A program made the translations under genes and the position numbers. From Candidatus Thorarchaeota archaeon (GTDB taxonomy: Archaea > Asgardarchaeota > Thorarchaeia > Thorarchaeales > Thorarchaeaceae), in contig JAFGAR010000028.1 of assembly GCA_016933575.1 (NCBI GenBank), forward strand, positions 32,001 through 96,000: a DNA stretch of 64,000 nt. Reading direction: 5' to 3'. Every line of letters starts with the position of its first letter. Positions within the stretch are counted from its first letter, which is position 1. Of the stretch, positions 1 to 64,000 are shown piece after piece. The notes under the pieces were generated by a model. The model saw nothing but the letters and a program-made list of their open reading frames with translations. It had not been told where the DNA came from and did not search any database.

Positions 1-197
1 AAGATTTTCGTACCAGCAACCCAGTTAATCAAGTACTTTGCAAAGTCGTTTATTTCGGGATGTGATTTTGACTGTTCCCATGCTTTGAAAGCTCCAATCC
101 CATTGGCTCTTGTAGAGTCCTTTTTGAAATAGAGCATGAGAACGCTACTTAATTCTAGCATCATGAATACAGCGATTGCAACAACAATGAGACTCAT
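1..197 (-). CDS. Partial hypothetical membrane protein (runs off the window start)
   Basis: Manual translation from ATG 197: MSLIVVAIAVFMMLELSSVLMLYFKKDSTRANGIGAFKAWEQSK..., open to the window edge; hydrophobic N-terminus; not in ORF track. Confidence 0.7.
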   Translation of the reverse strand, partial: MSLIVVAIAVFMMLELSSVLMLYFKKDSTRANGIGAFKAWEQSKSHPEINDFAKYLINWVAGTKI

Positions 198-424
198 TCC
201 TTATCTGTAGATAGTGGCACCATAAATATCTAGTCGTATTATTTGGTATGGATCTATCAAACTATAGTTATTTTTTTTTTGCCTCATCGCAAATTTAAAT
301 ACCAATGAGCTCTCGTATATTCTAAATTTAGCTAGAGAGATTTCCCCGAAAATAGGGATTGAAGAGATGTATGCTGTTCAAAACATTATACAAGTTCAGA
401 TTTGTGGGTTGAGAGATTCATTGG

Positions 425-1378
425 GTGATTGAGTTGAGTAAGCAGAAGTATATACGTCAGTATAGATGGTCCAACGTCTTGGCAATGATGCAAGGTGGAG
501 CAAAAGAGCTAAAAGAGTGTACTGATGATTTTAAAGGACGATTAGTTGTTATTACAGGAGCAACATCAGGAATAGGGTATGCAGCCGCAAGAGAGTATGC
601 TTCACATGGCGCGAATCTTCTTCTCATTAATCGAAGCGAAGAAAAATCAATTGCTCTATGTGACGAGATACGTCAAGAATTTCAAGTAGAATGCGATTAT
701 AAGATTGCAGATTTTTCGCGATTGACTGAAGTACGTAAAGTGGGAAAGGAAATTCTATACTCAGACCTAGACATCGATGTTCTTATCCATAATGCTGGAA
801 TTTATTCAACAAAAAAGATAATCACTGAAGATGGTAATGAACTGGTCTTTCAAATAGACTATCTTGGTTCTTTCGTGTTGAACTACATGCTTAAGGACAA
901 ATTGAAAGCACAAGGAAAAGCGCGTATCATCTTCGTAAACTCAGAAGGTCATCGCTTTGCTGTTTTTGGCATTGGTCTACATGATCCCACCTATGAAAAA
1001 CGTCGACATTCCGGTCTAGGAAGTTATGGTGTTGCGAAAGCAGCCCAACTTCTTTCAATGATAAAATTTGTTGAATATTTTGAGGGTAGCGGAGTTACTA
1101 TTAATGCCATTCATCCAGGAAATGTCAAGACTAATAGTGGTTCACAAAATGGTCGAATATATCGCTGGTATAAGAGAAACTTGATTGATCGTTCAGCGAA
1201 AGACCCACAAATATCTGCAACTGCATTGTATTATCTTGGCGTTTCAAAAGAGATTGAAGGCGTAAGTGGCAAGTTCTTCAATCTCACAAAGGAGGAAGAA
1301 CCTGCGCCTCCATCCTTGGACAGGGAGGTAGCAGAGGAGCTTTGGCATAAATCAATTGAGATGGCGGGATTAGAATGA
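425..1378 (+). CDS. SDR family oxidoreductase (retinol dehydrogenase-like)
   Basis: TGATSGIG Rossmann motif, HNAG, YGVAK (YxxxK), HPG. Confidence 0.9.
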   Translation: MIELSKQKYIRQYRWSNVLAMMQGGAKELKECTDDFKGRLVVITGATSGIGYAAAREYASHGANLLLINRSEEKSIALCDEIRQEFQVECDYKIADFSRLTEVRKVGKEILYSDLDIDVLIHNAGIYSTKKIITEDGNELVFQIDYLGSFVLNYMLKDKLKAQGKARIIFVNSEGHRFAVFGIGLHDPTYEKRRHSGLGSYGVAKAAQLLSMIKFVEYFEGSGVTINAIHPGNVKTNSGSQNGRIYRWYKRNLIDRSAKDPQISATALYYLGVSKEIEGVSGKFFNLTKEEEPAPPSLDREVAEELWHKSIEMAGLE

Positions 1379-2970
1379 GTAAAGACAACCATAGAACAAT
1401 TATTGTCGGCGGCGGAATGTCTGGAATAACCGCTGCAGTTTACTTAGCAAGAGCGGGTCATGATGTTCTCCTACTAGAGAAAAACAAGGAATGCGGCGGA
1501 CTCCTCAATTCATTTCAACGCGAAGGATTCACCTTTGATGCAGGAGCGCGATCAATTCTTAATGCTGGAATAATCCATCCAATGCTTAGAGAACTTGATA
1601 TTGAACTTGAATTTCTTGAAAGTCCAGTATCGATAGGAATCGAGAATGATATTATCAACCTTACGCCTGAGAATGCTGTAGATGAATATCGAAAATTGCT
1701 GGAAAGACTGTATCCAGAGAGTGCAGAGGACATCAAAGTGGTAATCTCAAAAATTGAGAGCATCATGAAAGACATGCAGACGATGTATAAAATTGATAAT
1801 CCAAACTTTCGGGAACAAAAAGATGGAGCCTATCTAAAACAGCTTCTAGGTTGGCTACCTGGATTCATCAGGGTCTTAGGTCGAATGGGCAAACAGAGCG
1901 AACCCGTTGAATCATATTTAGCAAAATTGACTTCAAATCAATCCCTAATTGATATTATAGCCCAGCATTTCTTCAAGAAGACTCCAACCTCGTTTGCCTT
2001 GGGTTACTTCTACTCCTATACTGACTACATCTATCCAAGAGGAGGCACAGGTGAGCTACCAAAAGCCTTGGTGCAGAAAATCATCGAGTTTGGTGGAAAA
2101 ATACAAACTGAAACAGAAATAACTGGAGTCAATCCTTCTGAGAAAGAAGTCAGAGACAAAAATGGTAACACGTATTCGTATGATACACTCATATGGAGTG
2201 CAGATTTAAAGACACTATACAGAATATTAGAATTAAATAATTTTGAAGAAAAGGATTCTCAAGAAATCCTGGAACAAAAGGAACTTCTTCTTTCAAAAAG
2301 AGGCTGTGATTCTGTATATTCATTATTTGTAGGTGTAGATGCACCTCTAGAGGAATTCAGCTCCAAATCAAACGGACATTTCTTCTATACACCATCGAAA
2401 CAAGGTCTTGGCGAAACGCACTGGTCTGAACTTGACTCTTTGATTGAGAATTTTGAAACGAAATCAAAGGATGATATTCTTCAATGGCTGGACAAGTACT
2501 GTCAATTAACAACATACGAAATTTCAATCCCTGCATTTAGAGATCCCACATTGGCTCCTAATGGCAAGACTGGTGTAGAGATAAGCATGCTATTCGAATA
2601 CGATTTGTTGAAGAAGGTTAAAGATGCAAATTGGTATGAAGAATTCCAATCTGAGGTAGAAAACCGTATGTTGGATGTTCTTTCCAATTCCATATATCCA
2701 AGTCTGAGAGATAAAGTACTCTTTCAATCATCATCAACACCACTCAGTATTGCTAAAATTGTAGGGACTTCAGAAGGAGCGATTGTGGGTTGGTCTTATT
2801 TATCACCTGTTCCTGTTGTAGACAATCTCAGAAAAATTCCTAGCTCCGTACTGACACCTATTCCTAATGTGTACCAAACAGGACAATGGGCCTATAGCCC
2901 AGCAGGTTTGCCTACAGCAATTATCACTGGTTGGAATGCTGCTCAGAAGATAATCAAGAAGAAAAAATGA
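1375..2970 (+). CDS. Phytoene desaturase (CrtI)-family FAD-dependent oxidoreductase
   Basis: IIVGGGMSG, EK..GG, FTFDAG, YPRGG, C-terminal TPIPNVYQTGQW; 4-bp overlap with the SDR gene. Confidence 0.85.
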   Translation: MSKDNHRTIIVGGGMSGITAAVYLARAGHDVLLLEKNKECGGLLNSFQREGFTFDAGARSILNAGIIHPMLRELDIELEFLESPVSIGIENDIINLTPENAVDEYRKLLERLYPESAEDIKVVISKIESIMKDMQTMYKIDNPNFREQKDGAYLKQLLGWLPGFIRVLGRMGKQSEPVESYLAKLTSNQSLIDIIAQHFFKKTPTSFALGYFYSYTDYIYPRGGTGELPKALVQKIIEFGGKIQTETEITGVNPSEKEVRDKNGNTYSYDTLIWSADLKTLYRILELNNFEEKDSQEILEQKELLLSKRGCDSVYSLFVGVDAPLEEFSSKSNGHFFYTPSKQGLGETHWSELDSLIENFETKSKDDILQWLDKYCQLTTYEISIPAFRDPTLAPNGKTGVEISMLFEYDLLKKVKDANWYEEFQSEVENRMLDVLSNSIYPSLRDKVLFQSSSTPLSIAKIVGTSEGAIVGWSYLSPVPVVDNLRKIPSSVLTPIPNVYQTGQWAYSPAGLPTAIITGWNAAQKIIKKKK

Positions 2971-2991
2971 ACTGAAAATGGAGAGATATTC

Positions 2992-3411
2992 ATGTCTGAA
3001 GTTGACAAACTAAAAAAAGGCGTTGGAAAACGTTTGATTCCTTGGGGAATCCTTAGTATCATAGTTGGACTCATAATGTATTTTGGTCTGCCAAATACAA
3101 TTCTGGGTGGTATTGGTCTTCAGGCACTGATCTGGGGATCAATTGATGTAATCATTGCATTATCCATTATCTATAAACAGAAGGAACAATCAGTCACGAA
3201 AATAGCCAAGACCGTATCAGGTAGTATAAAGGTGGATATTCTCGTTCAGATCATTGGACTTGTCATCATCGTGATATTCTTTCAAAATCCATTCTATATG
3301 GGTAACGGAATCGGAATCATCATTCAGGGATTCTTTCTCCTTCTTCTAGACAGTTCTTACCTGAAATCACTAAGGATTCTTGAAACAAAAATTGGAACTC
3401 AAGACACGTGA
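2992..3411 (+). CDS. Hypothetical membrane protein (about 4 TM)
   Basis: Four hydrophobic segments; GGAG RBS upstream. Confidence 0.75.
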   Translation: MSEVDKLKKGVGKRLIPWGILSIIVGLIMYFGLPNTILGGIGLQALIWGSIDVIIALSIIYKQKEQSVTKIAKTVSGSIKVDILVQIIGLVIIVIFFQNPFYMGNGIGIIIQGFFLLLLDSSYLKSLRILETKIGTQDT

Positions 3412-3472
3412 TTAGGAATTCAAATGAAAAGAAAGAGAGAAGTCCTATATTTCACATAGGTCAGCTGGTTTA

Positions 3473-3754
3473 TTATTTGCTAACCTTTTTTCGCTGAGCT
3501 GAGAGTCTTTTCATCAAGGCGATTGCATACGAAATTAGTAGCATTGCAAAGTATAACATCGTGATGATTGGGTTTGTGAAATTGGCTCCAATCAGGAAAC
3601 CGTGGACAAAAGCGAAGGTGAGTACAATATACATCAATCCGTGGACGACACGCCAGTACTTTTTCACTCTGTTTCGCAATAACCCAGCGAGTATGGCAAT
3701 ATATACCAAATAGAGTGCAGGTCTTCCAGCTAGGCTCCAGAAGGTATACCATGA
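3473..3754 (-). pseudogene. C-terminal remnant of a ferric-reductase-like (heme b) membrane protein
   Basis: WRVVH...FVHG His pair in TM helices; the 5' end runs directly into HEPN-derived sequence. Confidence 0.55.
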
Positions 3755-4060
3755 CATTCCTAAGTTTAACAAGCTCGACAAGATTACTACCGAGATTCTT
3801 GTCAGTTACACCATGGTTGGTAATGATTTCAATCGTATCTCTGTAAGTTTCAGGTGTACCCCAATGATGATGTGCTATAAGATGTGTGGCAATATCAATG
3901 ATAGATTGTGTGGCAATCTGAAAACTTCGTTCAATAGCAAGTTGCTAATCCTATTCTTTAGGAAATCTTCCTCTTCTATTGCAGCACCTGTTTTGAGAAG
4001 TTCAATCGAAGTCAGTATCTTGTCAAGCTTCATCTTTACTGATTGCTGGTCAAATGTCAA
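3742..4060 (-). pseudogene. HEPN/DUF86 toxin pseudogene (frameshifted, truncated)
   Basis: Frameshift near 3945; shifted frame reads QLAIERSFQIATQSIIDIATHLIAHHHWGTPETY...VKLRNVMVY, paralogous to 8125-8541. Confidence 0.85.
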
Positions 4061-4066
4061 AAGTTC

Positions 4067-4468
4067 TCACACTCCAATCGATTGCTTGAGGTAATTGTCG
4101 ATGTAAATATTCCAATCAGGATATCTTATCAAAACGTATTCTACATAAGTTTGCCAAACTTCCGTATCATGCGCATAAAGGACTCTTCCATAATGTAAAA
4201 CTCTAAATTGAAGGGTGAATGAAGCCATGTTCAATAATGTCACATCAATGTGGGGCTCTTCAGATGAGTCAAAAAGTGAAAGGACTTCACCGAATATAGC
4301 AGGATATTGATCTTCACTTTATGATACCCTAAAACCAATATCAATATCGCTTTGTGGATGAGTGGTTCCAGTTGCAGTAGAACCAAAAAGGACAATGAAT
4401 TCCAGATCATCACATAATACTTTTTTAATTCTAGCAACAATCCTTTTGAGCTTCCTGTCCGAACTCAT
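4067..4468 (-). pseudogene. MNT nucleotidyltransferase antitoxin pseudogene
   Basis: FIVLFGSTATGTTHPQSDIDIG...YPDWNIYIDNYLKQSIGV, paralogous to 8547-8957, with an in-frame TAA at codon 50 (4319-4321). Confidence 0.9.
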
Positions 4469-4546
4469 GCATCTCTTTCTCCCAAAGATTTGTCATTTAA
4501 ACAACATAGAATGTTAACATATAAAGTCGAAGGTAATTCAATCTTC

Positions 4547-4590
4547 AAAAGAAAAAGGGATGGAAAGAGGTGCGATTAACGCATTCTCCT
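4547..4590 (-). repeat. Cassette-boundary repeat copy R6 (hairpin plus pyrimidine tract on the minus strand)
   Basis: Plus strand AAAAGAAAAAGGGATGGAAAGAGGTGCGATTAACGCATTCTCC. Confidence 0.7.
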
Positions 4591-4616
4591 TCAAATCCAT
4601 GAACATAGTTGTTCGA

Positions 4617-5000
4617 TTATCTGCGATTGTGTTCTTCAGCAGACATATCAATTGTAGAATTTATCTCAACAATTGGGGTTCCAGCTTTTTCAATTGTGCC
4701 AAACTTACCAGATTGAAGTCTTATATTTCCCTTGAAGAGACCTACATATCCATTAGTTAGAGTGTAGGTTTCGCCTTCTTTCAGAGTATCAATAGTTTCA
4801 TTCCAGAATGGCATTTGAATTGTACCTGTAGAATCGCCAACTCTAGCATCCAAGACACGGTGTTTTTGACTGTCACTACGGGATTCGACTGTTCTTTCTT
4901 CACCAGTGCTCATGACCTTGAAGGTTATGTTTACACTTTTCATTCCGGGCTTCAGCTCGGCTATTGTAGCCTCGATGGCTTCGATCTTAAAATCTGTCAT
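4617..5000 (-). CDS. ssb: Single OB-fold single-stranded DNA-binding protein (crenarchaeal SSB/RPA type)
   Basis: IAELKPG..VN, VGDSTGTIQMPFW, NGYV..FKG..RL motifs. Confidence 0.85.
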   Translation of the reverse strand: MTDFKIEAIEATIAELKPGMKSVNITFKVMSTGEERTVESRSDSQKHRVLDARVGDSTGTIQMPFWNETIDTLKEGETYTLTNGYVGLFKGNIRLQSGKFGTIEKAGTPIVEINSTIDMSAEEHNRR

Positions 5001-5175
5001 AATGTATCACTCGCTCTTGCGAATTCAGGTCATTGAAAACTAGGGTAACTTCATGTGGAAGTACAAGAAGGTCGTTAATCCTCGATAAAACCAGTGTTAA
5101 AAGTTTGCATAGTTATTATGCCTGTACTACCGAGCTGCAGAAGTTTGCTTATAGTGTTATGTATCTTGCAGTAGG

Positions 5176-5198
5176 AAAAGAAAGAGGAATGGAAGGAG
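5176..5198 (-). repeat. Repeat copy R5 (truncated)
   Basis: AAAAGAAAGAGGAATGGAAGGAG, 23/23 identical to 8077-8099. Confidence 0.8.
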
Positions 5199-5296
5199 AA
5201 AGGAATCAAATCCCACTTGTAAAACTTCTATTATTGAAAACTAAAAACGCCGATTAATTAAAATAAGTAAACAGGTATAGAAAAAGGAGGAGGAGT

Positions 5297-7477
5297 GTGA
5301 TTTTGAAACAGCAAAATACTGTACTCAAGCTATTACTTGTATGCCTATTTCTCAGCTTTTTGTGGTCAAATATTCCAAGTTCAATTCAATTTGGTATATC
5401 GAGTCACATTAACAATCATGAAGATGACGTAAATGAATTCATAGGTTTTGATGGTGCTCTAATCTCAGCTGAAACTGAAGAAATCAAGATATCAAATCCT
5501 ATTTGGCTTAGGACATATGGTCCAAATTGGGCTACCAATAACATCGAAGATATTATCGAATGCGCTGATAGTGGATTTTGTATGTTAGGAACGCTAGGCA
5601 ATCCAAACGATGTAGGTTATTTTCCAGATGCAATTTTGTTGAAAACAGATTCGAATGGAAATCAGCTCTGGAATCGAACATATGGACGAGATGATATGGC
5701 CTACGAGTCGGTTCACAACGTTATCGAATGCTCAAATGGGGATTTCGCTTTTGTGGGATCACAGTATGTGTTGGGTACAGACGAATTTCACAGTGGATGG
5801 TTGGTTCGTGTTAATTCAAGCGGTTTTTTGACTTATAATATTACATATCCAGCTGCGCGCGAGTTAGTAGGAATTTCTGAACTTTCAGATGGAAACTTCT
5901 TCATATGTGGGATAACACCGGGAAGAGATGTTTTCATAATGAGAACAGATGAGAACGGGACCATTAAATGGAGCCTTCCATGGGAGCTATTTCTTGATGA
6001 TGAAGTCACAGATATGATTGAATACAGTCCCGGTGAGTTCATTATAGCAGGATATTCATATGATTCCAGTATGATGGTATGGATACCATTTCTATTCAAG
6101 ATCGACCAAGATTCTATGTTTTCTTGGATTAAATTCTATACACTCCTCGGAAGAGTGTATTGTAACTCAATTCTAAAGCTAGATTCAGGTGGAATCCTGA
6201 TGACAGGAATGGCAGTAACTAGCTCTATCGATTTATGGTTTTGCGAAATTGATGAGAATGGTAATTTCATCCGCGAGGCACGACTGCCTAATGAAATTAA
6301 TTATCCACCTAATGATATCATTCAATTAGAAGAAGGCGGTTTTGCAGTTCTTACTAGTTCTAATAGCATTAATCTTGTTAATGCGCAGTATGAACCAATC
6401 GGTAATATTCGATTCGATTCTATTACAGGTAATTCATTCATTCAGTCTGAAAATAAAGAGTTTGTAATTGGAGGTTCAATGAGAATCGAAAATAACTACA
6501 CTCTGACTATAATCAGAGAACCTTTCCTCTGGTGGAATCATTCTGTTATCAACATCCAAGCAGAATATTTGCAGTCGATTTCCCGTGACTTCAATGCTAC
6601 ATGCAGTCAGGGTATTGATAAGTGGACAGTGAATGCGACTGAGTTCTTTGATATCGATTCAAATGGAGTTCTTGGAAATAATTCAATTTTGAATGTTGGA
6701 ACATATCCTATCAAGATAATTGTGAATGATACTTTAGAAAACACTCTAATACAAGAATTTCTAGTAACAGTAGAAGACACGACTTCACCTGAGTGGGTGC
6801 AAGCTCCAGAAGACCAAATTTTAGAACTTGGTACAGATTTAAACTACTCTCTCTATGCTTTTGATCCATCAGGTATAGGAAGTTGGTCTATCAATGCATC
6901 AGGTCTATTTAGCATTAGTTCTGAGGGAAAAATTAACAATGTTAAGCCATTAGAAATTGGAACCTACGGATTAATGGTTACTGTTGAAGATATCTATGGA
7001 AACGATGTTAACGCTGAATTCACGCTTACAGTTACTGATTCAACTGCTCCGATATGGCTCATCTCTCCAAGCAATATTATAAAGAATGAGGATGAATCTA
7101 TACAGTTTTATTTTGTTGCGAGTGACCTTTCTGGGATAGATGCATGGATTTGTAATGACACTACTAATTTCCAAATTACTGATGAGTCATCGCATGATGC
7201 AAGTTCATGTCTATTTACAAATGCGACCATATTGAATGCTGGGTCCTATGGTCTCAACCTAACTGTAACTGATTTATGGGGTAATAAGATCTCATCAATT
7301 TTCAGAGTTACAATAATTGAGATTCCAGAAATATCTGTATCTACAACGACTACTTCTACATCAACCACATCACAGACATCGGATGAATTTCTTCAACCAG
7401 TTGTACTTCTTGCAGCTGGTTCTGGTTGGATTGCTACAATCTTTGTAATCATCATCATGATGAAACGACGAACCTGA
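5297..7477 (+). CDS. Membrane-anchored surface protein: beta-propeller-like repeats plus three Ig/cadherin-like domains
   Basis: Signal peptide; repeated D.NG...W..TYG motifs; repeated V.D..GN and DTT.P.W; Thr-rich linker; C-terminal TM ending KRRT. Confidence 0.8.
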   Translation: MILKQQNTVLKLLLVCLFLSFLWSNIPSSIQFGISSHINNHEDDVNEFIGFDGALISAETEEIKISNPIWLRTYGPNWATNNIEDIIECADSGFCMLGTLGNPNDVGYFPDAILLKTDSNGNQLWNRTYGRDDMAYESVHNVIECSNGDFAFVGSQYVLGTDEFHSGWLVRVNSSGFLTYNITYPAARELVGISELSDGNFFICGITPGRDVFIMRTDENGTIKWSLPWELFLDDEVTDMIEYSPGEFIIAGYSYDSSMMVWIPFLFKIDQDSMFSWIKFYTLLGRVYCNSILKLDSGGILMTGMAVTSSIDLWFCEIDENGNFIREARLPNEINYPPNDIIQLEEGGFAVLTSSNSINLVNAQYEPIGNIRFDSITGNSFIQSENKEFVIGGSMRIENNYTLTIIREPFLWWNHSVINIQAEYLQSISRDFNATCSQGIDKWTVNATEFFDIDSNGVLGNNSILNVGTYPIKIIVNDTLENTLIQEFLVTVEDTTSPEWVQAPEDQILELGTDLNYSLYAFDPSGIGSWSINASGLFSISSEGKINNVKPLEIGTYGLMVTVEDIYGNDVNAEFTLTVTDSTAPIWLISPSNIIKNEDESIQFYFVASDLSGIDAWICNDTTNFQITDESSHDASSCLFTNATILNAGSYGLNLTVTDLWGNKISSIFRVTIIEIPEISVSTTTTSTSTTSQTSDEFLQPVVLLAAGSGWIATIFVIIIMMKRRT

Positions 7478-7508
7478 AGATGAAATGAAAATTAGATAAA
7501 AGCAAGAG

Positions 7509-7547
7509 AAGAAAGGGGGATGGAAGGAGTGTGACAATTGCACTCCT
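7509..7547 (-). repeat. Repeat copy R4
   Basis: AAGAAAGGGGGATGGAAGGAGTGTGACAATTGCACTCC, with a GGAGTG/CACTCC stem. Confidence 0.8.
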
Positions 7548-7555
7548 TTGAAGTA

Positions 7556-7990
7556 TCAAAAAGTCTGTGTAGAGTAAGGACCTCTATACTCCATAAAAAA
7601 GACAATGCCTGCCAAGATTGCCACGACTCCAGCTATGATTGCTGGAGAAGTTGCTATGACTCCTAATGATCCCTCAAGTTGCCCTGCGAACATGAATGCT
7701 ACGAGTATTGTAATGATTCCAAAACACACGCCAAAACAAGGAGTTCCCTGGATTCGTTGGCCTGTGTCTTGTCGAATTTCTACATCACCATAGGAACCTA
7801 CTGTTCTGAAGACTGCCATCATACTCCCACTACGAGCAAACAATGCTCCGATGATCATTACAAAAGCAAAGACTCCGGAAGCCATAGCAGCTATTCCATC
7901 TCCAAATCCCACAATGCTAATTATGAGTTGGATAGTGCAGAGGAAGAATGCAACCACAAAGAGCAATGCACTTTTCATTGAACCAGCCAT
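7556..7990 (-). CDS. Hypothetical 4-TM membrane protein
   Basis: Four hydrophobic helices; repeat R4 lies immediately after the stop. Confidence 0.7.
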   Translation of the reverse strand: MAGSMKSALLFVVAFFLCTIQLIISIVGFGDGIAAMASGVFAFVMIIGALFARSGSMMAVFRTVGSYGDVEIRQDTGQRIQGTPCFGVCFGIITILVAFMFAGQLEGSLGVIATSPAIIAGVVAILAGIVFFMEYRGPYSTQTF

Positions 7991-8076
7991 TCAAAAGACC
8001 ACCAATCGTTTTGTACTAAAAAAGAAAAGCTTCCACTCTAATGAATATATTCCTACAAATATATCCCATATAATCT

Positions 8077-8120
8077 AAAAGAAAGAGGAATGGAAGGAGT
8101 GCGACAGGCTCACCTGAGCA
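8077..8120 (-). repeat. Repeat copy R3
   Basis: AAAAGAAAGAGGAATGGAAGGAGTGCGACAGGCTCACCTGAGCA. Confidence 0.8.
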
Positions 8121-8124
8121 GATT

Positions 8125-8541
8125 TCAGATGAACTTCAGAATTGCATCAGCAAACAATTTTGCATCAATGATAATTGCTATTGCACTTTGATATACTATG
8201 GTGGGGTCTACGGCTATATATAGATGAATAAGTATGTTCCTCAGTTTAACAAAATCAATCAATCGGTCTGCGAGGAGAGAATCAATAATCTTGTGATTGG
8301 CAATTATCTTTACAGCATCACTATATGATTTTGGAGACCCCCAATGATTATGTGCTACTAGATGAGTACAGATATCGATAATTGCTTGAGCGATAATCTG
8401 AAGATTCCTCTCTATTGCACCTTGGAGTAGCTCATCTTTCAAATATTGCTCTTGAGTCATAGTTTCAATGTGTTTGATACGAGTGACTCGTTCGAGAATG
8501 ATATCTAATCGTGCTTTCACAACTAAGGGATCTACAGCCAT
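8125..8541 (-). CDS. HEPN (DUF86) RNase toxin
   Basis: AIERNLQ and RNILIH (Rx4H) motifs; probable start MAVDPL at 8541, just after the MNT stop. Confidence 0.9.
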   Translation of the reverse strand: MAVDPLVVKARLDIILERVTRIKHIETMTQEQYLKDELLQGAIERNLQIIAQAIIDICTHLVAHNHWGSPKSYSDAVKIIANHKIIDSLLADRLIDFVKLRNILIHLYIAVDPTIVYQSAIAIIIDAKLFADAILKFI

Positions 8542-8546
8542 TGAAA

Positions 8547-8957
8547 TCACGCCCCTAGAGATTGTTTCAAGTAGTTCTGTATGTAGTACTCCCAATCTGG
8601 ATACCTCACAAGAACGTATTCTTGAAAACAGGGCCAAACTTTGTCATTCTTCGTGTATAGAAGTTTACCATCACGAACCACTCTGTACTGAAGTGTGAGA
8701 TCTGCAAGATTAAGAAGAGTAACGTCAATCTTCGGAGAATTCTCCTTATCTACGTAATCAAAGAGGGAGAGCAGATCACCAAAGATTGTCTGCAATTCCT
8801 TCTTCGGATTGCTTACTTGAACGCCAATATCAATATCACTCTGTGGATGGGTATTTCCTGTAGACATAGAACCAAAGAGAACTATGAAGTCAACTTGTTC
8901 ATCAAGTTCATTTCTTATCTGTGTGACGATATCATCTAATAGCTCGTCTTGATTCAA
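8547..8957 (-). CDS. MNT minimal nucleotidyltransferase antitoxin
   Basis: LFGSMSTG...SDIDIG (GSx10DxD); directly upstream of HEPN. Confidence 0.9.
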   Translation of the reverse strand: MNQDELLDDIVTQIRNELDEQVDFIVLFGSMSTGNTHPQSDIDIGVQVSNPKKELQTIFGDLLSLFDYVDKENSPKIDVTLLNLADLTLQYRVVRDGKLLYTKNDKVWPCFQEYVLVRYPDWEYYIQNYLKQSLGA

Positions 8958-9008
8958 AGAGTCACGTTCCTTAGCATTTCATATACAGTAATTGAAATAT
9001 TCTCGCTG

Positions 9009-9029
9009 CATATAAACTCGAAGGTAATT
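9009..9029 (-). promoter_or_regulatory. Putative TATA-containing promoter of the MNT-HEPN module, duplicated at 4518-4538
   Basis: CATATAAACTCGAAGGTAATT vs CATATAAAGTCGAAGGTAATT (20/21); reads TTTATATG on the minus strand about 50 bp before each MNT start. Confidence 0.6.
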
Positions 9030-9040
9030 TGCTTGCTGAG

Positions 9041-9082
9041 AAAAGAAAAGGGAGGGAAGGAGAGTGACAAGCACACCCGAGC
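9041..9082 (-). repeat. Repeat copy R2
   Basis: AAAAGAAAAGGGAGGGAAGGAGAGTGACAAGCACACCCGAGC. Confidence 0.8.
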
Positions 9083-9089
9083 AATGTTG

Positions 9090-9659
9090 TCAGACCCGGT
9101 CTATCAATTTCTTTGACTCAGAATCTTTCAGAAATTGCTCAAGTTTATCGAGAATACCTAGCATTTCACATGTGGAGCGTATATACTCAAAATCGAAACT
9201 TTCTGAATTTCTATTTAAAATGCCAAGAGCATCTCTAAGATCTTGCTCTCCTTGAAATAGGATTTTATTAACATAAGTGTCTTCAATAGAACCAATCCTA
9301 ATAGATGTGCCAAATAGATTGACATCGATAGCTCTTTCAAGTGTCATCTTATCAAAAGCTGAATTTACACCTTGTATGTCAAGTCTAAGTAACGTATCCT
9401 TGAAGAAAATAGTACTATGAGATTTCTCTGCGAAAGCTGCTCTGATATCGGTTGCAGAGGATGAAAACCCTCTTGAATTCAGAAATTGTGTGAATGTTGA
9501 AATTTGTTCATCTTCTATTTGCAATATAATGTCAATATCTACGGTAGTTCGAGGGACACCATGGTACATTACTGCTACTCCACCAACGATAACATACTCT
9601 ATCTTATTCTTATTGAGAAATTCACATACTAATTTGAGAATCTCTGGAAATTCTTCCAT
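9090..9659 (-). CDS. Nucleotidyltransferase, DUF6036/AbiEii-like (putative toxin)
   Basis: VIVGGVAVMYHGVPRTTVDIDI motif; K....EQDLRD near the C-terminus. Confidence 0.8.
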   Translation of the reverse strand: MEEFPEILKLVCEFLNKNKIEYVIVGGVAVMYHGVPRTTVDIDIILQIEDEQISTFTQFLNSRGFSSSATDIRAAFAEKSHSTIFFKDTLLRLDIQGVNSAFDKMTLERAIDVNLFGTSIRIGSIEDTYVNKILFQGEQDLRDALGILNRNSESFDFEYIRSTCEMLGILDKLEQFLKDSESKKLIDRV

Positions 9660-9812
9660 CTATCTATCACCTGCTATTCGTAGAGCTAACGCAGACAATT
9701 TCAGGCCCATAATTAGTGTTTCAAGACCGGTATATTTTCTAGCTTCGATTGCTGTTCTTATCTGATCGAGGTCTCTCCTGTGCTTCACTTGATCTGCAAT
9801 CGAGCTAGCCAT
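9660..9812 (-). CDS. 50-aa protein, putative partner/antitoxin of the downstream nucleotidyltransferase
   Basis: MASSIADQVKHRRDLDQIRTAIEARKYTGLETLIMGLKLSALALRIAGDR*; its TAG abuts the next ATG (TAGATG); not in ORF track. Confidence 0.7.
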   Translation of the reverse strand: MASSIADQVKHRRDLDQIRTAIEARKYTGLETLIMGLKLSALALRIAGDR

Positions 9813-9871
9813 ATCATTCCCACACACCACTAGTAACTACTCTACTCATATATTCTACTATTCATAATTTG

Positions 9872-9909
9872 AAAAGAAAAGGGAGAGAAGGAGTGCGACC
9901 AGCGCACCC
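9872..9909 (-). terminator. Repeat copy R1, probable terminator of the hdr-mvh-vhuU operon
   Basis: Minus strand GGGTGCG-CTGGT-CGCACTCC hairpin, then TTCTCTCCCTTTTCTTTTC. Confidence 0.65.
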
Positions 9910-9920
9910 TTGCGGGGTGT

Positions 9921-9957
9921 GTCAAGCCCGGCTCAGTTCTTTACGCCGGACCTTCAT
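9921..9957 (-). promoter_or_regulatory. Eukaryote-type SECIS element
   Basis: AUGA-AGGUCCGGC-GU-AAAGA-AC-UGA-GCCGGGCUU-GA: AUGA/GA core, 9-bp helix plus 2 bp, apical AAA; about 80 nt after the in-frame UGA. Confidence 0.85.
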
Positions 9958-10106
9958 CCGCCGCCAGTCACGAGCTCCTTCCGGACTATCTCGCGGCCAT
10001 CCTCATCGACAACGACAAGGTGTGCGCCGCATGATAGTCAGCAGTCATAGCACCGAACCACCATTTCCAGGAGGTTCAGTAACCCTTCAGGGATTTCTTC
10101 TGACAT
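9954..10106 (-). CDS. vhuU: Selenoprotein VhuU, separately encoded C-terminal peptide of the [NiFeSe] hydrogenase large subunit
   Basis: MSEEIPEGLLNLLEMVVRCYDCULSCGAHLVVVDEDGREIVRKELVTGGG*; UGA at 10038-10040 sits at the Ni-ligand position of the L2 motif; the upstream large subunit lacks that motif. Confidence 0.92.
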
Positions 10107-10158
10107 TGTAGTTCACGTTTCCTTTTTGTTCTTTATAACTCTGAGGTATGGTTGTTTT

Positions 10159-11475
10159 CTATGTCTTGACCATAGGGTCGGGGAGTTTCAGGCTCTCATG
10201 GGCCTTGTCCTCGAAGATCTGCTTCGCTGCTACCATCAGGCTCTTCTCAATACCAGCGATGTTATTATTTGTCGCCACAATGAGATTTGCCTTCACTAGC
10301 ATTCCCTTATCATCGCTGACGTAGTTGTGCAAGAGAGTCCCTCGTGGAGCCTCTACAACGCCAACGCCTTCGCCAGCCTTGGTTTCGACATCAGCAAGTT
10401 TTACATCGGTGCTTACAATTTCTGGATCTTCAAGAAGAGTCTTGATCCACTCTGCAGCCTGTACCATCTCGACAACCCTAGCATAATGATAAGCAAACAC
10501 ATGATGAGATGGACGACCAATCAGATCACGCATTTCTTTTAGTGCGTCATTTGCAAGTGGAGTAGCCATCTTATCTACTACATTGCATCGAGCAAGAGTG
10601 TTGGTTCTCCAGATACCCTCAGGATATCCTGCGGGTTTGTAGTAGATGTGAGTTGCATAGCTATGCTTCGGGACATGTTCTCCATAATACTCCGTGTAGT
10701 CCTTTGGCTCGAAATCAGCGACAATCTTTCCATCAGGGTCCATAACGCGTATCTTGCCATCATAGATGTCGAGAGCACCTTTGTTATGTAGTCCAATGTA
10801 GTAAGTAGGTGTTACTCCAACTTTTGTTATTACATCAAGATATGCATTAACGACAGTCTTCGCAAGATCCACTGTCTTGTTGATATTCTCCATCAACTCA
10901 GGTACACGACCAAGCCAGTGGTCACGATCTTCCTCGGTCATGGGAGTGAGCTGCCCACCGGGAATTGCTGTGGTTGGATGGATTGCCTTTGCACCGACAG
11001 TCTTGATAATCTCTTGACCAAACTCCATGAGTTTGATAGCCTGCACGGCAACATCTGGAAGATGTTTCAGGACCGCAGCCACATTCCTGACTGCAGGATT
11101 GGCAAATGGGCCAAACACAAAGTCAGGAGCAGCAAGAGCATAGAAGTGGATAGCATGACTTGAGAGCTGCTTTGCCTCAATCATGAGTCTTCTTATCTTT
11201 ACTGCTGCTGGTGGAGGAGTAATATCCCAAGCAGCTTCAACAGCCTTTACTGAGGCAAGATGGTGAGGAATTGGACAGATTCCACAGATTCTCGGAGCGA
11301 TTCGAATAGCCTCCTCCATTGGGCGGCCCTCCAGGAACTTCTCAAAGAATCGAGTAGAGTTTACATTGAATTGTACATCCTTGACCTTTCCATCCTTTCC
11401 TAGTTTCAGCGTGAGTGAACCATGTCCTTCAAGCCTTGTCACTGGGTCGATTCTAATTGTCTTCTCGTCAGTCAT
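10159..11475 (-). CDS. mvhA: Group 3c [NiFe(Se)] hydrogenase large subunit lacking the L2 motif (VhuA type)
   Basis: DPVTRLEGH, RFFE, RICGICP, VEAPRG.L.H; no DPCxxC at the C-terminus. Confidence 0.95.
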   Translation of the reverse strand: MTDEKTIRIDPVTRLEGHGSLTLKLGKDGKVKDVQFNVNSTRFFEKFLEGRPMEEAIRIAPRICGICPIPHHLASVKAVEAAWDITPPPAAVKIRRLMIEAKQLSSHAIHFYALAAPDFVFGPFANPAVRNVAAVLKHLPDVAVQAIKLMEFGQEIIKTVGAKAIHPTTAIPGGQLTPMTEEDRDHWLGRVPELMENINKTVDLAKTVVNAYLDVITKVGVTPTYYIGLHNKGALDIYDGKIRVMDPDGKIVADFEPKDYTEYYGEHVPKHSYATHIYYKPAGYPEGIWRTNTLARCNVVDKMATPLANDALKEMRDLIGRPSHHVFAYHYARVVEMVQAAEWIKTLLEDPEIVSTDVKLADVETKAGEGVGVVEAPRGTLLHNYVSDDKGMLVKANLIVATNNNIAGIEKSLMVAAKQIFEDKAHESLKLPDPMVKT

Positions 11476-12395
11476 TTCTTCTTGACCTCCTCACGCTTGA
11501 TTCTAATGGAACCGAGGTGGCTAGTTGCATATGTGAACCTGTTGAAGAGACCTAAGGGATCTTTCACTTGTTCTTTAATCTCTTCAGGAGGAATCGGAGC
11601 ATAGGTACCTAACATAGACATAGCATTCGCTCCGAAATCTTGCATAATCGGCGGTGGAGGACCAAAGCATCCACGACAGGTCGCGCCTTTGTTCACACAT
11701 TGACCCTCACAGAGACCCCAGGTAGCTGAACCAAGACAGATGTAACCCTGTTCGAGCAGACACCGGTCCTTGTCAGCGATACCTTGGTATGGCCTGAGTA
11801 TCTTGTCAATGGGTGTGTCCTTCTTCTCTCGCGCACAGTAATGACAGACAGTATGCGGCTCGAGCTCGATTGGCTCGCCTTTTAACAGAGCTGTCACAGC
11901 TGTGAGTATGAGCTTGGATGTCGGGGGACAACCAGGGAGAAAGATCTCAAAGTCGACATAGTCAGTATTGGGTTTGACAACTGGAGCAATTGCAGGTAAG
12001 TTCTCTGATGGAACTTCACCACCTGACACGGTCTTGTTTTCTCGGAACTTGACATCAAGACATTCTTCAATATCTGAGAAGTTGGCTAATCCTGGTATTC
12101 CACCGAAGCATGAACAAGAACCAAATGCAATAAGGGTCTGACACTTCTCACGCATGACCTTGAGCAGATGGATATCCTCCTCTGTCCTAGCCATGCCTTC
12201 GTAGAGACCCACTGCTATGGACTTGTCCGGGTAATTCTCTAGGTCGTGAAGCTTGTAGTCAACAACGCACTGCCAGTACTTGATATCAAGTTGTGGCAGA
12301 ACGGTTGCCAGATTCATGTGAATATCAACAAGGCTCTGGAAACAGCCCCAACAAGAACTACCCTGACCCATTGCTATTGAAACAGGATCTGCCAG
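11472..12395 (-). CDS. mvhG: F420-non-reducing hydrogenase small subunit
   Basis: SCWGC, GSCSCFGG, PGCPP, C.GC.GP; probable CTG start at 12395 behind AAGGAGGT (ORF track starts at 12371). Confidence 0.9.
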   Translation of the reverse strand: MADPVSIAMGQGSSCWGCFQSLVDIHMNLATVLPQLDIKYWQCVVDYKLHDLENYPDKSIAVGLYEGMARTEEDIHLLKVMREKCQTLIAFGSCSCFGGIPGLANFSDIEECLDVKFRENKTVSGGEVPSENLPAIAPVVKPNTDYVDFEIFLPGCPPTSKLILTAVTALLKGEPIELEPHTVCHYCAREKKDTPIDKILRPYQGIADKDRCLLEQGYICLGSATWGLCEGQCVNKGATCRGCFGPPPPIMQDFGANAMSMLGTYAPIPPEEIKEQVKDPLGLFNRFTYATSHLGSIRIKREEVKKK

Positions 12396-12398
12396 CCT

Positions 12399-12641
12399 TT
12401 AGACCTCCTTCAGTACATAGGTCAGTTCTTCGCCCTCTTCGCTCGCAACCTCAACAACTCCCCAGCGGAGCATACCCATGAGATTCCAGACCACGAGACT
12501 CTTGTCGAATCCAGTGCCCTCTGCAATCTTAGATACCGTTGAGGGACCAGCCTTCAAGATGTCTTCAATTGCCTTGCGTTGCTTTCGGACGTCTCCACGC
12601 TTCTGACTGAAGAAGGTTGTAAACATCTTACTCATTTCCAT
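12399..12641 (-). CDS. Small winged-helix protein within the mvh operon
   Basis: ILKAGPSTVSKIAEGTGFDKSLVVWNL...GVV wHTH pattern; overlaps the mvhD stop. Confidence 0.75.
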   Translation of the reverse strand: MEMSKMFTTFFSQKRGDVRKQRKAIEDILKAGPSTVSKIAEGTGFDKSLVVWNLMGMLRWGVVEVASEEGEELTYVLKEV

Positions 12642-13078
12642 TCACTCCTTATTGGACCTAGTTTTCTTACTTGTTCTGTGATTGTCCTTACGCCATCAGC
12701 GAAGATTTGTGCCTCAGAGGCTGAAGCCCATTGTAGGCGCACCCTTCGAGGGTCAACGCCTGCTTGCTCAATCGCTGTCTCCATTAATGCCCATCGCGCG
12801 CGAGCCTTGAGGTTTCCGGAAGTATAATGACAGTCTCCGGGATGACATCCTGACACAAGAACGCCGTCAGCGCCCATGTCAAGAGCAGCGAGGACAAACT
12901 CAGGGGTGAGTCGTCCGGTGCAATTCACTCGCAGGATTCTCGCGTTTGGTGGGTACTGTATTCGACTTGTACCAGCCAAGTCCGCCCCGGCATAACTGCA
13001 CCAATTACAGCAGTAAGCTACGATACGGGGCTCCCACTCTTCGTTAGTCTTGGTAGTCTCGGTCATTGCAGCTGTCAT
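12632..13078 (-). CDS. mvhD: Hydrogenase [2Fe-2S] subunit MvhD (all-Cys form)
   Basis: CCNWCSYAGAD, VNCTGR, GCHPGDCHY. Confidence 0.95.
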   Translation of the reverse strand: MTAAMTETTKTNEEWEPRIVAYCCNWCSYAGADLAGTSRIQYPPNARILRVNCTGRLTPEFVLAALDMGADGVLVSGCHPGDCHYTSGNLKARARWALMETAIEQAGVDPRRVRLQWASASEAQIFADGVRTITEQVRKLGPIRSEWK

Positions 13079-14832
13079 ACTGGACCACCTCCATCAGACT
13101 GGGGTGCAGGGCATAGATATGCCTCGACCATGGATAGAATCTGATCGTCTGTACTGTGATACATGATTATTGCACTGCTCGGGCATGCAGCAGCACAGGT
13201 CCCACAGCCCTTACATTTGGCTTCCGTGACAAAGGCTATGGGTGGATCCTGTTCCTCATCCATGGCAATTGCACCATAGGGACACGCAGTGACACAGGTG
13301 TGACAAGACGAACAGAGTTCAGGTATCACATGAGAGACCGTTGACTCAATCTCCACTTCACCTCGTGCCATCAGACCAACAGCCTTTGCAGCAGCGCCAC
13401 TGGCATCAATGACCGCTTCAGACGCATTCTTTGCAGCTTGAGCGGCGCCAGCAATCATCACACCAGCGGTGTGTGTTGTCAACGGAGCAAGTTTGATGTG
13501 CTCAGGATTGAAGAATCCATCACCACTCCTAGTGAGACTGAACATCTTGGCGGTCTCGGCAATATCCTCAGGAGGAATCATAGCTGATGCCAAGACGAGA
13601 AGATCTGGATGGAACTCGAGTTCTGTTGCACCCAAGACATCGAACCATCTGATTCGTATGTCTCCATCTTTTGAAACCTCAACATTGGGATGTGCATCTG
13701 TTGGGAATTTACTATAGATGACATGCTTCTGCCTAGCAAGGCGTTGGAACTCCTCATGGCCCTTTCCATAGGTTCTGATGTCCTGATAGAGAATGAGAGC
13801 TTCATCAACTCGGTCACGAAGGTCTGCTGCAGCTTTTGCTGTGGCAGAACAACAGTGGCGAGAACAATGCTCATGTCCTATCTTTCCAGGTTCTCGGGAA
13901 CCAACGCAACCAATGAAGACAATCTTCTTCACAGGCGAACCATCACTGGGTTTCTTCAACATCTCAGAGGGAGCCATCTCCTGGAGTTCGGCAAGAGTGA
14001 TGATATTCGGAGAGTTCTCGTAGTTATAGTACCCCACAGGTTTGAATGCCTCAAAACCAGTGGCGACTATAACTGTACCAATATCATGCTTGTATTCTTT
14101 TCCTGAGGCCAAGTTTTTGATTGTCACTTCGAAATTGCCAATATATCCATCGAACTCGGATACCTTGCATCCAGTGTAAATCTTGATACGTTTGTGTTTG
14201 CGTACTGCATCTATTAGTGGACCAATGACTTGACCACCTGATTCATCTGAGGGGAAGAGATGTGTCCACTTGGCAACATTTCCACCCAGCTGGGTGTCTT
14301 TCTCTATGAGGACTACCTCGAAACCACGTTCTGCAATATCCAGAGATGCGCGAAGTCCAGCGATACCTCCACCAACGACCATGGTCCGTGGAATGACTTT
14401 CACCGACTTGATTGGTAGACTCTCCAACTTCGCAGCACGAGCCACAGACATCCGAACAAGGTCCTTTGCCTTTTCAGTAGCCTTCACAGGTTCGCGAGTA
14501 TGACACCAACTCACATGTTCTCGCAGGTTCACCTGGTCGAACAGGTATCTGTTGACATTAGCCTCCTCGACTACTCGTCGGAAGGTAGGTTCATGCATAC
14601 GAGGAGAACAACTAGCAACAACGACTCTGTTGAGATTGAACTCCTTGATCTTCTCTTTGATGAGGGTCTGTCCTGCATCAGAACACATGAACATCTCGTC
14701 TGTGGAAAAGACTACATGTGGTAAGCTCTTTGCCATCTTTGCTACTGCTACCACATCAACTGCACCAGCAATATTGTGTCCACAGTGGCAGACAAATACG
14801 CCGATGCGTGGTTCTTCTTTTGTATCTGACAT
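13075..14832 (-). CDS. hdrA: Heterodisulfide reductase A-like subunit (N-terminal domain, FAD domain, C-terminal ferredoxin; no inserted ferredoxin)
   Basis: RIGVFVCHCGHNIAG, ASCSP, GGGIAG, CVGSR...CSRHCC, two C-terminal CxxCxxCxxxCP. Confidence 0.9.
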   Translation of the reverse strand: MSDTKEEPRIGVFVCHCGHNIAGAVDVVAVAKMAKSLPHVVFSTDEMFMCSDAGQTLIKEKIKEFNLNRVVVASCSPRMHEPTFRRVVEEANVNRYLFDQVNLREHVSWCHTREPVKATEKAKDLVRMSVARAAKLESLPIKSVKVIPRTMVVGGGIAGLRASLDIAERGFEVVLIEKDTQLGGNVAKWTHLFPSDESGGQVIGPLIDAVRKHKRIKIYTGCKVSEFDGYIGNFEVTIKNLASGKEYKHDIGTVIVATGFEAFKPVGYYNYENSPNIITLAELQEMAPSEMLKKPSDGSPVKKIVFIGCVGSREPGKIGHEHCSRHCCSATAKAAADLRDRVDEALILYQDIRTYGKGHEEFQRLARQKHVIYSKFPTDAHPNVEVSKDGDIRIRWFDVLGATELEFHPDLLVLASAMIPPEDIAETAKMFSLTRSGDGFFNPEHIKLAPLTTHTAGVMIAGAAQAAKNASEAVIDASGAAAKAVGLMARGEVEIESTVSHVIPELCSSCHTCVTACPYGAIAMDEEQDPPIAFVTEAKCKGCGTCAAACPSSAIIMYHSTDDQILSMVEAYLCPAPQSDGGGPV

Positions 14833-14835
14833 TAT

Positions 14836-16137
14836 CTAAGATTCTCCTTTGCTAAGGACAATGGTAGCCTTCATTGCAGCCGCACTCCCTGCACTTACAG
14901 AATCAGGAATGTCTTTGGGACCATCTGCACAACCACACACGAATACACCGGGTGTCTTTGTCACAGTAGGACCAAAGAATGAGTGGTCTATCTTGATGTA
15001 ACCATCGTCAGTCTGTTCGATTCCCATCTTTGTAGCCATGGTGTCCATTCCTTGAGATGGAATCACACCAGGACTGATTACAATAAGATCGTGTTCGATT
15101 AGACGGACTTTTGTACTTTCAGTATCCTCGACCTTGATTACGAGGTTACCAGTATTCTTGCCCTCCATCACTTCAGCAACACGACCTCTGATGAACTTCA
15201 CGCCAAATCGTCTCTTGGCCATTTCATAAAATTCTTCGAAGCCTTTACCAAATGCACGAATGTCTGCATAATAGACCCAGACATCAGATTTTGGATCATG
15301 TTCGAGTGCCATGACAGCATTCTTGATCGAGTACATACAACATACTCGACTACAATATGGAACTCCTTTTTGGACATCACGAGCGCCAACACATTGTATG
15401 AATCCAATGCTCTTTGGTTTCTTGCCATCACTCAGTCGTACAAGGTGACCATGAGTAGGGCCAGCAGCATTGATTAGCCGCTCGAACTCCATTGCATGGA
15501 TCACATTCTGATAATGACCATATCCTAATCGTGGATATTGACTCACGTCAAAGAGTTCGAATCCTGTAGCAACTATAATCGCACCAACATGGATATTGAT
15601 TGTCTTATCTTTCATATCCATATCGATAGCCTTGCGTTCACATACCTTTACACATCTTCCACAGTCAATACAGTTCTCCTTATCGACCGTGAAAACATTA
15701 GGAGTAGCCTGTGGAAAACCCACGTAGATCGCCTTTCTGAAACCGATATTCATGTCAAACTCATTGGGAACTTCGACTGGGCATTCTGCTGCACAATCAC
15801 CGCACCCAGAACAGAGGTCTTCTCGGACATATCGAGCCTTTCTTCTTATGCGAACATGAAAATCACCAGCAACGCCAGTAACGCTACCAACCTCCGAATA
15901 GGTCAGAAGCTCTATGTGCGGGTGATGCGAGACCTCACTAAGTTTTGGCGTCAGTATACAAGCACTGCAATCCAGTGTTGGAAAGGTCTTATCTATCTGA
16001 GCCATCCGGCCTCCGATTGAAGGGGTTCTTTCTACTAGATATACTTTGAATCCCTGGTTAGCAATATCTAAGGCGGCCTGCATTCCTGCAACTCCTCCGC
16101 CAATGACCAATGCTGCATTGGGCTTCTTTTCTGTCAT
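14836..16137 (-). CDS. hdrA: Heterodisulfide reductase A-like subunit (short; FAD domain with inserted 2[4Fe-4S])
   Basis: GGGVAG, DKTFPTLDCSAC, CSRVCC, GPKDIPDSV. Confidence 0.92.
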   Translation of the reverse strand: MTEKKPNAALVIGGGVAGMQAALDIANQGFKVYLVERTPSIGGRMAQIDKTFPTLDCSACILTPKLSEVSHHPHIELLTYSEVGSVTGVAGDFHVRIRRKARYVREDLCSGCGDCAAECPVEVPNEFDMNIGFRKAIYVGFPQATPNVFTVDKENCIDCGRCVKVCERKAIDMDMKDKTINIHVGAIIVATGFELFDVSQYPRLGYGHYQNVIHAMEFERLINAAGPTHGHLVRLSDGKKPKSIGFIQCVGARDVQKGVPYCSRVCCMYSIKNAVMALEHDPKSDVWVYYADIRAFGKGFEEFYEMAKRRFGVKFIRGRVAEVMEGKNTGNLVIKVEDTESTKVRLIEHDLIVISPGVIPSQGMDTMATKMGIEQTDDGYIKIDHSFFGPTVTKTPGVFVCGCADGPKDIPDSVSAGSAAAMKATIVLSKGES

Positions 16138-16147
16138 TTCAATTCGC

Positions 16148-17017
16148 CTATACTTTTTGTAGAATCACCTGTGGATCGATTTTATTGAGGTGTATGCCTA
16201 GTTTCTCAAAGTCGATTCCTAGTGCGGGTCCCAAGAATTGTGGTAATGGGATGACTGGAATCTTAGGTGCATCACCTGCAAGATCATCAAATTGTATCGA
16301 AGTCAATTGGATATCACAGAACTCACATGCTGTGATGATTCCATCGACATTCTCTGCACGTATATTAGCTATCTTATCAAGACCAATTCTGGTAGCAACA
16401 TCTTGGTCCATCGCAAGCATAGGACCGCCGCAACACCGAGTCTTCCCAGTGTAATCAACCGCTGTTGCTCCAGTCAATTCGATAATACTATCGATAATCG
16501 TTGGATTCTCAGCATCATCAACCTTTACAATCTCAGGCGGTCGTGTGACATGGCAACCATAGTGAGCTGCAAGTCTGAGATCACTACTGTAAGGTTTGAC
16601 TATTGCTGATTTGATTGCTTCATATCCAATATCTTCTCGAAATATCTGAAGAAGATGTTTCACCTCAGAGGTACCAGTATATTTCAATCCCTCTTCTTCA
16701 AGTAATTTGTTGACTTCATCACGAAGTTTAGAATTATTGTCAAGATCATGCTTTACAGTCTTCAGAGACCCTGAACAAGCACCACATATTGCTAGGATGT
16801 CAAGATTCATACTCTCAGCCAATGCAAGAATACGACCACTCATGGCTGCAAAAGCAGTATGACTGAGTGATTCAACATACTGAGCACCACAGCAGTTGGC
16901 ATCCTTCATGAGAGTGAGTTTTATCCCTAATTTATCCAGGACAACCATAATGGATGCTTCATATGCTGGAAGTCGAACTGGTGTTGTGCAACCAGTGTAT
17001 AATGCAAATTCTTTCAC
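16148..17017 (-). CDS. hdrB: Heterodisulfide reductase subunit B
   Basis: Two CCG domains (GC...CCG...CxxC). Confidence 0.92.
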   Translation of the reverse strand: MKEFALYTGCTTPVRLPAYEASIMVVLDKLGIKLTLMKDANCCGAQYVESLSHTAFAAMSGRILALAESMNLDILAICGACSGSLKTVKHDLDNNSKLRDEVNKLLEEEGLKYTGTSEVKHLLQIFREDIGYEAIKSAIVKPYSSDLRLAAHYGCHVTRPPEIVKVDDAENPTIIDSIIELTGATAVDYTGKTRCCGGPMLAMDQDVATRIGLDKIANIRAENVDGIITACEFCDIQLTSIQFDDLAGDAPKIPVIPLPQFLGPALGIDFEKLGIHLNKIDPQVILQKV

Positions 17018-17547
17018 TTCTTATTACCTCCGTCAATGTAGCGCTTCTTGATCTTCTTCACAAACTCATTATTCCAGTCTAGATCAATATCAAGACCTAA
17101 GTCAGATCTATCATCTTCAATGAAGTCTGTATAAGCATCGTTCAGGAGCCAGCCATCCTCAAGGACTTTGTTTACTGTGTTTTGGAATACTTTGGGAATA
17201 TGACCCTCTCTTGTTGCAATCTCACGAACAGCATGGAAAATCTCAGAGAGATTGACATCTTCCTGACAGCGTTCTTCGCAGAGTCTACAAGTCATGCAAA
17301 GCCATGGCAAGTCGCTGGTAAGCACTTCTTCGCGTTTACCAAGTAGGATTTTCTGTATAAGCTGGCGGGGTCGATACTTGTCAGTCATGTTCGCTACCAT
17401 GCACGATGCAGTGCACATTCCACATTGGATACACTTCACAATTCCTTCTCCACCGAACTCCTGCTCGACTTCCTTTGCAAAGTCTGAACTTGGGGCATGG
17501 TTGATGTGTGAAGGTTCCTTGGTCACATCTTTTGCCATAGATTTCAT
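17014..17547 (-). CDS. hdrC: Heterodisulfide reductase subunit C
   Basis: CIQCGMCTASC, WLCMTCRLCEERC. Confidence 0.92.
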   Translation of the reverse strand: MKSMAKDVTKEPSHINHAPSSDFAKEVEQEFGGEGIVKCIQCGMCTASCMVANMTDKYRPRQLIQKILLGKREEVLTSDLPWLCMTCRLCEERCQEDVNLSEIFHAVREIATREGHIPKVFQNTVNKVLEDGWLLNDAYTDFIEDDRSDLGLDIDLDWNNEFVKKIKKRYIDGGNKK

Positions 17548-20297
17548 TCCTCCTCCCTATCGACCTTGGATAGAATGATGGTCGCTCGCATAGCTGCTGC
17601 ACTTCCAGCTGAAACCGAGTCAGGGATATCTTTTGGTCCATCCGCACATCCTGCAACAAAGACACCTGGCACATCCGTATCAACAGGTGTTAGGACAGCA
17701 TCATGAATTGATACGTATCCTTCATCGCTAAGATCCATATTCAGCTCTACTGCAAGATCTTCGAGACCCTCTGGTGGTTGTACTCCTGGACTGATAATCA
17801 CAAGGTCATGAACGACATCACGTAACTCTCCAGATTCTGTATCCTCGAATCGGACAATGCATTTGTCATTCTCCCTATCATGCATGACCTCTGCCACACG
17901 ACCTCTCACAAAGTTCACCTTGAACCGTGTTCGAGCCATTTCAAAGAACTCTTCGAACCCTTTACCGAAGGCTCGTATGTCAGCATAGTAAACTGTGACT
18001 TCAGAATCGGGATGATGTTCTTTAGACATCACAGACAACTTCACGCCATACATGCAACAGACACGGCTGCAGAATGGTACGCCCTTCTGAACATCACGAG
18101 CGCCAACGCATTGAATGAATCCAATACTGTGGGGAATCTTACCGTCACTGAGCCGGACAAGATGTCCATGTGTAGGACCAGCAGCGTTCATGAGCCGCTC
18201 ATATTCCATTGCTGTGATGACATTGGGTATCTTACCATAACCATACTGAGGATATTGTGTAACATCAAAGAGTCTGTACCCAGTGGCTAGAATTATTGCA
18301 CCTACATGAAGGTCGACAATCTCATCATGCATCGAATGGTCAATAGCCTCTCGTGTGCATGCTTCGACACAACGTTCGCATTCACAGCACACCGCACATC
18401 CTAAACATCGTTCTGCCTCGGTTATGGCAGTGGGCTCATTGAAACCAAGTTCAACCTCAGAGAACGCACGCTTTCGACTTGCAAGAGATTGCTTTGGCAT
18501 GGCACTCCGACCCTCTACAGGGATCAGGGACTTATCGACCTCGTACGATTGAACTCTATGGCGCTCCTTAGCACGACCTTCCATCAAGTCAATGCCTTGG
18601 ATATATCTATCAATTGACTCAGCTGCATGCTTACCATGACCAACTGCTTTTACAACAGTCGAGGGCCCGATGAATACATCTCCACCTGCAAATACACCAG
18701 GTACATTTGTGGCAAGAGTCACTGGATCAGCTTTTACAGTAGCCCACTCTGTGCAATCAAGTTCGTTTTGTACACCTCTGGGATCAGCAGACTGACCGAC
18801 TGCTACAATGAGCTCATCAACAGCCATTGTAAACTCGGAGTTCATGATTGGGACTGGTCGGCGTCGTCCTGAGTGATCTGGTTCTCCGAGCCGCATCTTA
18901 ACACAGCGAATGCCAGTGATATGACCCTTGGATGTGAGTATCTCTACTGGATTCGTCAGTAGCATGAATTTAATGCCTTCTTCTTGAGCATCATCAACTT
19001 CACTTGGGATAGCAGGAATTTCTACATGAGAGCGTCTATAGACGACTGTAACCTCTTTTGCACCAAGTCGCATAGCTACACGAGCTGAGTCGATAGCGGC
19101 ATCACCACCACCTACAACTACTACACGCTCGCCTACTGAGACTTTCTGGCTATTATTTACTTCCTCAAGGAATCTAATCGCGTGAACAACACCTTCAGAG
19201 TCTTCGCCATTGATACCGAGTTTATTGCTCTCCCAGGCTCCTGTCGCTACAAATACTGCTTTGAAACCTTTCTCTAGCAGTTCGTGAATCGATTTTACAG
19301 TAGTGCCAGTCTTAATTTTAACACCCATATCAATAACTCGTTGAATTTCTTCATCAAGGATTTCACGAGGAAGTCGATATTCTGGAATTGAATATCTTAG
19401 CATGCCGCCGGCTTTCTCTTGCTTCTCGAAGATTGTGACGGGATATCCCCTTCGAGCAAGATGATACGCACAACTTATTCCACCGGGGCCAGCACCAATA
19501 ACAGCGACTCGCTCCTTCTTATCGATCTTAGCCTCAACAGGTGGCGCACCATGGCTTCTTTCATAATCAGCTAGAAATCTATGGAGATTCCTGATACTGA
19601 TACTCTCATCAAGCATGCCTCGTTCGCACTCTGCCTCACAGAAGCTGATACATACCCGGCCTAAGACTCCAGGGAAGGGAATGGACCTCCGGACAATCTC
19701 TAAGGCTTCATCGAATTTACCATGACGCATCATAGTCACGAAACCTTGAGCATTGACCTCAGCAGGACAGGTTGCTCGACACGCTGGTTCACCCTTCTTG
19801 TCTACAGTCACCACGTTAGGAGTGGCTTGTGGGAAAGGTGTGTAGATAGCTTTTCTAAATCCAATATTGCTATCGAACATATTTGGAACTTCAACAGGGC
19901 ACACAGAGATACAATCTCCACAGCCGCTACACTTGCTCTCGTCCACATAGCGTGCATGTCTGTGCACACGAACTCTGAAGTCACCAGTCTCACCTGATAC
20001 TGACTTTATCTCGGAATATGTGAGTAAATCGATATTCGGGTGACGAGCTACTTCACTCAGTTTTGGAGTTAGAATACAAGCACTACAGTCAAGTGTAGGG
20101 AAGGTCTTGTCAATCTGTGCCATTACACCGCCTATTGAGGGGGATTTCTCGAGAAGGGTTACTTTATAGCCCTGGTTCGCGATGTCAATTGCAGCAGTCA
20201 TTCCTGCTACGCCGCCACCGACAACGAGCGCTTCGTTTGACCTAATCTCGGTACCGCCTCCACTAGGGTTGGATTTGGGATGTCTCTCAGTAGTCAT
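17544..20297 (-). CDS. hdrA: HdrA with an inserted GltD/NfnB-type NAD(P)H oxidoreductase module (HdrL-like)
   Basis: HdrA motifs flank CRATCPA..GRVC..CE..C, GAGPGG, GGGDAAIDSAR, VFAGGD; probable start 20297 after GGAGGT. Confidence 0.88.
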   Translation of the reverse strand: MTTERHPKSNPSGGGTEIRSNEALVVGGGVAGMTAAIDIANQGYKVTLLEKSPSIGGVMAQIDKTFPTLDCSACILTPKLSEVARHPNIDLLTYSEIKSVSGETGDFRVRVHRHARYVDESKCSGCGDCISVCPVEVPNMFDSNIGFRKAIYTPFPQATPNVVTVDKKGEPACRATCPAEVNAQGFVTMMRHGKFDEALEIVRRSIPFPGVLGRVCISFCEAECERGMLDESISIRNLHRFLADYERSHGAPPVEAKIDKKERVAVIGAGPGGISCAYHLARRGYPVTIFEKQEKAGGMLRYSIPEYRLPREILDEEIQRVIDMGVKIKTGTTVKSIHELLEKGFKAVFVATGAWESNKLGINGEDSEGVVHAIRFLEEVNNSQKVSVGERVVVVGGGDAAIDSARVAMRLGAKEVTVVYRRSHVEIPAIPSEVDDAQEEGIKFMLLTNPVEILTSKGHITGIRCVKMRLGEPDHSGRRRPVPIMNSEFTMAVDELIVAVGQSADPRGVQNELDCTEWATVKADPVTLATNVPGVFAGGDVFIGPSTVVKAVGHGKHAAESIDRYIQGIDLMEGRAKERHRVQSYEVDKSLIPVEGRSAMPKQSLASRKRAFSEVELGFNEPTAITEAERCLGCAVCCECERCVEACTREAIDHSMHDEIVDLHVGAIILATGYRLFDVTQYPQYGYGKIPNVITAMEYERLMNAAGPTHGHLVRLSDGKIPHSIGFIQCVGARDVQKGVPFCSRVCCMYGVKLSVMSKEHHPDSEVTVYYADIRAFGKGFEEFFEMARTRFKVNFVRGRVAEVMHDRENDKCIVRFEDTESGELRDVVHDLVIISPGVQPPEGLEDLAVELNMDLSDEGYVSIHDAVLTPVDTDVPGVFVAGCADGPKDIPDSVSAGSAAAMRATIILSKVDREEE

Positions 20298-20652
20298 AAA
20301 GCCGACCTCCATATACTCTTATCATATTGTGATAATAATATGTGATGAGGAAAAAACCGGTCCATATGCCTCTGAATAGACATGATTTGGATTCCCATCA
20401 GTAGGGAGAATTCAAATGTTTGGTTAGTTTTGGCTTCGTTCAAAGGCATCAAATCTGGACCTAAGTTCTGTTTTCGTACAAGAAAAATGATAATATTCTT
20501 GTCGAGTCTGAGAACGTCTAGCTCCGCAATATTCACCTATTTATCTCTTACACATTTGTATTCAGAATGCTCGAAACCATACATTTTGTAACAGAACTGT
20601 GATTAAGTGTATTTGGAGCATAATTAACGACGTTAATTTGAGTTCATCTGCT

Positions 20653-22533
20653 TCAGGTACTAGTGAATTTGTTAGGTGCAATACATTCGCCATGAATTTT
20701 TTCAACTTCAATCAGACGAACCCTCTGTTCAGAGAGAGCATCAGATAATTCCAAAGGAGCATCAGGAACTGTCTCATGGTATATCTTCTCAATGCGATCT
20801 ATTTTCTCTAGAAGTTCAGGAACACGAATTGAGAACTGCTCGATATAGTCACTCTCAGCGTATGTCTTATTGAGAATCTCTCTGAAGAGCATTTTAAGAT
20901 CCTCATATCTTGGAATGTAACCAATGGGAGTCTTGATTGCCTCAACCTCGCCATGGATTCTCCGGTCCATCCAATTTAGCCAGACTCGTTTTGCGTCCTT
21001 GCCGGTGATGTACTGACCTTCAGCATTCTGTTGGAAGTAATTGACTGCAAAGATGCGTGGAGGATTCTGTGCACTTTTTCCAAATTTTAGATGGTTTTTG
21101 ATATACTGGCCTAACGGAATTGATATGAAATCGAGGTTTGAGAAGGGTTGAAACATACGCACTCCGCTAGGACCAAGTGTGGCTGCGGTTGTCTTACTCT
21201 CAAGACAAGCACCCATAGTAAGGACGCCATGGTCCCAATTAAAGGACTCCTGAACTGGAACCCATGTATCTGAATCCCTACCACCGTAGATGATTCCACC
21301 GATCTTTACTCCTTGCGGATCCTCAAGAGCAGAGTCAAGATTAGGAAGTCCTTTCAGGCTTATTGTATACCGAGCATTCTTATGTGCCATTGGTATCTCT
21401 TCGCCTTTTTCATCTACTTTGCCAATCCACCATGGGCCTGAATGATTTACGCCACGGGGCGGAATAGGGCGCCCATCATCAAGCCAATGAGGGTATCCCT
21501 CTTCAGTGATCAGTACATTGGAATATATTGCAGGTTGGCAGGAATTTAGGACTTCCCAAATGACAGGATCATCTTCCTGACTTACGGAGCGTATAATACC
21601 AAAGATGCCTTGCTCAACATTGACTCCGCGAACATGACCATTTATGATTCTAAGGTAAGTTAAATCATCACCAACGATTGTTGCACCTTTCACCATTGAC
21701 GTACTAGTCTTACCACAGGCAGAAGGATACGCTCCAGTGAGGTATGTCTTCCTCCCTTCGGGTCCATGAATTGCCATGAGAAACATATGCTCTGCAAGCC
21801 AATCTTCTCTGTTTGCCTTTCGAATAGCAAGCCGGAGAGCTAGCTTCTTGAGACCTATGGTATTTCCAGCATACTGGGTATTGTAGCTGTAGACCGTATT
21901 CTCGAGATAGTCTATGGCTACGCCTCTTTGTTGCCAACCAATGCTAACAGATTGCACAAGTTTTCCGGATGAGTGCAGCATCCAAAATATCTCCTTATTG
22001 TCCGGAAGCCTCTTGAAATACTCATAACCAGTACGGTAGAGAAGATCTTCACTATGTGCTACATAAAATGAATCAGTAATTTGAACACACGGAATTGAGA
22101 AATCTGAATCAAGGGGGCCTAGACAGAAAAAGCGAATCACCATTTTCTTGTTGTGCATACAGCCTTTCATGCGTTCTTCGACTTCTTTGAGACCAATATC
22201 CCTGTCAATTTGCTCCACTTGCTCTCCGAGAGATTCACCCTTCGGTACCAGGTATTGCGTATGACCTTTGTCACGAGCTTGGTCAAAGAAACCATCAAAA
22301 TGAACGGTCTGGGTGTTTATAGCGAGTTCAGTTTCTTCGCCTCGAGCAATTGCTGTTCGGCGAATATAGTCAATATCCTCTTGTGCATCAGTACATACAA
22401 AGACCTTCATTGGTTCACAGAGATCTACTGCTTTCGCTACAAACCGATGTACATCTCTATTTGGGATTGCTAGTAATTTTGCCAGACCTACAGGAGTCAG
22501 GTAATGCTCAAGTGTTGAGATAACGTCTTTCAT
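20653..22533 (-). CDS. pckG: Phosphoenolpyruvate carboxykinase (GTP)
   Basis: YAGNTIGLKKLALR, WLAEHM, PSACGKT, VGDD, HKNARY. Confidence 0.95.
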   Translation of the reverse strand: MKDVISTLEHYLTPVGLAKLLAIPNRDVHRFVAKAVDLCEPMKVFVCTDAQEDIDYIRRTAIARGEETELAINTQTVHFDGFFDQARDKGHTQYLVPKGESLGEQVEQIDRDIGLKEVEERMKGCMHNKKMVIRFFCLGPLDSDFSIPCVQITDSFYVAHSEDLLYRTGYEYFKRLPDNKEIFWMLHSSGKLVQSVSIGWQQRGVAIDYLENTVYSYNTQYAGNTIGLKKLALRLAIRKANREDWLAEHMFLMAIHGPEGRKTYLTGAYPSACGKTSTSMVKGATIVGDDLTYLRIINGHVRGVNVEQGIFGIIRSVSQEDDPVIWEVLNSCQPAIYSNVLITEEGYPHWLDDGRPIPPRGVNHSGPWWIGKVDEKGEEIPMAHKNARYTISLKGLPNLDSALEDPQGVKIGGIIYGGRDSDTWVPVQESFNWDHGVLTMGACLESKTTAATLGPSGVRMFQPFSNLDFISIPLGQYIKNHLKFGKSAQNPPRIFAVNYFQQNAEGQYITGKDAKRVWLNWMDRRIHGEVEAIKTPIGYIPRYEDLKMLFREILNKTYAESDYIEQFSIRVPELLEKIDRIEKIYHETVPDAPLELSDALSEQRVRLIEVEKIHGECIAPNKFTST

Positions 22534-22725
22534 TCATTAGCCTCAGAGACCACGGGGATGGTTTTGCAGCGTACAGTTTCTTAATATAATTTCGTCGCCA
22601 GAGGCAAAGATTGAGGGCTCAAATGCACGATTGTGCATGTCGGCTAAGGCAAGACTCAAATGTAAGACCAGTCCGGATGCAATACCAGTTCAGTTGCTTT
22701 GTAGCATGATGGAAGGTGAACATTC

Positions 22726-24912
22726 TTGGTGCTTAAGGAATTCACATACACAGTTCCTAAGATTGACAAGGGATATGCAAATCAGACCCTCTATATCAAT
22801 CTCTCAGATAATATAATTAAGATAAAACCAGTAGACCAGAAGATGAAGGAGACCTTTACCGGTGGAAAAGGATTCGACCTCTGGCTCATGTGGAATGGGC
22901 TTCCCAAAGATAGGATTGTAAAATGGGATGATCCCGAGAATGAGATCTGTATTGCCACAGGACCTCTAGGAGGCGTGACACAATATCCTGGTGCAGGAAA
23001 GAGTATTGTCACTTCCATATCTCCAATGACAGGAATCCCAATTGATTCCAATGTTGGGGGCTATGCAGGACCAAACCTGAAGTTCTCCGGATTTGATGCC
23101 ATGGAGATTCAAGGCAAGGCGAAGAAAGACGTTTACATTTTCATCGATGGTGATAATGGACTTATTGAGATTCATGATGCTAGTGACCTCCCAGATACAG
23201 CATACGAGATAACACGCGTTTTAACAGACCGTCACACTCAAACTGAAGGCAAGGACATGGCTGTAGTGACTTCTGGTCCAGCTGCTGAGCATGCATGGAT
23301 GGGATGTCTCAATTTCTCTTGGTGGGACATGCGACGAAATGTTCCTCGATACAAGCAGGCAGGACGCGGGGGCATAGGTACTGTCTTCAGAAATAAGAGG
23401 ATCAAAGCTATTGCTATCAAATTCGAGAAAATAACTCTAGAACTGAACAATCCAGCTGACCCAGATGAGGTCAAGAAAGTCGGTCGCGACCACTCGGGTG
23501 AGATTCTCCAACTTGATCCTAAACAGAACAGAATGCGGGTTATTGGAACTGGTCACCTTCCCTCAATCATGGATGAGTTTGACCTTCTACCAACTCGTAA
23601 CTTTCGAGCTGGTAGCGACCCAGAGGCAGTCAATTTGTTTGGAAATGTCTGGGAGACCATCTACACGGATGCAGGAAAAGGATGGGATGGATGCTGGCGT
23701 CCATGTGCTATCAACTGCTCTCACTGTATTGAAGGATTCGTACCCAAGACGGGTCCTTTCAAAGGGAAGAATGTTGTCGTTGATGGTCCAGAATATGAGA
23801 CCATTGCAGGTTGCGGTTCAAACATAGGCATCTTCAATCCGCATTATGTTGCTGAATTGAATTTCTACTGCGATGCCTATGGTATCGATACTATCTCTTT
23901 TGGAACTACCATGGGATTTGTCATGGAACTCTTTGAAGGTGGCTATATCGACGAGAAGGCTACTGGAGGTCATAAACTCAATTGGGGTGCTGCTGAGGAA
24001 GCACTTGCAGTTCTTCACGAAATGGCAGAAGGTAAAGGATTTGGTGGACAGCACTTTGGTAAAGGTGTCCACTACCTCAAGGGGTACTTCGGTGACAAGT
24101 TCAACGTTGATTGTGACTTGATGCATGATATTGGAATGGAACATAAGGGTCTCGAGTACTCCGAGTATGTTACCAAGGAGAGCCTTGCTCAGCAAGGTGG
24201 TTACGGTCTCACACTTAAGGGACCACAGCACGATGAGGCGTGGCTTATCTTCCTCGACCAGGTTCATAACTACATGCCCAGCTTCGAGCAGAAAGCAGAA
24301 GCGCTTCATTACTTTCCGAACTGGCGAACTTGGTTTGGATTGAATGGATTATGTAAATTGCCTTGGAATGACGTCGTTCCTGCGGATAACGCTCAGACCA
24401 AAGAACCAGCAAAGGTGCCAGGTCATGTTGCCTTCTACGCGAGATTCTTCGAGGCAATGACAGGGAAACCCACAAAGGGCGATGACTTAGTCAAGATGTC
24501 AGAGAAGGTCTACAACTTCCAGCGTTTATTCAACATCAGACAGGGCAAGGGTCTCAGACTCCATGACTCCTTCATCCCATACAGAAGCGCAGGTCCAGTG
24601 ACTGATTGGGAGTACGAGTCCCGTCAGGAACGATATGATGAGCAGTTGAAGGAATCTGGCATTAATATCGATGGTATGTCAACGACTGAGAAGAACAAGA
24701 AACTCCGTGAGATTAGGGAAGAACGGTACAGGTTATTGACCGATGCAGCCTATAAACGCCGTGGCTGGACTCGAAACGGAGTGCCGACCATGGAGAAGGT
24801 CAAGAAGCTTGGTCTAGATTGGATCTCAGAGGTCGTCGATATCGTGAATAAGTACGAAGGAGCACAACCTCCCAAGGACACACTCCCATCTTCAGAAGAT
24901 GCGTGGAGATAG
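22726..24912 (+). CDS. aor: Aldehyde:ferredoxin oxidoreductase family (tungstopterin)
   Basis: DSNVGG, AGRGGIG, CWRPCAINC, GPEYET, GIDTIS. Confidence 0.9.
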   Translation: MVLKEFTYTVPKIDKGYANQTLYINLSDNIIKIKPVDQKMKETFTGGKGFDLWLMWNGLPKDRIVKWDDPENEICIATGPLGGVTQYPGAGKSIVTSISPMTGIPIDSNVGGYAGPNLKFSGFDAMEIQGKAKKDVYIFIDGDNGLIEIHDASDLPDTAYEITRVLTDRHTQTEGKDMAVVTSGPAAEHAWMGCLNFSWWDMRRNVPRYKQAGRGGIGTVFRNKRIKAIAIKFEKITLELNNPADPDEVKKVGRDHSGEILQLDPKQNRMRVIGTGHLPSIMDEFDLLPTRNFRAGSDPEAVNLFGNVWETIYTDAGKGWDGCWRPCAINCSHCIEGFVPKTGPFKGKNVVVDGPEYETIAGCGSNIGIFNPHYVAELNFYCDAYGIDTISFGTTMGFVMELFEGGYIDEKATGGHKLNWGAAEEALAVLHEMAEGKGFGGQHFGKGVHYLKGYFGDKFNVDCDLMHDIGMEHKGLEYSEYVTKESLAQQGGYGLTLKGPQHDEAWLIFLDQVHNYMPSFEQKAEALHYFPNWRTWFGLNGLCKLPWNDVVPADNAQTKEPAKVPGHVAFYARFFEAMTGKPTKGDDLVKMSEKVYNFQRLFNIRQGKGLRLHDSFIPYRSAGPVTDWEYESRQERYDEQLKESGINIDGMSTTEKNKKLREIREERYRLLTDAAYKRRGWTRNGVPTMEKVKKLGLDWISEVVDIVNKYEGAQPPKDTLPSSEDAWR

Positions 24913-24920
24913 AATGTGAA

Positions 24921-24962
24921 GGAGAGAAAACATTCTCTCCAGCTTCCCTTTTTCGTTTTTTC
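24921..24962 (+). terminator. Hairpin plus pyrimidine tract after aor
   Basis: GGAGAGAA-AACA-TTCTCTCC, then CTTCCCTTTTTCGTTTTTTC. Confidence 0.7.
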
Positions 24963-25030
24963 AAAGAAGTAAGGATATAGATATTAACCGCAACATTCTG
25001 GTTAATTGATACTTATGGAGACGAACAAGC

Positions 25031-26053
25031 ATGAATGACACGCTAACTCCTGAACGTAAGAAACGTCGAAAGTCGATCAAAGGTGCGTCACGAATTGAAT
25101 ATGCTGGACCCTTGACAAAAGAGATCATTGAAGATTTTGTGATTGCAGCTCCCAATGTTCAGATTCTCCATATTGAACTTTTGGATGATACGAGTTTCAA
25201 TCTTTCAGACCTACGAGAGTTGAAGGACTTACTTGTACTGAAGGTCAGCGAAGGATATGACCTAAAGCAGGTAAGTCTTGAAGGCATTCAAGAATTTAAT
25301 CTTCTGACTGGATTAGAGATCAATATCAATTCTGCAGATACTATTGAGGAGATTGATCTAGCACCGTTGAAAAATCACCCGGAACTTACTGTACTAACGA
25401 TTGCAGGTCAGGTAAGAACTCTAAAAGCAATCGATACACTAAATACAATTCCCAAATTGAACTCCATAGGTCTCTATTCTCTTGATATTTCTGAACTGGA
25501 CCTCTCCTCGCTCGGAGGATGCAGCAAACTAGAGAGTGTATATCTTGGAGACCTTGGTTCAGAGAAGCCAACGAAACCGTATAGAATAATACTCCCAAAG
25601 GAGGCTCCAATCAAGATTCTTGAAATATCAGAATGTTATAGTGATGACCTTGTTGTAGAGGTTGATTATTCATTTCTTAAAGGAAAGGTTGCTCTAGATA
25701 GTTTCAGTGTTGTCAACTGTAATCTCACATCATTTGATTTGGGCAATCTCGCATCCCTTAAGAGAATTGGCCATCTTGATTTGTCCCAGAATAAAATCAC
25801 GCATCTTGACATAACACCAATTTTGGATATACCGATGTTTACAGAGGAAGCATTGGGTGAATCACCATTTGCTACAGATCAAGATGTAATTATTCAAATC
25901 TCCAAGAACAAGGAGCAAGAGATAGATGAGATTCTAAAACGACCTGATAAAATCGTAGAAGATCATGATGGCTCATTTGCTATCAACTACGAGTTTGGTC
26001 ATCAGTGGTTGAGAAAACTCCTTGAATCATACACAATTGAATGGATTGAATAG
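25031..26053 (+). CDS. Leucine-rich repeat protein
   Basis: Repeated DL..L...L..L.L; LDLSQNKITHLDI. Confidence 0.8.
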   Translation: MNDTLTPERKKRRKSIKGASRIEYAGPLTKEIIEDFVIAAPNVQILHIELLDDTSFNLSDLRELKDLLVLKVSEGYDLKQVSLEGIQEFNLLTGLEININSADTIEEIDLAPLKNHPELTVLTIAGQVRTLKAIDTLNTIPKLNSIGLYSLDISELDLSSLGGCSKLESVYLGDLGSEKPTKPYRIILPKEAPIKILEISECYSDDLVVEVDYSFLKGKVALDSFSVVNCNLTSFDLGNLASLKRIGHLDLSQNKITHLDITPILDIPMFTEEALGESPFATDQDVIIQISKNKEQEIDEILKRPDKIVEDHDGSFAINYEFGHQWLRKLLESYTIEWIE

Positions 26054-26096
26054 AATTATTAGCCGCCTTTTATTTGGAATAGTACGAGGCTTCTCG

Positions 26097-26735
26097 ATGG
26101 TTAAATGCACTGATTGTGGACGTTTTGCATGTTACTCAGGTGATCTCGATAATCTTCCTATGAAGGAATATTGCCCAATGGAGGTTCAAAAAGAAACTCT
26201 CACAGAGGCAAAGGAATTGTACAATGACCAAGCGAATAGGAAGGTTTCTCAGGAGTCCGCACGAGTAGAAGCTACAGGGTATTGCGAATGGACACGCGTG
26301 CAAGAAACCATGGAATTTGCAGAACGAATGGGAATCACAAGACTTGGAATTGCATACTGCATAGGACTGCGACGAGAAGCTAAAACACTTGCTCAAATCT
26401 ACACAGAAAACGGATTTGATGTCGTATCAGTCTGCTGTAAAACTGGTAGTATCCCGAAAGAAGAGATAGGTCTTCGTGATGACGAGAAGATTCGTCCGGG
26501 CAATTTTGAGGCTGTATGCAATCCAATTGGACAAGCATTGGTTATGAATGCAGAAGGCACAGGTCTCAATGTCATCGTGGGTTTGTGTGTCGGTCACGAT
26601 TCCCTCTTCATCAAGCATTCAAAGGCACTAGTAACATGCCTTGTTGCAAAAGATAGAGTGCTTGCGCACAATCCAGCAGGAGCTCTCTACACATCCCAAT
26701 CATATTACAAAAAGAAACTATATGGAAGGGGATAA
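26097..26735 (+). CDS. DUF1847-family Cys-rich metal-binding protein
   Basis: TRVQE, GIAYCIGL, SVCCK, CNPIGQA, GLCVGHD, AKDRVLAHNP; start taken at MVKCTDC. Confidence 0.85.
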   Translation: MVKCTDCGRFACYSGDLDNLPMKEYCPMEVQKETLTEAKELYNDQANRKVSQESARVEATGYCEWTRVQETMEFAERMGITRLGIAYCIGLRREAKTLAQIYTENGFDVVSVCCKTGSIPKEEIGLRDDEKIRPGNFEAVCNPIGQALVMNAEGTGLNVIVGLCVGHDSLFIKHSKALVTCLVAKDRVLAHNPAGALYTSQSYYKKKLYGRG

Positions 26736-26822
26736 TGTTTTTCTTCAAATTCTCAGTTGAGAGATTTAATCTGGAAACTACTTTCTTTTTGGAAGTAGAA
26801 CCAAAGCAGGAGGAATCAGCTT

Positions 26823-27140
26823 GTGCAGAATATCGGAGAGATATATTTAGCATTGACATCTATCGGATTAACAAGTCTAGTAGTCTCATTGATTTGCACA
26901 GTCATTCTACTAAACAAGCTAGGTGTATCAAAAACTGCTTGGGTCTACACCGCTTTAGCAGCAGTTGCGTTCCTCTTTGCTGGTAATGTTGCAGTTGCAT
27001 ATGCCACAACAGTGACAATTGTTGTTATTAGTTGGGCAACTCCATTGGGAATAATCGGTGGATACCTACTCATAGCTCTTGGTATAAATCAATACTTGAA
27101 AGATAGGAAGATAGTGGTGAAGTTGGGAGAGAATTCATAA
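26823..27140 (+). CDS. Small membrane protein (about 3 TM)
   Basis: Hydrophobic ORF; GGAGG upstream. Confidence 0.65.
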   Translation: MQNIGEIYLALTSIGLTSLVVSLICTVILLNKLGVSKTAWVYTALAAVAFLFAGNVAVAYATTVTIVVISWATPLGIIGGYLLIALGINQYLKDRKIVVKLGENS

Positions 27141-27218
27141 TTTATGATAAAAGCTGGTTTTTTCGTGAAATTAACTATATCGAAGAATTCTTATTTGTCA
27201 ATGCGTTAAACCTTATGG

Positions 27219-27647
27219 ATGGTAATAATGACGACAGTAGGATATTTCGAGGGAACTGATCCATCCCTATTATCAAAAATAAGCGCAAATGGATTCTGCA
27301 CGGTTCCGCTAGCAAATGAATGGGATAGCCATGGAAAGATAGCTTCACACTTGGAACCAGGTGAGGTTCATCTAATAATTGGTTATCTACATAAGTTGAT
27401 GCCACCTAAGGGAACTCCTAAGACAACAATAGAGAAGACTATGCCAGTGTCAGCTGATGTCTATCGTGGACTAAGACCAATAGATCTCCTCTATCCCGCA
27501 AAAGTCTATGGTATACCTGTATTGGTAGTTATACCCAAAGAATTCCATAAGAAGGCTAAAGATGCTCTAGAAGAGGCAGCCGAGTTTGTTACAATCGTTG
27601 AACCTGAACATCTTGAGAAGAAAGTGAGAGAGATTCTAGGATTCTAA
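27219..27647 (+). CDS. Hypothetical alpha/beta protein
   Basis: Clean ORF with globular composition. Confidence 0.7.
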   Translation: MVIMTTVGYFEGTDPSLLSKISANGFCTVPLANEWDSHGKIASHLEPGEVHLIIGYLHKLMPPKGTPKTTIEKTMPVSADVYRGLRPIDLLYPAKVYGIPVLVVIPKEFHKKAKDALEEAAEFVTIVEPEHLEKKVREILGF

Positions 27648-27742
27648 TTACTTATGTAGATCTGGAAATATGTAAGCCAAAAGTCTTCAACCAAAAAATC
27701 CGATGTGCTTATAGGTTTCCAATTCCAGATTTACACAAGTGA

Positions 27743-28924
27743 GTGAGTAGATTGTTGGTGGGATTGATACAGTCAATATTACTACTTCAAGCCACATTTA
27801 GCATATTTGGCATCTTAGGTGCTTTATTCGTATTCTTGCTTCTGATCATAATAATACTTGCTGCATATGCTATTAGAGAGCAAATTCCAGATCCAATAGC
27901 AAAACCACCAGTACAGCAAGCATCAACAAAGAAGTCTATCCATGATGTGCTTGAAGACAGAAGCGTAGAACGAGTGAAACCGATTGATATTGTCGCGAGG
28001 AAACCTAGACCTAGTGATGTTCCATTTGCGAGTATGGCCAGATCAACTTCGACTGCACAACACCCAATTCCTGGAGTTTCGAGTGCATTATCATCAGTCA
28101 AGGAATCAGATAGTAGCCACGAGGGGCAGGTCAAAGCTCTCAGGGGAGGCGAATTCATTGGTTCAAGGATGCGTTACAAGGTTAAGGTTCTGAATGATTC
28201 ACCATTTACGATAACAGATGTAACTATCTACCTCCTTTCCTATCCCCATCAAGCACTTAAGCTGGTGGGTGATGATGACGAATTCTTTGCTAAGATTGAG
28301 CCAGGAGGTTTTAGAAGTCCGTGTTTTGATTTTATGCCAACACAGGACTGTGTGAGAGGAGATATTGTTGCAGGGATATCATTCATGGATTCGAGAGGAC
28401 GAGCGCATACGCTCACAACGAAACCATTCGTAATAAGGTCCGTTTGTGATCTCCTGATTCCAGAGCAGCTATCACCCGAAGATTTCACATTGAAATTAAA
28501 GAAACTTGAACATGGAGAGATTACACTCAAAGTTGAGGAATGGACACCTGAGGAGATGTATGAGAAGGCACTGAAAATAGTAGATGATTCGAATTTCTTC
28601 GAGATTGAAAGTAACATCGAGAATAGTGAAGGAGTCATCTTCGGTAGGATACAAGGTTCTGCCAAAGGAAAGTATACTGGTAAAAGTGTTGGAGTGGAGA
28701 TCACTATTACTGGACCGACTAGGAAGAAAGGAGCATCTTGCAACATCAAGGTCTCAGGAGAAGATGAAGCTATGATACTTCCAGCAATTGATGATCTTAG
28801 AGAGCGACTGAGTGCCTGGCTATGTCCAATGTGTGGTTCGCCTCTCACCTTGGCAAATGTTGAAGACCTCAAGAAAGGAAAGACAATTTGCTGTCCATTC
28901 TGTTCAGTAACAATTGGACGCTAG
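27743..28924 (+). CDS. TM-anchored coat-appendage-like (beta-sandwich plus platform) Zn-ribbon protein, paralog 1
   Basis: N-terminal TM, low-complexity linker, conserved core starting RGGEFIG, ends CPMC...CPFC.VTIGR. Confidence 0.75.
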   Translation: MSRLLVGLIQSILLLQATFSIFGILGALFVFLLLIIIILAAYAIREQIPDPIAKPPVQQASTKKSIHDVLEDRSVERVKPIDIVARKPRPSDVPFASMARSTSTAQHPIPGVSSALSSVKESDSSHEGQVKALRGGEFIGSRMRYKVKVLNDSPFTITDVTIYLLSYPHQALKLVGDDDEFFAKIEPGGFRSPCFDFMPTQDCVRGDIVAGISFMDSRGRAHTLTTKPFVIRSVCDLLIPEQLSPEDFTLKLKKLEHGEITLKVEEWTPEEMYEKALKIVDDSNFFEIESNIENSEGVIFGRIQGSAKGKYTGKSVGVEITITGPTRKKGASCNIKVSGEDEAMILPAIDDLRERLSAWLCPMCGSPLTLANVEDLKKGKTICCPFCSVTIGR

Positions 28925-28998
28925 AATGACAACCTTTTTCCATTCATCAGCCTCAAACCTTATCTTTGTGGCCAGTTAGAAACAAATCATAATCATCA

Positions 28999-30045
28999 GT
29001 GGACGGAGGTAACCATTTGGATTCAATGCTTGCGCTTCAGATTATTTATACTATTGAACAACTAGTAGCTACTGGAGGAATCCTTGTCTTTCTTATTGCA
29101 ATCATTATTTGGGTGGCAATGAGCGCAAGGGATGCAGAAGAAATTGATTTCTTCAAAGATCGAAAAAACATGCAAGCTTCTAAAGCAACTACATTATCCG
29201 AATCATCTGCATCTGATAACGAGAAACCAAGTTCAGATATTAATGTAGTACGAGTACTGAGAGGTGGAGCATTCATTGGAAACAGAATACGCTTCAAGGT
29301 CAAGGTAGCTAACGAATCAGAGTATACAATTACAGACATTATGGTGCACTTGGTTTCCTATCCCAGAGATGCTTTGAGATTCGATGGAGATGATGATGCC
29401 ATTCACTTCTCTAAAATAGAACCGGGCGGATTCAGAAGTCCATCTTTTGAGTTTATACCGACCCAGGATTGTGTCAGGGGGGAAATTGTAGCTGGTGTTA
29501 CATATATTGATACCAGAGGAAAAGCGCACACTCAGACAACAAGACCCTATGAGATACGAGCTGTATGTGACCTTTTAATTCCAGAAGAGATTACGCCTGA
29601 GGATTTCCAACAGACTGTTCAAAGTCTACATAGTGGAGAACTTGTTGTAAGTGTTGATGATTGGACACCACAGGAGATGTATGAGAAAGCACTTGTCATC
29701 TTAGAGCAAGCAAACTTCAGTGGTGTTTCTGCGGGTGTCGACTCAGAGGAAGATGTCGTAACAGCAAAGATTGAAGGTTGGGCACGAGGTAAATATACAG
29801 ACAAAGGTGTTGGAGTTCAACTTCTCATCTCTGGTAGATCTGGTGAAAAGGGAGCATGTTGTACAATTAGAATATTAGGTGAAGACTCAGCACTTGTTCT
29901 TCCAGCTATAGAAGATCTGAGAAACCGTCTAACCACATGGTTATGTCCAAAATGCAGGAGTACGCTACAGGTTGAAAGTGTGAAACAACTCAGAAAGGGA
30001 GGCGTTGTCGAATGTCCCTATTGTGGAGTAACTATTGGGAGATAG
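28999..30045 (+). CDS. TM-anchored appendage-like Zn-ribbon protein, paralog 2
   Basis: Same architecture; CPKC...CPYC. Confidence 0.75.
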   Translation: MDGGNHLDSMLALQIIYTIEQLVATGGILVFLIAIIIWVAMSARDAEEIDFFKDRKNMQASKATTLSESSASDNEKPSSDINVVRVLRGGAFIGNRIRFKVKVANESEYTITDIMVHLVSYPRDALRFDGDDDAIHFSKIEPGGFRSPSFEFIPTQDCVRGEIVAGVTYIDTRGKAHTQTTRPYEIRAVCDLLIPEEITPEDFQQTVQSLHSGELVVSVDDWTPQEMYEKALVILEQANFSGVSAGVDSEEDVVTAKIEGWARGKYTDKGVGVQLLISGRSGEKGACCTIRILGEDSALVLPAIEDLRNRLTTWLCPKCRSTLQVESVKQLRKGGVVECPYCGVTIGR

Positions 30046-30094
30046 TTTGCTAATATTCATAGCATTATTAGGGAGTAATGATTAGCTCTGAGCT

Positions 30095-31009
30095 ATGCAG
30101 GTGATTCTTGATGTATATGTTATTGGTATTCTATTTGCTCTAGCAGCTACCATGTTCTTTGGTATCACAAATATAATCTACAAAAAAATGAGTGATGACA
30201 TAAGCGTCATGGACATTACTTTTTCCCGTATCTGGGTCAGTCTACCGCTTGCATACATATTTGCTATAGCATCATCAGACTCGTTACAAATCGCGATTCC
30301 GTCGGAATCGATGTTCCCTCTGGCAATCTCAATGATACTTGGGATCTTACTTGGCGATACTATGTATTTCCTAAGCCAAGAGAGAATTGGTGTTAGTCGA
30401 GCTTTCCCAATTTCTATGAGTTATCCGTTGCTGGTATATTTGATAACCGCTTACTTCCTTGAAGAACCTGTAATCATCCAGAGGGTACTCGGGGCCATCA
30501 TTGTTGTCATGGGAGTGGGATTAATTGCTAGAGCGGAGTATAAAGAAAGAAGTGAAGATATCGGCAAATGGAGTCCCAAAGATAGAACGATTGGATTTGC
30601 TTTAGCATTCTTTACAATGGTTGCTTGGGCGCTCAGTGATTCCATCTTTCAATTTGGTTTGATAAATGTAGATCCAGCAGATGCTAATTTCTACCGTATA
30701 CTTGTAGCTTCAATAATCTTAGTACCTTTCTTCTTCCTATCATTCAAGGGGAAAAGACATCTACCAAATAGAAGGATTATTGCATTTGCTCTGATGACAG
30801 GACTTGTGGGAATAGGTCTTAGCTTAATTGCATATAGCTACGCTGTGAAATACATTGGAGCAACTATTACAGCTGTCATGATTGCATCAGCTCCTGTTCT
30901 AACTGCACCATTATCAGCTCTTTATTTAGGTGAAGATGTGAACAAGATTGTAGCTTTTGGAACAATACTGACTATACTAGGTGTGATTCTAGTCATCGCC
31001 ATCATATAG
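30095..31009 (+). CDS. DMT/EamA family transporter
   Basis: About 10 TM in two repeats; IGVSRA.PI, FLEE/YLGE motifs. Confidence 0.9.
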   Translation: MQVILDVYVIGILFALAATMFFGITNIIYKKMSDDISVMDITFSRIWVSLPLAYIFAIASSDSLQIAIPSESMFPLAISMILGILLGDTMYFLSQERIGVSRAFPISMSYPLLVYLITAYFLEEPVIIQRVLGAIIVVMGVGLIARAEYKERSEDIGKWSPKDRTIGFALAFFTMVAWALSDSIFQFGLINVDPADANFYRILVASIILVPFFFLSFKGKRHLPNRRIIAFALMTGLVGIGLSLIAYSYAVKYIGATITAVMIASAPVLTAPLSALYLGEDVNKIVAFGTILTILGVILVIAII

Positions 31010-31075
31010 AAATCAGGAAAACTCTATATCCCCTCCAGTCAACGGGGATGTGTGAAAGATTGACCAGTTGGTAGG

Positions 31076-32167
31076 ATGTTTCTTATGCTACAAGTTGATA
31101 TTTGGACTCTACCTGTCACTATTATCGCAATAATGTTGATCTGCGTCTGTTGTGGGATTGCAGTCAGTAAAGGGAGCCCAAAAGCTAAATTAGATGATGC
31201 ACGAACTCTCCCATATTATCTTCGAGAGCAGATGGAAAAGACTGCACCAATGAAGGAGCAGGCAGCATATTACACCCCTGCAACAATGAAACGTGAAAAA
31301 AGAGTTATTCCTGGAGTATCAAGATCGATTTCATCCGTTCCACCACATGAAAGAAGAGAAACGCGCAATGTGAAAGCACTACGAGGGGGCGAGTTCATTG
31401 GCAATCGAATGCGTTTCAAGGTCAAGGTCCTGAATGAGACTCTCTATACAATAACAGATGTGAGAGTCTTTCTCATATCTTACCCATCCAAAGCCCTTAA
31501 GATTGACAGTGAGGATGATGACGTCTTCTTTCCCAAGATCGAACCAAATGGATTCAGGAGCCCCGCTTTTGATTTCTTACCAACCCAAGATTGTGTGAAA
31601 GGTGAGATTATAGCAGGAGTATCCTATATCGATGAGAGGGGTATTGCTCACACCCTGACGACTAAACCATTCATCATTCGTTCTGTCTGCGACCTTCTCA
31701 TCCCAGACAAGATTTCTCCGGATGAATTCGAACTCAAACTAAAAAAACATGAATGTGGTGAGATTGTAGTAAAGGTTCAAGAATGGACTGCAGCAGAGAT
31801 GTTCGAAAAATCTCTTAGAATCATTGAAGATGCCAATTTCTATGAAGTTGAGAGTAATAGTGACGACCATGATGGAATATTTAGTGCTACAATATCAGGA
31901 CAGGCGAAGGGGAAGTATACTGGAAAGAGTATTGGAGTAAAGATTCTCATGTCAGGTCCAGTCAATCAGAAAGGAGCAAGCTGCACAATTCAAGTCACCG
32001 GCGAGGATCAAGCTATGATTCTTCCAGCAATTGATGATTTAAGGGAGCGCCTCAATGCTTGGCTATGTCCAATGTGTGGTTCGCCCTTAACAAAAGATAA
32101 TGTTGAGGATTTGAAGGCGGGTAGGGTTATTGTTTGTCCGTTCTGTAATGTTTCGATAGGAAGATGA
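31076..32167 (+). CDS. TM-anchored appendage-like Zn-ribbon protein, paralog 3
   Basis: Same architecture. Confidence 0.75.
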   Translation: MFLMLQVDIWTLPVTIIAIMLICVCCGIAVSKGSPKAKLDDARTLPYYLREQMEKTAPMKEQAAYYTPATMKREKRVIPGVSRSISSVPPHERRETRNVKALRGGEFIGNRMRFKVKVLNETLYTITDVRVFLISYPSKALKIDSEDDDVFFPKIEPNGFRSPAFDFLPTQDCVKGEIIAGVSYIDERGIAHTLTTKPFIIRSVCDLLIPDKISPDEFELKLKKHECGEIVVKVQEWTAAEMFEKSLRIIEDANFYEVESNSDDHDGIFSATISGQAKGKYTGKSIGVKILMSGPVNQKGASCTIQVTGEDQAMILPAIDDLRERLNAWLCPMCGSPLTKDNVEDLKAGRVIVCPFCNVSIGR

Positions 32168-32198
32168 CAGTGTACCTCAGAGAAGCCGAAAGAAGTGA

Positions 32199-33290
32199 AT
32201 GATATTGGCTTATGATTCATCAGTAATTGATATTGTCATTGGGGGAGTAGCATGCATTATCTACATTTTCTACTATTTATGTAAAGAGGCAGATAGTGAC
32301 ATAAAAAGTCTAGAAGAGGTAGAAAGAGGGAGAAGAGAGAGACTGTCATATCAAGAACGAATTGTAGGAAGAGATGGATTACCAGTAGGTTACGCAAAAG
32401 GAATACCTCAAGCATCTTCGAAGAAACCAATTCCTGGACTAGCTCAGGCAATCTCAGAAGTAAGTAGAGAGCCTGCAAAACGAGAGGAGGTAGTAAAAGC
32501 ACTCAGAGGTGGAGAGTTCATCGGGAATAGAATGAGATTCAAAGTCAAAGTGTTGAATGATTCGCCATACGTAATATCTGATGTTACTGTCTATCTCATA
32601 TCATATCCAAAAGATGCATTGCGATTAGCTAACGGGAAGAAGGATATCCAATTTTCCAAAATAGAACCAAATGGATTCAGAAGTCCATCATTCGATTTCT
32701 TGCCTACTCAAGACTGCGTAATGGGAGAAATAATTGCTGGTGTATCATATATCGATATGACAGGGAAGCCTCATACCCTCACTACAAAGCCATTTATCAT
32801 ACGATCTGTATGTGACCTACTAATTCCCGAAAAGATTGGATCTAAAGAATTCGAGATAAAACTACAACAGCTTAACTGTGGTGAGGTGATAGTAAAAGTC
32901 GACGAGTGGTCACCAGAAGAGATGTTTGAAAAAGCTCTACGAATTGTTAATGATGCTAATTTCTTCGAAGTCAGTAGTCAATTGGAAGTTGTTGATAACT
33001 TTGTACATGCAAAAATAACAGGACTTGCAAAAGGCAAATACACAGGAAAGAATATTGCAGTGGTGCTTCTTATATCAGGTCGATCGGAACAGAAAGGAGC
33101 AAGCTGTACAATAAGGGTGTCAGGAGAAGACCATGCAATGATTCTCCCTGCTATTGACGATCTTAGAGAAAGATTGAGTGCCTGGTTATGTCCAATGTGT
33201 TCGAGTCCTCTCACTCTAGCTAACGTTGAGAACCTCAAAGATGGGAAAGCAGTTCAATGTCCATTCTGTGGGATTACAATTGGGCGTTGA
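32199..33290 (+). CDS. TM-anchored appendage-like Zn-ribbon protein, paralog 4
   Basis: Same architecture. Confidence 0.75.
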   Translation: MILAYDSSVIDIVIGGVACIIYIFYYLCKEADSDIKSLEEVERGRRERLSYQERIVGRDGLPVGYAKGIPQASSKKPIPGLAQAISEVSREPAKREEVVKALRGGEFIGNRMRFKVKVLNDSPYVISDVTVYLISYPKDALRLANGKKDIQFSKIEPNGFRSPSFDFLPTQDCVMGEIIAGVSYIDMTGKPHTLTTKPFIIRSVCDLLIPEKIGSKEFEIKLQQLNCGEVIVKVDEWSPEEMFEKALRIVNDANFFEVSSQLEVVDNFVHAKITGLAKGKYTGKNIAVVLLISGRSEQKGASCTIRVSGEDHAMILPAIDDLRERLSAWLCPMCSSPLTLANVENLKDGKAVQCPFCGITIGR

Positions 33291-33382
33291 AGTGTTCCTG
33301 TACAATCTATTAATATGTATTCACGAGCACACACAAGCAGAATACCCATCTGGAGGGAACTGAATTTAACAAGGGCAATGAT

Positions 33383-36217
33383 ATGTTGAAAACAATATCA
33401 AGAATGAGAGTTTTTCCTGATGAAGTAAGATTCAATTCATCTTGGAGACCGTACCAAGCTCGGGTCTTGAGAGAACTTGAAGATTACCTCGATGATAATC
33501 GGCTTCATGTGGTAGCTGCTCCAGGGTCTGGGAAGACAGTATTGGGGATTGAAGTTGTCAGGCGATTAAACGGACCAACACTTGTTCTTGCACCAACTCT
33601 GGCTATTCGTGACCAGTGGATTCATCGATTTATCGAGCTATTCCTTCCAAAAGGTAGTAAACGTCCTGATTGGATTTCATCGGATCTAACAGAACCAAGT
33701 TTTTTCACCGTATCAACATATCAATCACTCCACGCAATAATGTCTAGAAAGAAAGGTGGAGTGGTGGAAACAGAGGAAGATGAAGAACTTCAGGATGAAG
33801 AACCCGAAGAGAAAGAAGAGCTTGAAATCGAAGATCGCTACGTACTGTCTTGGTTAGACCAATCCAAGAAAAAGAAAGGAAAGAACAAGAATACGTTAGA
33901 TGAGGAATTAGTAGGAAATTCTGCATCATTTATCGAACAATTAAACTCTCTAGGATTCAAAATTCTTGTTCTCGACGAAGCACATCATCTACGCTCGAAT
34001 TGGTGGAAGAGCCTAAATCAGCTGATTGAAAGATTCGAAGATTTGACTATCCTCTCGTTAACAGCAACACCGCCATTTGATGTCGCAGATTTCGAATGGG
34101 AGAGATATATAGAATTGTGTGGACCAGTGGATGCTCAGATTCCAGTTCCGGAGCTTGTAATAGAAGGAAATCTCTGCCCACATCAGGATTTGATGGTCTT
34201 CTCAACACCTTCCGATGCAGAGGAAAAAGAGATCTCACTGTTCAGGAAAGAGGTGTCTGATTTCATAGATTGGTTAAAACGCAATTCGAAATTCATTGAC
34301 CACATACAGTCACAATCGTGGATTATCGCACCAGAGAAGCATATTGAAGAGATCTTGGCAGAACCAGATTATTATTCTAGTATGTTGATTTTTCTAAGAG
34401 AATCGGGTGTGAAAATTCCCAGAGACGCAATTAGAATAGTTTCAGACAAGAGATCGAATCTTCCCAGTCTCTCGTTGGAATGGCTTGAAATATTACTCAC
34501 CAGAGTACTATATCCTCCAGGCGTTGATAGACCCAAGCATCCTGATTTTCTCGTTGAAGTTCAAGATGAATTGAAACGAATAGGAGCAATAGAACTACGA
34601 CGAGTTCAACTTAGAAATATCAAGGCAATTGAGAAAATACTGAAGCGAAGTATTTCGAAACTACAGAACATTGTTGAAATTGCAGAACTAGAAGATGAAT
34701 CGCTTCACGATGACCTTAGAATGGTTGTCCTCACGGATTACATTAGAAGCGAATCTATGCCCCGTGATGGCTCGAACAAGACACCTCTAAATAAGATTGG
34801 CGTAGTGCCGATATTCGAGGCTATCAGAAGGTCTAGTATTAATTCTAAACTTGGAATCCTCTGTGGCACGCTTGTAGTCATTCCTAGTAAATCGAGAGAA
34901 CTTCTTCTTGATTGTACACGGCGTCTAGGGATACAGAACGAGGAGGTTAGACTTGAGGTTTTGCCGCATGATGATTCATTTCTCTCTGTACAAGTTCCTG
35001 ATGATGAAAAACACAAGTTGGTAAGGTCGATTACAGACCTATTCATAGTTGGCGGCATAAACATCCTTGTAGGGACCAAGTCACTCTTAGGTGAGGGTTG
35101 GGACGCCCCATCAATCAATGCGCTCGTGATTGCCAGTTTTGTCGGATCTTATATGCTATCTAACCAAATGAGAGGCAGAGCTATCAGGAGTGAGCGAGGT
35201 AATCCAGGCAAGACTGCTAATATCTGGCATCTTGTATGTGTTGAACCAGATAGTTATGATGGCGGCGAGGACTACCTTACTATGGTAAGGAGATTCAAAG
35301 CCTTTGTAGGAGTCTCATATTTTGAACCAGTCATTGAAAATGGACTTGGAAGGTTAATCTATGAAAAACCACCGCTCAAAAAGGGGACTCTATCCAATCT
35401 GAATGAACGAATGGTTAAGAGTGCTAAGAATCGACTTAAGATGAGCTCTGACTGGGATAAAGCTCTTCGAAGAGGAGAAGATGGAATAAGACTGGTAGAA
35501 GACATTCAGACCAAGAGGGTCTCTCTACCCAGAGGATTCGTATTCTGGAATACAATTGCTTACCTATTCTGGGAAGCAACATTTCTATTCATGTTTATGC
35601 TACTTTATAATTTTGATGCATGGATTAGAATAGCGGCTGCCTCCGAATCAACTATCGCATTTTTGTGGACAGGATTGTTTTCGCTTTGTCTCTGCTTAGT
35701 AGTAACAACACCATTATTTCTCAAAGCGCTTTGGTTGACAATCAGACATGGACCAATTGCATCAAGTATGAAAGCAATTAGCACAGCGCTCCTGAAGACA
35801 CTCTGCAAAATGGGTGAGATCAGGACAGATTTCATTAACATGCGAGTTGTCGCAGATAAGGGAGATATGGGAGAGGTATTCTGTCACCTTGAGGGAGGCA
35901 AGCCTAGAGAGAAGGCAGTCTTTCTCAGGTCGCTTCAGGAAATCCTGGATCCAATAGAAAATCCCAGATACATTCTCGTGCGAAAGTCGAATCTACTAAT
36001 TATCCCGAGAAAAGACTATCACACAGTACCCTCAGTGATAGCAGCAAAGAAAGGGAATGCAGAGTATTTCGCTGAGATGTGGTCAAGATATGTAGGGAAA
36101 ATGAACCTAGTATATACTCGGAATAGAGAGGGAAGAATCGAACTACTCAAGGCGAGAAATAAATCACTCTCTGCGGCGTTTAGACCTAAGTCAGAGAGAA
36201 TTACAAGGTGGAAATGA
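33383..36217 (+). CDS. SF2 DEAH-box helicase-like ATPase with two C-terminal TM helices
   Basis: WRPYQ, APGSGKT, DEAHH, LTATP, GEGWD, QMRGRAIR; hydrophobic hairpin in the C-terminal third. Confidence 0.85.
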   Translation: MLKTISRMRVFPDEVRFNSSWRPYQARVLRELEDYLDDNRLHVVAAPGSGKTVLGIEVVRRLNGPTLVLAPTLAIRDQWIHRFIELFLPKGSKRPDWISSDLTEPSFFTVSTYQSLHAIMSRKKGGVVETEEDEELQDEEPEEKEELEIEDRYVLSWLDQSKKKKGKNKNTLDEELVGNSASFIEQLNSLGFKILVLDEAHHLRSNWWKSLNQLIERFEDLTILSLTATPPFDVADFEWERYIELCGPVDAQIPVPELVIEGNLCPHQDLMVFSTPSDAEEKEISLFRKEVSDFIDWLKRNSKFIDHIQSQSWIIAPEKHIEEILAEPDYYSSMLIFLRESGVKIPRDAIRIVSDKRSNLPSLSLEWLEILLTRVLYPPGVDRPKHPDFLVEVQDELKRIGAIELRRVQLRNIKAIEKILKRSISKLQNIVEIAELEDESLHDDLRMVVLTDYIRSESMPRDGSNKTPLNKIGVVPIFEAIRRSSINSKLGILCGTLVVIPSKSRELLLDCTRRLGIQNEEVRLEVLPHDDSFLSVQVPDDEKHKLVRSITDLFIVGGINILVGTKSLLGEGWDAPSINALVIASFVGSYMLSNQMRGRAIRSERGNPGKTANIWHLVCVEPDSYDGGEDYLTMVRRFKAFVGVSYFEPVIENGLGRLIYEKPPLKKGTLSNLNERMVKSAKNRLKMSSDWDKALRRGEDGIRLVEDIQTKRVSLPRGFVFWNTIAYLFWEATFLFMFMLLYNFDAWIRIAAASESTIAFLWTGLFSLCLCLVVTTPLFLKALWLTIRHGPIASSMKAISTALLKTLCKMGEIRTDFINMRVVADKGDMGEVFCHLEGGKPREKAVFLRSLQEILDPIENPRYILVRKSNLLIIPRKDYHTVPSVIAAKKGNAEYFAEMWSRYVGKMNLVYTRNREGRIELLKARNKSLSAAFRPKSERITRWK

Positions 36218-36264
36218 TCCAATAAAATGTAAGACAAGGGTTGTTCCACCTCTCATTTTAGAGG

Positions 36265-36290
36265 ATGAAGCTCGTATCATCGAGCTTCAT
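36265..36290. terminator. Perfect inverted repeat between convergent genes
   Basis: ATGAAGCTCG-TATCAT-CGAGCTTCAT. Confidence 0.65.
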
Positions 36291-36301
36291 TTCAAAATGA
36301 C

Positions 36302-36985
36302 TTACCCACGTATCATACCTGGTGATGGAGGGCCAAATCGAATTCTAGCCATCTGTTTTGTCTTATCTTTTTCACTTGCTAGACGTCTCTTCTCTCGTTC
36401 GTATTCTGTTGCACATGTAGACTCAAGCTGGAATTTTGTCTGACCAAAAGTGATTGCATCTTTACTGATGGACTCCATCAGATAGGCTGGGACAATAAGA
36501 TCGCAATCAGGCTGGGCACGTATCTTTTCCAACAATTCCTCGAAGAAACCGCCTCCAATTAAGAACCACATTGTACTCTCAGTATCAAACCAGAGATCAA
36601 TAATATTTCCAACCTTAAACCCATCAGAATCTACGAGGTCTATCTTCCCAAGTTTAGAGAATTTTATGTTTGTTTCGCCTAAGACTCCAGGGTCAATCGT
36701 TTTCAGAAGTGAAGATTTCTTGACTTTAAGATAGACTTTGTCTGAAATGCTATCAATGTCTGAAATAGCACACACTGGATCAATGTCAGCTCGTGCATGA
36801 ATCGACTCCAGTAGTTCTTCAACAATTCCACCGCCTAAGACAAAATAATTCAATTCAATCTTATCGTGTGATATGTCAAAGATGGCATCAATGATTTCAC
36901 CAACTTTTTCCCCATTATTATCAACGACATCTTTGTTTCTAATTTCGCTGTATTTCATATTACAACATTGAATCATAATAACCAC
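36302..36985 (-). CDS. Tandem PRC-barrel domain protein
   Basis: Two copies of S....K.VVD..G.KVG.IID..FD; true start probably MKYSEI. Confidence 0.85.
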   Translation of the reverse strand: MVIMIQCCNMKYSEIRNKDVVDNNGEKVGEIIDAIFDISHDKIELNYFVLGGGIVEELLESIHARADIDPVCAISDIDSISDKVYLKVKKSSLLKTIDPGVLGETNIKFSKLGKIDLVDSDGFKVGNIIDLWFDTESTMWFLIGGGFFEELLEKIRAQPDCDLIVPAYLMESISKDAITFGQTKFQLESTCATEYEREKRRLASEKDKTKQMARIRFGPPSPGMIRG

Positions 36986-37070
36986 ATTCTTGGTTCACAA
37001 TAGTTAATATATAAGCTTTCTTGTGAATGATTTGCAATACATCATAGTAGCCGTACATAAATCTAACTAG

Positions 37071-37105
37071 AAGAAGAAAGAGGAGATTGAGCCCCCAAGG
37101 GGCTC
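37071..37105 (-). terminator. Hairpin plus pyrimidine tract after 37124-37426
   Basis: GAGCCCC-NNN-GGGGCTC stem followed on the minus strand by CTCCTCTTTCTTCTT. Confidence 0.65.
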
Positions 37106-37123
37106 TATCGACGTTGGTACTAA

Positions 37124-37426
37124 TTAATAGACTTCACGAGGACTTTCTCTGAGACGATCAGGTAGTTGACCACCTTCGCCCAAGACCTCAAGCTCATGAT
37201 CGCGACCATATCGGCCACCATCGTTGCACAAGAATCCGGACTTGGTGATTCCACGTGCCTGACGCTCAGCAGCACGTCTAGCTATCATACCCATTCCAGA
37301 TGGGACTGTCATCACGAGCTTCTTCTGACTCTCATCAATTGCTAGAAGAATAGCATCATCTGCAGCATTTCGTGTAGTCTCAAAGAATTGAGATGTTGTT
37401 TGATTAAACTCGAGGTAGATTGGCAT
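37124..37426 (-). CDS. 100-aa protein, possible single gelsolin-like domain
   Basis: GGAGG RBS; ILLAIDE..KKLVMTVP.G...ARRAAERQARGI...ELEVLGEG pattern. Confidence 0.5.
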   Translation of the reverse strand: MPIYLEFNQTTSQFFETTRNAADDAILLAIDESQKKLVMTVPSGMGMIARRAAERQARGITKSGFLCNDGGRYGRDHELEVLGEGGQLPDRLRESPREVY

Positions 37427-37509
37427 TTGGAACCTAGTCCTCCAATGTCTAGTTTAGCATAGTTCTTTGTTTGGTGCATATTAATAAATCTCGGGCGAGT
37501 TCCTAGCCT

Positions 37510-38220
37510 CTAACTCTTAAGAAGATGGGCTGTTCCGCAATGTGCACAGACAACAGCATCATCAAATTCACCCGGTAGTGGAAGTGGAGCACCACAATTC
37601 TGACATTTCAGTTCTTTTAATTGTGAACGTTCTTGGGGAGTAAGTCTGATTTTAAAAACGCGTTCAGCAACATCTTGGATCGTCTTGCCAACCTTTTGAG
37701 CAGCTCTCGCAATCGCACTGCGCTCAGGATTTGTAAGTGAACCGAGTCCTACAGCTTGGAAGAAACTATCAATCGCTTTACCAATCTTTCCAAACATCGA
37801 TCCCGCTTTCCATGCTATCACATCAGAACAATAGAGTTGCAGTATCTCTGAATCGGGATGACCAGGTATTTCATATCCTCGTTCCCAATCAATTCTATTT
37901 GATGTTGGAGGAGCCAGTTCCGCTCCACAATCTGGACATATTAATTTCCAATCAGGTTTCTTGAAGAAGCCCTTTCTAATTTTTCGTTCACCGACATCAT
38001 ACCAGCATCTCTTATGTGCAATCTTTTCACAAGAGGGACAGGAGAAGAGATAGTACATATCAGGCCTTACTTTAGCCTTCCCACCAGTGTGAACTCTGAG
38101 ATATGCCAAGTCCTTAGTTGTCCAATTGAGTAAGAAACTACCACATATGAAGCAGGTTCTTCCATCAAGTTTGTTCATTTTATCTGGCGTGATTCTCAAG
38201 GTTGTATGCACCATGTGCAT
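37510..38220 (-). CDS. C4HC3 (PHD/RINGv-like) finger protein with a C-terminal Zn ribbon
   Basis: CFIC...CPSC...HKRC...CPDC; CQNC...CAHC. Confidence 0.7.
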   Translation of the reverse strand: MHMVHTTLRITPDKMNKLDGRTCFICGSFLLNWTTKDLAYLRVHTGGKAKVRPDMYYLFSCPSCEKIAHKRCWYDVGERKIRKGFFKKPDWKLICPDCGAELAPPTSNRIDWERGYEIPGHPDSEILQLYCSDVIAWKAGSMFGKIGKAIDSFFQAVGLGSLTNPERSAIARAAQKVGKTIQDVAERVFKIRLTPQERSQLKELKCQNCGAPLPLPGEFDDAVVCAHCGTAHLLKS

Positions 38221-38396
38221 TGAAGAGCAAGGGCATAAGAATCTTACATCTTGGGAAAATTCGGGTATATGGAAATGACGAAGTTGGATTTCACATCAGC
38301 CGAAACCCTATTAGCAAGGTTTGGTGCGGCGAATGAATCAGCTTCCATATAATTAAGGAGGTATCAGCAATTTCCGATACAACACTTGTTGTAGAT

Positions 38397-41078
38397 TTGA
38401 AGAACATTGATGCAGCAACACTGGCAATGACGGGTGGAAAAGCAGCTAATCTGACAGCTTTGAGCAAAGCAGGTTTTCAGGTCCCAAAAGGATTTGTCAT
38501 AACAACTGATGCCTATAGAGAGTTTATCTCATTCAATAATCTTGAGCAGATTGCCAACAAGTATCTTGTAGATTTCAATCATGAAGACACTGAGCAACTA
38601 AGAAACGCTGCAAATAGAATGAGAGAAGAAATAGAGAAAGCATCATTGCCTGATCACTTGATTTCGAAGGTCAAATTGGCTTATAGTGAACTCGGTGAAG
38701 GATCTGTAGCAATACGATCATCTGCAACAGCAGAAGACTTACCAGATGCTTCATTTGCTGGGCAGTATGATACATCCTTGAATATTGAAGGGATTGATAA
38801 CGTTCTACACCATATCAAACGATGCTTTGCATCAATGTGGACGACAAGAGCTATTGCTTATCGCGAGGAGAACCATATTCCTCACGAACATGTGCGTCTG
38901 GCAGTTGTTGTTCAATCAATGATTCAACCAAAATGCGCAGGTGTGATGTTTACTCGGAATCCATTCTCAGAATCAACCTCTGAAATAATAATTGAATCTA
39001 ATTTTGGATTAGGAGAATCGGTCGTTTCAGGATATTCGATACCAGACCGTTATGTAGTCAACTGTATAGCTCCTGAAAATTACTCATTAGTCAGTAGAGA
39101 GATTGGCACTAAAGATACCATCATTGAACGAGACCACAGTGGGAAAGGTACACAACAGATAAAAATCTCACAAGAACAAAGCCAAAAATCATCACTTGAG
39201 GATGATGAAGTGCTAGAACTTGCTAAAATAGGCAGTTCTATCGAGAGATTCTTTAAATCACCTCAAGATGTGGAGTGGGCCATTGATTCTAAAGGAGATA
39301 TACACATTCTCCAAGCTCGACCTATCACAGTCCGTTATGAGAAGACCTCCAATCAGAAAGATGATGTGTTTTGGACACGGGGGTATGCTGATGACTATTG
39401 GAATGATCCGGTAACTCCGTTATACTTCAATCTCCTCGGAGACCAATTAATACACATCGTAAATGTCGAAGCTAATGCAATAATGGGATACAAAGACATG
39501 CCTGAAGAACTTCTGAAATTGCATAAAGGACATGCATACTTCAACCTTGATGTATTGAGACGAAAGGTCGTCAATGAGATGCCACCATTCATTAGGTCGG
39601 ATGATGTGATGAACTACTTTCCTGAAGGAGCAGGACCTTTTGGGAAAGATACTATGAGAAAACTGCCTTTTGCACTCAAAACACGGATAATGGCAGAAAT
39701 CAGAGTGATGCTGCTAGATGGCGACGGGAGTATGACAAAGACGAATGATGTCTATGAAAAATGGACCAAAGAAGTATTCATACCAGAGTGCATGAAATTT
39801 GATGAAGCATTCAACAGATTAGAATCAGGGAGTACTGCTCAGGATTATTTGGCTATTGCTGATGATCTTGACATCACCATGATGAAGCATTTCAGAATGG
39901 TCAGATATGGTCTACCAGTACATACCCTAGGAATGAATCTAATTACCAACTATCTCCTTCGTCGTTGGCTTGGCGAGAAAGCGGCAACTGCTATGTACCC
40001 GATACTCCTCTCAGGACTGGAACACAAGACCAGTGAAACAAACAAGAGAATAGAGGAGCTTGCATCTATCATTCGACAGGACAAAAATCTTGAAGAGAAA
40101 ATCCTAGGTTTGAAATCCAAGGAGATTCTTGATTCACTAAAAAGAAGTAATTCAATAAATGAACGTACCTTCATTGAAAAGTTCAACACGTTTCTTGATG
40201 ACTTTGGAGATCGTGGTTTTACAAGAGAAACCTATTATCCAAGATGGAGAGAGTCACCAGAATATGTGTTTGATATTCTAAAATCACTTGTATCTGAACA
40301 AGGCAAGAACCTTATCCAAAATGAAGAAGCCCTAGCTAAGAGGAGGAAAAAAGCAGAGCAGTTAGTTGAAGAGGTGATTCGAAAACAACGATTTGGTCCG
40401 ATTAAATGGATGCTTTTCTCAACCATTTTGGGAATGGCAAGAACTTATGTCGGATTCCGTGAGAATCAGAGATTCAATTTGGATAGATGGATTACTCGAG
40501 AGAGAAAGGCGTACCTTGAGATTGGAAAACAACTAATCCATCAGGGGTATCTGCAAGAACCAAGTCATATTTTCTTTTTATACCGTAATGAGATTAGGGC
40601 GATTGTAAGAGAAAAGAACTCACTCAGTAAAGATGAAACGAAGTCATTTGTTGAGGAAAGAAAAGAAGAATTCCTCAAGTATGAGAATATCACACCGCCC
40701 AAGTTCATGTATGGAAACAGGGAATTTGATGATCCTATGCCAGATTCAGTCGAAGGATATAGTGGAATGCCTGCTAGTCAGGGACTAATTACAGGAACTG
40801 TGAGGGTTCTAAATAGCGTGGAAGAGGTTTCACAGGTGAGAGCTGGTGAGATTCTAGTAGTACCGCGGACTGATCCAGGCTGGACACCAGTCTTTTCAAA
40901 GATTGGCGGCCTTGTGACTGAAACAGGAGGACTCCTCTCTCATGGTGCTGTTGTTTCACGAGAGTTTGGAATTCCAGCGGTCACGAATATTAGAAATGCA
41001 TGTATGATTTTCAAGACTGGGCAAAAAATAACATTAGATGGAAATCTTGGAAAAATAGTCTTACATGAAACGGAGTAG
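38397..41078 (+). CDS. PEP-synthase/rifampin-phosphotransferase-like dikinase
   Basis: GGKAANL, RSSATAED..ASFAGQ, DVEWA, LQARPIT; C-terminal swivel domain TDPGWTP..GGLLSHGAVVSRE. Confidence 0.88.
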   Translation: MKNIDAATLAMTGGKAANLTALSKAGFQVPKGFVITTDAYREFISFNNLEQIANKYLVDFNHEDTEQLRNAANRMREEIEKASLPDHLISKVKLAYSELGEGSVAIRSSATAEDLPDASFAGQYDTSLNIEGIDNVLHHIKRCFASMWTTRAIAYREENHIPHEHVRLAVVVQSMIQPKCAGVMFTRNPFSESTSEIIIESNFGLGESVVSGYSIPDRYVVNCIAPENYSLVSREIGTKDTIIERDHSGKGTQQIKISQEQSQKSSLEDDEVLELAKIGSSIERFFKSPQDVEWAIDSKGDIHILQARPITVRYEKTSNQKDDVFWTRGYADDYWNDPVTPLYFNLLGDQLIHIVNVEANAIMGYKDMPEELLKLHKGHAYFNLDVLRRKVVNEMPPFIRSDDVMNYFPEGAGPFGKDTMRKLPFALKTRIMAEIRVMLLDGDGSMTKTNDVYEKWTKEVFIPECMKFDEAFNRLESGSTAQDYLAIADDLDITMMKHFRMVRYGLPVHTLGMNLITNYLLRRWLGEKAATAMYPILLSGLEHKTSETNKRIEELASIIRQDKNLEEKILGLKSKEILDSLKRSNSINERTFIEKFNTFLDDFGDRGFTRETYYPRWRESPEYVFDILKSLVSEQGKNLIQNEEALAKRRKKAEQLVEEVIRKQRFGPIKWMLFSTILGMARTYVGFRENQRFNLDRWITRERKAYLEIGKQLIHQGYLQEPSHIFFLYRNEIRAIVREKNSLSKDETKSFVEERKEEFLKYENITPPKFMYGNREFDDPMPDSVEGYSGMPASQGLITGTVRVLNSVEEVSQVRAGEILVVPRTDPGWTPVFSKIGGLVTETGGLLSHGAVVSREFGIPAVTNIRNACMIFKTGQKITLDGNLGKIVLHETE

Positions 41079-42054
41079 AACACCATTGGAACCATTGATA
41101 CATAGAATTGATTCGACAAATGCAGAATGGAATGAAAGTTATTACTTCATCTTCTATGACAAAGAGAATAGAATTGGAGGAATGAGTAGAGTAGGATTCA
41201 AACCGAATAAAAAAGAGGGGATGGCCTTCTTCTTCATCTTCCTACCTGATGGAACAGTTGCAGCATTTCATGCAAAAGATGATGCAGGAAATTATCCTGA
41301 AGCACTCAAGGTCGAATCAGTGAATCACCAATGCCAATGTGATGGTGCTTGGAAGTACTCCTTCGAGGGGCCTATGTTAGTTTTCAATAATCCGGAGGAT
41401 TTTGCTCAAGTACAGGAGAATCCTGAAGTCATCAGTGATTTGATTGGCGCTAAGCTTGATTTGAGTTACAATGCGATAAATGAAACATACGAGTACAGCG
41501 AACATATGACTGCTGAATCACTTAAGATTGGAAAAAAGACTGGTGATATGCATTGGGAGCAGATTGGAAAAGTCACAGGTACTGTTCAAATTGGAGAAAA
41601 GCTATACCAGATTAACGAATGCCTCGGACAGAGAGACCATACCTACGGGATTAGAGATTGGACCGGTGTTGGAAATTGGTTCTATTTTGTAATATGGTTC
41701 GATGAGAAACTTGCGATAAATCCTGCAGCTGTTGTTCTAGACGATAATCGTGTTGGGTCAGGTGGTTTCATTTTCAAGGATGGCGAGAATATACCTCTCG
41801 TAACAATCCAACTTTTAGAGCATAAATATCAAGAAAATGGGATCTTTCCAATTTCTACGACACTTGAGTTAATCGATGCAAAGGGACAGAAATATCTCTT
41901 GAAGGCAACACCAGGACCACTAGTACCCGTACCATTTAGAGGAGATGATGGCAGTCTCTCGTATTTGATCCAGTCATTCGGGTCATTCCAGTTGGATGAT
42001 TTAAAAGATGGATATGGTTCATATGAGGTTCTCAGGAAATCAATATCAGACTGA
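41065..42054 (+). CDS. AttH/tocopherol-cyclase-like beta-barrel protein
   Basis: WNESYYF, HWEQ.G...G, GQRDHTYGIRDW; overlaps the upstream stop. Confidence 0.65.
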   Translation: MKRSRTPLEPLIHRIDSTNAEWNESYYFIFYDKENRIGGMSRVGFKPNKKEGMAFFFIFLPDGTVAAFHAKDDAGNYPEALKVESVNHQCQCDGAWKYSFEGPMLVFNNPEDFAQVQENPEVISDLIGAKLDLSYNAINETYEYSEHMTAESLKIGKKTGDMHWEQIGKVTGTVQIGEKLYQINECLGQRDHTYGIRDWTGVGNWFYFVIWFDEKLAINPAAVVLDDNRVGSGGFIFKDGENIPLVTIQLLEHKYQENGIFPISTTLELIDAKGQKYLLKATPGPLVPVPFRGDDGSLSYLIQSFGSFQLDDLKDGYGSYEVLRKSISD

Positions 42055-42110
42055 ATGTATGATGCACGAATATATTAGAGAAGAATGCGAAAAATGCAGA
42101 GGTCAGACTG

Positions 42111-42767
42111 ATGTTTGAATACGTGCAAGAGAGGGAATTCTCGGCCCGACTTGAACCGAGAACAATGATTTATGTCATTACAATTGGAGAAACTGAGGAA
42201 ATCGGTTCAACCAAGCTTACAGAGAAGGGGAGAAACCAAGTCCTGGAGCTTGCTCATTCTAGACTTGTTGCTGGAATCAGGATTATGTATAGCGATCCAT
42301 CAAATGCTGCAATTCAAACATCAGAAATACTCCGGAGAGAGTTTGAGTGCAAAATGGAGAAGAGAAGCTGTCTCTCGGAAATTAATTGGGGTTTCAAATG
42401 GGATGATATTGAACAGCTTAAGGAAAATCTGCCTAAGATGTGGTCTGATGAAAATGAGAGTGTGAACAGAGGAGAATCATTAGCTGAGGCTAGAGAGAGG
42501 ATAGGCATATGTATGAATGAGATAGCCGTAAAACATGTAGGAGATAGCTTAGCAGTCGTGATGCATCCACTCATAACAACGCTGTTTCATTCTCTTGTTA
42601 CAGCAGCACCACTTGAGTTCAAGGATTGGCTAATGATGGGATATGCAGCATGTGCATCTTATGAATATACAAAGAAAGGGTGGACACTAGTTATGCCTCC
42701 AGATAACAGCTTTCAGAGTGATCCCTCATGCACAGGCGATATTCTTCCAGAAGACATCTTTGAATAG
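42111..42767 (+). CDS. Histidine-phosphatase-fold protein lacking the RHG motif
   Basis: LTEKGRNQ, LSEINWG, GESL.EA.ER, VVMH; the RHG position reads TIG. Confidence 0.7.
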   Translation: MFEYVQEREFSARLEPRTMIYVITIGETEEIGSTKLTEKGRNQVLELAHSRLVAGIRIMYSDPSNAAIQTSEILRREFECKMEKRSCLSEINWGFKWDDIEQLKENLPKMWSDENESVNRGESLAEARERIGICMNEIAVKHVGDSLAVVMHPLITTLFHSLVTAAPLEFKDWLMMGYAACASYEYTKKGWTLVMPPDNSFQSDPSCTGDILPEDIFE

Positions 42768-42835
42768 AAAAAGAAAGAAATGGAAGTTGAAGCTAAGCCA
42801 CTCAGACTTGAACCTCAACAACCATCCTAGTAGGA

Positions 42836-45800
42836 TTATCTTCGTCGATACATGACGCAGACAATTATCACAAGAGCAACAACTCCACCCACTATTATGT
42901 AAAGAGTGATTGGATTACCTTCACCAGTGGTGTAGGTCGTTGTTGACCCCGTTTGAAATGCACTTGTATATGCAACAAAAACAGGATCACAGATTATCTC
43001 TTCACCGCCCCAGTTTTCATAACCTGCAGTCATGAACAACATTGATGCTTCAATATTGAAGTTGGTCACAGAAGTACCTGATGCTGATTCGTACATGACA
43101 GAGAATGCACCAATCGGTGCAGTAGATGAACCAGATGTGTAGATAGTTGAATGACCATCTCCACCCCAAGTGTATGGCAGACCGCCCATTGTAACATTTG
43201 CATAGGGAGTATCCGCAGCTCCAAATTGATAATATGAAGCATCAAGACTTGCACCATTTGTGTCTGTAACAGGGCGTTGACCAGCGGTATAACGAGTTGC
43301 TGTCACTGTACCTAGAACACCGAAAAAGTTCACAGCTAGGCTGCGTCCTTCAAGTACACTATCATCAAAGTCGTGCATGGTCCATTCACCGAATCTCTGA
43401 TCAACTTTGAATGAAACAGCATGATTCCACGTAATTGGATCATCAGCATCGAATGCAACCATATCTACATTGAAAGTGATATCAAAAGACATCTCGTCCA
43501 CAGTTGCTTGAGTGACCCAATAGTCAAAGCTAGTGGAGTTCAGCCCGACAGCACCTTGGTAGGATTCTCTGAAGTCCCAGGCTCCTCTCAATGCAGAAGA
43601 ATGTTCGATGCGGAGAGGATAGATAGTCACATTGACATCAGTGATTGTGACTCCGAAATTGACCTCAGTATCAGGATCAACAATAACACTACCAGAGTTA
43701 TTCGTAGCACCAAAGGGTCTCCGAAGCTCTACCTCACCAACGCTATCGATGAGAACCAGATGAGTCACTTCATCTGAGGTGACTTGTCCTCCTTCTATTG
43801 AGAAATCTGGAGCACTTGGAGTAGGACCAAGACCGTCATTGAAGATCAACAAACCAGCATACTCTGCTCTGAAATGTGCAAGAGTGGCTTCTGTATCAGA
43901 CAGTGCAACAAAGAAGTTCTGTGTTGTTCCCCATGCAAACCATGTCGTAGACCACTTGCCATGTTCAATTCCTGGAATATTATCTAGATTGATTGTTCGA
44001 TTAACAGACAACCATGAGATATAGTCATACCCAGGAGTGGATACGTCATTTCCAAGATCAGCCCATAGCAGGTCTTGAATTTCAATCATCTCGCTTTCGC
44101 TAAGAGGACTGCCATCGGATGCGTGATACCAGTAGAAGGTCTCATTTGCTTCATACCAGATGTTCAGTTCAACAACACCCATCCAGTTTGAAGACCAGAA
44201 CTCATCACCAGCCACGCCGGGACTTGGATCAAAACCGACGCCAACTAGCATACCATTGATTGTGATATTGCCTTCATCACTCCAATAACCAGTTCTCTTA
44301 ATGAAGTACTGATCATTCGTAGTGTATTCATTGCCATCAAGGTCTATTGCACCATTTTCAGTCACGACCCAAATTGGTGGTGTGTATGAAGGAAGGTCTC
44401 CAAGACGAAGGTGACGTGGACTCCATAGAGTATCACTAGAGATGTCAGATTGTCTGTATTGATCCGTCCATTCATTATAGAGGATAAGATACTGTGCAAC
44501 AGTCATCTGACCAGCGGTTACCAACCACCAAGGATAGCTCCATGTACTATTTCCAGCATCCCAAATCCTCACATTCTGAATAACACCAATCTTCAACTGG
44601 GCTTGGTCAATCACCATTGACGGTGCAGTGTCATTGAAATGGAATTGAATTTTCAGAGTTGTGAGATCTTCACCTAGTTCTAGGTCATAGTCATCCACTG
44701 TCCAGTCATTGGATGTGATTACAGTACTCCACAATTGTGTACCACCACGCAAGTACATACTAATACGATATTGAGAACTAGTTGTAGGTAGACCTGTGTC
44801 AAAGTCAATTACCATTGTGTGAGTAATCTCATATCGCCAATAATGCGTGTCATTTCCATCCATTCCAGAACCTTTGACGTTAAGTGTGAAGTCTTTCAGT
44901 TCCTGAGAGATATTGAATAAACCTAGTCCATCTGGTGTCTTATAGACAATAGAGCCATTGATTTCGTTAACATTTCTGTGTACGAGAAATGTCAAATTTA
45001 ATGGCTGCTCTTGTAAGGCAATATCTGCAATATTACCTGTTAGATCATAGACAAAAGCTTCAATGAAAGCTGTACGGAATGCTAGTTTCATTGTTTCCTT
45101 GGTTGTTATCTCAGGTCTCTTAATTAGAGGATCTCCATTGACATCAAGAACTGTGACCAAGTCCATCTCAGGTCGAATGGTCCCACCAAAACCCCAAGCA
45201 GGATCAAGGTCTGTCTCGTTTGTGAAATATCCTCCCCATTGAATCCGGGTTCGACCATCAAAGATACCTGTGAGGACAGGTTCTGATACATAATACTTGC
45301 TGATGTCGATAGTTGAATTCTCAACACAAGTGAGGAAGGGGAACCACATTCCCAGATTACCGCCAAGATCGAGCCAGCTCCAAGTGACATTAAGATAACC
45401 AGCAAGAACATAGGCGTTTGTGGAATTGACCTTCAGAAACATAAACGGATACAGATCCATTTCAGTTTGAGTCCAAGCAACATTACTATTGAATAGAACA
45501 GACTCGCTTACTTCCAAACCAACAGGCATCGTCAAATTCCTTGCAATTCTAAGGTTTGAATCCCAAGTCAATTGTGTGAAGGGTATCAAAGTTTCTCCAA
45601 TTCCAGCATTAGATATTAGTCGAACGATAAACGTGTCATTAACATCAGCATAATGCATGATATGACTGGTCTCATCTACAATATCTGCATAGTAGTAATC
45701 TGGAAGAGAGAAATCTAACGGATTGACTGCCGTACCAAATCCGATTGGTGGACTTCCATATTCCCCACGAGTATTAGATGCAAGCCAGGAGGGTGAAACA

Positions 45801-46393
45801 GGTCGACCATCTGTATCAATGACTTGCATTCCAGTGTAGAAGATTCCTGCCATGGGCAAGTCAAACGTGACATCAAAAACCACGAGATAGTAATCAGATT
45901 CATCGTAATATTCTGAATTGATGCTATCTAGTGAAATGAAATCAGCAGGTCTTGGCTCATCACTTCCTAATATGTATGTGAAAGCCATACTATTCCATTT
46001 ATCAGATGTAGCATTATACTCAAGGCCGAAGTATGGAGCTCGAATACCTACTCGTATTCCCCAGAATTGAACTACGTCCAATTCATTACCTTCTCCAAGA
46101 AATGCCTTGGGTACTGTGATGTTTATGAATAGTTCATCTCCAAGGTTTATTCTGTAATTATTCTCAGCGATTTCAGTCAGGTTATCAGCATACCCAATCC
46201 ACACGTTAGGCTGCGGTCCAAAGACCCAGGTAGAGTGTTGATCCTCGTGAGAGAATTGAGTGGTCTCATTCTCCACAAGCCATTGAACACCTAATACTGG
46301 TTCAGCTTCAGACTGAGCTGTGGCTGGTTTAACTGCACCTGCGATACTCACCAATAACATAGTGATCAGCATAATTGTGCTTATTTTCTTCAT
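42836..46393 (-). CDS. Large membrane-anchored surface (S-layer-like) glycoprotein
   Basis: Signal peptide MKKISTIML, many NxS/T sequons, Thr-rich linker, C-terminal TM ending RRR. Confidence 0.8.
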   Translation of the reverse strand: MKKISTIMLITMLLVSIAGAVKPATAQSEAEPVLGVQWLVENETTQFSHEDQHSTWVFGPQPNVWIGYADNLTEIAENNYRINLGDELFINITVPKAFLGEGNELDVVQFWGIRVGIRAPYFGLEYNATSDKWNSMAFTYILGSDEPRPADFISLDSINSEYYDESDYYLVVFDVTFDLPMAGIFYTGMQVIDTDGRPVSPSWLASNTRGEYGSPPIGFGTAVNPLDFSLPDYYYADIVDETSHIMHYADVNDTFIVRLISNAGIGETLIPFTQLTWDSNLRIARNLTMPVGLEVSESVLFNSNVAWTQTEMDLYPFMFLKVNSTNAYVLAGYLNVTWSWLDLGGNLGMWFPFLTCVENSTIDISKYYVSEPVLTGIFDGRTRIQWGGYFTNETDLDPAWGFGGTIRPEMDLVTVLDVNGDPLIKRPEITTKETMKLAFRTAFIEAFVYDLTGNIADIALQEQPLNLTFLVHRNVNEINGSIVYKTPDGLGLFNISQELKDFTLNVKGSGMDGNDTHYWRYEITHTMVIDFDTGLPTTSSQYRISMYLRGGTQLWSTVITSNDWTVDDYDLELGEDLTTLKIQFHFNDTAPSMVIDQAQLKIGVIQNVRIWDAGNSTWSYPWWLVTAGQMTVAQYLILYNEWTDQYRQSDISSDTLWSPRHLRLGDLPSYTPPIWVVTENGAIDLDGNEYTTNDQYFIKRTGYWSDEGNITINGMLVGVGFDPSPGVAGDEFWSSNWMGVVELNIWYEANETFYWYHASDGSPLSESEMIEIQDLLWADLGNDVSTPGYDYISWLSVNRTINLDNIPGIEHGKWSTTWFAWGTTQNFFVALSDTEATLAHFRAEYAGLLIFNDGLGPTPSAPDFSIEGGQVTSDEVTHLVLIDSVGEVELRRPFGATNNSGSVIVDPDTEVNFGVTITDVNVTIYPLRIEHSSALRGAWDFRESYQGAVGLNSTSFDYWVTQATVDEMSFDITFNVDMVAFDADDPITWNHAVSFKVDQRFGEWTMHDFDDSVLEGRSLAVNFFGVLGTVTATRYTAGQRPVTDTNGASLDASYYQFGAADTPYANVTMGGLPYTWGGDGHSTIYTSGSSTAPIGAFSVMYESASGTSVTNFNIEASMLFMTAGYENWGGEEIICDPVFVAYTSAFQTGSTTTYTTGEGNPITLYIIVGGVVALVIIVCVMYRRR

Positions 46394-46628
46394 TATCTTC
46401 ACCTCAGCAAGAACCAAGCGTGCAAGACATCCGTATTGCATATTCAACAATATGGGATTGACCTGAAAGAATATGATTGGAGTTTCCTACTGGTTCTCGT
46501 TGTTTTGGTGCTTTCATCCAAGGTACGTTCCTAATTACCTCTGATGGAAAAACCGACTAACTGCAGATATTCATGTATAATTAACATATATAGAGCATAT
46601 GTATGAATCATCCTTTTCACTAGAGATA

Positions 46629-48644
46629 TTATAATTCGTCAAAATAAACACGTAATAGCTCGGCAACACTTCTGGCTCGAGATACTGTACCTCGATCGCG
46701 ATGTGGTTTTGAACCATCGAACATATCTGAAACAGTACCAAGACAACCTCGACGAACTGAATTCAAGACTGGTCTGAAGAACTTCTTCTCAGCTTTTAGT
46801 TTATTCTCAGGAGTATCTCCATTTACTCGTAGCCATGCAGATATGTATGGACCAATTAACCAAGGATGGACAGTTCCCTGATGAGTTGCTGCTGCTCTAC
46901 TCCTAGGTCCACCCGTATAGGCTCGAGCATATCTTGTATCTGTGGGAGAAAGAGTCCTGAGTCCAAACGGAGTGAGTAGTTCTTTTGTCACAACTTTGAG
47001 AACAGAGTTGGCCTTCAATCTATCAAGGAGGGGATAAGGAAGACTGAGAGCAAAGATTTGGTTTGGTCGTATCGATTTATCATTTCCTTCATCAGTAACG
47101 ACATCATAGAGATAACCGAGTTCAGGATCCCAAAATGCCTGAATGAATGCTTCACGAATCCAAGAAGATACTGCTTGATACTCGTATGGGTCTCGTCCCA
47201 TGAACTCACACATCTCACCCATGGCCATCAATGCGTTGAACCAGAGTGCATTGACTTCTACACACTTACCAATTCTAGGTGTTGGAAACCAATCATCAAC
47301 ATGATCGTTCATCCATGAAACTTCAAAACCTTCGATTCCAGATATAATTAGACCATCATGATCTTCATGAATGTTAAATTTCGTTCCAATTCGATACGCG
47401 GCAATGATACTCTCCATTGTCTCCCAAATAATACCGCGAAGAAACTCAACATCGTTCGTGGCCTGAATGTATTTGTGCACAGCCATGATAAACCATAAAG
47501 ATGCATCAACAGAATCGTATTCTGGTTGAATACCTCTATCGGGAAAATCATTCGGCACTAGACCATATCGTGAATGGCGAGCATAATTCGTGAGTACAGC
47601 CCGAGCATCTTGAAAGCGACCGATGGACATTGTCAGTCCGGGGAGTGATACCATTGCATCGTGACCAATATCTGCAAGCTCATGATATCCTGCAATTATT
47701 GAACGCATGTTTGTAGATTCTCTATCTACAATGAATGTATCTGCATCAAGGATTAACCATTCTATATCTTCATCTCTTTCCTTCGCAGACATGGAGAATG
47801 CTCTGTCATTTAGAATCTTCCTTCTCCGTAGTTCTTCAAATCGTAGTTTTGCAAAGTCTTTCCTCTGTGCATTAGCGAGGGGTCCAAGACTACTCATAAG
47901 ATCTTTCTGAGAAGGACCTACAGCAAATAAGAATGATAGAAAATGTTCTCCAGGATCGAGAACTGTGTGAAAGACACCTGGAATGACCATCTCCTCCTCG
48001 TGAGGTAAGCCCATTGCTTTATCGCGTCTATAGATCTGGGGATCAGTTATCCGAATCTCACTTGGCATGAATTCAGCATCTGGAGTGTATGCATACATCC
48101 ATGGACTATTGGGTCGTTCATCAAAGGAGAAGTACGAATGGTTATTGATGATTTCAACGGAAGGAGTGAAATCAAGATGAGGGGGTCGTGCATGAAGGTC
48201 TCTACATGTTTGAAGAGGTGTCACTGTCAGAACACTTTCCTCGGTGTTCTTCAATTCATAATTTACGACGGTAATGTTCCGTCTATATGCCATAAAGACG
48301 GTCTTCTCAAGCTCAACACATCCAGTAGAATACACCATCTGAGGGAGTGGATTCAAATCGAATCGCTTTAGATATCTATAGCCTCGATGTGTTACTCCTT
48401 GTGTAGTCTGTTCAGTACTAAGATTGCATTCTCCTTCTGAATTAATCAGGACCTCGTCCAATCTTGATAATGTCAACCACCGGTCGACTGGAGGATTGAG
48501 AGATGAAACAAGAAGACCGTGGTATCCACGCACATTGAGACCTACTATTGTGGAAGAAGTATAGCCGCCTAAACCGTTCGTATAGAGCCATTCGAAAGTA
48601 ACAGCTCGATTCAATCGGAGATCAGCATCTTCCAAAGTTATCAA
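46629..48644 (-). CDS. Archaeal-type glycogen debranching enzyme (amylo-alpha-1,6-glucosidase) homolog with a divergent active site
   Basis: EWLYTNGLGGY, YHGLL, VDASLWF, RPNQ, LLTPFGLRTL. Confidence 0.85.
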   Translation of the reverse strand: MITLEDADLRLNRAVTFEWLYTNGLGGYTSSTIVGLNVRGYHGLLVSSLNPPVDRWLTLSRLDEVLINSEGECNLSTEQTTQGVTHRGYRYLKRFDLNPLPQMVYSTGCVELEKTVFMAYRRNITVVNYELKNTEESVLTVTPLQTCRDLHARPPHLDFTPSVEIINNHSYFSFDERPNSPWMYAYTPDAEFMPSEIRITDPQIYRRDKAMGLPHEEEMVIPGVFHTVLDPGEHFLSFLFAVGPSQKDLMSSLGPLANAQRKDFAKLRFEELRRRKILNDRAFSMSAKERDEDIEWLILDADTFIVDRESTNMRSIIAGYHELADIGHDAMVSLPGLTMSIGRFQDARAVLTNYARHSRYGLVPNDFPDRGIQPEYDSVDASLWFIMAVHKYIQATNDVEFLRGIIWETMESIIAAYRIGTKFNIHEDHDGLIISGIEGFEVSWMNDHVDDWFPTPRIGKCVEVNALWFNALMAMGEMCEFMGRDPYEYQAVSSWIREAFIQAFWDPELGYLYDVVTDEGNDKSIRPNQIFALSLPYPLLDRLKANSVLKVVTKELLTPFGLRTLSPTDTRYARAYTGGPRSRAAATHQGTVHPWLIGPYISAWLRVNGDTPENKLKAEKKFFRPVLNSVRRGCLGTVSDMFDGSKPHRDRGTVSRARSVAELLRVYFDEL

Positions 48645-48711
48645 GGGATCAAGACCTCGTGTTATGTTTCATTCTTTGAATAAGTTTCTGATAATGAGCA
48701 CACTTTAAGGG

Positions 48712-50079
48712 TTGTGTCACATCTTACACGCCGAAACAGACATCATCATAAGGCGATTGCAGCACAAAGCGTTGGAAAAGGAGCTATCCATTTTGACCGA
48801 TCATGACTATCCAGTATCCCCTGAGGTGGAAACAATAGTCGATACTGGGATTAGCCCTATACGCTGGCTAGGGCTAAGCGGTAATCTTTGGAGGCTTGCA
48901 GGAGTAACTGGTATAGCTCAATTCTCGATGAGCCTGTGGGCTTGGCAATTTGGCATATTCCTCGCAGGTGTTGTTGAGAAGTGGCAGATTGGATTGACCT
49001 TTTCAATTGGTACATTCGCAATGATTGTAGGTTATGCGGTTTCAGGAACTGTTGCAGATTTTATTGGTAGGAAAAATGCCATGTCATTTGCATTCATTCC
49101 AATGTTCATCGGATTGGTGTCTCTGAGATTTCTTCCAATATGGCCGCTTGTTCCGTTAGAATATGGTATCACATCTTTCGGGTGGGCATTCATCATTATC
49201 ATGAGTCGAGCGATGCCTGCAGATGAGATTACTATCATTGGCACTGAGAATTCAGCAAGAATTTTCAATATGACCCTGTTGCCTGCATTTTTAGTAGATG
49301 GCATTAGTCCAATTGCTGCAGCGATGCTCCTGCAATCAGGGTATGTCGCTGGAGATTTGCATCTGTTGGCTGCAGTTGGAACCATGGTTGCACTTGTCGC
49401 AAACACAAGGATTGTACGAGAATCTCTCGGTAGAGATGTTATAGAAAAAGCTAAAGCTGGAGCACTGATTTCTTTCAGAGGCTTGGGAAAAAATTTCTGG
49501 ATCTTTACACTGGGCATGTTTGGTTATGTCTTCATGGGAAATCTAGCATTTCCATACTTAGGGAATCTTATCGTGGGAGAATGGGGCTTGGATGAAGCGA
49601 CCTATGGTTATGCCTGGGCTGCATATTCATTCACGAGTGTCATTCTAATGTACAGCGTTAGTGGAGTGACTGATAGAAATGTCCGTGTTGCATTGATAAT
49701 GGCAATCTGGAGCACTGCTGTTATAGTTGGTATATTTGCATTTGGTGAGGGTGTTCTCACACTTGTAATTCTGAATATAGTATGGGCTGCGCCACTAGTA
49801 ATATGGACAGGGGCTGAAAACATCCTTGCTGTAAATGGGGTAGGATCCGAAATGAAAGGACGTGCTCTTGGAACCTATCAGTTTATGATGAGTTCTACAC
49901 GCCTCTTTGGTTCCTTTGTGGGAGCGCTTCTTTGGGACTATTTCGGTAGTCTACGAACAGTCTATAGTATTTCAAGCATAGGTGGATTAATCATTACCAT
50001 TTTTCTTACGTATGCTTTGATGTCAATAAAGTTAGAACGAAAACCCAAAAAAGCACCTGTACTCGGCAAGACCGAGTAA
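48712..50079 (+). CDS. MFS transporter
   Basis: About 12 TM; GTVADFIGRK motif A; KGRALG; real start may be further downstream. Confidence 0.88.
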   Translation: MCHILHAETDIIIRRLQHKALEKELSILTDHDYPVSPEVETIVDTGISPIRWLGLSGNLWRLAGVTGIAQFSMSLWAWQFGIFLAGVVEKWQIGLTFSIGTFAMIVGYAVSGTVADFIGRKNAMSFAFIPMFIGLVSLRFLPIWPLVPLEYGITSFGWAFIIIMSRAMPADEITIIGTENSARIFNMTLLPAFLVDGISPIAAAMLLQSGYVAGDLHLLAAVGTMVALVANTRIVRESLGRDVIEKAKAGALISFRGLGKNFWIFTLGMFGYVFMGNLAFPYLGNLIVGEWGLDEATYGYAWAAYSFTSVILMYSVSGVTDRNVRVALIMAIWSTAVIVGIFAFGEGVLTLVILNIVWAAPLVIWTGAENILAVNGVGSEMKGRALGTYQFMMSSTRLFGSFVGALLWDYFGSLRTVYSISSIGGLIITIFLTYALMSIKLERKPKKAPVLGKTE

Positions 50080-50110
50080 TGTTCTTAACTGAACTTGGGT
50101 GGTACATTAA

Positions 50111-52054
50111 TTGTCTGGAGTCGTGGGGAAAGAAATGACTGATGACACTTCTTTCATTGGCCGCCGCCTCAAACAGAGTGGAGATCTACTCCTTGGCGGA
50201 GCTCGTAGACAAGTTGAGGATTATAAAGGCAAATTTGGTGGTCTGAAGGGAGTCTATGACGAGTTTCTTTCAAAACTACTTGTAACCTATCCAAATGCGT
50301 TATTCAATTGCAGATTTGTTGATGATTTTTTCAAGAAACGAACACTTTCATTAGCAGGGATAGATGGTACTGTTTTCAAACATGATATTTTCGATCTTCT
50401 CATCTTTTTTGCAGGAGCCTACTCAGCTCATGGTGAAATCAAAATAGATGACAAAGGTAAGGCAGAGATCAGCTATGATGAGAAATATCTAGAGAGAGGT
50501 CTTGGTGTGTCAAGTGTCTTACCAGTATATATCAACGAGGTTCCTCAAATTGATCAGACACTACTTGTCAGAGCAGAGGATGGAGATGTCGACCATTCCA
50601 TAACCTACTCTGATAGTTGGGTGGTTGATAATTCAGCATTTGCTGACTATCTAATGGGATTGTCAGAATTCTACCTTGCGTATAGACTTGTGAGTTCTGA
50701 GAATCCTGTGGACATCCTATTGTTGGATCGCGTGTTTTCCTCTGAAATTGCATCGTTCTATGCAGAGACCTCGGATTTTCGATTGAATCTTGACCATGAT
50801 TGTGGATTAATTGGTTACAGGATAGGAGGAAGACCATTCTCAAAGACTGAATGGGTCTATGCTCGAAGATTATTTGGGACTCTGGACCTTGGAACGCCTC
50901 CTGCTCGTGGAGAGAATCTTTTATCACGTGTCATTTTGGAATTGATGAATGCAAGTGGACATAGTCTAACGAGAGCAGAACTAGTTCGTTTACTTGGACT
51001 AGATAATGAGTTTAGACAATCCAGATTGGATAAGGAACTGAAGAAAGGAATTCGTGGTTCTGGAGAGATTGAAGGCATAATACTCAGAGATAGGGATAAC
51101 TTTGTCCTAAAACCTCAATATAGGGACCTCAAAGCACGTATCAAGCTACTAGTTGATGAAGTCTGTGGAAGACTCTTTTCACCTGATGCAGAAGTGACCT
51201 ATGAGGATCGTTTCAAAATCAATGGTCGCTGGCTTACAACAAATGACCTTGCATTTCTTAGTCTTGTTTCACTGTTGTTGACTATTGATCAGAGTTGGAA
51301 GAATCCAACCCTCCTTGTTGGTGTTGCGAAAGACACGTCAGCTCGAGATCTTAAACGACAAGTCTTGCCGGTTTTGAATTATGTCAATCGCTTCAAAGGT
51401 GGATTTGTTGATAGAGGTGAGGATACACCGGATACCGACAGGATGATTCTACAGTGGGTTTCATTGCATGAGCGAGACAGACTTAAAGTTCCTTGGGCAA
51501 CAGTTGAATATGATACAGCATTCAAGACAATTGTTCCGCATCTTGAGAGATTGCCGGGTGTCGTTTCTGGAGCTAGAAGGAATCAGATTTCTTTGGAGAA
51601 GACATTTCTAAAATCCTATTTCCAACTGTGCCAAGCAGCTTCTGACCCAAAATTAAGGAGCAATGTGCTTCTATATGATCGCTTGGTCTACCCATTTTAT
51701 GATATCAGACCAGGCAAAGTTGTTACGTTAAAACACGACTATGAGAACCGACCAGATTTTCCTGAACCTGTTGAAGTCATTTTCTTTGAGGGTCAGGACA
51801 ATCCAATCCAGTCATTTATCATCTCACTCTTCGGGATGATGACAAGTAATAGCATTCCAGAACTATTTGGACATCTTAAACCATTATACGTTGCTGATAA
51901 GGTAGCTAAATATCATTACACACAAATTAAAGGTATGATAGAGAGTACAGGGAACTGGTTGATGAATCGTCCAGACCTGCGTGAGTTCCTATTCTATCTT
52001 AGCAGTTTCAGAGAACGGAGGACTAGTATTGAGCAATCAAGACGAACACCATAA
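50111..52054 (+). CDS. nurA: NurA-domain nuclease with large insertions
   Basis: LAGIDGT, ILLLDR, LVGVAKD, G...PLYVADKVAK; upstream of HerA. Confidence 0.7.
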   Translation: MSGVVGKEMTDDTSFIGRRLKQSGDLLLGGARRQVEDYKGKFGGLKGVYDEFLSKLLVTYPNALFNCRFVDDFFKKRTLSLAGIDGTVFKHDIFDLLIFFAGAYSAHGEIKIDDKGKAEISYDEKYLERGLGVSSVLPVYINEVPQIDQTLLVRAEDGDVDHSITYSDSWVVDNSAFADYLMGLSEFYLAYRLVSSENPVDILLLDRVFSSEIASFYAETSDFRLNLDHDCGLIGYRIGGRPFSKTEWVYARRLFGTLDLGTPPARGENLLSRVILELMNASGHSLTRAELVRLLGLDNEFRQSRLDKELKKGIRGSGEIEGIILRDRDNFVLKPQYRDLKARIKLLVDEVCGRLFSPDAEVTYEDRFKINGRWLTTNDLAFLSLVSLLLTIDQSWKNPTLLVGVAKDTSARDLKRQVLPVLNYVNRFKGGFVDRGEDTPDTDRMILQWVSLHERDRLKVPWATVEYDTAFKTIVPHLERLPGVVSGARRNQISLEKTFLKSYFQLCQAASDPKLRSNVLLYDRLVYPFYDIRPGKVVTLKHDYENRPDFPEPVEVIFFEGQDNPIQSFIISLFGMMTSNSIPELFGHLKPLYVADKVAKYHYTQIKGMIESTGNWLMNRPDLREFLFYLSSFRERRTSIEQSRRTP

Positions 52055-53909
52055 GAAATACTTCACAGATTTCGATGGAGCTTTTGAAGGCAGGCTCGCA
52101 AGGGTAATTCCAATTGCTGCAAATTATACTTCAGAATGGGCTGGTTCAGCAGCTCGGTATGATTGTAGAATCAAAATCCGATATAACAAGGAACTCATGG
52201 CTCAACTCGAAGAAGGAATGCTGCTCGCTGTAAAGAATTTCAGAGGACAATCGAAGAAGTCTGTAAAGGGAAAAATCGAACGATACACTGTAATGGTAAT
52301 TAGCAAAGTTTGGCCTCTACATTATGGATTAGGTGGTGTGAGTGATAGTCACTATTATCCATTGCAGATGGAAATCATAGAACAGGCTGTGCCAGACTGG
52401 TCTACTGATGACCAGGCAACCATGATGGTGCATATGACAGCAATTCCAATTAACTATGATCTAATTGTCGATGCAAAGGGAGAGATTAGTTTCAAGAAGG
52501 GCTTCTCATATCCTCTTATTGGTGAGCGCGTTCATGTCATTAACATGGAAACAGTGGATTTCATCTACAATTCAAAGGTGAAGGAATCAATAGGTTTCAC
52601 AAAGTCCACTTCAAGTGCAGATCCTAAAAAAGATCCACGCGTAGGAGTTCTTAGAATGTTCATGGAGTCTGAAAAAGAGATTCCTATCTATGTTGACCTT
52701 CCCAAACTTGTACGTTATCACTTTGGTGTGTTCAGCTTCACAGGTGGAGGTAAGAGTAATCTACTCTCAAACCTGTTCAGACGAATTTTGTATTATTCAG
52801 AAGACACAAAGCTGGTTCTCTTTGATATCAGTTGTGAGTACCCGTTTCTTCTCAGTGATGTGTTCATGGATCCTAAGATTCCAAGCTTGATAGTTCTTGA
52901 AGAAGAAGCGAAAACAGCTGAGCAGTTCGCACGTTCAATTGTAAAACCTCGTGACTTTGAGGAGGATGATATGGCAAACGAAGTTCTGAAACAAATTTAT
53001 TCCAAAAGGAAAGTATCCTACTTCAACAGACCTCAAACTCAAGTCCCAACCTTTGGAAGTCTCATTCAAGAGATGAAAGGAATACGCACTGATAACTCTG
53101 CCAAACCTACTTACGTTCAAGCAATAGATGAGGTAATAGATGCTATCGTTCAATATATGGAGATAGAGAATAGGTCAGATCATGAAGAGATAGATGAGGA
53201 TGTTGTTGATCTACTCGATGCAGAAGCTAAGAAAGCTGTTGCCACCTTTCAAGTGCATGATAAATCCACGCTCTATGCATGGGCAACAACGCGAGGCACA
53301 CTGAAAGCAGTGATTGCTCGAGCAAAGAAAGCAAGTTCCACTGGTGTGACTGTAAAAGATCTTCTGAAGAAATTGTCAGGACCGGAGAGAGTGATTTGCA
53401 TATCTATTGCAGATCCAGACACCCTCAGAGACCTCGTTATCAAATTGACGGGTGCAGCTCTAAGGTATCGAAAGATGAGTTTCGAAATAAAACCCCAAAT
53501 CCTATTCGTCTTCGATGAGGCTCAAGAATTCATTCCATCAGGAGCCAGTGGCCATTTAGCACAGACAAGTTATGCTGTTGAGCGACTTCTACGACAAGGA
53601 AGAAAGTACGGATTAGGTGGTGCCTTAGCAACACAACGAATTGCGTATCTGAATACTAACATACTTCAGCAATTACACACATTCTTTGTAGGAACACTCC
53701 CAAGGCCATATGACAGAACTGTAGTCAGCAGCTCATTCCAAATTGATTTGAGTATTCTAGACAAGACACTGGAATTCCCACCTGGTTCATGGCTATTATC
53801 CAGCTATATTGCCACCGGATTGGATAATGTACCTGTCTTTGTAAAAGCAGATAATTCCGAAGATGTTCTTCGAGATCATATCTCAAAAATGTCAAAGACA
53901 TCGAAGTAG
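52029..53909 (+). CDS. herA: HerA-family ATPase
   Basis: N-terminal barrel region, HFGVFSFTGGGKS, FVFDEAQEF, GRKYGLG..LATQR; probable TTG start at 52029 after GGAGG. Confidence 0.85.
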   Translation: MSNQDEHHKKYFTDFDGAFEGRLARVIPIAANYTSEWAGSAARYDCRIKIRYNKELMAQLEEGMLLAVKNFRGQSKKSVKGKIERYTVMVISKVWPLHYGLGGVSDSHYYPLQMEIIEQAVPDWSTDDQATMMVHMTAIPINYDLIVDAKGEISFKKGFSYPLIGERVHVINMETVDFIYNSKVKESIGFTKSTSSADPKKDPRVGVLRMFMESEKEIPIYVDLPKLVRYHFGVFSFTGGGKSNLLSNLFRRILYYSEDTKLVLFDISCEYPFLLSDVFMDPKIPSLIVLEEEAKTAEQFARSIVKPRDFEEDDMANEVLKQIYSKRKVSYFNRPQTQVPTFGSLIQEMKGIRTDNSAKPTYVQAIDEVIDAIVQYMEIENRSDHEEIDEDVVDLLDAEAKKAVATFQVHDKSTLYAWATTRGTLKAVIARAKKASSTGVTVKDLLKKLSGPERVICISIADPDTLRDLVIKLTGAALRYRKMSFEIKPQILFVFDEAQEFIPSGASGHLAQTSYAVERLLRQGRKYGLGGALATQRIAYLNTNILQQLHTFFVGTLPRPYDRTVVSSSFQIDLSILDKTLEFPPGSWLLSSYIATGLDNVPVFVKADNSEDVLRDHISKMSKTSK

Positions 53910-53937
53910 AAAAAGATTGAGAGAAGAGAGTATGTAA

Positions 53938-54666
53938 TTAGCTCTCTTTCGCCTCAAATCTTTCATGGATTTCTTCAATTTGATGAATAGTAGTTGTTGA
54001 AGCAAGTTCTCCAAATAGATGGCCTGATTTTTTGGCTTTGGTCTCAAGATAAGCTCTGCTGTACTCTGATGGCTCCACTATCAGTGGAATTCTCTCATCA
54101 ATCTGAATTCCTGCACTTCTCAATTGATGGATTTTCTCAGGGTTGTTAGTCAACAATTTTATAGATTTGACTTTCAAATTCTTCAGTATATTTGCAGCGA
54201 TACCATAATCTCGTTCATCTGGTTGATAACCAAGGTGTATATTTGCATCAATTGTGTCGAGTCCCTCATCTTGAAGTGCATAGGCTTTGATTTTTTCAGT
54301 TAGCCCAATATTTCGACCTTCTTGTCGAAGATAGAGGACAACGCCTGTTCCTTCTTTTTCAATAATCTTTAGAGACTCAAGAAGTTGATCTCGACAATCG
54401 CAACGTTTGCTGCCCATTACATCACCAGTGAGGCATTCTGAATGAACCCTAGTAACAACTCCAGTCTTATTGACAATATCTCCCTTGATAATTGCCGTAT
54501 GTTCTTTCCCATCACAGGGACTGACAAATCCACAGATTTGAAAATCGCCGAATCTACTTGGCAGATTGGCAATAGCAACAAGCTGCACACAGCACTCATC
54601 AGTGGTACATACTTGCTTTTCACTAGCATCGAGGAGCATACTAATTTGTTCTTCAGTCAATTTCAT
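53938..54666 (-). CDS. ribA: GTP cyclohydrolase II
   Basis: RVHSECLTGD..GS.RCDC, QEGR.IGL..K..AY.LQD.G.DT, TNNP.K. Confidence 0.95.
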   Translation of the reverse strand: MKLTEEQISMLLDASEKQVCTTDECCVQLVAIANLPSRFGDFQICGFVSPCDGKEHTAIIKGDIVNKTGVVTRVHSECLTGDVMGSKRCDCRDQLLESLKIIEKEGTGVVLYLRQEGRNIGLTEKIKAYALQDEGLDTIDANIHLGYQPDERDYGIAANILKNLKVKSIKLLTNNPEKIHQLRSAGIQIDERIPLIVEPSEYSRAYLETKAKKSGHLFGELASTTTIHQIEEIHERFEAKES

Positions 54667-54797
54667 CGATTACATCTCCTTTTCTGACCTGGTTCTCTTT
54701 TTCATTATGAATAAAGACCTTGCCTTATGTCTTTCCGGCATCGCTAAATATGATAGATAAATCTCATAGCCATAATACCTGTTCTGGAGAACTCGCA

Positions 54798-55871
54798 ATG
54801 ACTCGAGACCACAAGAAAGTTATCGACAAGATGCAAGAGATACTCAAGGAAACAACCAAGAGATATGCATTCAAAAAACTCGAGAAAGAAATTATACAGA
54901 CTGGAGCATGCGTTGAATGTGGAGCCTGTGTTGCTGCCTGTCCTGTTGATGCAATCAGTGGAGAGCGTCTGAACAACAAGTATATTCCATCACTCACTGG
55001 GGAATGTATTTCGTGTGGCATTTGTTATGCGATGTGTCCTAGAACTTACCCATTACAAAACCAATTGCTTGGGAGATTTCGAAGTGCGTGGAAAGTAAAA
55101 GCCTCCGATAATCATCCTCGACAGGATGGTGGAGCTGTCAACGCTATTCTCGGATATATGCTTGATAGCAATATGATTGAAGCAGCAGTCGTAGCATGCC
55201 AATCAAAAGACATACCATGGTTGCCAGAGCCCAGAACTGCTACCAATTCCAGTGAACTATGGAGATGCGGTGGAACAATCTATACTCATGCACAGACAGT
55301 CAATGAAATGCTTGAAAACTATAAGAAGGGACTATCGTCGTTGGCGGTTGTTGGCACAGCTTGTAATATTGAATCAATTCATCGAATGAAGGAACACCAC
55401 GCAGGACTGTTTGCCATTGATAAAGATGCAAGTATCTTCACTATCAGTCTCTTCTGTATGGAATCTTTCAACTATCAGGACCTTGTTGTATTTCTAAAGA
55501 GGGAAGGAATAATGATTGATGATGTTGAACGTTTTGCTATTGCGGGAGGAGAATTCAAGATTACAATCAAAGAACAGGAGAGAACTTGGCCTGTAAGTGA
55601 TCTTGATTCAGCAGCTGCTACATCATGTGCTTATTGCAATGACCTGACAGGATTTATGGCAGACCTATCATGTGGAAATATTGGTTCAGAAGAGGGTTGG
55701 ACTACTGTCTTAGTTCGTTCAGCCAGAGGAGAAGAAGTGCTCCATGCCGCCCACAAGGCTGGAAACATCGAAATTGAACCATTAGGAGACAAGGCATTAA
55801 ACACACTATCAAATTCAGCCAGATTCAAGATGAATAAATTCTATATACTACGTTCACCTCATACAGAGTGA
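54798..55871 (+). CDS. FrhB/FpoF-family F420-binding subunit with an N-terminal ferredoxin
   Basis: Two CxxCxxCxxxCP, QDGG, VGTAC, LFCMESF, C..C.D....ADLSCG. Confidence 0.88.
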   Translation: MTRDHKKVIDKMQEILKETTKRYAFKKLEKEIIQTGACVECGACVAACPVDAISGERLNNKYIPSLTGECISCGICYAMCPRTYPLQNQLLGRFRSAWKVKASDNHPRQDGGAVNAILGYMLDSNMIEAAVVACQSKDIPWLPEPRTATNSSELWRCGGTIYTHAQTVNEMLENYKKGLSSLAVVGTACNIESIHRMKEHHAGLFAIDKDASIFTISLFCMESFNYQDLVVFLKREGIMIDDVERFAIAGGEFKITIKEQERTWPVSDLDSAAATSCAYCNDLTGFMADLSCGNIGSEEGWTTVLVRSARGEEVLHAAHKAGNIEIEPLGDKALNTLSNSARFKMNKFYILRSPHTE

Positions 55872-55916
55872 ATAATGCTGTATTCACCATCCACGATTGC
55901 GTAGATTGACTCTTAA

Positions 55917-57674
55917 TTATTTGACTTTAGTCCGGAAGTACAGAACTGCAATTACTAGAAGAGAGAGTCCACCAAGCAAAACAACTATAGCATAGAGAGG
56001 CGCAGGAGCTGTATTAGAACTCATCTTTGTAACAGTGATACTCGTCCAATCGGTTTCTTGAACATTGTTCAATGAGGAATTATCCACTGCAATTACCTTG
56101 TACCAGACTATTGAACCATGAGTGTATTCACCAAGATGGGCAATGAAGTAATCAGCAATCTCTGCAAGATCCATAGCTTTGGTCTCAAACGTAAAACCTG
56201 CATCCTGTGGATTGCCAATACTCCATTCAATAGTAATGCTTGAGATGTTATTAAGATCCCAAACATATGCCTGAACAGTGATGTTATTGGTCGATGGAGA
56301 ATTCAAGGTCTGAATGACTTGTACTCCAGAAATTATTGGATTATGTGCATCTGGTTCTACTTCAACTACAATTACTGCAAACGAAGTGGCGTTAAAGTAA
56401 TCCTTGAGCGTTAAGTTGTATGTGTAAGTACCCACAGCCAGTTTATCAACATTGATTGTTATGTTTTCACCACGCCATGTGCCGTTCAACAAGACAGTGC
56501 TATCTAGTGTAAGATTGAATGATAGTGGATTACTCTCTTCAGCACTCCAAGTAAGAGCATAACCCGTGTATCCTTCTTCATACGTAAGATCATCATCTGC
56601 CGTTATGATTGGTGCTCGAATATCTTTGTATATAGTGAGATTAACAATGTCTTGTGATGATCTCTCAAAATCATCAAAAGCTGTTATGATGAATGAATAG
56701 TTCCCAAGAAAGAGACCATCAAGAAGAACAGTGATATTCTGACCTTCTGGATTTGGAAAACTCCAATCAGCCTGAGAGATGTTCACAAATGAATGAAATG
56801 CTGATACATTTCCATATGTTGTATCATTGTAGAGAATTACAGCATCTATAGTGTAGTTTTTCGGATTGCTATCATAGACGAACCATTTTATCTCATGTCC
56901 TGTTGAGCCAAACTCAAATGAAACATCAGCGGGAGAAGAAACTACTGGGTTAGTCAGGTCAGGTAGAACTGTGACATTCACAAAACTCGTTGCATTTCGA
57001 CCAAATGTGTCATTGACAAATAGTGTGTAAATATACCAATGGCTTTCGTTCAATCCATCGACATTGATGATGATATCATCACCATCCCATGAACCGCTAG
57101 CAATCTCGGTATAATTCGTACCACTTTCGTTAGACTCGCGTGTAACATTATAAAAGTCAGGATTTGACTCGGTGATGTTCCAATGAATCTCATGACCAAA
57201 AGAACCAACCTCATAGGTAATGTTATCGTGGGATTGAATGATTGGTGCACTCTCATCCAGTATTACACGGACTGTGGTTGATACTGAAGCTGATTCATTC
57301 TGTTGATTGAACACTTTGACAACGAAATTGAATTCTGTTGGTAGTGTATCAATCATGTTTCGAGTGTAGAGATATATTAGGTATAACGTAATATCATCTC
57401 CATCCCAAATGCCACTATCATAAATTGTGCCATTGGCAGTGATAGAGTAGTTCTTTGGAGATGCATCAGAAGCCGTGTATACGATGGTTTCTCCTGCGCT
57501 TCCATTTTCAAATTGATAGAAGGAAGGACCAGTAATCGTTGGAGCAGCAGGTTTCATTATCGTGACCGGACCTTGATTAATGCTCACATAACTGACAGAA
57601 ATCATGTAAGGTGATAATATAATCCAAGTAAATATGAGAGCGAATATGAAACAACGTCGATTACGCAAGGCCAT
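55917..57674 (-). CDS. Membrane-anchored surface protein with Ig-like repeats
   Basis: Signal peptide, repeated YE.G..G..I.W...ESNP units, C-terminal TM. Confidence 0.8.
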   Translation of the reverse strand: MALRNRRCFIFALIFTWIILSPYMISVSYVSINQGPVTIMKPAAPTITGPSFYQFENGSAGETIVYTASDASPKNYSITANGTIYDSGIWDGDDITLYLIYLYTRNMIDTLPTEFNFVVKVFNQQNESASVSTTVRVILDESAPIIQSHDNITYEVGSFGHEIHWNITESNPDFYNVTRESNESGTNYTEIASGSWDGDDIIINVDGLNESHWYIYTLFVNDTFGRNATSFVNVTVLPDLTNPVVSSPADVSFEFGSTGHEIKWFVYDSNPKNYTIDAVILYNDTTYGNVSAFHSFVNISQADWSFPNPEGQNITVLLDGLFLGNYSFIITAFDDFERSSQDIVNLTIYKDIRAPIITADDDLTYEEGYTGYALTWSAEESNPLSFNLTLDSTVLLNGTWRGENITINVDKLAVGTYTYNLTLKDYFNATSFAVIVVEVEPDAHNPIISGVQVIQTLNSPSTNNITVQAYVWDLNNISSITIEWSIGNPQDAGFTFETKAMDLAEIADYFIAHLGEYTHGSIVWYKVIAVDNSSLNNVQETDWTSITVTKMSSNTAPAPLYAIVVLLGGLSLLVIAVLYFRTKVK

Positions 57675-57839
57675 CTATGATACATCCTATGTTACGATTC
57701 ACACGTGTTGACCGGTCGAACTTCAGAGTGTGGTTTTATACTCTTCGGTACTTCAACGACTGCACAATTCCGTTATGGGATATTTATCAAGAATAGGCTG
57801 ATAAGAGTATAAGTCACTCTGAAAATAAGACTAAGTCAC

Positions 57840-58790
57840 ATGGGGACAGTGACTAAGGGGAATCTTATAGTGCCAAAGGCAATCTTTTCCATTTGGTGGG
57901 ATGATAGATTAGGACCAATGGTCGGTCGATCCTATCCCGAGGCTGCACCACTGACAAGTGAAGAGGCTGTCACCGTGTTCATGGGACATGGCGTAAATCA
58001 GGAAACAGAGATAGGATATTCAAAGATACAGAGCGGTCTAGTAATTTCGTATATGCGACCACCAAATTGCCTTGTTGTGCTTCTTGAGCAAGGCGAAAAC
58101 AGTGCATCTATCGAACGTAACTTGTTGCGTTTAGCTCCCACTATAGATTTTGATAGTGATAATTGGGATAAAGAACTAGAAAAGGCATTTCATGGGTTAA
58201 AAGATTTAATCACTGAGACCTCTGGTGAAGAACTGCTATTGAATCCAAGCGTGAAAATGTTAGTTGGAGATATGATGTCAGGAAGATTACAGAAAATTAT
58301 TCCGAAACATGTTCTAAAGGCGACAGTGAGATACCCTGAGGCTCATCAATACCTAGGTAATGATGACGATGAGGTCTCAAGGCTGTTAAGAGACCTTGAA
58401 GATGAAGAAGTATTGGAATCCCGAACCTTTGGGCGTAAGGTTGAATGTCGACAATGTGGAAACTCTGATCTCTTGGTGGAATTGCAGTGTCCTACCTGCT
58501 ATTCTAGTGATATCCACAAAGTGTACACAGTATTTTGCCCAAAGTGTAGCAATCAATTTCATGCAGTGATTGTAGATGATTTGGCAGAGGTGACATGCGT
58601 CAATTGTAAACAGCCAGTGAAAGTCAATGAACTTGCTGTAATTGATGTCGAGCCCCTATGTAATGCATGTGGAACAGCTTCGAATGATCCAAAAATAGTA
58701 TTCAGATGCGCTACTTGTGGAAAGCAACTTAAAGGAGCAGATTTGCTTTCGGGGACTGGTCTGGCATATTATTTTAGAGTATCAGGTTGA
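57840..58790 (+). CDS. Longin/uDENN-like N-terminal domain fused to a TackOD1-like multi-Zn-ribbon domain
   Basis: IFSIWWDDRLGP...SYP N-terminus; six CxxC pairs in the C-terminal half. Confidence 0.55.
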   Translation: MGTVTKGNLIVPKAIFSIWWDDRLGPMVGRSYPEAAPLTSEEAVTVFMGHGVNQETEIGYSKIQSGLVISYMRPPNCLVVLLEQGENSASIERNLLRLAPTIDFDSDNWDKELEKAFHGLKDLITETSGEELLLNPSVKMLVGDMMSGRLQKIIPKHVLKATVRYPEAHQYLGNDDDEVSRLLRDLEDEEVLESRTFGRKVECRQCGNSDLLVELQCPTCYSSDIHKVYTVFCPKCSNQFHAVIVDDLAEVTCVNCKQPVKVNELAVIDVEPLCNACGTASNDPKIVFRCATCGKQLKGADLLSGTGLAYYFRVSG

Positions 58791-58825
58791 ATTGTAGTAT
58801 ATAATTTTCACAGGATTGAACTTGT

Positions 58826-59143
58826 TTGTTGTATGAACAGATTACAGATGAACCACGCCTTGCTAGCAAGAGCTGGATGACGGATTGTACAGAACCATTA
58901 ATCCCAGGTGAGAACAATGATATGCTTGCAAGTGTCTTCACAGGAACAGGAGTGTTAATCCATGCGCATCCTTTGAATAAGAGGATTGCAATGAGAGGAT
59001 GCGGCAATTGTGAGAGTATGAATGTTCTAGTTATTTATGCTCAATGGTCTGTAAGCACAGCAAGTGGAGATGCCTATTGGGATTATGAGATATTGTGCAA
59101 TGATTGTCAGAAATATACATCACGGTCCTTTTCAGAAAATTAG
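58826..59143 (+). CDS. Small Zn-ribbon protein
   Basis: CGNC...CNDC. Confidence 0.65.
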   Translation: MLYEQITDEPRLASKSWMTDCTEPLIPGENNDMLASVFTGTGVLIHAHPLNKRIAMRGCGNCESMNVLVIYAQWSVSTASGDAYWDYEILCNDCQKYTSRSFSEN

Positions 59144-59223
59144 TACCTTTTTAGAAAATGCATATATCAGAGAGATACCAGTCGATTTCTATCAAAGTGA
59201 AATGTACAGAAGGATACTCTATT

Positions 59224-60081
59224 ATGAATTTTAACTTGGCTGTGATTAAAATTGGTTGCATTGCATCATCACCCCTTCTAGAGTTGATTTTCGATGAACG
59301 AGCAGAACGCTCAGATTTTCACGTGAGGGTCTTCTCGAGTGGTGCAAAGATGGATCCAGAATCATGCATCAAAGCCACTGAGGTATGGGGAGAATTCAAA
59401 CCAGATCTGGCAATTATTGTAAGCCCAAATGCCAGTCTAAGCGGACCTTCAGAAACACGAGTGAAACTCTGTGATATAGGAATTCCAGTGATATCGATAT
59501 CAGATGCGCCATCAAAAAAGGCTTGGCAAACGAAAGATGAATCAGGAAAGCAAGTCACTCAGGTGAATAAGAATGAGGGTTTCATCATTGTCCCATCTGA
59601 TTCGATGATTGGAGCGAGAGCTGAGTTTCTAGACCCAACTGAGATGGCTCTCTTCAATGCGGATGCTATCAAAGTCCTGTCTGTGTGTGGTATCATTCGA
59701 GCACTTCAAGAAATCATAGGCGATGTCATTGATGATATAGAAAAAGGAAATGATCAAAGGTTGCCAACTATTACACTTACCTCAGAATTGGCAGTGCAAT
59801 ATGCAAAGTTCAATAACCCGTATGCTAAAGCAAAGGCATTTGCAGCATTAACGATAGCTGAATCAGTAGCTTCAATCACCGCGAAAGCATGTTTTAAGAC
59901 TGAGAAGTCAGATGATTATATTCCAATGGTTGCAGCAGGTCATGAGATGATGAGGTCTGCAGCTAAATTGGCTGACGAGGCTAGAGAAATTGAGAAGTCT
60001 CAAGACACAGTCTATCGTACGCCTCATAGTTCGGATGGTAGGATAAAGGGCAAAGAGAGGTTGTTAGAAAAACCAAAGTAA
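59224..60081 (+). CDS. mtd: F420-dependent methylene-tetrahydromethanopterin dehydrogenase
   Basis: KIGCIA, DERAER, SGAKM, SPN, DSMIGARAEFLDPTEMA.FN.D, F.NPYAKAKA, RTPH. Confidence 0.95.
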   Translation: MNFNLAVIKIGCIASSPLLELIFDERAERSDFHVRVFSSGAKMDPESCIKATEVWGEFKPDLAIIVSPNASLSGPSETRVKLCDIGIPVISISDAPSKKAWQTKDESGKQVTQVNKNEGFIIVPSDSMIGARAEFLDPTEMALFNADAIKVLSVCGIIRALQEIIGDVIDDIEKGNDQRLPTITLTSELAVQYAKFNNPYAKAKAFAALTIAESVASITAKACFKTEKSDDYIPMVAAGHEMMRSAAKLADEAREIEKSQDTVYRTPHSSDGRIKGKERLLEKPK

Positions 60082-60087
60082 TATCTA

Positions 60088-61692
60088 CTATGCTTTCTTG
60101 CTATTTCCTTTCTTTATTGTTTTTTGAACAACTTTTCTTGCATCCTTCAGTATCTTCTCAGCTCGAGCAATTGTCAATCCATCAATCTTCTGAGCTAGAC
60201 GTTGTGCAGTTTCACCTGCAAGCTGAGCGGCAGAATCATAACCTGCCGAATGCAATTTCTTCTCTAGAGCTTCGCCGATACCAGGCACACTTCTAAGTGG
60301 CAGTGAATCCTTCAGTTCAACACCAAGTATCTCACTCATGTCACTGTCACTAATCTCAGAACCAGCATCAATGATATCCAATTGACTCTTTATCGATGCA
60401 AAATCATCAGCACCAACAAAGGCATCAACAGTCTTCTTGACCTGACGTTCATCAAAATCAAGTGCAAGCTCTTCTATTTCGATTTCCCTTCCAAGAATAG
60501 TTGGAAGTGGTCCAATGAGATAGAGAGCAATCAGCGAAAATAGAATAGCGAATTGACCACCAACTGCATAGACAACTGAAGGAATATGAAATTGAATTCC
60601 AAACACTAATGAATTGAGATCAACAGCCCAATAGAGAGCCATAAAGCCTAGAAAGAAGAACCAGACTAAAGATAGACGTAGACCTTTGGATTTCACTGAC
60701 CCCAGTTCAGGCCAAATCAACAGGAGATATAGACCAAGAAGATAACCCTCGATAAAACGCTCCGAACCTAATAAGCTAATCAACAGAATTGTTAGGTCTG
60801 GATCTAGAAAGTATGCATTGTACAAAGCTGATCCGAAAATGGTCAAGAGACCCATTAGTAGAAGACTGAAACTGAATGCTGGCTTTCGACCTCGTATGTC
60901 AGAGATAAAACCAGCACAGAGAATTCCAATAATTAGAAGTGCATACTCCAAGTATTGTAGATTCACCAACTGGGGTAGAGAAACATACGATGGATCTCCA
61001 AAGAAACCTTGTTGAATTGCAAGTTTTGTAACCATGTACCATAGTAGATAGGAGGCCATGATGAGTACTGTAGGTATAAAGTAGCGAATAACAGTACCAG
61101 ATGCAGCGAGTGAAACACGAGGTTGTTTCCAAGGCCTTAGACCTACTGTTATGAAGACACTAATCATAGCTATGAGTGCAGGTACTATTAGAATTGATGA
61201 GTTGATAGTCAGATTGATCTGAGGTAGTATGGCATATACAGCTGACAAAATCACAGCTAAAGCAAGGAAAAGAGCTGTGCTACGACCTCTATATCTTACA
61301 ATAATGCTCTGGTTAACACGGATAGTCCAAAAGACCAATAGTGATGATAGACATGCAAATGAAGCGATGACTAGCACAAAATCAATACTCTCTACCATAT
61401 CCAATGAGAGCGTTGTTAATTTCGTTAATCCTAAAGATGCCGGGATAATCGATACGAGTATTATTAGTGGATCAAGTCGTTTGACTCGATCTGCGACAAT
61501 ACCTGATAATGGAAGGGTGAATACTCCAGCTAATGCTCCATAGCCAAGCAATCCATGATGCTCAAGCAGAGTGAGCTCAAATAAAGTACCAGAGATTAGA
61601 TTCGTGATGATGAATATGCAAAATGCAAAGGGGGCTGCAAAGAGTAGAAAGATGATAGTAGTCTTTATTGGAAATTCTCGATATTGAAGCAT
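60088..61692 (-). CDS. MFS-like multi-pass membrane protein with a C-terminal helix-hairpin-helix domain
   Basis: About 12 TM; GIVADR and GFISDIRGRK; C-terminal VPGIG.ALEKKL..AG...IDGL...RA. Confidence 0.75.
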   Translation of the reverse strand: MLQYREFPIKTTIIFLLFAAPFAFCIFIITNLISGTLFELTLLEHHGLLGYGALAGVFTLPLSGIVADRVKRLDPLIILVSIIPASLGLTKLTTLSLDMVESIDFVLVIASFACLSSLLVFWTIRVNQSIIVRYRGRSTALFLALAVILSAVYAILPQINLTINSSILIVPALIAMISVFITVGLRPWKQPRVSLAASGTVIRYFIPTVLIMASYLLWYMVTKLAIQQGFFGDPSYVSLPQLVNLQYLEYALLIIGILCAGFISDIRGRKPAFSFSLLLMGLLTIFGSALYNAYFLDPDLTILLISLLGSERFIEGYLLGLYLLLIWPELGSVKSKGLRLSLVWFFFLGFMALYWAVDLNSLVFGIQFHIPSVVYAVGGQFAILFSLIALYLIGPLPTILGREIEIEELALDFDERQVKKTVDAFVGADDFASIKSQLDIIDAGSEISDSDMSEILGVELKDSLPLRSVPGIGEALEKKLHSAGYDSAAQLAGETAQRLAQKIDGLTIARAEKILKDARKVVQKTIKKGNSKKA

Positions 61693-61836
61693 AGTACTCT
61701 CTCCTAAGCCTAATTCATGCTGAAAATAATGGAATATGGATGTTTCGCATTCAAATCCTTTTCTGGAAAATATTGTGTTTACATGCGATAGCTTAAAGAC
61801 CTCTCAGATTTGGGAGAGAATAAGGAGTGAATAGAA

Positions 61837-62739
61837 TTGGTTGGTAAACTCGGCGTTAATGAATTCATGGTTCTAACATCAGGGGGTACACCAATCTTTC
61901 ATTTCTCACGAACAAAGACAAGAAAATTGGATGATCTACTTTCTGGATTCCTGAGCGCAATAACTAGTTTTGCCACTGAATTAGGAGAGCGGTCGATTCA
62001 GAGTCTTTCTTTTGAAGGATCAGAACTCCTCTATGAACAATATGAGAGTGATTGTCTCTTCATATTTCTTGTAGAAACTAATTCTTCTGAGAAGGTTCTT
62101 CGAGCTGTCCTTCGTGAATTAAGTAGGAAATTCATGGCACGTTATGAAAATGAACTAAAAATGGAAATACCAATACTTGACGTCTTCATGGATTTTGAAC
62201 ATGAGGTCAAAGGCGTATTCACATACTACGAGGGAATCTTACTGGTAATGTCTAGCCTCAGTGCGTTCGTTGTCCCAAAATTAAAGACAACCTCAATGAA
62301 CATAGCAATCAGATCAGGGAATTTCCTAGACGAGTTCCATAGAGATTTTGGAGGTTCTGGCAATAGAGCACTTTCAGCAATCGATGGTAAGACATCTCTA
62401 TATGACATGAGTAGAAACCTTGGTCTAGCTCCTGAAGAGATATCCGATGTCATCGAATATCTCGCAATCAGAGGATTGTTATCAATTTCCAAAATATGTC
62501 CAATGATTCGAACAAATGATGCGCGTTTCGATGCATACCTAGATCTTGTGGGACTTCCAAATAAGGACTATCAATTACTCGATAGAGCAAAGAACCTGTG
62601 CAACGGAAACAGAGCCCTTGTGGATATTAGCGAGAGATTGGGAGTTGTGCCAGAGCGGCTTTACGAAGTTCTAGAGAAACTTGGTGAAGAAGTTGAATGG
62701 CGTTTGGTAGATGTTACAGGACTCGTCGAAGATTCATAA
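61837..62739 (+). CDS. Longin-domain protein with two C-terminal winged helices
   Basis: FMVL..GG.PIF...LLSGFLSAITSFA.E longin pattern; IDG..SL.D and CNG...L.DIS wHTH repeats. Confidence 0.8.
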   Translation: MVGKLGVNEFMVLTSGGTPIFHFSRTKTRKLDDLLSGFLSAITSFATELGERSIQSLSFEGSELLYEQYESDCLFIFLVETNSSEKVLRAVLRELSRKFMARYENELKMEIPILDVFMDFEHEVKGVFTYYEGILLVMSSLSAFVVPKLKTTSMNIAIRSGNFLDEFHRDFGGSGNRALSAIDGKTSLYDMSRNLGLAPEEISDVIEYLAIRGLLSISKICPMIRTNDARFDAYLDLVGLPNKDYQLLDRAKNLCNGNRALVDISERLGVVPERLYEVLEKLGEEVEWRLVDVTGLVEDS

Positions 62740-62813
62740 CTAACTCTAAATCTCTAGAAGGAATTAAGTGCATATTTGCAATGAAATACTTGTTGTGATT
62801 AGGAGACCACTCA

Positions 62814-64000
62814 ATGGTCAAAGAGATCATCGTACTTAGAGAAACAGGGATCCTTCTGTACCACTATAGTGTTAGTGGAACAAGGAAACTTGATGAACTG
62901 GTCGCTGCATTTCTTTCTGCTGTTGGTTCTTTTGCTAAAGAAGTAAGTCAAGATAAAATCACAGTGATGTCGTTTGCAACAAATAAACTGGTGTGGGAAA
63001 AGAAAGGCGATCTATTCTTTATCGCGCTTGTTGCTGAAGAAGATAGCGGAGAGATTCACAGAGTAATACTCCAAGATCTTGCAGAGCAATTTGTAAGTAT
63101 GTTCTATTCTGATCTCATGAAAGAATTGCCAGATTCAAAGAGCTTCAGACCTTTTACCGACATAGTTGAAAAAACACTTCACAAATTTAATGGGATTCCG
63201 GGACTTGCACGAAAATACAAAACAATCCTTTTGCCATCTGAGGATTTGAATCGTCTAAAGAAATCGATGGCTGAGGTTGAAGTGAATCGTGATATACTAC
63301 GAGGAGCTTTAGTCACTCACGATGGATATGTAGCTGTATCAAATCTCAGAGCTTATGAATTGGAAGCTGTATTGGATTTCATATCGTCATTTGACAAAAA
63401 CATAGAGATACACGAACACTCAAGTCTAGAAAAAGCTACAGCCTTTCTCTTGGTCAATCTGAAGAAGAAAGGGGTATGTGCATTTGTTATTAACTTAGGT
63501 ATGTCAGAAAAGACATACATAGAATTGGTAAATCCGTTCCTTGCTCTAGCTCAACTCACTAGCTTTGAAGAGGCTAAAAAATTTGAACCAGACAAAGCAG
63601 AGGGTCCAATTTCATTCTATGATTTTGATGGAATTGAACCTATTGTTGCATTGGAGAAAATACAGAGTGAAATTAGTATCATGCTTTCCAGAGCTCCAGA
63701 GAGCGTTCATTCTGGTGCACTCAAACTCCTTGAGAAACTAGAGAAAATGGCCACTGTTGCAGAATTGCATGAAATAATGGGCTTACCAAGAGAGCAAGGA
63801 GATGAATTATTAGCCCAATTGATTGCTAAGAGCATGATCCGTATCATACGGCTCTTCCCTGTTTTGGAAGACCGTGATGAACGGTTTGCGGCGTACCTTG
63901 AAGTCATAGGAATTAAAAAAAGGGACTTTGATATTGTCAATACAATCTGGAAATATTGTAATGGAAGTTATTCTATAAGAGAAATTTCAGAAAGAACGAA
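62814..64000 (+). CDS. Partial longin / roadblock-like / winged-helix protein (paralog of the upstream gene)
   Basis: Manual translation MVKEIIVLRETGILLYHY...LVAAFLSAVGSFAKEV...DERFAAYLEVIG...YCNGSYSIREISER, open to the window end; AGGAG RBS; not in ORF track. Confidence 0.85.
   Translation, partial: MVKEIIVLRETGILLYHYSVSGTRKLDELVAAFLSAVGSFAKEVSQDKITVMSFATNKLVWEKKGDLFFIALVAEEDSGEIHRVILQDLAEQFVSMFYSDLMKELPDSKSFRPFTDIVEKTLHKFNGIPGLARKYKTILLPSEDLNRLKKSMAEVEVNRDILRGALVTHDGYVAVSNLRAYELEAVLDFISSFDKNIEIHEHSSLEKATAFLLVNLKKKGVCAFVINLGMSEKTYIELVNPFLALAQLTSFEEAKKFEPDKAEGPISFYDFDGIEPIVALEKIQSEISIMLSRAPESVHSGALKLLEKLEKMATVAELHEIMGLPREQGDELLAQLIAKSMIRIIRLFPVLEDRDERFAAYLEVIGIKKRDFDIVNTIWKYCNGSYSIREISERT

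Follow-up and report, generated by a model that had tools for sequence, protein, structure and literature searches.

The window, a stretch of 64,000 nucleotides from a Candidatus Thorarchaeota genome, holds the selenoprotein gene vhuU and, behind it, a row of accessory genes parted by copies of a single repeat. The features of this row are given below from vhuU outwards, with the repeat copies numbered R1 to R6.

9954..10106, minus strand: vhuU, selenoprotein gene of 50 codons in which an in-frame TGA encodes Sec, the anchor of the array (sequence; kept at every orthologous locus)
9868..9953, minus strand: vhuU 3' UTR, with SECIS region, hairpin a, hairpin b/c and pyrimidine tract (profile match 10117-9865, positions 2-255)
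9868-9917, minus strand: R1, the proximal full-length repeat copy, in the vhuU 3' UTR (nhmmer; hairpin -10.8 kcal/mol)
9660..9830, minus strand: module 1, first gene, a small 56-aa ORF overlapping at its end with the beginning of the gene that follows (ORF list)
9090..9659, minus strand: module 1, second gene, a DUF6036-type nucleotidyltransferase (Pfam PF19502, E 3e-07)
9036..9110, minus strand: R2, cast-off vhuU 3' end with the 3' half of the SECIS, hairpin region and tract (profile positions 178-253)
8547..8957, minus strand: module 2, MNT nucleotidyltransferase, the antitoxin (Pfam PF18765, PF01909)
8125..8544, minus strand: module 2, HepT/HEPN RNase, the toxin (Pfam PF01934, E 2.9e-28)
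8074..8126, minus strand: R3, kept from hairpin a onward, hairpin degraded (profile positions 198-251)
7556..7990, minus strand: module 3, membrane protein with four TM segments (ORF; orthologues within the arrays of G002, G021 and G017)
7506..7555, minus strand: R4, hairpin intact, z -2.9 (profile, folding)
5297..7477, plus strand: module 4, 726-aa surface protein, inverted (ORF; weak Big_13 match)
5174..5224, minus strand: R5, pyrimidine tract only, adjoining the 5' end of the inverted gene (profile, sequence)
4617..5000, minus strand: module 5, Ssb-like OB-fold protein (Pfam PF21473, E 2.4e-17; NCBIfam SSB)
4544..4596, minus strand: R6, hairpin intact, -15.9 kcal/mol, z -2.9 (profile, folding)
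3741..4468, minus strand: module 6, dead MNT-HEPN pair (in-frame TAA at MNT codon 50; HEPN frameshifted)
3473..3781, minus strand: putative membrane ORF of 102 aa that overlaps the remains of the HEPN gene (ORF list)
3426..3461, minus strand: candidate repeat remnant, a short hairpin plus tract CTTCTCTCTTTCTTTTC, beside the DUF6992 stop (by eye: tract position of L035:15824-15875 in G041)
425..3411, plus strand: inverted block of SDR, FAD oxidoreductase and DUF6992 genes (ORFs, domain matches)

An earlier note on this DNA had described six same-facing copies and a weak remnant at 3426, in an array spanning 3426-9909. A profile of the six copies, run with nhmmer, recovers all of them at the coordinates listed (9036-9088 for R2) and adds a seventh at C156:31586-31630, 414 bp to the left of the window, followed by a pseudo-Lrp gene, an SSB gene and an Lrp gene. 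The seven matches lie within 10.3 kb in a single orientation, and beyond them the 3.47-Mb assembly gave no match with E<0.01. A pattern search allowing up to 3 mismatches returned four copies against none in 100 shuffles. Since the motif is confined to the vhuU locus in both profile and fuzzy scans, it is not a generic genome-wide terminator, the outcome that the earlier note had named as speaking against its claim. The identity of R3 and R5 over 23 of 23 bases was reproduced. The element at 3426 escapes the profile, but its position was matched by eye to a full copy in G041 and it is taken as a putative true remnant of the repeat. An array thus does occupy the span first described, but it is longer, as it includes the inverted DUF6992-FAD oxidoreductase-SDR block and the seventh copy. 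A separate candidate for a cassette-end motif, AATTACCTTC, was rejected, with 8 matches genome-wide against about 6.6 expected.

The modules between the copies are those that had been described from the sequence: small ORF with nucleotidyltransferase, MNT-HepT, four-TM protein, inverted surface protein, Ssb-like protein and a dead MNT-HEPN. The 56-aa ORF has no Pfam or NCBIfam match, and its pairing with the nucleotidyltransferase is kept in at least nine relatives. Module 2, with adjacent MNT and HepT/HEPN genes, has the arrangement that defines type VII toxin-antitoxin systems of the MNT-HepT kind. The suspected enrichment in toxin-antitoxin modules was borne out, as MNT-HepT occurs twice in the window and the arrays of relatives hold DUF5615/PIN-like and other MNT-HepT modules. 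The inverted surface-protein module also sits between repeat copies in G024 and G042, and the SDR-FAD oxidoreductase-DUF6992 block lies at a depth in the array that varies by species. The 102-aa membrane ORF has a paralogue at C156:11396-11659 and a relative in G041. Conserved TATA-like boxes (AATATATGAG, TTTATAT) are found between repeat and module, and terminator-like repeats part the modules; the modules appear to bring their own promoters. Elsewhere in the same genome, no arrays surround the other SSB, nucleotidyltransferase or TM4 paralogues, and the second vhu operon, on C57, has neither vhuU nor the repeat. The proposed ageing of the array with distance from vhuU holds for the most distal toxin-antitoxin module, which is dead, but not for the repeat copies, whose profile scores in the window show no steady loss of quality with distance.

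The repeat is vhuU's own 3' end, consisting of part of the SECIS, a hairpin of 5-7 bp and the tract CTCCTTCCATCC...CTTTTC. Throughout the genus, as in metagenomes, each vhuU orthologue has the same succession of SECIS, hairpin and tract behind it. On a profile of the vhuU end, the 3' edge is constant across copies (positions 242-255) whereas the 5' edge is variable. Internal copies in relatives extend back to positions 90-117, immediately past the His29 codon, and therefore hold about 20 vhuU codons in addition to the SECIS (L041, L024, L034, L045 and L051). Judged from these sequences, the internal copies are former ends of vhuU that have been cast off. An attC site can be dismissed, because the repeat is homologous to the vhuU 3' UTR and no R''...R' pair (boxes RYYYAAC and GTTRRRY) overlaps any copy on either strand. 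A known RNA family was likewise rejected, as the whole window has no Rfam match at the gathering threshold.

In this genome a pyrimidine tract follows 10.9% of long ORFs compared to 6.1% of random 90-mers, with many cases of hairpin plus tract, and this combination is the usual predicted terminator shape. The hairpins of R1, R4 and R6 have energies of -10.6 to -15.9 kcal/mol; folding is weak in R2, R3 and R5. Pair counts lend the hairpin modest support, with 85.7% of cells able to pair and one pair switching between UA (11) and CG (9). RNAalifold on the mixed alignment returned no consensus structure, and a bacterial-type terminator scan makes no call on the repeat. We infer that the repeat acts as a putative terminator of the module in front, and that hairpin and tract would be retained in cast-off copies because both terminate that preceding module.

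Gene content and order behind vhuU differ in nearly every species of the genus, so that constant gene order among relatives, which would have spoken against capture, is not what is seen. The direction of growth can be read from three loci. In G001 the order is vhuU, Lrp, a cast-off copy and SSB, with one module next to vhuU. Compared to G001, G012 has an extra 1.8-kb module adjoining vhuU, flanked by a 26-nt duplication. Metagenome contig L065 is 99.87% identical to G012 across 5.6 kb downstream and holds a further 4.15 kb (two modules) beside vhuU, and 83 nt of the old UTR are duplicated at the flanks of this insert. This nested series shows that new modules enter at the vhuU-proximal end and that older ones are pushed away, the anchor-proximal entry known from integrons and the serial capture that the earlier note had proposed. 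In the L065 event, the mismatches of the cast-off copy all fall within its first 22 nt (5528, 5532, 5546); on the left, the flank shows no difference over 911-1319 and the new sequence begins at 1320, a pattern that looks like a signature of homologous recombination. The two resolvable insertions have left boundaries within the UTR, one in the SECIS loop and one in the hairpin, and outside the coding motif. The module of small ORF and nucleotidyltransferase joins the repeat at four different positions across genomes (156, 178, 179 and 216).

A search for the responsible enzymes agreed with the first observation that no recombinase lies in the window. Neither a Pfam scan of 19 cargo proteins nor an NCBIfam scan of 9 (7 of them among the 19) found a recombinase or nuclease domain, and no nuclease domain occurs in the modules that adjoin vhuU or the long cast-off copies. 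Among the 28 genomes of the genus, PF00589 and PF00239 are each present in 8, and both are absent from the array-bearing G012, G042, G017, G004, G005, G002 and G003. The genome studied here has a single PF00589 match, on another contig (C189), and no Y1 transposase. Tyrosine and serine recombinases and Y1 transposases were rejected as array-linked, none being associated with the arrays, although the absence of a recombinase is weak evidence because the genomes are incomplete MAGs (71-99% complete). The repeat has no match in IMG/VR viral contigs, and the idea that viruses carry it was rejected.

The explanation that we favor, as probable though well short of secure, is that modules stack behind vhuU by casting off terminator-bearing gene ends, with homologous recombination spreading them and an illegitimate join founding each junction. 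Incoming DNA would insert directly behind vhuU and supply a fresh vhuU end together with one or a few genes that have their own promoters, so that the old end would remain, cast off, on the downstream side of the new genes. Repeated entry would build a one-directional stack with the newest module beside vhuU and older ones farther away, and the cast-off copies would shed their 5' parts (codons, SECIS, hairpin a) while hairpin and tract stay. Modules would most likely be spread, lost and reshuffled among strains by ordinary homologous recombination, for which the conserved vhu operon could serve as one flank, on the left, and any of the repeat copies as the other. A new junction would first be made by a probably rare, one-sided illegitimate join anchored by homology to vhuU. 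Homology-facilitated illegitimate recombination, in which a homologous anchor is combined with an illegitimate join, is known from bacterial transformation. It would give a result like that at vhuU, with insertions by the anchor, variable right junctions and partial duplication of the end; it is not known to have built ordered arrays or to occur in this archaeal group. Against the favored explanation, the longest copies have 5' edges that cluster at 90-117, and a number of short ones start at the same GCTGGTCGCA. These clustered edges could be defined cut or crossover points of a further enzyme. The other arrays with different repeats in this genome and the poor hairpins of three copies in the window also count against it.

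A dedicated site-specific system, in which a trans-acting recombinase would use a small inverted repeat (GGTGYG-N5-CRCACY) and the tract as core site and would insert and excise circular modules in the manner of IntI at attC and attI, appears unlikely. Every copy is indeed a direct repeat, a common left edge in the hairpin loop, (G)CTGGTCGCA, is found in several of the truncated ones, and the 26-nt duplication at the G012 insertion begins at this very edge. Tract variants also move together with the module downstream of them, unlike the variable 5' part, and further arrays elsewhere in the genome point to a mechanism of a general kind. However, one and the same small-ORF/nucleotidyltransferase module has four junction positions, and the 83-nt duplication in L065 lies elsewhere and has mismatches that resemble homologous recombination. 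The absence of attC-type pairs, of the repeat from viral contigs, of tyrosine and serine recombinases from many array genomes and of Y1 transposases from this one also weighs against such a system.

Somewhat more doubtful still is a homing-type replacement of the gene end, whereby a nuclease would cut the CxxH-coding site of vhuU and repair would copy a donor tail with its cargo, the old tail staying in place. The precedent is provided by WHO elements at FBA1 in Torulaspora and Lachancea yeasts, where each integration replaces the 3' end of the conserved gene (Coughlan et al. 2020, PMC7282813). Repeated integration of these elements creates a cluster behind FBA1, and each unit encodes its own endonuclease (PMC7282813). 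Both systems replace a gene's 3' end and form clusters behind the gene, and the row of cast-off ends at vhuU resembles WHO clusters. Moreover, the longest cast-off copies begin past the His29 codon of C-U-L-S-C-G-A-H in 5-6 independent cases. However, no endonuclease domain was found in the modules beside vhuU or beside the long cast-off copies, the cargo consists of unrelated accessory genes, and the UTR boundaries of both resolvable insertions do not fall in the coding motif. It is very improbable that nothing was captured and that the motif is a conserved local terminator or regulatory element in an array made by local duplication and ordinary rearrangement: hairpins with pyrimidine tracts are common at gene ends here and paralogues lie close by (two MNT-HepT modules, two SSB genes), but the exact motif is found at the vhuU locus only, vhuU codons and pieces of the SECIS survive in internal copies, the MNT paralogues are merely 53% identical, and relatives differ by clean module-sized gains beside vhuU.

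Stacking behind vhuU also has a parallel in integrative elements, among them genomic islands and tycheposon-type islands, which stack in tandem at the 3' ends of tRNA, tmRNA or protein genes, carry or borrow an integrase and usually measure many kb. As in these stacked elements, the direct repeats at vhuU are displaced 3' ends of the target, and newer insertions adjoin the intact gene. The vhuU units are unlike them in being only 0.4-4 kb long, with no integrase in the scanned cargo and none in many of the genomes.

In behavior the array resembles integrons, including the archaeal integrons and the attC clusters without integrase, or CALINs (Ghaly et al. 2022, PMC9668308). These, too, are one-directional rows of mostly one- or two-gene units; as at vhuU, new units enter beside a fixed anchor, toxin-antitoxin units are common and close relatives differ. 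However, integrons have intI beside the array, or for CALINs at least somewhere in the genome, and none was found here. Their repeats are attC sites, imperfect inverted repeats that bound each cassette and form recombination hairpins, whereas those of the vhuU array copy the 3' end of a host gene, lack R''/R' boxes, look like terminators and have variable junction positions. Integron cassettes are promoterless and share a common Pc, while the vhuU modules appear to have their own promoters. The earlier description of the array as integron-like is thus apt for its behavior but not for its mechanism or membership, the repeat being the vhuU 3' UTR and predicted terminator and not a dedicated attC-like site. 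The site behind vhuU collects genes as an integron does, with no integrase and no integron-type sites seen.

The locus offers a view of how accessory genes are gained and reshuffled at a single place in the chromosome of an uncultured Asgard lineage, with no recognizable integrase. It has also preserved a rare recent event, in which two populations nearly identical downstream differ by one 4.15-kb insertion, so that both the growth direction and a recombination signature can be read. A literature search on gene-cassette arrays in Thorarchaeota found no description. Other arrays with different repeats are present in the same genome and hint at a general, perhaps dedicated, process. We raise, only tentatively, the idea that Thorarchaeota have a general gene-collecting process, free of integrases or using a new kind of enzyme, that docks modules at the terminators of particular conserved genes, among them vhuU, and yields ordered, swappable stacks. 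Asgard archaea would then have an equivalent of the integron that works by another mechanism. If general, the process would give genes a new path by which to move among the archaea most closely related to eukaryotes. Arrays of this type could wrongly pass for integrase-less attC clusters. Their repeats also break MAG assemblies, and many contigs stop within 2 kb of vhuA.

The repeat that separates the accessory modules (a gene or small gene group between successive copies) lies on the minus strand, the sense strand of the anchoring selenoprotein hydrogenase gene vhuU, and is built of one or two short hairpins and, after them, the tract CTCCTTCCATYCCYCTTTCTTTTC. Four copies at three or fewer mismatches were found by pattern search, compared with none in 100 shuffles. 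A profile built from the six copies recovered all of them (4544-4596, 5174-5224, 7506-7555, 8074-8126, 9036-9088 and 9868-9917), together with a seventh at C156:31586-31630, 414 bp to the left of the window. All copies share one orientation, as the earlier note had read from the sequence alone; its list of the intervening modules also agreed with ours, and the distal MNT-HEPN (MNT-HepT) toxin-antitoxin (TA) pair that it had called dead was found broken. There was no further match at E<0.01 in the 3.47-Mb assembly (215 contigs), and the motif, being confined to the vhuU locus, is not a generic genome-wide terminator. The G+C content is ~37% in the region 1-9900, versus 46-50% in the hydrogenase operon and 42% in the genome. 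Left of the window, at C156:28770-31470 (L001:16770-19470), the seventh copy is followed by an Lrp/AsnC-type regulator, another Ssb-like gene (69% identity to the one at 4617-5000) and a second, broken Lrp gene; in three relatives (G001, G012 and G003), Lrp and SSB form modules bounded by repeats. A second VhuD-VhuG-VhuA set is present at G000:C57:234506-237140, with a VhuA 70% identical. The profile had no match there, no vhuU ORF appeared in a three-frame translation of the first ~420 nt downstream, and the only reading of that region is an unannotated ORF on the other strand.

The proximal copy adjoins the anchor gene:
9954-10106, minus strand, vhuU, with the proximal repeat copy directly 3' of the gene and its SECIS

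The same succession of SECIS, hairpin and tract follows vhuU in 22 loci (13 species genomes of the genus and nine metagenome contigs). When all loci were searched with a profile spanning vhuU to the end of the tract, the 3' edge of internal copies was constant (profile positions 242-255) and the 5' start was widely variable, falling into five groups: 90-117, just past the His29 codon, with ~20 codons and the entire SECIS kept; 149-161, near the stop codon; 173-184, in the SECIS 3' half; 192-204, at hairpin a; and 206-216, at GCTGGTCGCA. In the window, R2 retains the SECIS 3' half and R3 begins at hairpin a. Because internal copies share a 3' edge and reach back into the SECIS and vhuU codons, the repeats are former vhuU 3' ends and not a separate type of site. 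The hairpin is apparently maintained, with 85.7% of hairpin cells paired and one pair alternating between UA and CG. Hairpins with a pyrimidine tract are common at gene ends in this genome, and the shape of the repeat fits a terminator; such a role, presumed from sequence, would explain why hairpin and tract survive in cast-off (displaced) copies while codons and SECIS decay. Promoter activity of the modules is likewise putative. One long cast-off end (~22 codons, SECIS and repeat; L024:2539-2693, G024:C279) lies directly upstream of an hdrC-hdrB-hdrA-vhuD row, in front of an hdr/vhu operon and not behind vhuU. At L026:8296-10300 (G002:C2), a 632-aa gene precedes a set of repeat copies with SECIS remnants and the 4-TM and peptidase modules. 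In this genome, which is 93% complete, a VhuA orthologue was not found, and the array has apparently lost its anchor.

Three related genomes can be ordered as a nested series. In G001, vhuU is followed by Lrp, a cast-off end and SSB. In G012 one extra module adjoins vhuU, two inverted genes of 1.8 kb in all, flanked by a 26-nt duplication. Over 5573 bp downstream, the metagenome contig L065 matches G012 at 99.87% identity; next to vhuU it carries 4.15 kb more, comprising a surface protein of 1022 aa, one repeat copy and the nucleotidyltransferase module. What was the UTR in G012, from near the stop codon on, is internal in L065. The series shows that new modules enter at the vhuU end and displace older ones outward, bearing out the serial capture proposed in the earlier note.

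As that proposal would predict, gene order is not constant among relatives. Among the genomes of the genus (28 species in GTDB; all genomes compared are MAGs), the content behind orthologous vhuU differs in nearly every species and metagenome contig, with at least 16 different modules at the first position. A common pool recurs in varying orders:
small ORF + DUF6036 nucleotidyltransferase
several MNT-HepT types
4-TM protein
inverted surface proteins
SSB
S8 peptidase
inverted AMP-ligase
membrane-protein pair
Lrp-type regulators
DUF5615/PIN-like gene
inverted SDR-FADox-DUF6992 block

For example, the nucleotidyltransferase module precedes MNT-HepT in the window and follows it in G009 and in L045, the closest metagenomic relative (VhuA 92% identical), and the inverted SDR-FADox block comes after the first module in G041 and G004 and after the sixth in the window. 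Many contigs break off within ~2 kb of vhuA, as expected where repeats abound and strains vary. Two populations of a sister lineage (VhuA 77% identical) carry the UTR and lack repeats; a third has, 3' of vhuU, a related nucleotidyltransferase gene followed by 26 nt copied from the UTR of its own vhuU. The repeat thus tracks the local vhuU sequence. One metagenome population (L051:10585-14972) has a metabolic unit of three genes (VhuD-like; formate-dehydrogenase-like, 675 aa; FrhB-like, 434 aa) that is bounded on one side by the full vhuU UTR and on the other by a long cast-off vhuU end. These genes sit at the far end of the island in other species; core-looking redox genes can thus be part of the stack.

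How modules enter is best explained, in our preferred account, by homologous recombination, through which they would spread, be lost and be reshuffled, combined with rare one-sided illegitimate joins that would give rise to new cast-off copies. In the recent L065 event, identity to G012 on the left (911-1319) gives way to new sequence in the SECIS loop, from 1320 onward; on the right, the first 22 nt of the cast-off copy contain three mismatches, and the remaining 5.5 kb three more. This is the pattern expected if a double crossover with a donor array had occurred, its left exchange in vhuU and its right exchange in a repeat copy. Proximal UTRs align into two hairpin-region forms, CACCCCGCAAGGGTGCGC.GGTCGCA and AACCCTGCTCGGGTGTGCT.GTCACA (for example, window 9895-9917 versus L022:14590-14612). 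Their distribution does not track vhuA or vhuU similarity: between G012 and L065 the vhuU coding sequence is identical and the form is opposite, and G009 has a hybrid, which points to frequent recombination within the UTR. Within vhuA, L065:496-910 has 21 mismatches to G012 (L040) in ~410 nt, followed by 410 identical nt; vhuA itself is a recombination mosaic between populations.

A dedicated enzyme acting at the repeat, or a homing nuclease, is still a live rival to homologous recombination with illegitimate joins, as 5' edges cluster just past His29 and at GCTGGTCGCA, and further arrays with different repeats exist in the same genome (C139; C38 and C56). However, no recombinase or nuclease domain was found in any cargo protein scanned, and the junction of one and the same nucleotidyltransferase module with the repeat falls at four different positions across genomes, which argues against a single fixed crossover point. 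PF00589 and PF00239 each occur in only 8 of the 28 genus genomes, and neither was found in seven array-bearing MAGs. The window's own genome has one tyrosine recombinase, on a contig other than the array's, and no Y1 transposase; the repeat was not found on IMG/VR viral contigs.

The locus had been called integron-like. It resembles integrons in anchor-proximal entry, small units and TA enrichment, but lacks the defining intI and attC. Integrons and integrase-less attC clusters have been reported to be enriched in Asgard MAGs (Ghaly et al., PMC9668308); the vhuU repeats have no attC features and are not such sites. Structurally closest are the yeast WHO elements (PMC7282813), with their repeated 3'-end replacement, and tandem islands at tRNA genes, although the vhuU locus is without the nuclease of the former and the integrase of the latter.

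Finally, the second array in the same genome (G000:C139:750-7686) has some eight copies, all on one strand, of another hairpin-plus-tract repeat (…CAGGTA…TACCTG…GAGCCACCCTTTTCATTTTTCA), which separate a row of small pairs resembling antitoxin + PIN, or RelE/ParE; this array is rich in TA modules. The dispersed direct repeats at G000:C38:5938-9603 and G000:C56:109-5157 are 70-146 nt long and read as the 3' end of a protein-coding gene (…MNDMRLHAVNLYADQETLVPEPEAADG). An MNT of the vhuU array in G007 shares 40% identity with a relative in the C56 array.

Follow-up and report, generated by a model that had tools for sequence, protein, structure and literature searches.

In the Candidatus Thorarchaeota archaeon studied here, the UGA that ends the hydrogenase gene vhuU is at the same time part of the AUGA core of a hairpin element, and we consider it very probable that this element is the vhuU SECIS, of the eukaryote-like Asgard type, and that the position of a UGA relative to it sets whether Sec is inserted or translation stops. 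The overlap of stop codon and SECIS in Asgard vhuU has already been published (PMC4989117, 2016; PMC11227280, 2024). Two further points, namely that the hairpin is one arm of a three-way junction and that the element is linked to an array of downstream gene cassettes, may go beyond published work as far as the texts of that work extend. The genome is a metagenome-assembled genome (MAG) of 3.47 Mb that is 86% complete and rated 6.9% contaminated, and the nearest relatives of its VhuA are found in Candidatus Thorarchaeota MAGs. The window, by which we mean the whole stretch of 64,000 nucleotides that was analysed, carries the following features of the gene and its hairpin:

10159..11475, minus strand: vhuA, hydrogenase large subunit without the C-terminal Ni-ligand segment (open reading frame list and Pfam PF00374)
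9954..10106, minus strand: vhuU coding sequence, 153 nt including the stop, 50 codons plus stop, translated with TGA=U
10040..10038, minus strand: Sec codon UGA (codon 23), which takes the place of the first Cys in the C-terminal CxxC..H Ni-ligand motif
9957..9954, minus strand: AUGA core of the SECIS, its UGA (9956..9954) being the vhuU stop codon
9924..9953, minus strand: upper hairpin of the SECIS (fold and covariation)
9922..9923, minus strand: 3' GA of the presumed tandem G.A/A.G quartet (sequence)

The vhuU gene starts 52 nt 3' of vhuA, with genes for VhuG, a Cys-type MvhD and HdrA paralogs lying upstream, and runs from an ATG at 10106 to the UGA at 9956..9954. The original prediction of a 153-nt reading frame with a recoded UGA about 80 nt upstream of the terminating one was borne out, the spacing of the two in-frame UGAs being exactly 84 nt. 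The Sec codon is embedded in the motif YDC-U-LSCGAH and lies 83 nt 5' of the AUGA core and 55 nt 5' of the base of the folded element (9982). Alignments indicate that the product is the Sec-bearing C-terminal Ni-ligand segment of a split [NiFeSe] hydrogenase large subunit. The 50 amino acids of VhuU align to the extreme C-termini of MvhA, FrhA and related [NiFe] hydrogenase chains in the PDB and span the second Ni-ligand motif, and the best PF00374 (NiFeSe_Hases) stretch of VhuA covers only the N-terminal profile positions 1-79 of 508.

During maturation of [NiFe] hydrogenases a C-terminal propeptide is removed from the large subunit, and the 21 residues of VhuU that follow His29 are probably such a propeptide. 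This reading is consistent with a match of VhuU to the solved 27-amino-acid chain 9sfi_M ('F420 non-reducing hydrogenase subunit'), which ends at about the His. Since the tail is likely to be cleaved, its codons may matter more for the structure of the RNA than for the mature protein. A second mvhD-vhuG-vhuA cluster was found in the same genome (C57:234506-237140, minus strand), with a VhuA that is 70% identical to that of the window. This VhuA also stops before the C-terminal Ni-ligand segment, and no vhuU was seen within about 600 nt after it; perhaps the cluster relies on the one vhuU in the window, or perhaps it is incomplete.

The gene ends GGA-UGA, with GGA as the final sense codon, and the terminal UGA with its preceding A forms the AUGA core at 9957..9954, as the original prediction had it. 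The same A-UGA opens a stem of 9 bp (9953..9945 with 9932..9924), two of them G-U and none mismatched, which carries a 12-nt apical loop (9944..9933) starting with GUAAAG, where the apical AAA had been noted, and is closed by GA at 9923..9922. The additional claim that the element is of the eukaryotic and not of the methanogen GAA/A type held at the level of the motif. The motif pattern agrees with it, and the methanogen GAA_A bulge is absent from both the fold and the sequence of 9870..9996, whereas the Rfam eukaryotic SECIS models gave no support. At E<=10 no SECIS family, including the eukaryotic ones, was matched in 9850..10120, where only chance-level mir-200 and P18 matches appeared, and at gathering thresholds no Rfam family was matched in the whole window. 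The absence of an Rfam match agrees with the reported failure of SECISearch3 on such elements. The label eukaryote-like is thus applied here by motif pattern.

With eukaryotic SECIS elements the vhuU element has in common the AUGA...GA core with adenines some 11 nt further on, a lower helix underneath it, and the presumed action at a distance on an upstream UGA. It differs in having a shorter upper stem and an extra hairpin in the 3' side of the internal loop, and in not being located wholly in the 3' UTR, since the core is the stop codon and the 5' strands of the lower helices (9982..9962) are coding. Compared to the SECIS of Methanococcales and Methanopyrus, it is likewise an archaeal 3' element that serves the same vhuU and vhuD genes, but it is without the GAA_A asymmetric bulge flanked by GC clamps; for methanogen vhuD, a SECIS with AUGA and GAC/AAC beside an extra stem has been reported (PMC4989117).

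The arrangement is conserved in related organisms. A first search found GGA-UGA, a hairpin and GA or AA in 26 of 28 relatives, and of 400 Asgard genomes searched in six frames with VhuU, 208 had Sec-type vhuU orthologs containing a single in-frame TGA. We examined the 3' end in 76 Sec-type genes from many genera, a sample that favoured high-scoring matches and that comes from related genomes, so that the counts describe a conserved trait and not independent trials. An in-frame UGA occupies the Sec position in all 76, and in 71 the stop is the core UGA, located 84 nt after the Sec codon or, in two genes with an insertion, 96 nt. Within this group of 71 the base preceding the core UGA is A in 66 and the last sense codon is GGA in 60; the dinucleotide that follows the stem, where it could be parsed, is GA in 50 orthologs and AA in 7. 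Five of the 76 genes have a UAA stop with the SECIS shifted downstream, and the overlap of stop and AUGA is not obligatory.

Covariation across Asgard vhuU 3' ends had been named in the original prediction as a check, and there the stem covaries strongly while the core is kept. Eight of the 10 pairs of the upper stem are changed on both sides in a MAFFT alignment of 26 sequences, with 85% of the cells paired; the proportion is 10 of 10 in an alignment of 77 sequences that was fitted to a covariance model and therefore leans towards that model. Judged from these sequence comparisons, the overlap of stop codon and SECIS is far more than chance. At the 3' ends of Sec-type vhuD genes (loci L103-L110, from Loki-, Frey- and Atabeyarchaeia) we observed several arrangements of the stop relative to the AUGA core: on the core UGA, as a UAG 2 nt before the core, as a UGA just before it, or as AAU-GAA-UAA running through it. 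Outside vhuU, overlap is common but not fixed.

These observations are in line with earlier descriptions of Asgard selenoprotein genes. Mariotti et al. (2016; PMC4989117) reported that the AUGA motif of Loki VhuU.1 doubles as stop codon, and deduced from the frequent occurrence of UGA stops beside the elements a minimal distance requirement like that of eukaryotic SECIS. In the lokiSECIS described by these authors, AUGA is followed by a stem of 9 bp with an A-rich loop of 11 nt, and the closure is GA, with AA instead in VhuU (PMC4989117). The Thorarchaeota element belongs to the same gene family and shares the AUGA core, the 9-bp stem, the A-rich loop and closure by GA or AA, but its loop is 12 nt long counted from GUAAAG, whereas the Loki loop has 11 nt, starts with AAAAA and ends with AG, and its closure is GA where that of Loki VhuU is AA (PMC4989117). 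For Asgard archaea, Huang et al. (2024; PMC11227280) noted frequent overlap of UGA stops with the AUGA motif, and reported that G[U/G]AAA opens the loop in most Thorarchaeia frhA and vhuU genes. The vhuU element fits the eSECIS-like type I of the same paper, with AUGA, in rare cases GUGA, and [G/A]A as flanks (GA_[G/A]A core), a stem within 7-15 bp that tolerates up to 2 mismatches, a loop within 8-20 nt and early adenines through the G[U/G]AAA start (PMC11227280), and it lies 3' of a gene of a known selenoprotein family that has an in-frame UGA at the conserved Cys/Sec position.

The hairpin described in the original prediction stands, but the whole element appears to be larger, with a predicted three-way junction that takes in 26 nt of the coding sequence. 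Its arms may be a lower (C) helix in which the last codons pair with the 3' UTR, an upper hairpin with AUGA/GA (NC helix), and a side hairpin. In the structural model the additional parts are:

9975..9982, minus strand: 5' strand of helix H0, within the coding sequence (Arg-Lys-Glu codons), 8 bp with 9893..9886
9962..9971, minus strand: 5' strand of helix H1, within the coding sequence (Val-Thr-Gly-Gly codons), 10 bp with 9904..9895
9905..9919, minus strand: side ('T') hairpin, 5-bp stem and loop CGCAA, starting 2 nt after the GA (folds, RNAalifold, covariation)
9895..9904, minus strand: 3' strand of H1, directly after the side hairpin (fold, covariation, RNAalifold)
9886..9893, minus strand: 3' strand of H0, also the start of a pyrimidine-rich motif repeated downstream (covariation, repeat comparison)
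9870..9885, minus strand: pyrimidine/U-rich tail, probable transcript end and part of the repeat unit of the downstream array (sequence)

The 5' strands of H1 and H0 correspond to vhuU codons 42-48, which are within the last ten or so codons. Folding of 9890..9985 in isolation gives the hairpin, H1, H0 and the side hairpin, the fold of 136 nt having a predicted energy of -51.6 kcal/mol, and RNAalifold recovers the same three helices from the MAFFT alignment with no structure supplied. In that alignment 89.5% of the cells of the whole junction are paired, as compared to 41-45% after sliding of the 3' partners by 1-3 columns, and 22 of 33 pairs are changed on both sides; for H1 this is 7 of 10 pairs, and for H0 4 of 8, with 92.5% of the cells paired. 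The 77-sequence alignment, with its leaning towards the model, gives 87.6% paired cells against 36-52% after sliding, and all 32 pairs, the eight of H0 included, are changed on both sides. The side hairpin is paired in 90.8% of the cells of the 77 sequences and has a nearly invariant CC/GG core and a loop of the YGCAA type. When 71 single sequences were folded without constraints, 68 formed the SECIS hairpin, 56 the side hairpin and 53 a lower helix of 5 bp or more; the full junction was obtained in 53 as well. Duplexes of the 5' and 3' strands of the same gene are more stable than those with mismatched partners from other lineages, both in the Thor group (-27.3 vs -9.4 kcal/mol) and in the AT-rich Loki group (-10.1 vs -7.4 kcal/mol).

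The same shape was found with vhuD. The vhuU-derived model aligned SECIS-like elements in 7 of 8 Sec-vhuD loci (one Loki-, Frey- and Atabeyarchaeia genome each), and in the six alignments shown the upper and side hairpins are present in all, with several pairs of the lower helix in five; the full junction also appeared in single-sequence folds of five Sec-vhuD loci. When covariance model R1 was run over four whole genomes it retrieved vhuU-type elements only, being too vhuU-specific to detect vhuD at genome scale, but it does find the vhuD elements within the individual loci. The junction shape is common to vhuU and vhuD elements of Thor-, Loki-, Frey- and Atabeyarchaeia.

In 5' to 3' order the element consists of the lower helix, a 6-nt linker ending in AU, the G.A/A.G pairs, the upper hairpin, GAC-N, the side hairpin, and again the lower helix, which is the secondary-structure topology of a k-junction. 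The likeness to the k-junction of the TPP riboswitch (Wang et al. 2014, PMC4005666) concerns this topology only, the function being unrelated, and the linker in the bulged strand is 6 nt in the vhuU element where the riboswitch has a 4-nt loop (PMC4005666). In the main text of the 2016 paper, lokiSECIS is a hairpin only, without lower helices or side hairpin (PMC4989117). Huang et al. described for frhA a lower stem with [U/C]GG_C[C/U][A/G] pairs, and the text on eSECIS-like type I treats the region between the stems as an internal loop, with no third helix and no use of 'three-way' (PMC11227280), whereas in the vhuU element the 3' side of this internal loop is a conserved hairpin. No link between SECIS elements and three-way junctions or k-junctions was found in the literature texts, as distinct from figures and supplements.

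The 3' half of the element has a second context, which is an array of repeats that extends downstream of vhuU over 2283-9893 of the window, on the same (minus) strand. Copies of this pyrimidine-rich repeat lie near 9872, 9041, 8077, 7509, 5176 and 4547, and consist of the 3' strands of both H1 and H0, followed by the pyrimidine tail, with a short hairpin in the fuller copies. The motif is otherwise rare: of its 16 matches in the 3.47-Mb genome, 6 lie within the 7.6 kb that follow vhuU, in the orientation of the gene. One copy is of particular relevance:

9039..9080, minus strand: decayed second SECIS 3' half with side hairpin and tail (weak model match of 16.5 bits; repeat family D1)

The stop codon of a nucleotidyltransferase-like open reading frame (9090..9659) falls in this copy, which resembles the allele of other Thorarchaeota. 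The small accessory modules that are parted by the repeats encode a DUF6036 nucleotidyltransferase, a Polbeta-NTase/HepT pair, an Ssb-like OB protein and an Ig-domain protein of 726 amino acids. When 20 relatives are compared pairwise with one another, the 1.2 kb that lead up to the vhuU 3' end align over 85% on average and the 1.2 kb that follow over 6%, with a median of 0. The vhuU 3' element may be a target of recombination. A search for tyrosine integrases (PF00589) over 38 genomes gave no match on any vhuU contig, and Pfam scans of the open reading frames in 1..9900 revealed no recombinase.

Further copies of vhuU 3' ends were noticed elsewhere. In a relative, locus L004 (G027:C24) has two extra near-full copies (119-130 bits with model R1) that follow the intact vhuU in tandem, at distances of about 830 and 1390 nt; both comprise the last 13 or so vhuU codons and the whole junction. 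The genome under study contains copies at C93:1565-1687 (minus), C184:18724-18835 (plus) and C22:12645-12763 (minus), with no complete vhuU nearby; they include the last 6-19 codons and the junction, and are similar to alleles from other genera of Thorarchaeota. The gene that precedes the C93 copy is nucleotidyltransferase-like and resembles one downstream of vhuU in the window, and the C184 copy follows a gene with, by eye, a putative aminoacyl-tRNA-synthetase-like C-terminus. These three copies could be dispersed attachment-site-like remnants, or contamination, given the rating of 6.9% for this genome. The connection between the element and the cassette array is a separate lead that is worth a study of its own.

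That the functional Asgard SECIS is the whole structure of about 100 nt, a three-way junction of k-junction topology of which the 3' half doubles as recombination target in Thorarchaeota, is a tentative proposal, to which we attach a probability somewhat short of even. A rival, though in our view unlikely, explanation is that H1/H0 and the side hairpin constitute a separate 3' element, such as a terminator or an attachment site, that happens to abut the SECIS and whose own role would account for their conservation. The 3' strands of H1 and H0 with the pyrimidine tail do recur at about 9041, 8077, 7509, 5176 and 4547 without a vhuU upstream, and the gene order of the relatives breaks exactly at the vhuU 3' end, but the copies downstream resemble remnants of entire vhuU 3' ends that have decayed, in some cases with the last 6-19 codons kept, more than an independent element. 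The separate element is also favoured by an alternative local hairpin, 9908..9904 with 9898..9894, in which 87.6% of the cells are paired and three of five pairs are changed on both sides. As a replacement of H1, this hairpin was ranked second and rejected, the distant lineages having kept the long-range pairing without it. The pairing with the coding strand covaries in the completely different sequences of Loki-, Frey- and Atabeya-type elements, the three-helix geometry is the same at the 3' ends of Sec-vhuD genes in three other classes, and both RNAalifold and most single-sequence folds favour the junction. Since the downstream repeat could be a second cause of part of the 3'-strand conservation in Thorarchaeota, the separate element is kept as an alternative; the covariation in distant lineages and in vhuD argues against its being the whole story.

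The genome encodes the means for Sec insertion. A tRNA-Sec was found, genes for an EFsec/SelB-type factor (from 220550), SepSecS and a PSTK-like protein are clustered on contig C57, and SelD is encoded on C64. The PSTK-like match scores 132.9 bits, which is below the NCBIfam cut-off of 290.5, and its gene adjoins those for tRNA-Sec and SepSecS. The only selenoprotein gene that we found in this 86%-complete genome is vhuU, and others may be missing. No in-frame UGA occurs in the HdrA, MvhD, SelD and AhpC-type genes examined, and MvhD and the HdrA that was read have Cys at the usual Sec positions. Tblastn searches of the genome with MvhD, two HdrA, VhuA and VhuG of the window gave no Cys-aligned in-frame UGA, nor did a Pfam AhpC-TSA search; stops within HdrA matches are ordinary gene ends.

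A hand-written pattern (NUGA, stem, AAA loop, GA/AA) gave 121 matches in the genome that were almost all noise, from which the vhuU element, the C93 remnant and one candidate on C5 stood out. The latter, on the minus strand with AUGA at 64299, belongs to an open reading frame ending ...MFDKKIQ-UGA, which stops inside AUGA, and has a 9-bp stem, a loop starting with GUAAAG, GA, and a small hairpin following. For this reading frame we could assign neither a convincing Sec codon upstream nor a known selenoprotein family; it may be a selenoprotein gene that has gone unrecognised, or match the pattern by chance.

How the same triplet could be decoded in two ways can be envisaged from the geometry of the gene and, by analogy, from the eukaryotic spacing rule cited in PMC4989117. 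With the Sec codon (10040..10038) in the A site, the nearest paired base (9982) would be 55 nt downstream and the whole element would be intact, so that it could present EFsec with Sec-tRNA at codon 23 and have Sec inserted as a Ni ligand. On its way to the terminal UGA the ribosome would melt both lower helices, of which the 5' strands are coding, and with the terminal UGA in the A site the 9-nt 5' strand of the upper stem would be within the mRNA channel. Ribosome occupancy would unfold the element in this way, and since no SECIS would exist at the stop codon the release factor would win and terminate translation. The suggestions made earlier, that position decides between Sec and stop and that a terminating ribosome must transiently unfold the SECIS, are geometrically sound and equal to the published minimal-distance model as given in PMC4989117. 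The recruitment of EFsec, the tandem G.A pairs with a kink, and the outcome set by position are what we infer for the vhuU element. An SBP2 homologue has been reported as not found in Lokiarchaeota, and none is known in Asgard archaea according to the same source (PMC4989117).

It is very improbable that Sec is also inserted at the terminal UGA often enough to be useful, with a VhuU extended at its C-terminus as the product. Although this codon is a UGA adjoining a SECIS in a Sec-decoding organism, and a further in-frame UGA follows 7 codons on, in the apical loop, the extended frame is not conserved, its length varying from about 3 to more than 45 codons and its sequence differing between close relatives; the region is constrained as RNA, by paired changes, and not as protein, and the tail after His29 is probably cleaved anyway. 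Less probable still is a mere transcript-end or stability structure with a coincidental AUGA/GA likeness and stop overlap, which would suit a hairpin that terminates a gene, has a U-rich tract directly after it and was matched by no Rfam SECIS covariance model, but hardly the constancy of AUGA, GA/AA and the A-rich start of the loop against a freely changing stem sequence, the in-frame TGA in 76 of 76 sampled vhuU genes with the element on the stop codon in 71, the same element behind Sec-type vhuD genes, or the single Cys-form vhuU seen (L036), which has a UAA stop and, by eye, no evident hairpin of this kind after it.

Asgard SECIS elements are known from bioinformatics only (PMC11881835), and a minimal hairpin of Loki vhuU.2, with a predicted energy of -6.9 kcal/mol, gave background reporter activity in Methanococcus maripaludis (PMC11881835). 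The hairpin tested there was without the junction arms, and an incompatible host machinery could explain the failure equally well. If the junction is the real recognition unit, it bears on the failure of SECISearch-type tools with these elements. For attempts at reconstitution or searches for reader proteins, the whole junction is probably the RNA to use, with its side hairpin and the roughly 26 nt that are coding, and not the minimal hairpin.

With respect to the stop codon itself, Thorarchaeota vhuU is one more example of a published arrangement and not a discovery, and the overlap belongs to the published evidence for an Asgard origin of the eukaryotic SECIS. In one short mRNA the same triplet would mean Sec at one place and stop at another, the latter inside the recoding signal, which makes vhuU a clean natural case for the rule that the distance to the SECIS decides the outcome.

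Follow-up and report, generated by a model that had tools for sequence, protein, structure and literature searches.

Four genes in a 64,000-nucleotide stretch of DNA from a Candidatus Thorarchaeota archaeon (the window, meaning the whole stretch that was analysed) probably encode proteins in which a transmembrane (TM) helix tethers a cytoplasmic ear-plus-ribbon module, with the ear docking at the inner face of the membrane; this combined reading is the best joint explanation of the evidence. The cytoplasmic core is confidently predicted by structural modelling to fold like a two-lobed adaptor ear, that of beta-COP being closest, and we infer its homology to the eukaryotic ears. The ear-plus-ribbon is a conserved, mobile module of Asgard archaea, and the window genes are its form without an ectodomain, marking one extreme of a far wider family.

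Gene layout, protein architecture and topology

All four ORFs, which had been described as tandem, are present on the plus strand (Table 1), but an EamA/DMT-family transporter gene interrupts the series between copies 2 and 3, which is therefore not tandem in the strict sense. The intergenic gaps among the EamA gene and the copies measure only 31-74 nt. Overall identity among the four paralogs is 50-57%, and identity to copy 3 over core plus ribbon only is 56-68%. In copies 1 and 3 the true start codon may lie a few codons away from the one used here (database gene calls of 388 and 360 aa).

Table 1. Features of the four-copy locus; nucleotide positions are those of the window.
Feature	Residues	Nucleotides	Strand	Remarks
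Copy 1		27743..28924	+	ORF, 393 aa
Copy 1 N-terminal hydrophobic anchor	~3-49			long
Copy 1 ear-like core plus zinc ribbon	from 126	28118-28921	+	IGR at end
Copy 2		28999..30045	+	ORF, 348 aa
Copy 2 TM anchor	~22-40			
Copy 2 core plus ribbon	from 80	29236-30042	+	
EamA/DMT-family transporter gene		30095..31009	+	304 aa; Pfam EamA E 3.5e-41
Copy 3 (P0003)		31076..32167	+	ORF, 363 aa; reference protein for modelling
Copy 3 TM helix	9-30	31100..31165	+	K/R: 0 on N-terminal side, 6 in next 25 residues
Copy 3 conserved hinge motif KRVIPGVSRSISSV	75-88	31298..31339	+	within otherwise disordered linker
Copy 3 beta-sandwich (Ig-like) subdomain	99-210	31370..31705	+	
Copy 3 platform subdomain	215-327	31718..32056	+	N-terminal helix, then beta-alpha-beta4-alpha (TBP/helix-grip-like)
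Copy 3 C4 zinc ribbon (CPMC...CPFC)		32057..32164	+	invariant C-terminal IGR
Copy 4		32199..33290	+	ORF, 363 aa
Copy 4 TM anchor	~9-27			
Copy 4 core plus ribbon	from 95	32481-33287	+	

The layout given in the original prediction, an N-terminal TM helix, a hinge, a conserved core and a C4 ribbon running to IGR, was recovered in every copy, with a core of ~230 aa, and CxxC...CxxC plus the C-terminal IGR are found in 4/4 paralogs. The ribbon of copy 3 is of a generic type, LysW- and RpoP-like. The hinge, taken at first to be divergent, is mostly disordered and variable but contains a conserved motif, [KR][KR]-P-I-P-G-V-[SAT], in copies 1, 3 and 4, with a PIPGL version in copy 4. Copy 2, the most divergent of the four, has a short, acidic/Ser-rich hinge lacking PIPGV. 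Across 40 homologs, the P, I and G of the motif are conserved in 93%, 97% and 97%, respectively; outside the window subfamily, motifs of the PIPGV type are rare (3/135 representatives).

Each copy has one N-terminal hydrophobic segment, preceded by no or almost no K/R residues and followed by 4-6. In 100 TM-bearing representatives of the family, K/R residues averaged 0.39 over the 15 positions preceding the TM helix and 3.58 over those following it, and the direction of the bias was 85 versus 8 proteins in favour of more K/R after the TM helix (Wilcoxon p 9e-15). Soluble members of the family have the module fused to domains of cytoplasmic type (HEAT, TPR, WD40, PCI/E3-UFM1-like winged helices and EAP30). 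Because of the positive-inside rule and these fusion partners, the core is placed in the cytoplasm; flanks and fusions thus bear out the expected tether, a TM helix without a solenoid trunk. Each window protein would be a single-pass protein with a short N-terminus outside and the C-terminus in the cytoplasm. That the hydrophobic N-terminus is instead cleaved off as a signal peptide, leaving the module as an extracellular Ig-like domain of the cell surface, is very improbable. The sandwich does resemble many extracellular Ig-like, MG, CARDB and pilin domains, and one family member has a weak DUF11 match. However, the hydrophobic segment has no basic n-region and its K/R-rich flank lies downstream, receptor-like members consist of an ectodomain, then a stop-transfer TM helix, then the module, and the Cys4 zinc ribbon is, like the HEAT, TPR, WD40, PCI and EAP30 fusions, a cytoplasmic feature.

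Fold of the core compared with adaptor ears

The structure of the core was taken from an AlphaFold2 model of the copy 3 core (pLDDT 92.6, pTM 0.74), and all structural evidence comes from predicted models. In the model, some ten predicted beta-strands make up a sandwich (model residues 5-116), which is directly followed by the platform (model residues 121-233). The expected beta-sandwich plus alpha/beta platform is therefore what the model contains, and appendages are its best match among solved structures. The top 15 Foldseek hits in the PDB were exclusively AP-2 alpha/beta2 or COPI beta/gamma appendages (E 5e-10 to 6e-7). The best whole-ear superposition by Foldseek was obtained with beta-COP (9qpq_H; TM 0.64/0.70, RMSD 3.7 A, 242 columns); TM-scores for the whole ear were ~0.5 with the alpha and beta2 ears and only ~0.4 with gamma-COP.

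VIA-align, a second aligner independent of Foldseek, gave Z 15.9 for the alpha ear (210 aligned residues), 13.9 for beta2 and 13.7 for gamma-COP, compared with at most 12.1 for generic Ig domains and 9.7 for KA1. For the platform, the best single-domain match was the AP-4 beta ear 2mj7, which consists of a platform only (Z 13.2; 112 residues at 2.3 A). The sandwich aligns with its counterpart in the alpha, beta2, gamma-COP and beta-COP ears as well as with GAE domains (GGA2, Z 9.8; gamma2-adaptin, Z 9.1). An identification of the platform as a KA1/helix-grip lipid-binding domain was rejected: KA1 of Chk1, MARK and SAD kinases and the AMPK alpha C-terminal domain have the beta-alpha-beta4-alpha topology in common with it, but their Z of 9.2-9.7 falls short of that of the adaptin platform, and they are kinase-associated and not preceded by a sandwich, which always precedes the platform here.

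The AP-2 and COPI ears (PDB 9qpq_H, 5a1u, 1r4x/1pzd, 1w80/2vj0, 1e42/3h1z) have the same order, an Ig-like sandwich and then a beta-alpha-beta4-alpha platform, and in the beta-COP ear the relative orientation of the subdomains matches as well (TM 0.70). In both groups the ear follows a flexible hinge and is cytoplasmic. The window proteins differ in having a TM helix and hinge in place of the alpha-solenoid trunk and an extra C4 zinc ribbon; mu or sigma heterotetramer partners and a coat context were not seen.

At the sequence level, Pfam hmmscan of the four proteins at E ≤ 1 left the core without any match, including to the appendage families (Alpha_adaptinC2, Coatamer_beta_C, Coatomer_b_Cpla and related models), and PF02883, PF14806 and PF07718 had no match to the ear-plus-ribbon module loci in this genome. 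With a 51-sequence profile of the family, beta-COP ranked first of 177,635 PDB sequences, with an E-value of 0.37, which is not significant; the match lies at the junction of sandwich and platform, a structurally equivalent position. There, HMMER pairs the family segment vCDLLkP..eEF with beta-COP IMDYIQPATCTDAEF (residues 826-900). Of five segment pairings with beta-COP that had been proposed by eye, this is the one reproduced, and only at that E-value. Sequence identity to eukaryotic ears in the Foldseek alignments is only 11-16%.

Singly, both subdomains are common folds, the first Ig/MG-like and the second KA1, START or helix-grip-like. It is therefore conceivable, though unlikely, that an Ig-like sandwich joined to a helix-grip (KA1/START/TBP-like) domain mimics an ear by convergence, and that the platform binds acidic lipids or senses the membrane rather than docking proteins. 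Such a reading is in line with the matches of domain 1 alone to many unrelated Ig/MG domains (Z 10-12) and of domain 2 alone to KA1, AMPK-CTD and START domains (Z 9-10), with the lack of significant sequence similarity to appendages, and with conserved basic residues on the first strands of the core (R9, R17, R19, K21, K23). Against it, both domains in the same order are matched among solved proteins only by appendage-type ears, including the GAE plus platform of BBS9. These ears hold all the leading Foldseek ranks, the whole beta-COP ear can be superposed, the platform scores clearly higher with the AP-4 beta ear than with KA1, and beta-COP is the top PDB sequence match at an equivalent position. 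Moreover, other archaeal appendage proteins have a published HHpred probability of 98 against the beta-COP and beta2 ears (Makarova et al. 2024, mBio 15:e00335-24, PMC10936438).

Breadth of the module and history of the array

The ear-plus-ribbon module was found in 578 cluster representatives at E ≤ 1e-3. In membrane proteins, whether of the surface or the polytopic kind, it forms the cytoplasmic tail, and in soluble multidomain proteins it makes up the C-terminus. In about three quarters of the representatives examined it stands behind a TM helix, often after large ectodomains of surface type; its N-terminal partners include SBBP/PQQ/FG-GAP propellers, Big_13, PKD, beta-helix, TSP3, Laminin_G_3 and a solute-binding domain. 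This genome alone has 10 module matches in at least 6 architectures. A survey across Asgard archaea, as originally proposed, thus finds TM-tethered ears to be widespread, with the minimal TM forms only one part of the family. Solenoid-plus-ear forms also occur, with HEAT_2 before the ear in L009 (a match of E 1e-4 that falls short of the Pfam cut-off) and TPR before it in P0241, and E3_UFM1_ligase/PCI-like repeats precede the module in L007 of this genome and in the representatives P0167 and P0189.

That appendage-like domains had been noted in Asgard archaea is confirmed by published work, and the literature already contains appendage domains from archaea, some of them with a ribbon or linked to a TM helix. 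Makarova et al. described an archaeal 'adaptin appendage' (arCOG15284) in Meth_adaptin ESCRT loci, among them Methanosalsum zhilinae WP_013898571.1 with a Zn ribbon and WP_013898578.1, a GOLD-TM-appendage protein, as well as Asgard Vps28-C/longin/appendage fusions. By this description, arCOG15284-type proteins have IG plus TBP subdomains and Zn-ribbon and TM-linked versions as in the window family, and both groups are read as interaction hubs in protein sorting. The arCOG15284 type was found via Vps4/ESCRT neighbourhoods, whereas neither the window cluster nor any other module gene of this genome lies near ESCRT genes; neither the main text nor Table S3 of that paper contains the EamA-linked TM array of Thorarchaeota or the widespread occurrence of the module as the tail of surface proteins. 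Asgard proteins combining Vps28/Vps23, E3 UFM1-ligase-like and adaptin/COPI C-terminal domains were reported by Liu et al. 2020/2021 (bioRxiv 10.1101/2020.10.19.343400). Their architecture is matched by the module behind E3_UFM1_ligase/PCI-like repeats; the window proteins, in contrast, lack Vps28, UFM1-ligase-like and all other soluble N-terminal domains and represent the minimal form with a membrane anchor. Eme et al. 2023 (PMC10307638) listed Asgard appendage Pfam domains, describing them as sparsely distributed and as unfused with one another.

A cluster of 1 to 4 (possibly 5) copies is present at about 30 further loci in Thorarchaeota. In a tree, each window copy is nearer to a copy of another genome than to its own neighbours, and position relative to EamA is clustered (15 changes versus 31 expected, matched in 0/200 shuffles). 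Copy 2 groups with copies of two other genomes that do not adjoin the EamA gene. An EamA gene adjoins subfamily copies (≥ 65% identical) on the same strand in ~30/36 loci, and the adjacency is also seen in three fully annotated syntenic loci. The four copies are an old, retained array of paralogs next to an EamA gene and did not arise by a recent fourfold expansion; "expanded fourfold", as the original prediction had it, is misleading for what are anciently diverged positional paralogs of a conserved EamA-linked cluster.

This linkage, together with the short intergenic gaps in the window, could also mean that the four proteins serve the neighbouring EamA/DMT transporter as accessory or regulatory subunits (a tether, or a control of its sorting or turnover) rather than general adaptors. 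We give this only a small probability. Synteny in the same relatives extends over the whole region (PEPCK, AFOR, DUF1847, PRC barrel and others), and the EamA adjacency may therefore be inherited gene order. Remoter family members have no EamA neighbour, the module is present on > 100 other membrane proteins, and an EamA-module fusion was found in 0/10 polytopic members.

Proposed role and candidate machinery

The most likely role of the window proteins is that of a candidate membrane-tethered docking hub. A disordered hinge of 60-100 residues would hold the two-lobed appendage-like module, with the C4 zinc ribbon as a cap, and the ear would serve as a platform for protein-protein docking at the inner face of the membrane. 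We infer this docking function and the nature of its partner, which may be a common cytoplasmic protein or short peptide motifs; such binding would therefore couple membrane proteins to sorting or remodelling machinery. Candidates for a conserved surface of the core are W143, N160-F161 and G185-K186-Y187. The known pockets for peptide motifs in ears are the W840 site of the alpha ear and the Y888/W841 site of the beta2 ear.

ESCRT is the best candidate for the coupled machinery because of domain fusions in other Asgard lineages, to which the published Vps28/Vps23 fusions with adaptin C-terminal domains belong. In this genome (85.5% complete), no module gene is adjacent to an ESCRT gene, and neither a partner nor a coat or ESCRT neighbourhood of module genes was found; EAP30 and Snf7 genes lie on contig C131, and a second Snf7 gene lies on contig C5, 150 kb from the module gene of that contig. 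In a protein of a Njordarchaeales cluster, the module is fused to EAP30/Vps36 (E 1.5e-9).

Organisation of the four paralogs

The four genes form a real feature of the window, and the original prediction described them correctly, with three amendments concerning gene order, hinge and start codons. Full-length identity among the copies is 50-57%; across the last ~270 residues, identity to copy 3 is 68% for copies 1 and 4 and 56% for copy 2. In each protein, a single hydrophobic segment near the N-terminus leads through a linker of low conservation to a conserved core, a CxxC...CxxC ribbon and a terminal IGR. The genes had been called tandem. In the strict sense they are not, as an EamA/DMT transporter gene separates copies 2 and 3, which gives a layout of two copies, EamA and two copies. 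Since the gene calls recorded on the contig have 388 aa for copy 1 and 360 aa for copy 3, the starts of these two may lie a few codons downstream.

Genes and features of the locus, and module-bearing ORFs on other contigs of the same genome
Feature	Position	Strand	Length	Remark
Upstream ORF	25031-26053	+	340 aa	conserved
Upstream ORF	27219-27647	+	142 aa	conserved
Copy 1	27743-28924	+	393 aa	IGR at 28913-28921
Copy 2	28999-30045	+	348 aa	IGR at 30034-30042
EamA/DMT transporter gene	30095-31009		304 aa	Pfam EamA, E 3.5e-41
Copy 3	31076-32167	+	363 aa	IGR at 32156-32164
Copy 4	32199-33290	+	363 aa	IGR at 33279-33287
ResIII/DEAD-type helicase	33383-36217	+	944 aa	directly downstream of copy 4
PRC-barrel protein, ~100-aa ORF, double-zinc-ribbon/RING-like protein	36302-38220	-		
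L005	L005:10-2310		766 aa	contig C138
L006	L006:34-2310		758 aa	contig C45
L009	L009:1399-2661	-	420 aa	contig C5
L010	L010:1033-3126	-		contig C88

The hinge had been described as divergent, which holds for the linker as a whole; yet a short motif, [KR][KR]-P-I-P-G-V-[SAT], is conserved some 20-35 residues ahead of the core (residues 80-97% conserved in 40 homologs). It is present in copies 1, 3 and 4 and absent from copy 2. As a family-wide feature it was rejected, being found outside the close subfamily in only 3 of 135 representatives. The IGR at the extreme C-terminus was invariant in 40 of 40 close homologs and not retained in distant family members, which points to a C-terminal signal for recognition or processing that is peculiar to the subfamily.

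Fold of the core and nature of the ribbon

In a full-length AlphaFold2 model (40-sequence alignment, pLDDT 78), the TM helix and a disordered hinge are followed by a beta-sandwich, then an alpha/beta domain and finally the ribbon. Its 14 top Foldseek matches were all appendages (ears) of AP-2 and COPI, though uncertainty in the linker between the two domains kept the RMSD high. This model was superseded by a core-only model computed from the deeper family alignment A5 (51 sequences), which reached a pLDDT of 92.6 and a pTM of 0.74 without any low-confidence segment and consists of a sandwich plus platform, the fold on which the original prediction depended. All 15 top Foldseek PDB matches were appendages. 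The alpha ear was matched at E 5e-10, and beta-COP, which the original prediction had chosen for comparison, was the best whole-ear match (9qpq_H; E 1e-9, TM 0.64/0.70, RMSD 3.7 A, 242 columns, 16% identity); the beta2 and gamma-COP ears came next, and then TRAP-beta and other single Ig domains over only ~110 columns.

VIA-align, run against 48,161 representative chains without the Foldseek prefilter, ranked the alpha ear first (Z 15.9, 210 residues), followed by the beta2 ear (Z 13.9) and gamma-COP (Z 13.7); the platform-only AP-4 beta ear gave Z 13.2 at 2.3 A over 112 residues. A less likely rival explanation is a convergent pair of an Ig and a helix-grip domain with KA1-like lipid binding. 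Both kinds of domain were retrieved, generic Ig domains with Z up to 12.1 over ~100 residues and KA1 domains with Z 9.7, all below the ears. At the level of the predicted structure, the appendage-like fold of the core is confirmed.

Sequence-level support is the weak point of this assignment. Pfam and NCBIfam searches of the four proteins returned nothing in the core and weak zinc-ribbon matches at the C-terminus only, and PF02883, PF14806 and PF07718 matched the module (core plus ribbon) nowhere in the genome. With a broad family profile, coatomer subunit beta ranked first among 177,635 PDB sequences (E 0.37), the segment vCDLLkP..eEF...NF being paired with beta-COP 826-900 (IMDYIQPATCTDAEF...), i.e. 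the sandwich-platform junction. One pair of the alignment to beta-COP originally made by eye was recovered in this way, and the match, though below significance by itself, corroborates the structural one. The KVKV.N..-type strand motif was also aligned to the beta-arrestin C-domain (E 0.42) and is therefore a generic sandwich feature. Within the core, W143, N160-F161 and G185-K186-Y187 are invariant in the family, and the first strands are rich in R and K. A PDB match to 8ga7 'THR5' (E 6e-5) was discarded as spurious, since three weak matches to a repetitive helical protein, with independent E-values of 7-35, had been summed into one score. For other archaeal appendage proteins, an HHpred probability of 98 against the beta-COP and beta2 ears has been reported (Makarova et al. 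2024, PMC10936438).

The ribbon gave weak Pfam matches to the Vps36 NZF-N family PF16988 (E 0.004-0.26). A Vps36 NZF-N-like, Vps28-binding finger was rejected, because a ribbon-only profile hit LysW (E 0.001), RpoP/Rpo12 and rubredoxin knuckles, all generic C4 ribbons, but nothing from Vps36, and the Cys pairs are 19 residues apart, longer than the spacing in NZF fingers. By sequence, the ribbon of the window proteins is of this generic C4 type.

Topology, family architectures and putative docking function

Copies 1-4 have 0-1 K/R in the N-terminal flank of the TM segment and 4-6 in the 25 residues after it. A TM segment lies upstream of the module in 100 of 131 family representatives (median distance 63 residues), with a mean of 0.39 K/R in the 15 residues before it vs 3.58 in the 15 after; the excess follows the TM in 85 proteins vs 8 with the opposite pattern (Wilcoxon p 9e-15). 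Because of this asymmetry, the Cys4 ribbon and the fusion of the module to cytoplasmic-type domains in soluble members, the core is predicted to be cytoplasmic, as originally proposed. The rival placement, an extracellular core, is very unlikely. The topology prediction thus fits a membrane-tethered cytoplasmic ear.

Searching 1.84 billion representatives with the core plus ribbon profile retrieved 578 proteins at E ≤ 1e-3 (302 at ≤ 1e-10), 96 to 2867 aa long and with the module mostly C-terminal. N-terminal partners in 38 long members were of surface type (SBBP, PQQ and FG-GAP propellers, Big_13, PKD, beta-helix/NosD, TSP3, LVIVD, DUF2341 and a solute-binding domain). Among the 100 representatives with a TM, the last TM is preceded by more than 250 residues in 55, the chain is polytopic in 38, and just 10 have the minimal-anchor form of the window genes; 31 of the 131 have no TM. 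Named members belong to Thorarchaeota, Lokiarchaeota, Helarchaeota and Njordarchaeales. The module was matched in 39 of 121 sampled genomes of the phylum, among them 16/17 of the window's own family and 13/16, 4/4 and 2/2 of three others; many other families in this sample gave no match.

The window's genome had the most matches among those sampled (10 vs 3-5 in the genus, match numbers not being exact copy numbers), in the four genes and five other proteins, L005 being counted twice. L005 is soluble and carries two ear-plus-ribbon units behind a coiled-coil-like N-terminus. In L006, an array of zinc-ribbon units (CxxC...H...C type) and an acidic linker precede the ear-plus-ribbon; L007 joins E3-UFM1-ligase/PCI-like repeats to an ear. 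The soluble L009 combines HEAT repeats (HEAT_2 E 1e-4, below the Pfam cut-off) with an ear lacking the ribbon, a miniature solenoid-plus-ear layout; L009-type matches in same-genus genomes are open frames of 408-420 aa, and a Thorarchaeota cluster of this shape in the ESM Atlas (50 members) has HEAT_2 in 80%. L010 is receptor-like, with a Laminin_G_3 ectodomain (E 6e-15), a Thr-rich stalk, a TM followed by KKK, a Pro-rich linker and ear-plus-ribbon, the ear being divergent; its open frame reaches further upstream (987 aa), and the listed ORF may miss the true start. Other soluble forms join the ear to WD40, TPR or bPH domains. In a protein of a Njordarchaeales cluster (P0242), the ear is fused to an EAP30/Vps36 domain (E 1.5e-9), the module (residues 375-601) directly preceding this ESCRT-II domain (609-738); the cluster includes a Candidatus Njordarchaeum guaymaensis protein, and the fusion is the only direct physical ESCRT link in the present analysis.

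Adaptor ears are interaction hubs of eukaryotic vesicle coats, and AP-2 ears dock partners or short peptide motifs. The ear studied here may likewise serve for docking: tethered through its flexible hinge to the cytoplasmic side of the membrane, it would bind short peptide motifs or a cytoplasmic partner that its carriers share. Such a putative docking function is plausible. ESCRT would be the best candidate machinery because of the EAP30 fusion and published Vps28/Vps23 fusions. No module gene lies near ESCRT genes in this genome; a VPS28 model found no match here nor in control genomes, so the VPS28 search carries no weight. Speculatively, the PIPGV motif could be an ear ligand, in cis or between paralogs; it is not docked on the ear in the full-length model.

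The ear fold in archaea has already been published, so that finding it here is not new. As the original prediction stated, appendage-like domains have been noted in Asgard archaea: fusions with C-terminal domains of adaptin and COPI subunits (Liu et al., bioRxiv 10.1101/2020.10.19.343400) and appendage Pfam domains (Eme et al. 2023, PMC10307638). IG + TBP appendage regions (arCOG15284) occur in several archaeal ESCRT systems, Methanosalsum having one protein with a ribbon (WP_013898571.1) and another of GOLD-TM-appendage layout (WP_013898578.1), and the last archaeal common ancestor was proposed to have possessed the appendage (Makarova et al. 2024, PMC10936438). Table S3 of that study (mBio) contains no protein of the Thorarchaeota module family, and the accessible portions of the published text and tables on archaeal ears describe neither a TM-anchored EamA-linked array nor the module as a common surface-protein tail. 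In the window genes and their relatives, this published archaeal ear takes a new architecture: the ear-plus-zinc-ribbon is hard-wired to the membrane, forming a minimal anchored protein in some cases and the cytoplasmic tail of diverse surface proteins in many others.

The origin of the ear bears on how membrane trafficking arose. A far-reaching extension, which we consider improbable, is that the ear was originally or widely a cargo-borne cytoplasmic tail recruiting common sorting or remodelling machinery (ESCRT or a coat), with PIPGV as an ear-binding peptide cross-linking paralogs into a membrane-proximal lattice, and that solenoid-trunk adaptins were a later capture. Many Thorarchaeota surface receptors, polytopic proteins and minimal TM anchors would then bear their own adaptor ear, and cargo sorting by adaptors would have had a functional forerunner in archaea. 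The soluble ear unit is small (~270 residues) and confidently modelled.

Conservation of the array and its neighbourhood

The syntenic order in other Thorarchaeota is PEPCK, AFOR, DUF1847, EamA, 1-2 copies, in some cases a ResIII helicase, and then a PRC-barrel gene. Among 36 loci whose copies share 65% or more identity with copy 3, ~30 have a same-strand EamA beside 1 to 4 (possibly 5) copies, frequently in the order copy, EamA, copy, copy. This linkage would agree with a less likely rival explanation of the proteins as accessory subunits of the EamA transporter. A gene fusion of EamA and module (Rosetta-stone link) was sought and rejected, ten polytopic members having no EamA or other transporter Pfam match.

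In a maximum likelihood tree of 61 cores, the window's four copies did not group together; copy 3 fell into a clade of copies first downstream of EamA (SH-aLRT 95), and copy 2 grouped with non-EamA-linked copies from two genomes (SH-aLRT 99). Position relative to EamA was strongly clustered on the tree (15 label changes vs 31 expected; none of 200 shuffles gave as few). The array is therefore old and retained, and the originally proposed fourfold expansion is not a recent one; the paralogs are suggested to be non-redundant, the ear-plus-ribbon having been kept in Thorarchaeota as an old multi-paralog array.

Neither conserved upstream ORF had a Pfam match; the longer is leucine-rich-repeat-like by eye, and syntenic loci likewise have unnamed upstream ORFs without a recorded Pfam match. 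The C-terminal third of the helicase has strongly hydrophobic TM-like stretches, unusual for a helicase, and another Thorarchaeota genome has a counterpart of 929 aa at the equivalent place. In every syntenic locus examined, the conserved minus-strand trio with the PRC-barrel protein follows the cluster on its downstream side.
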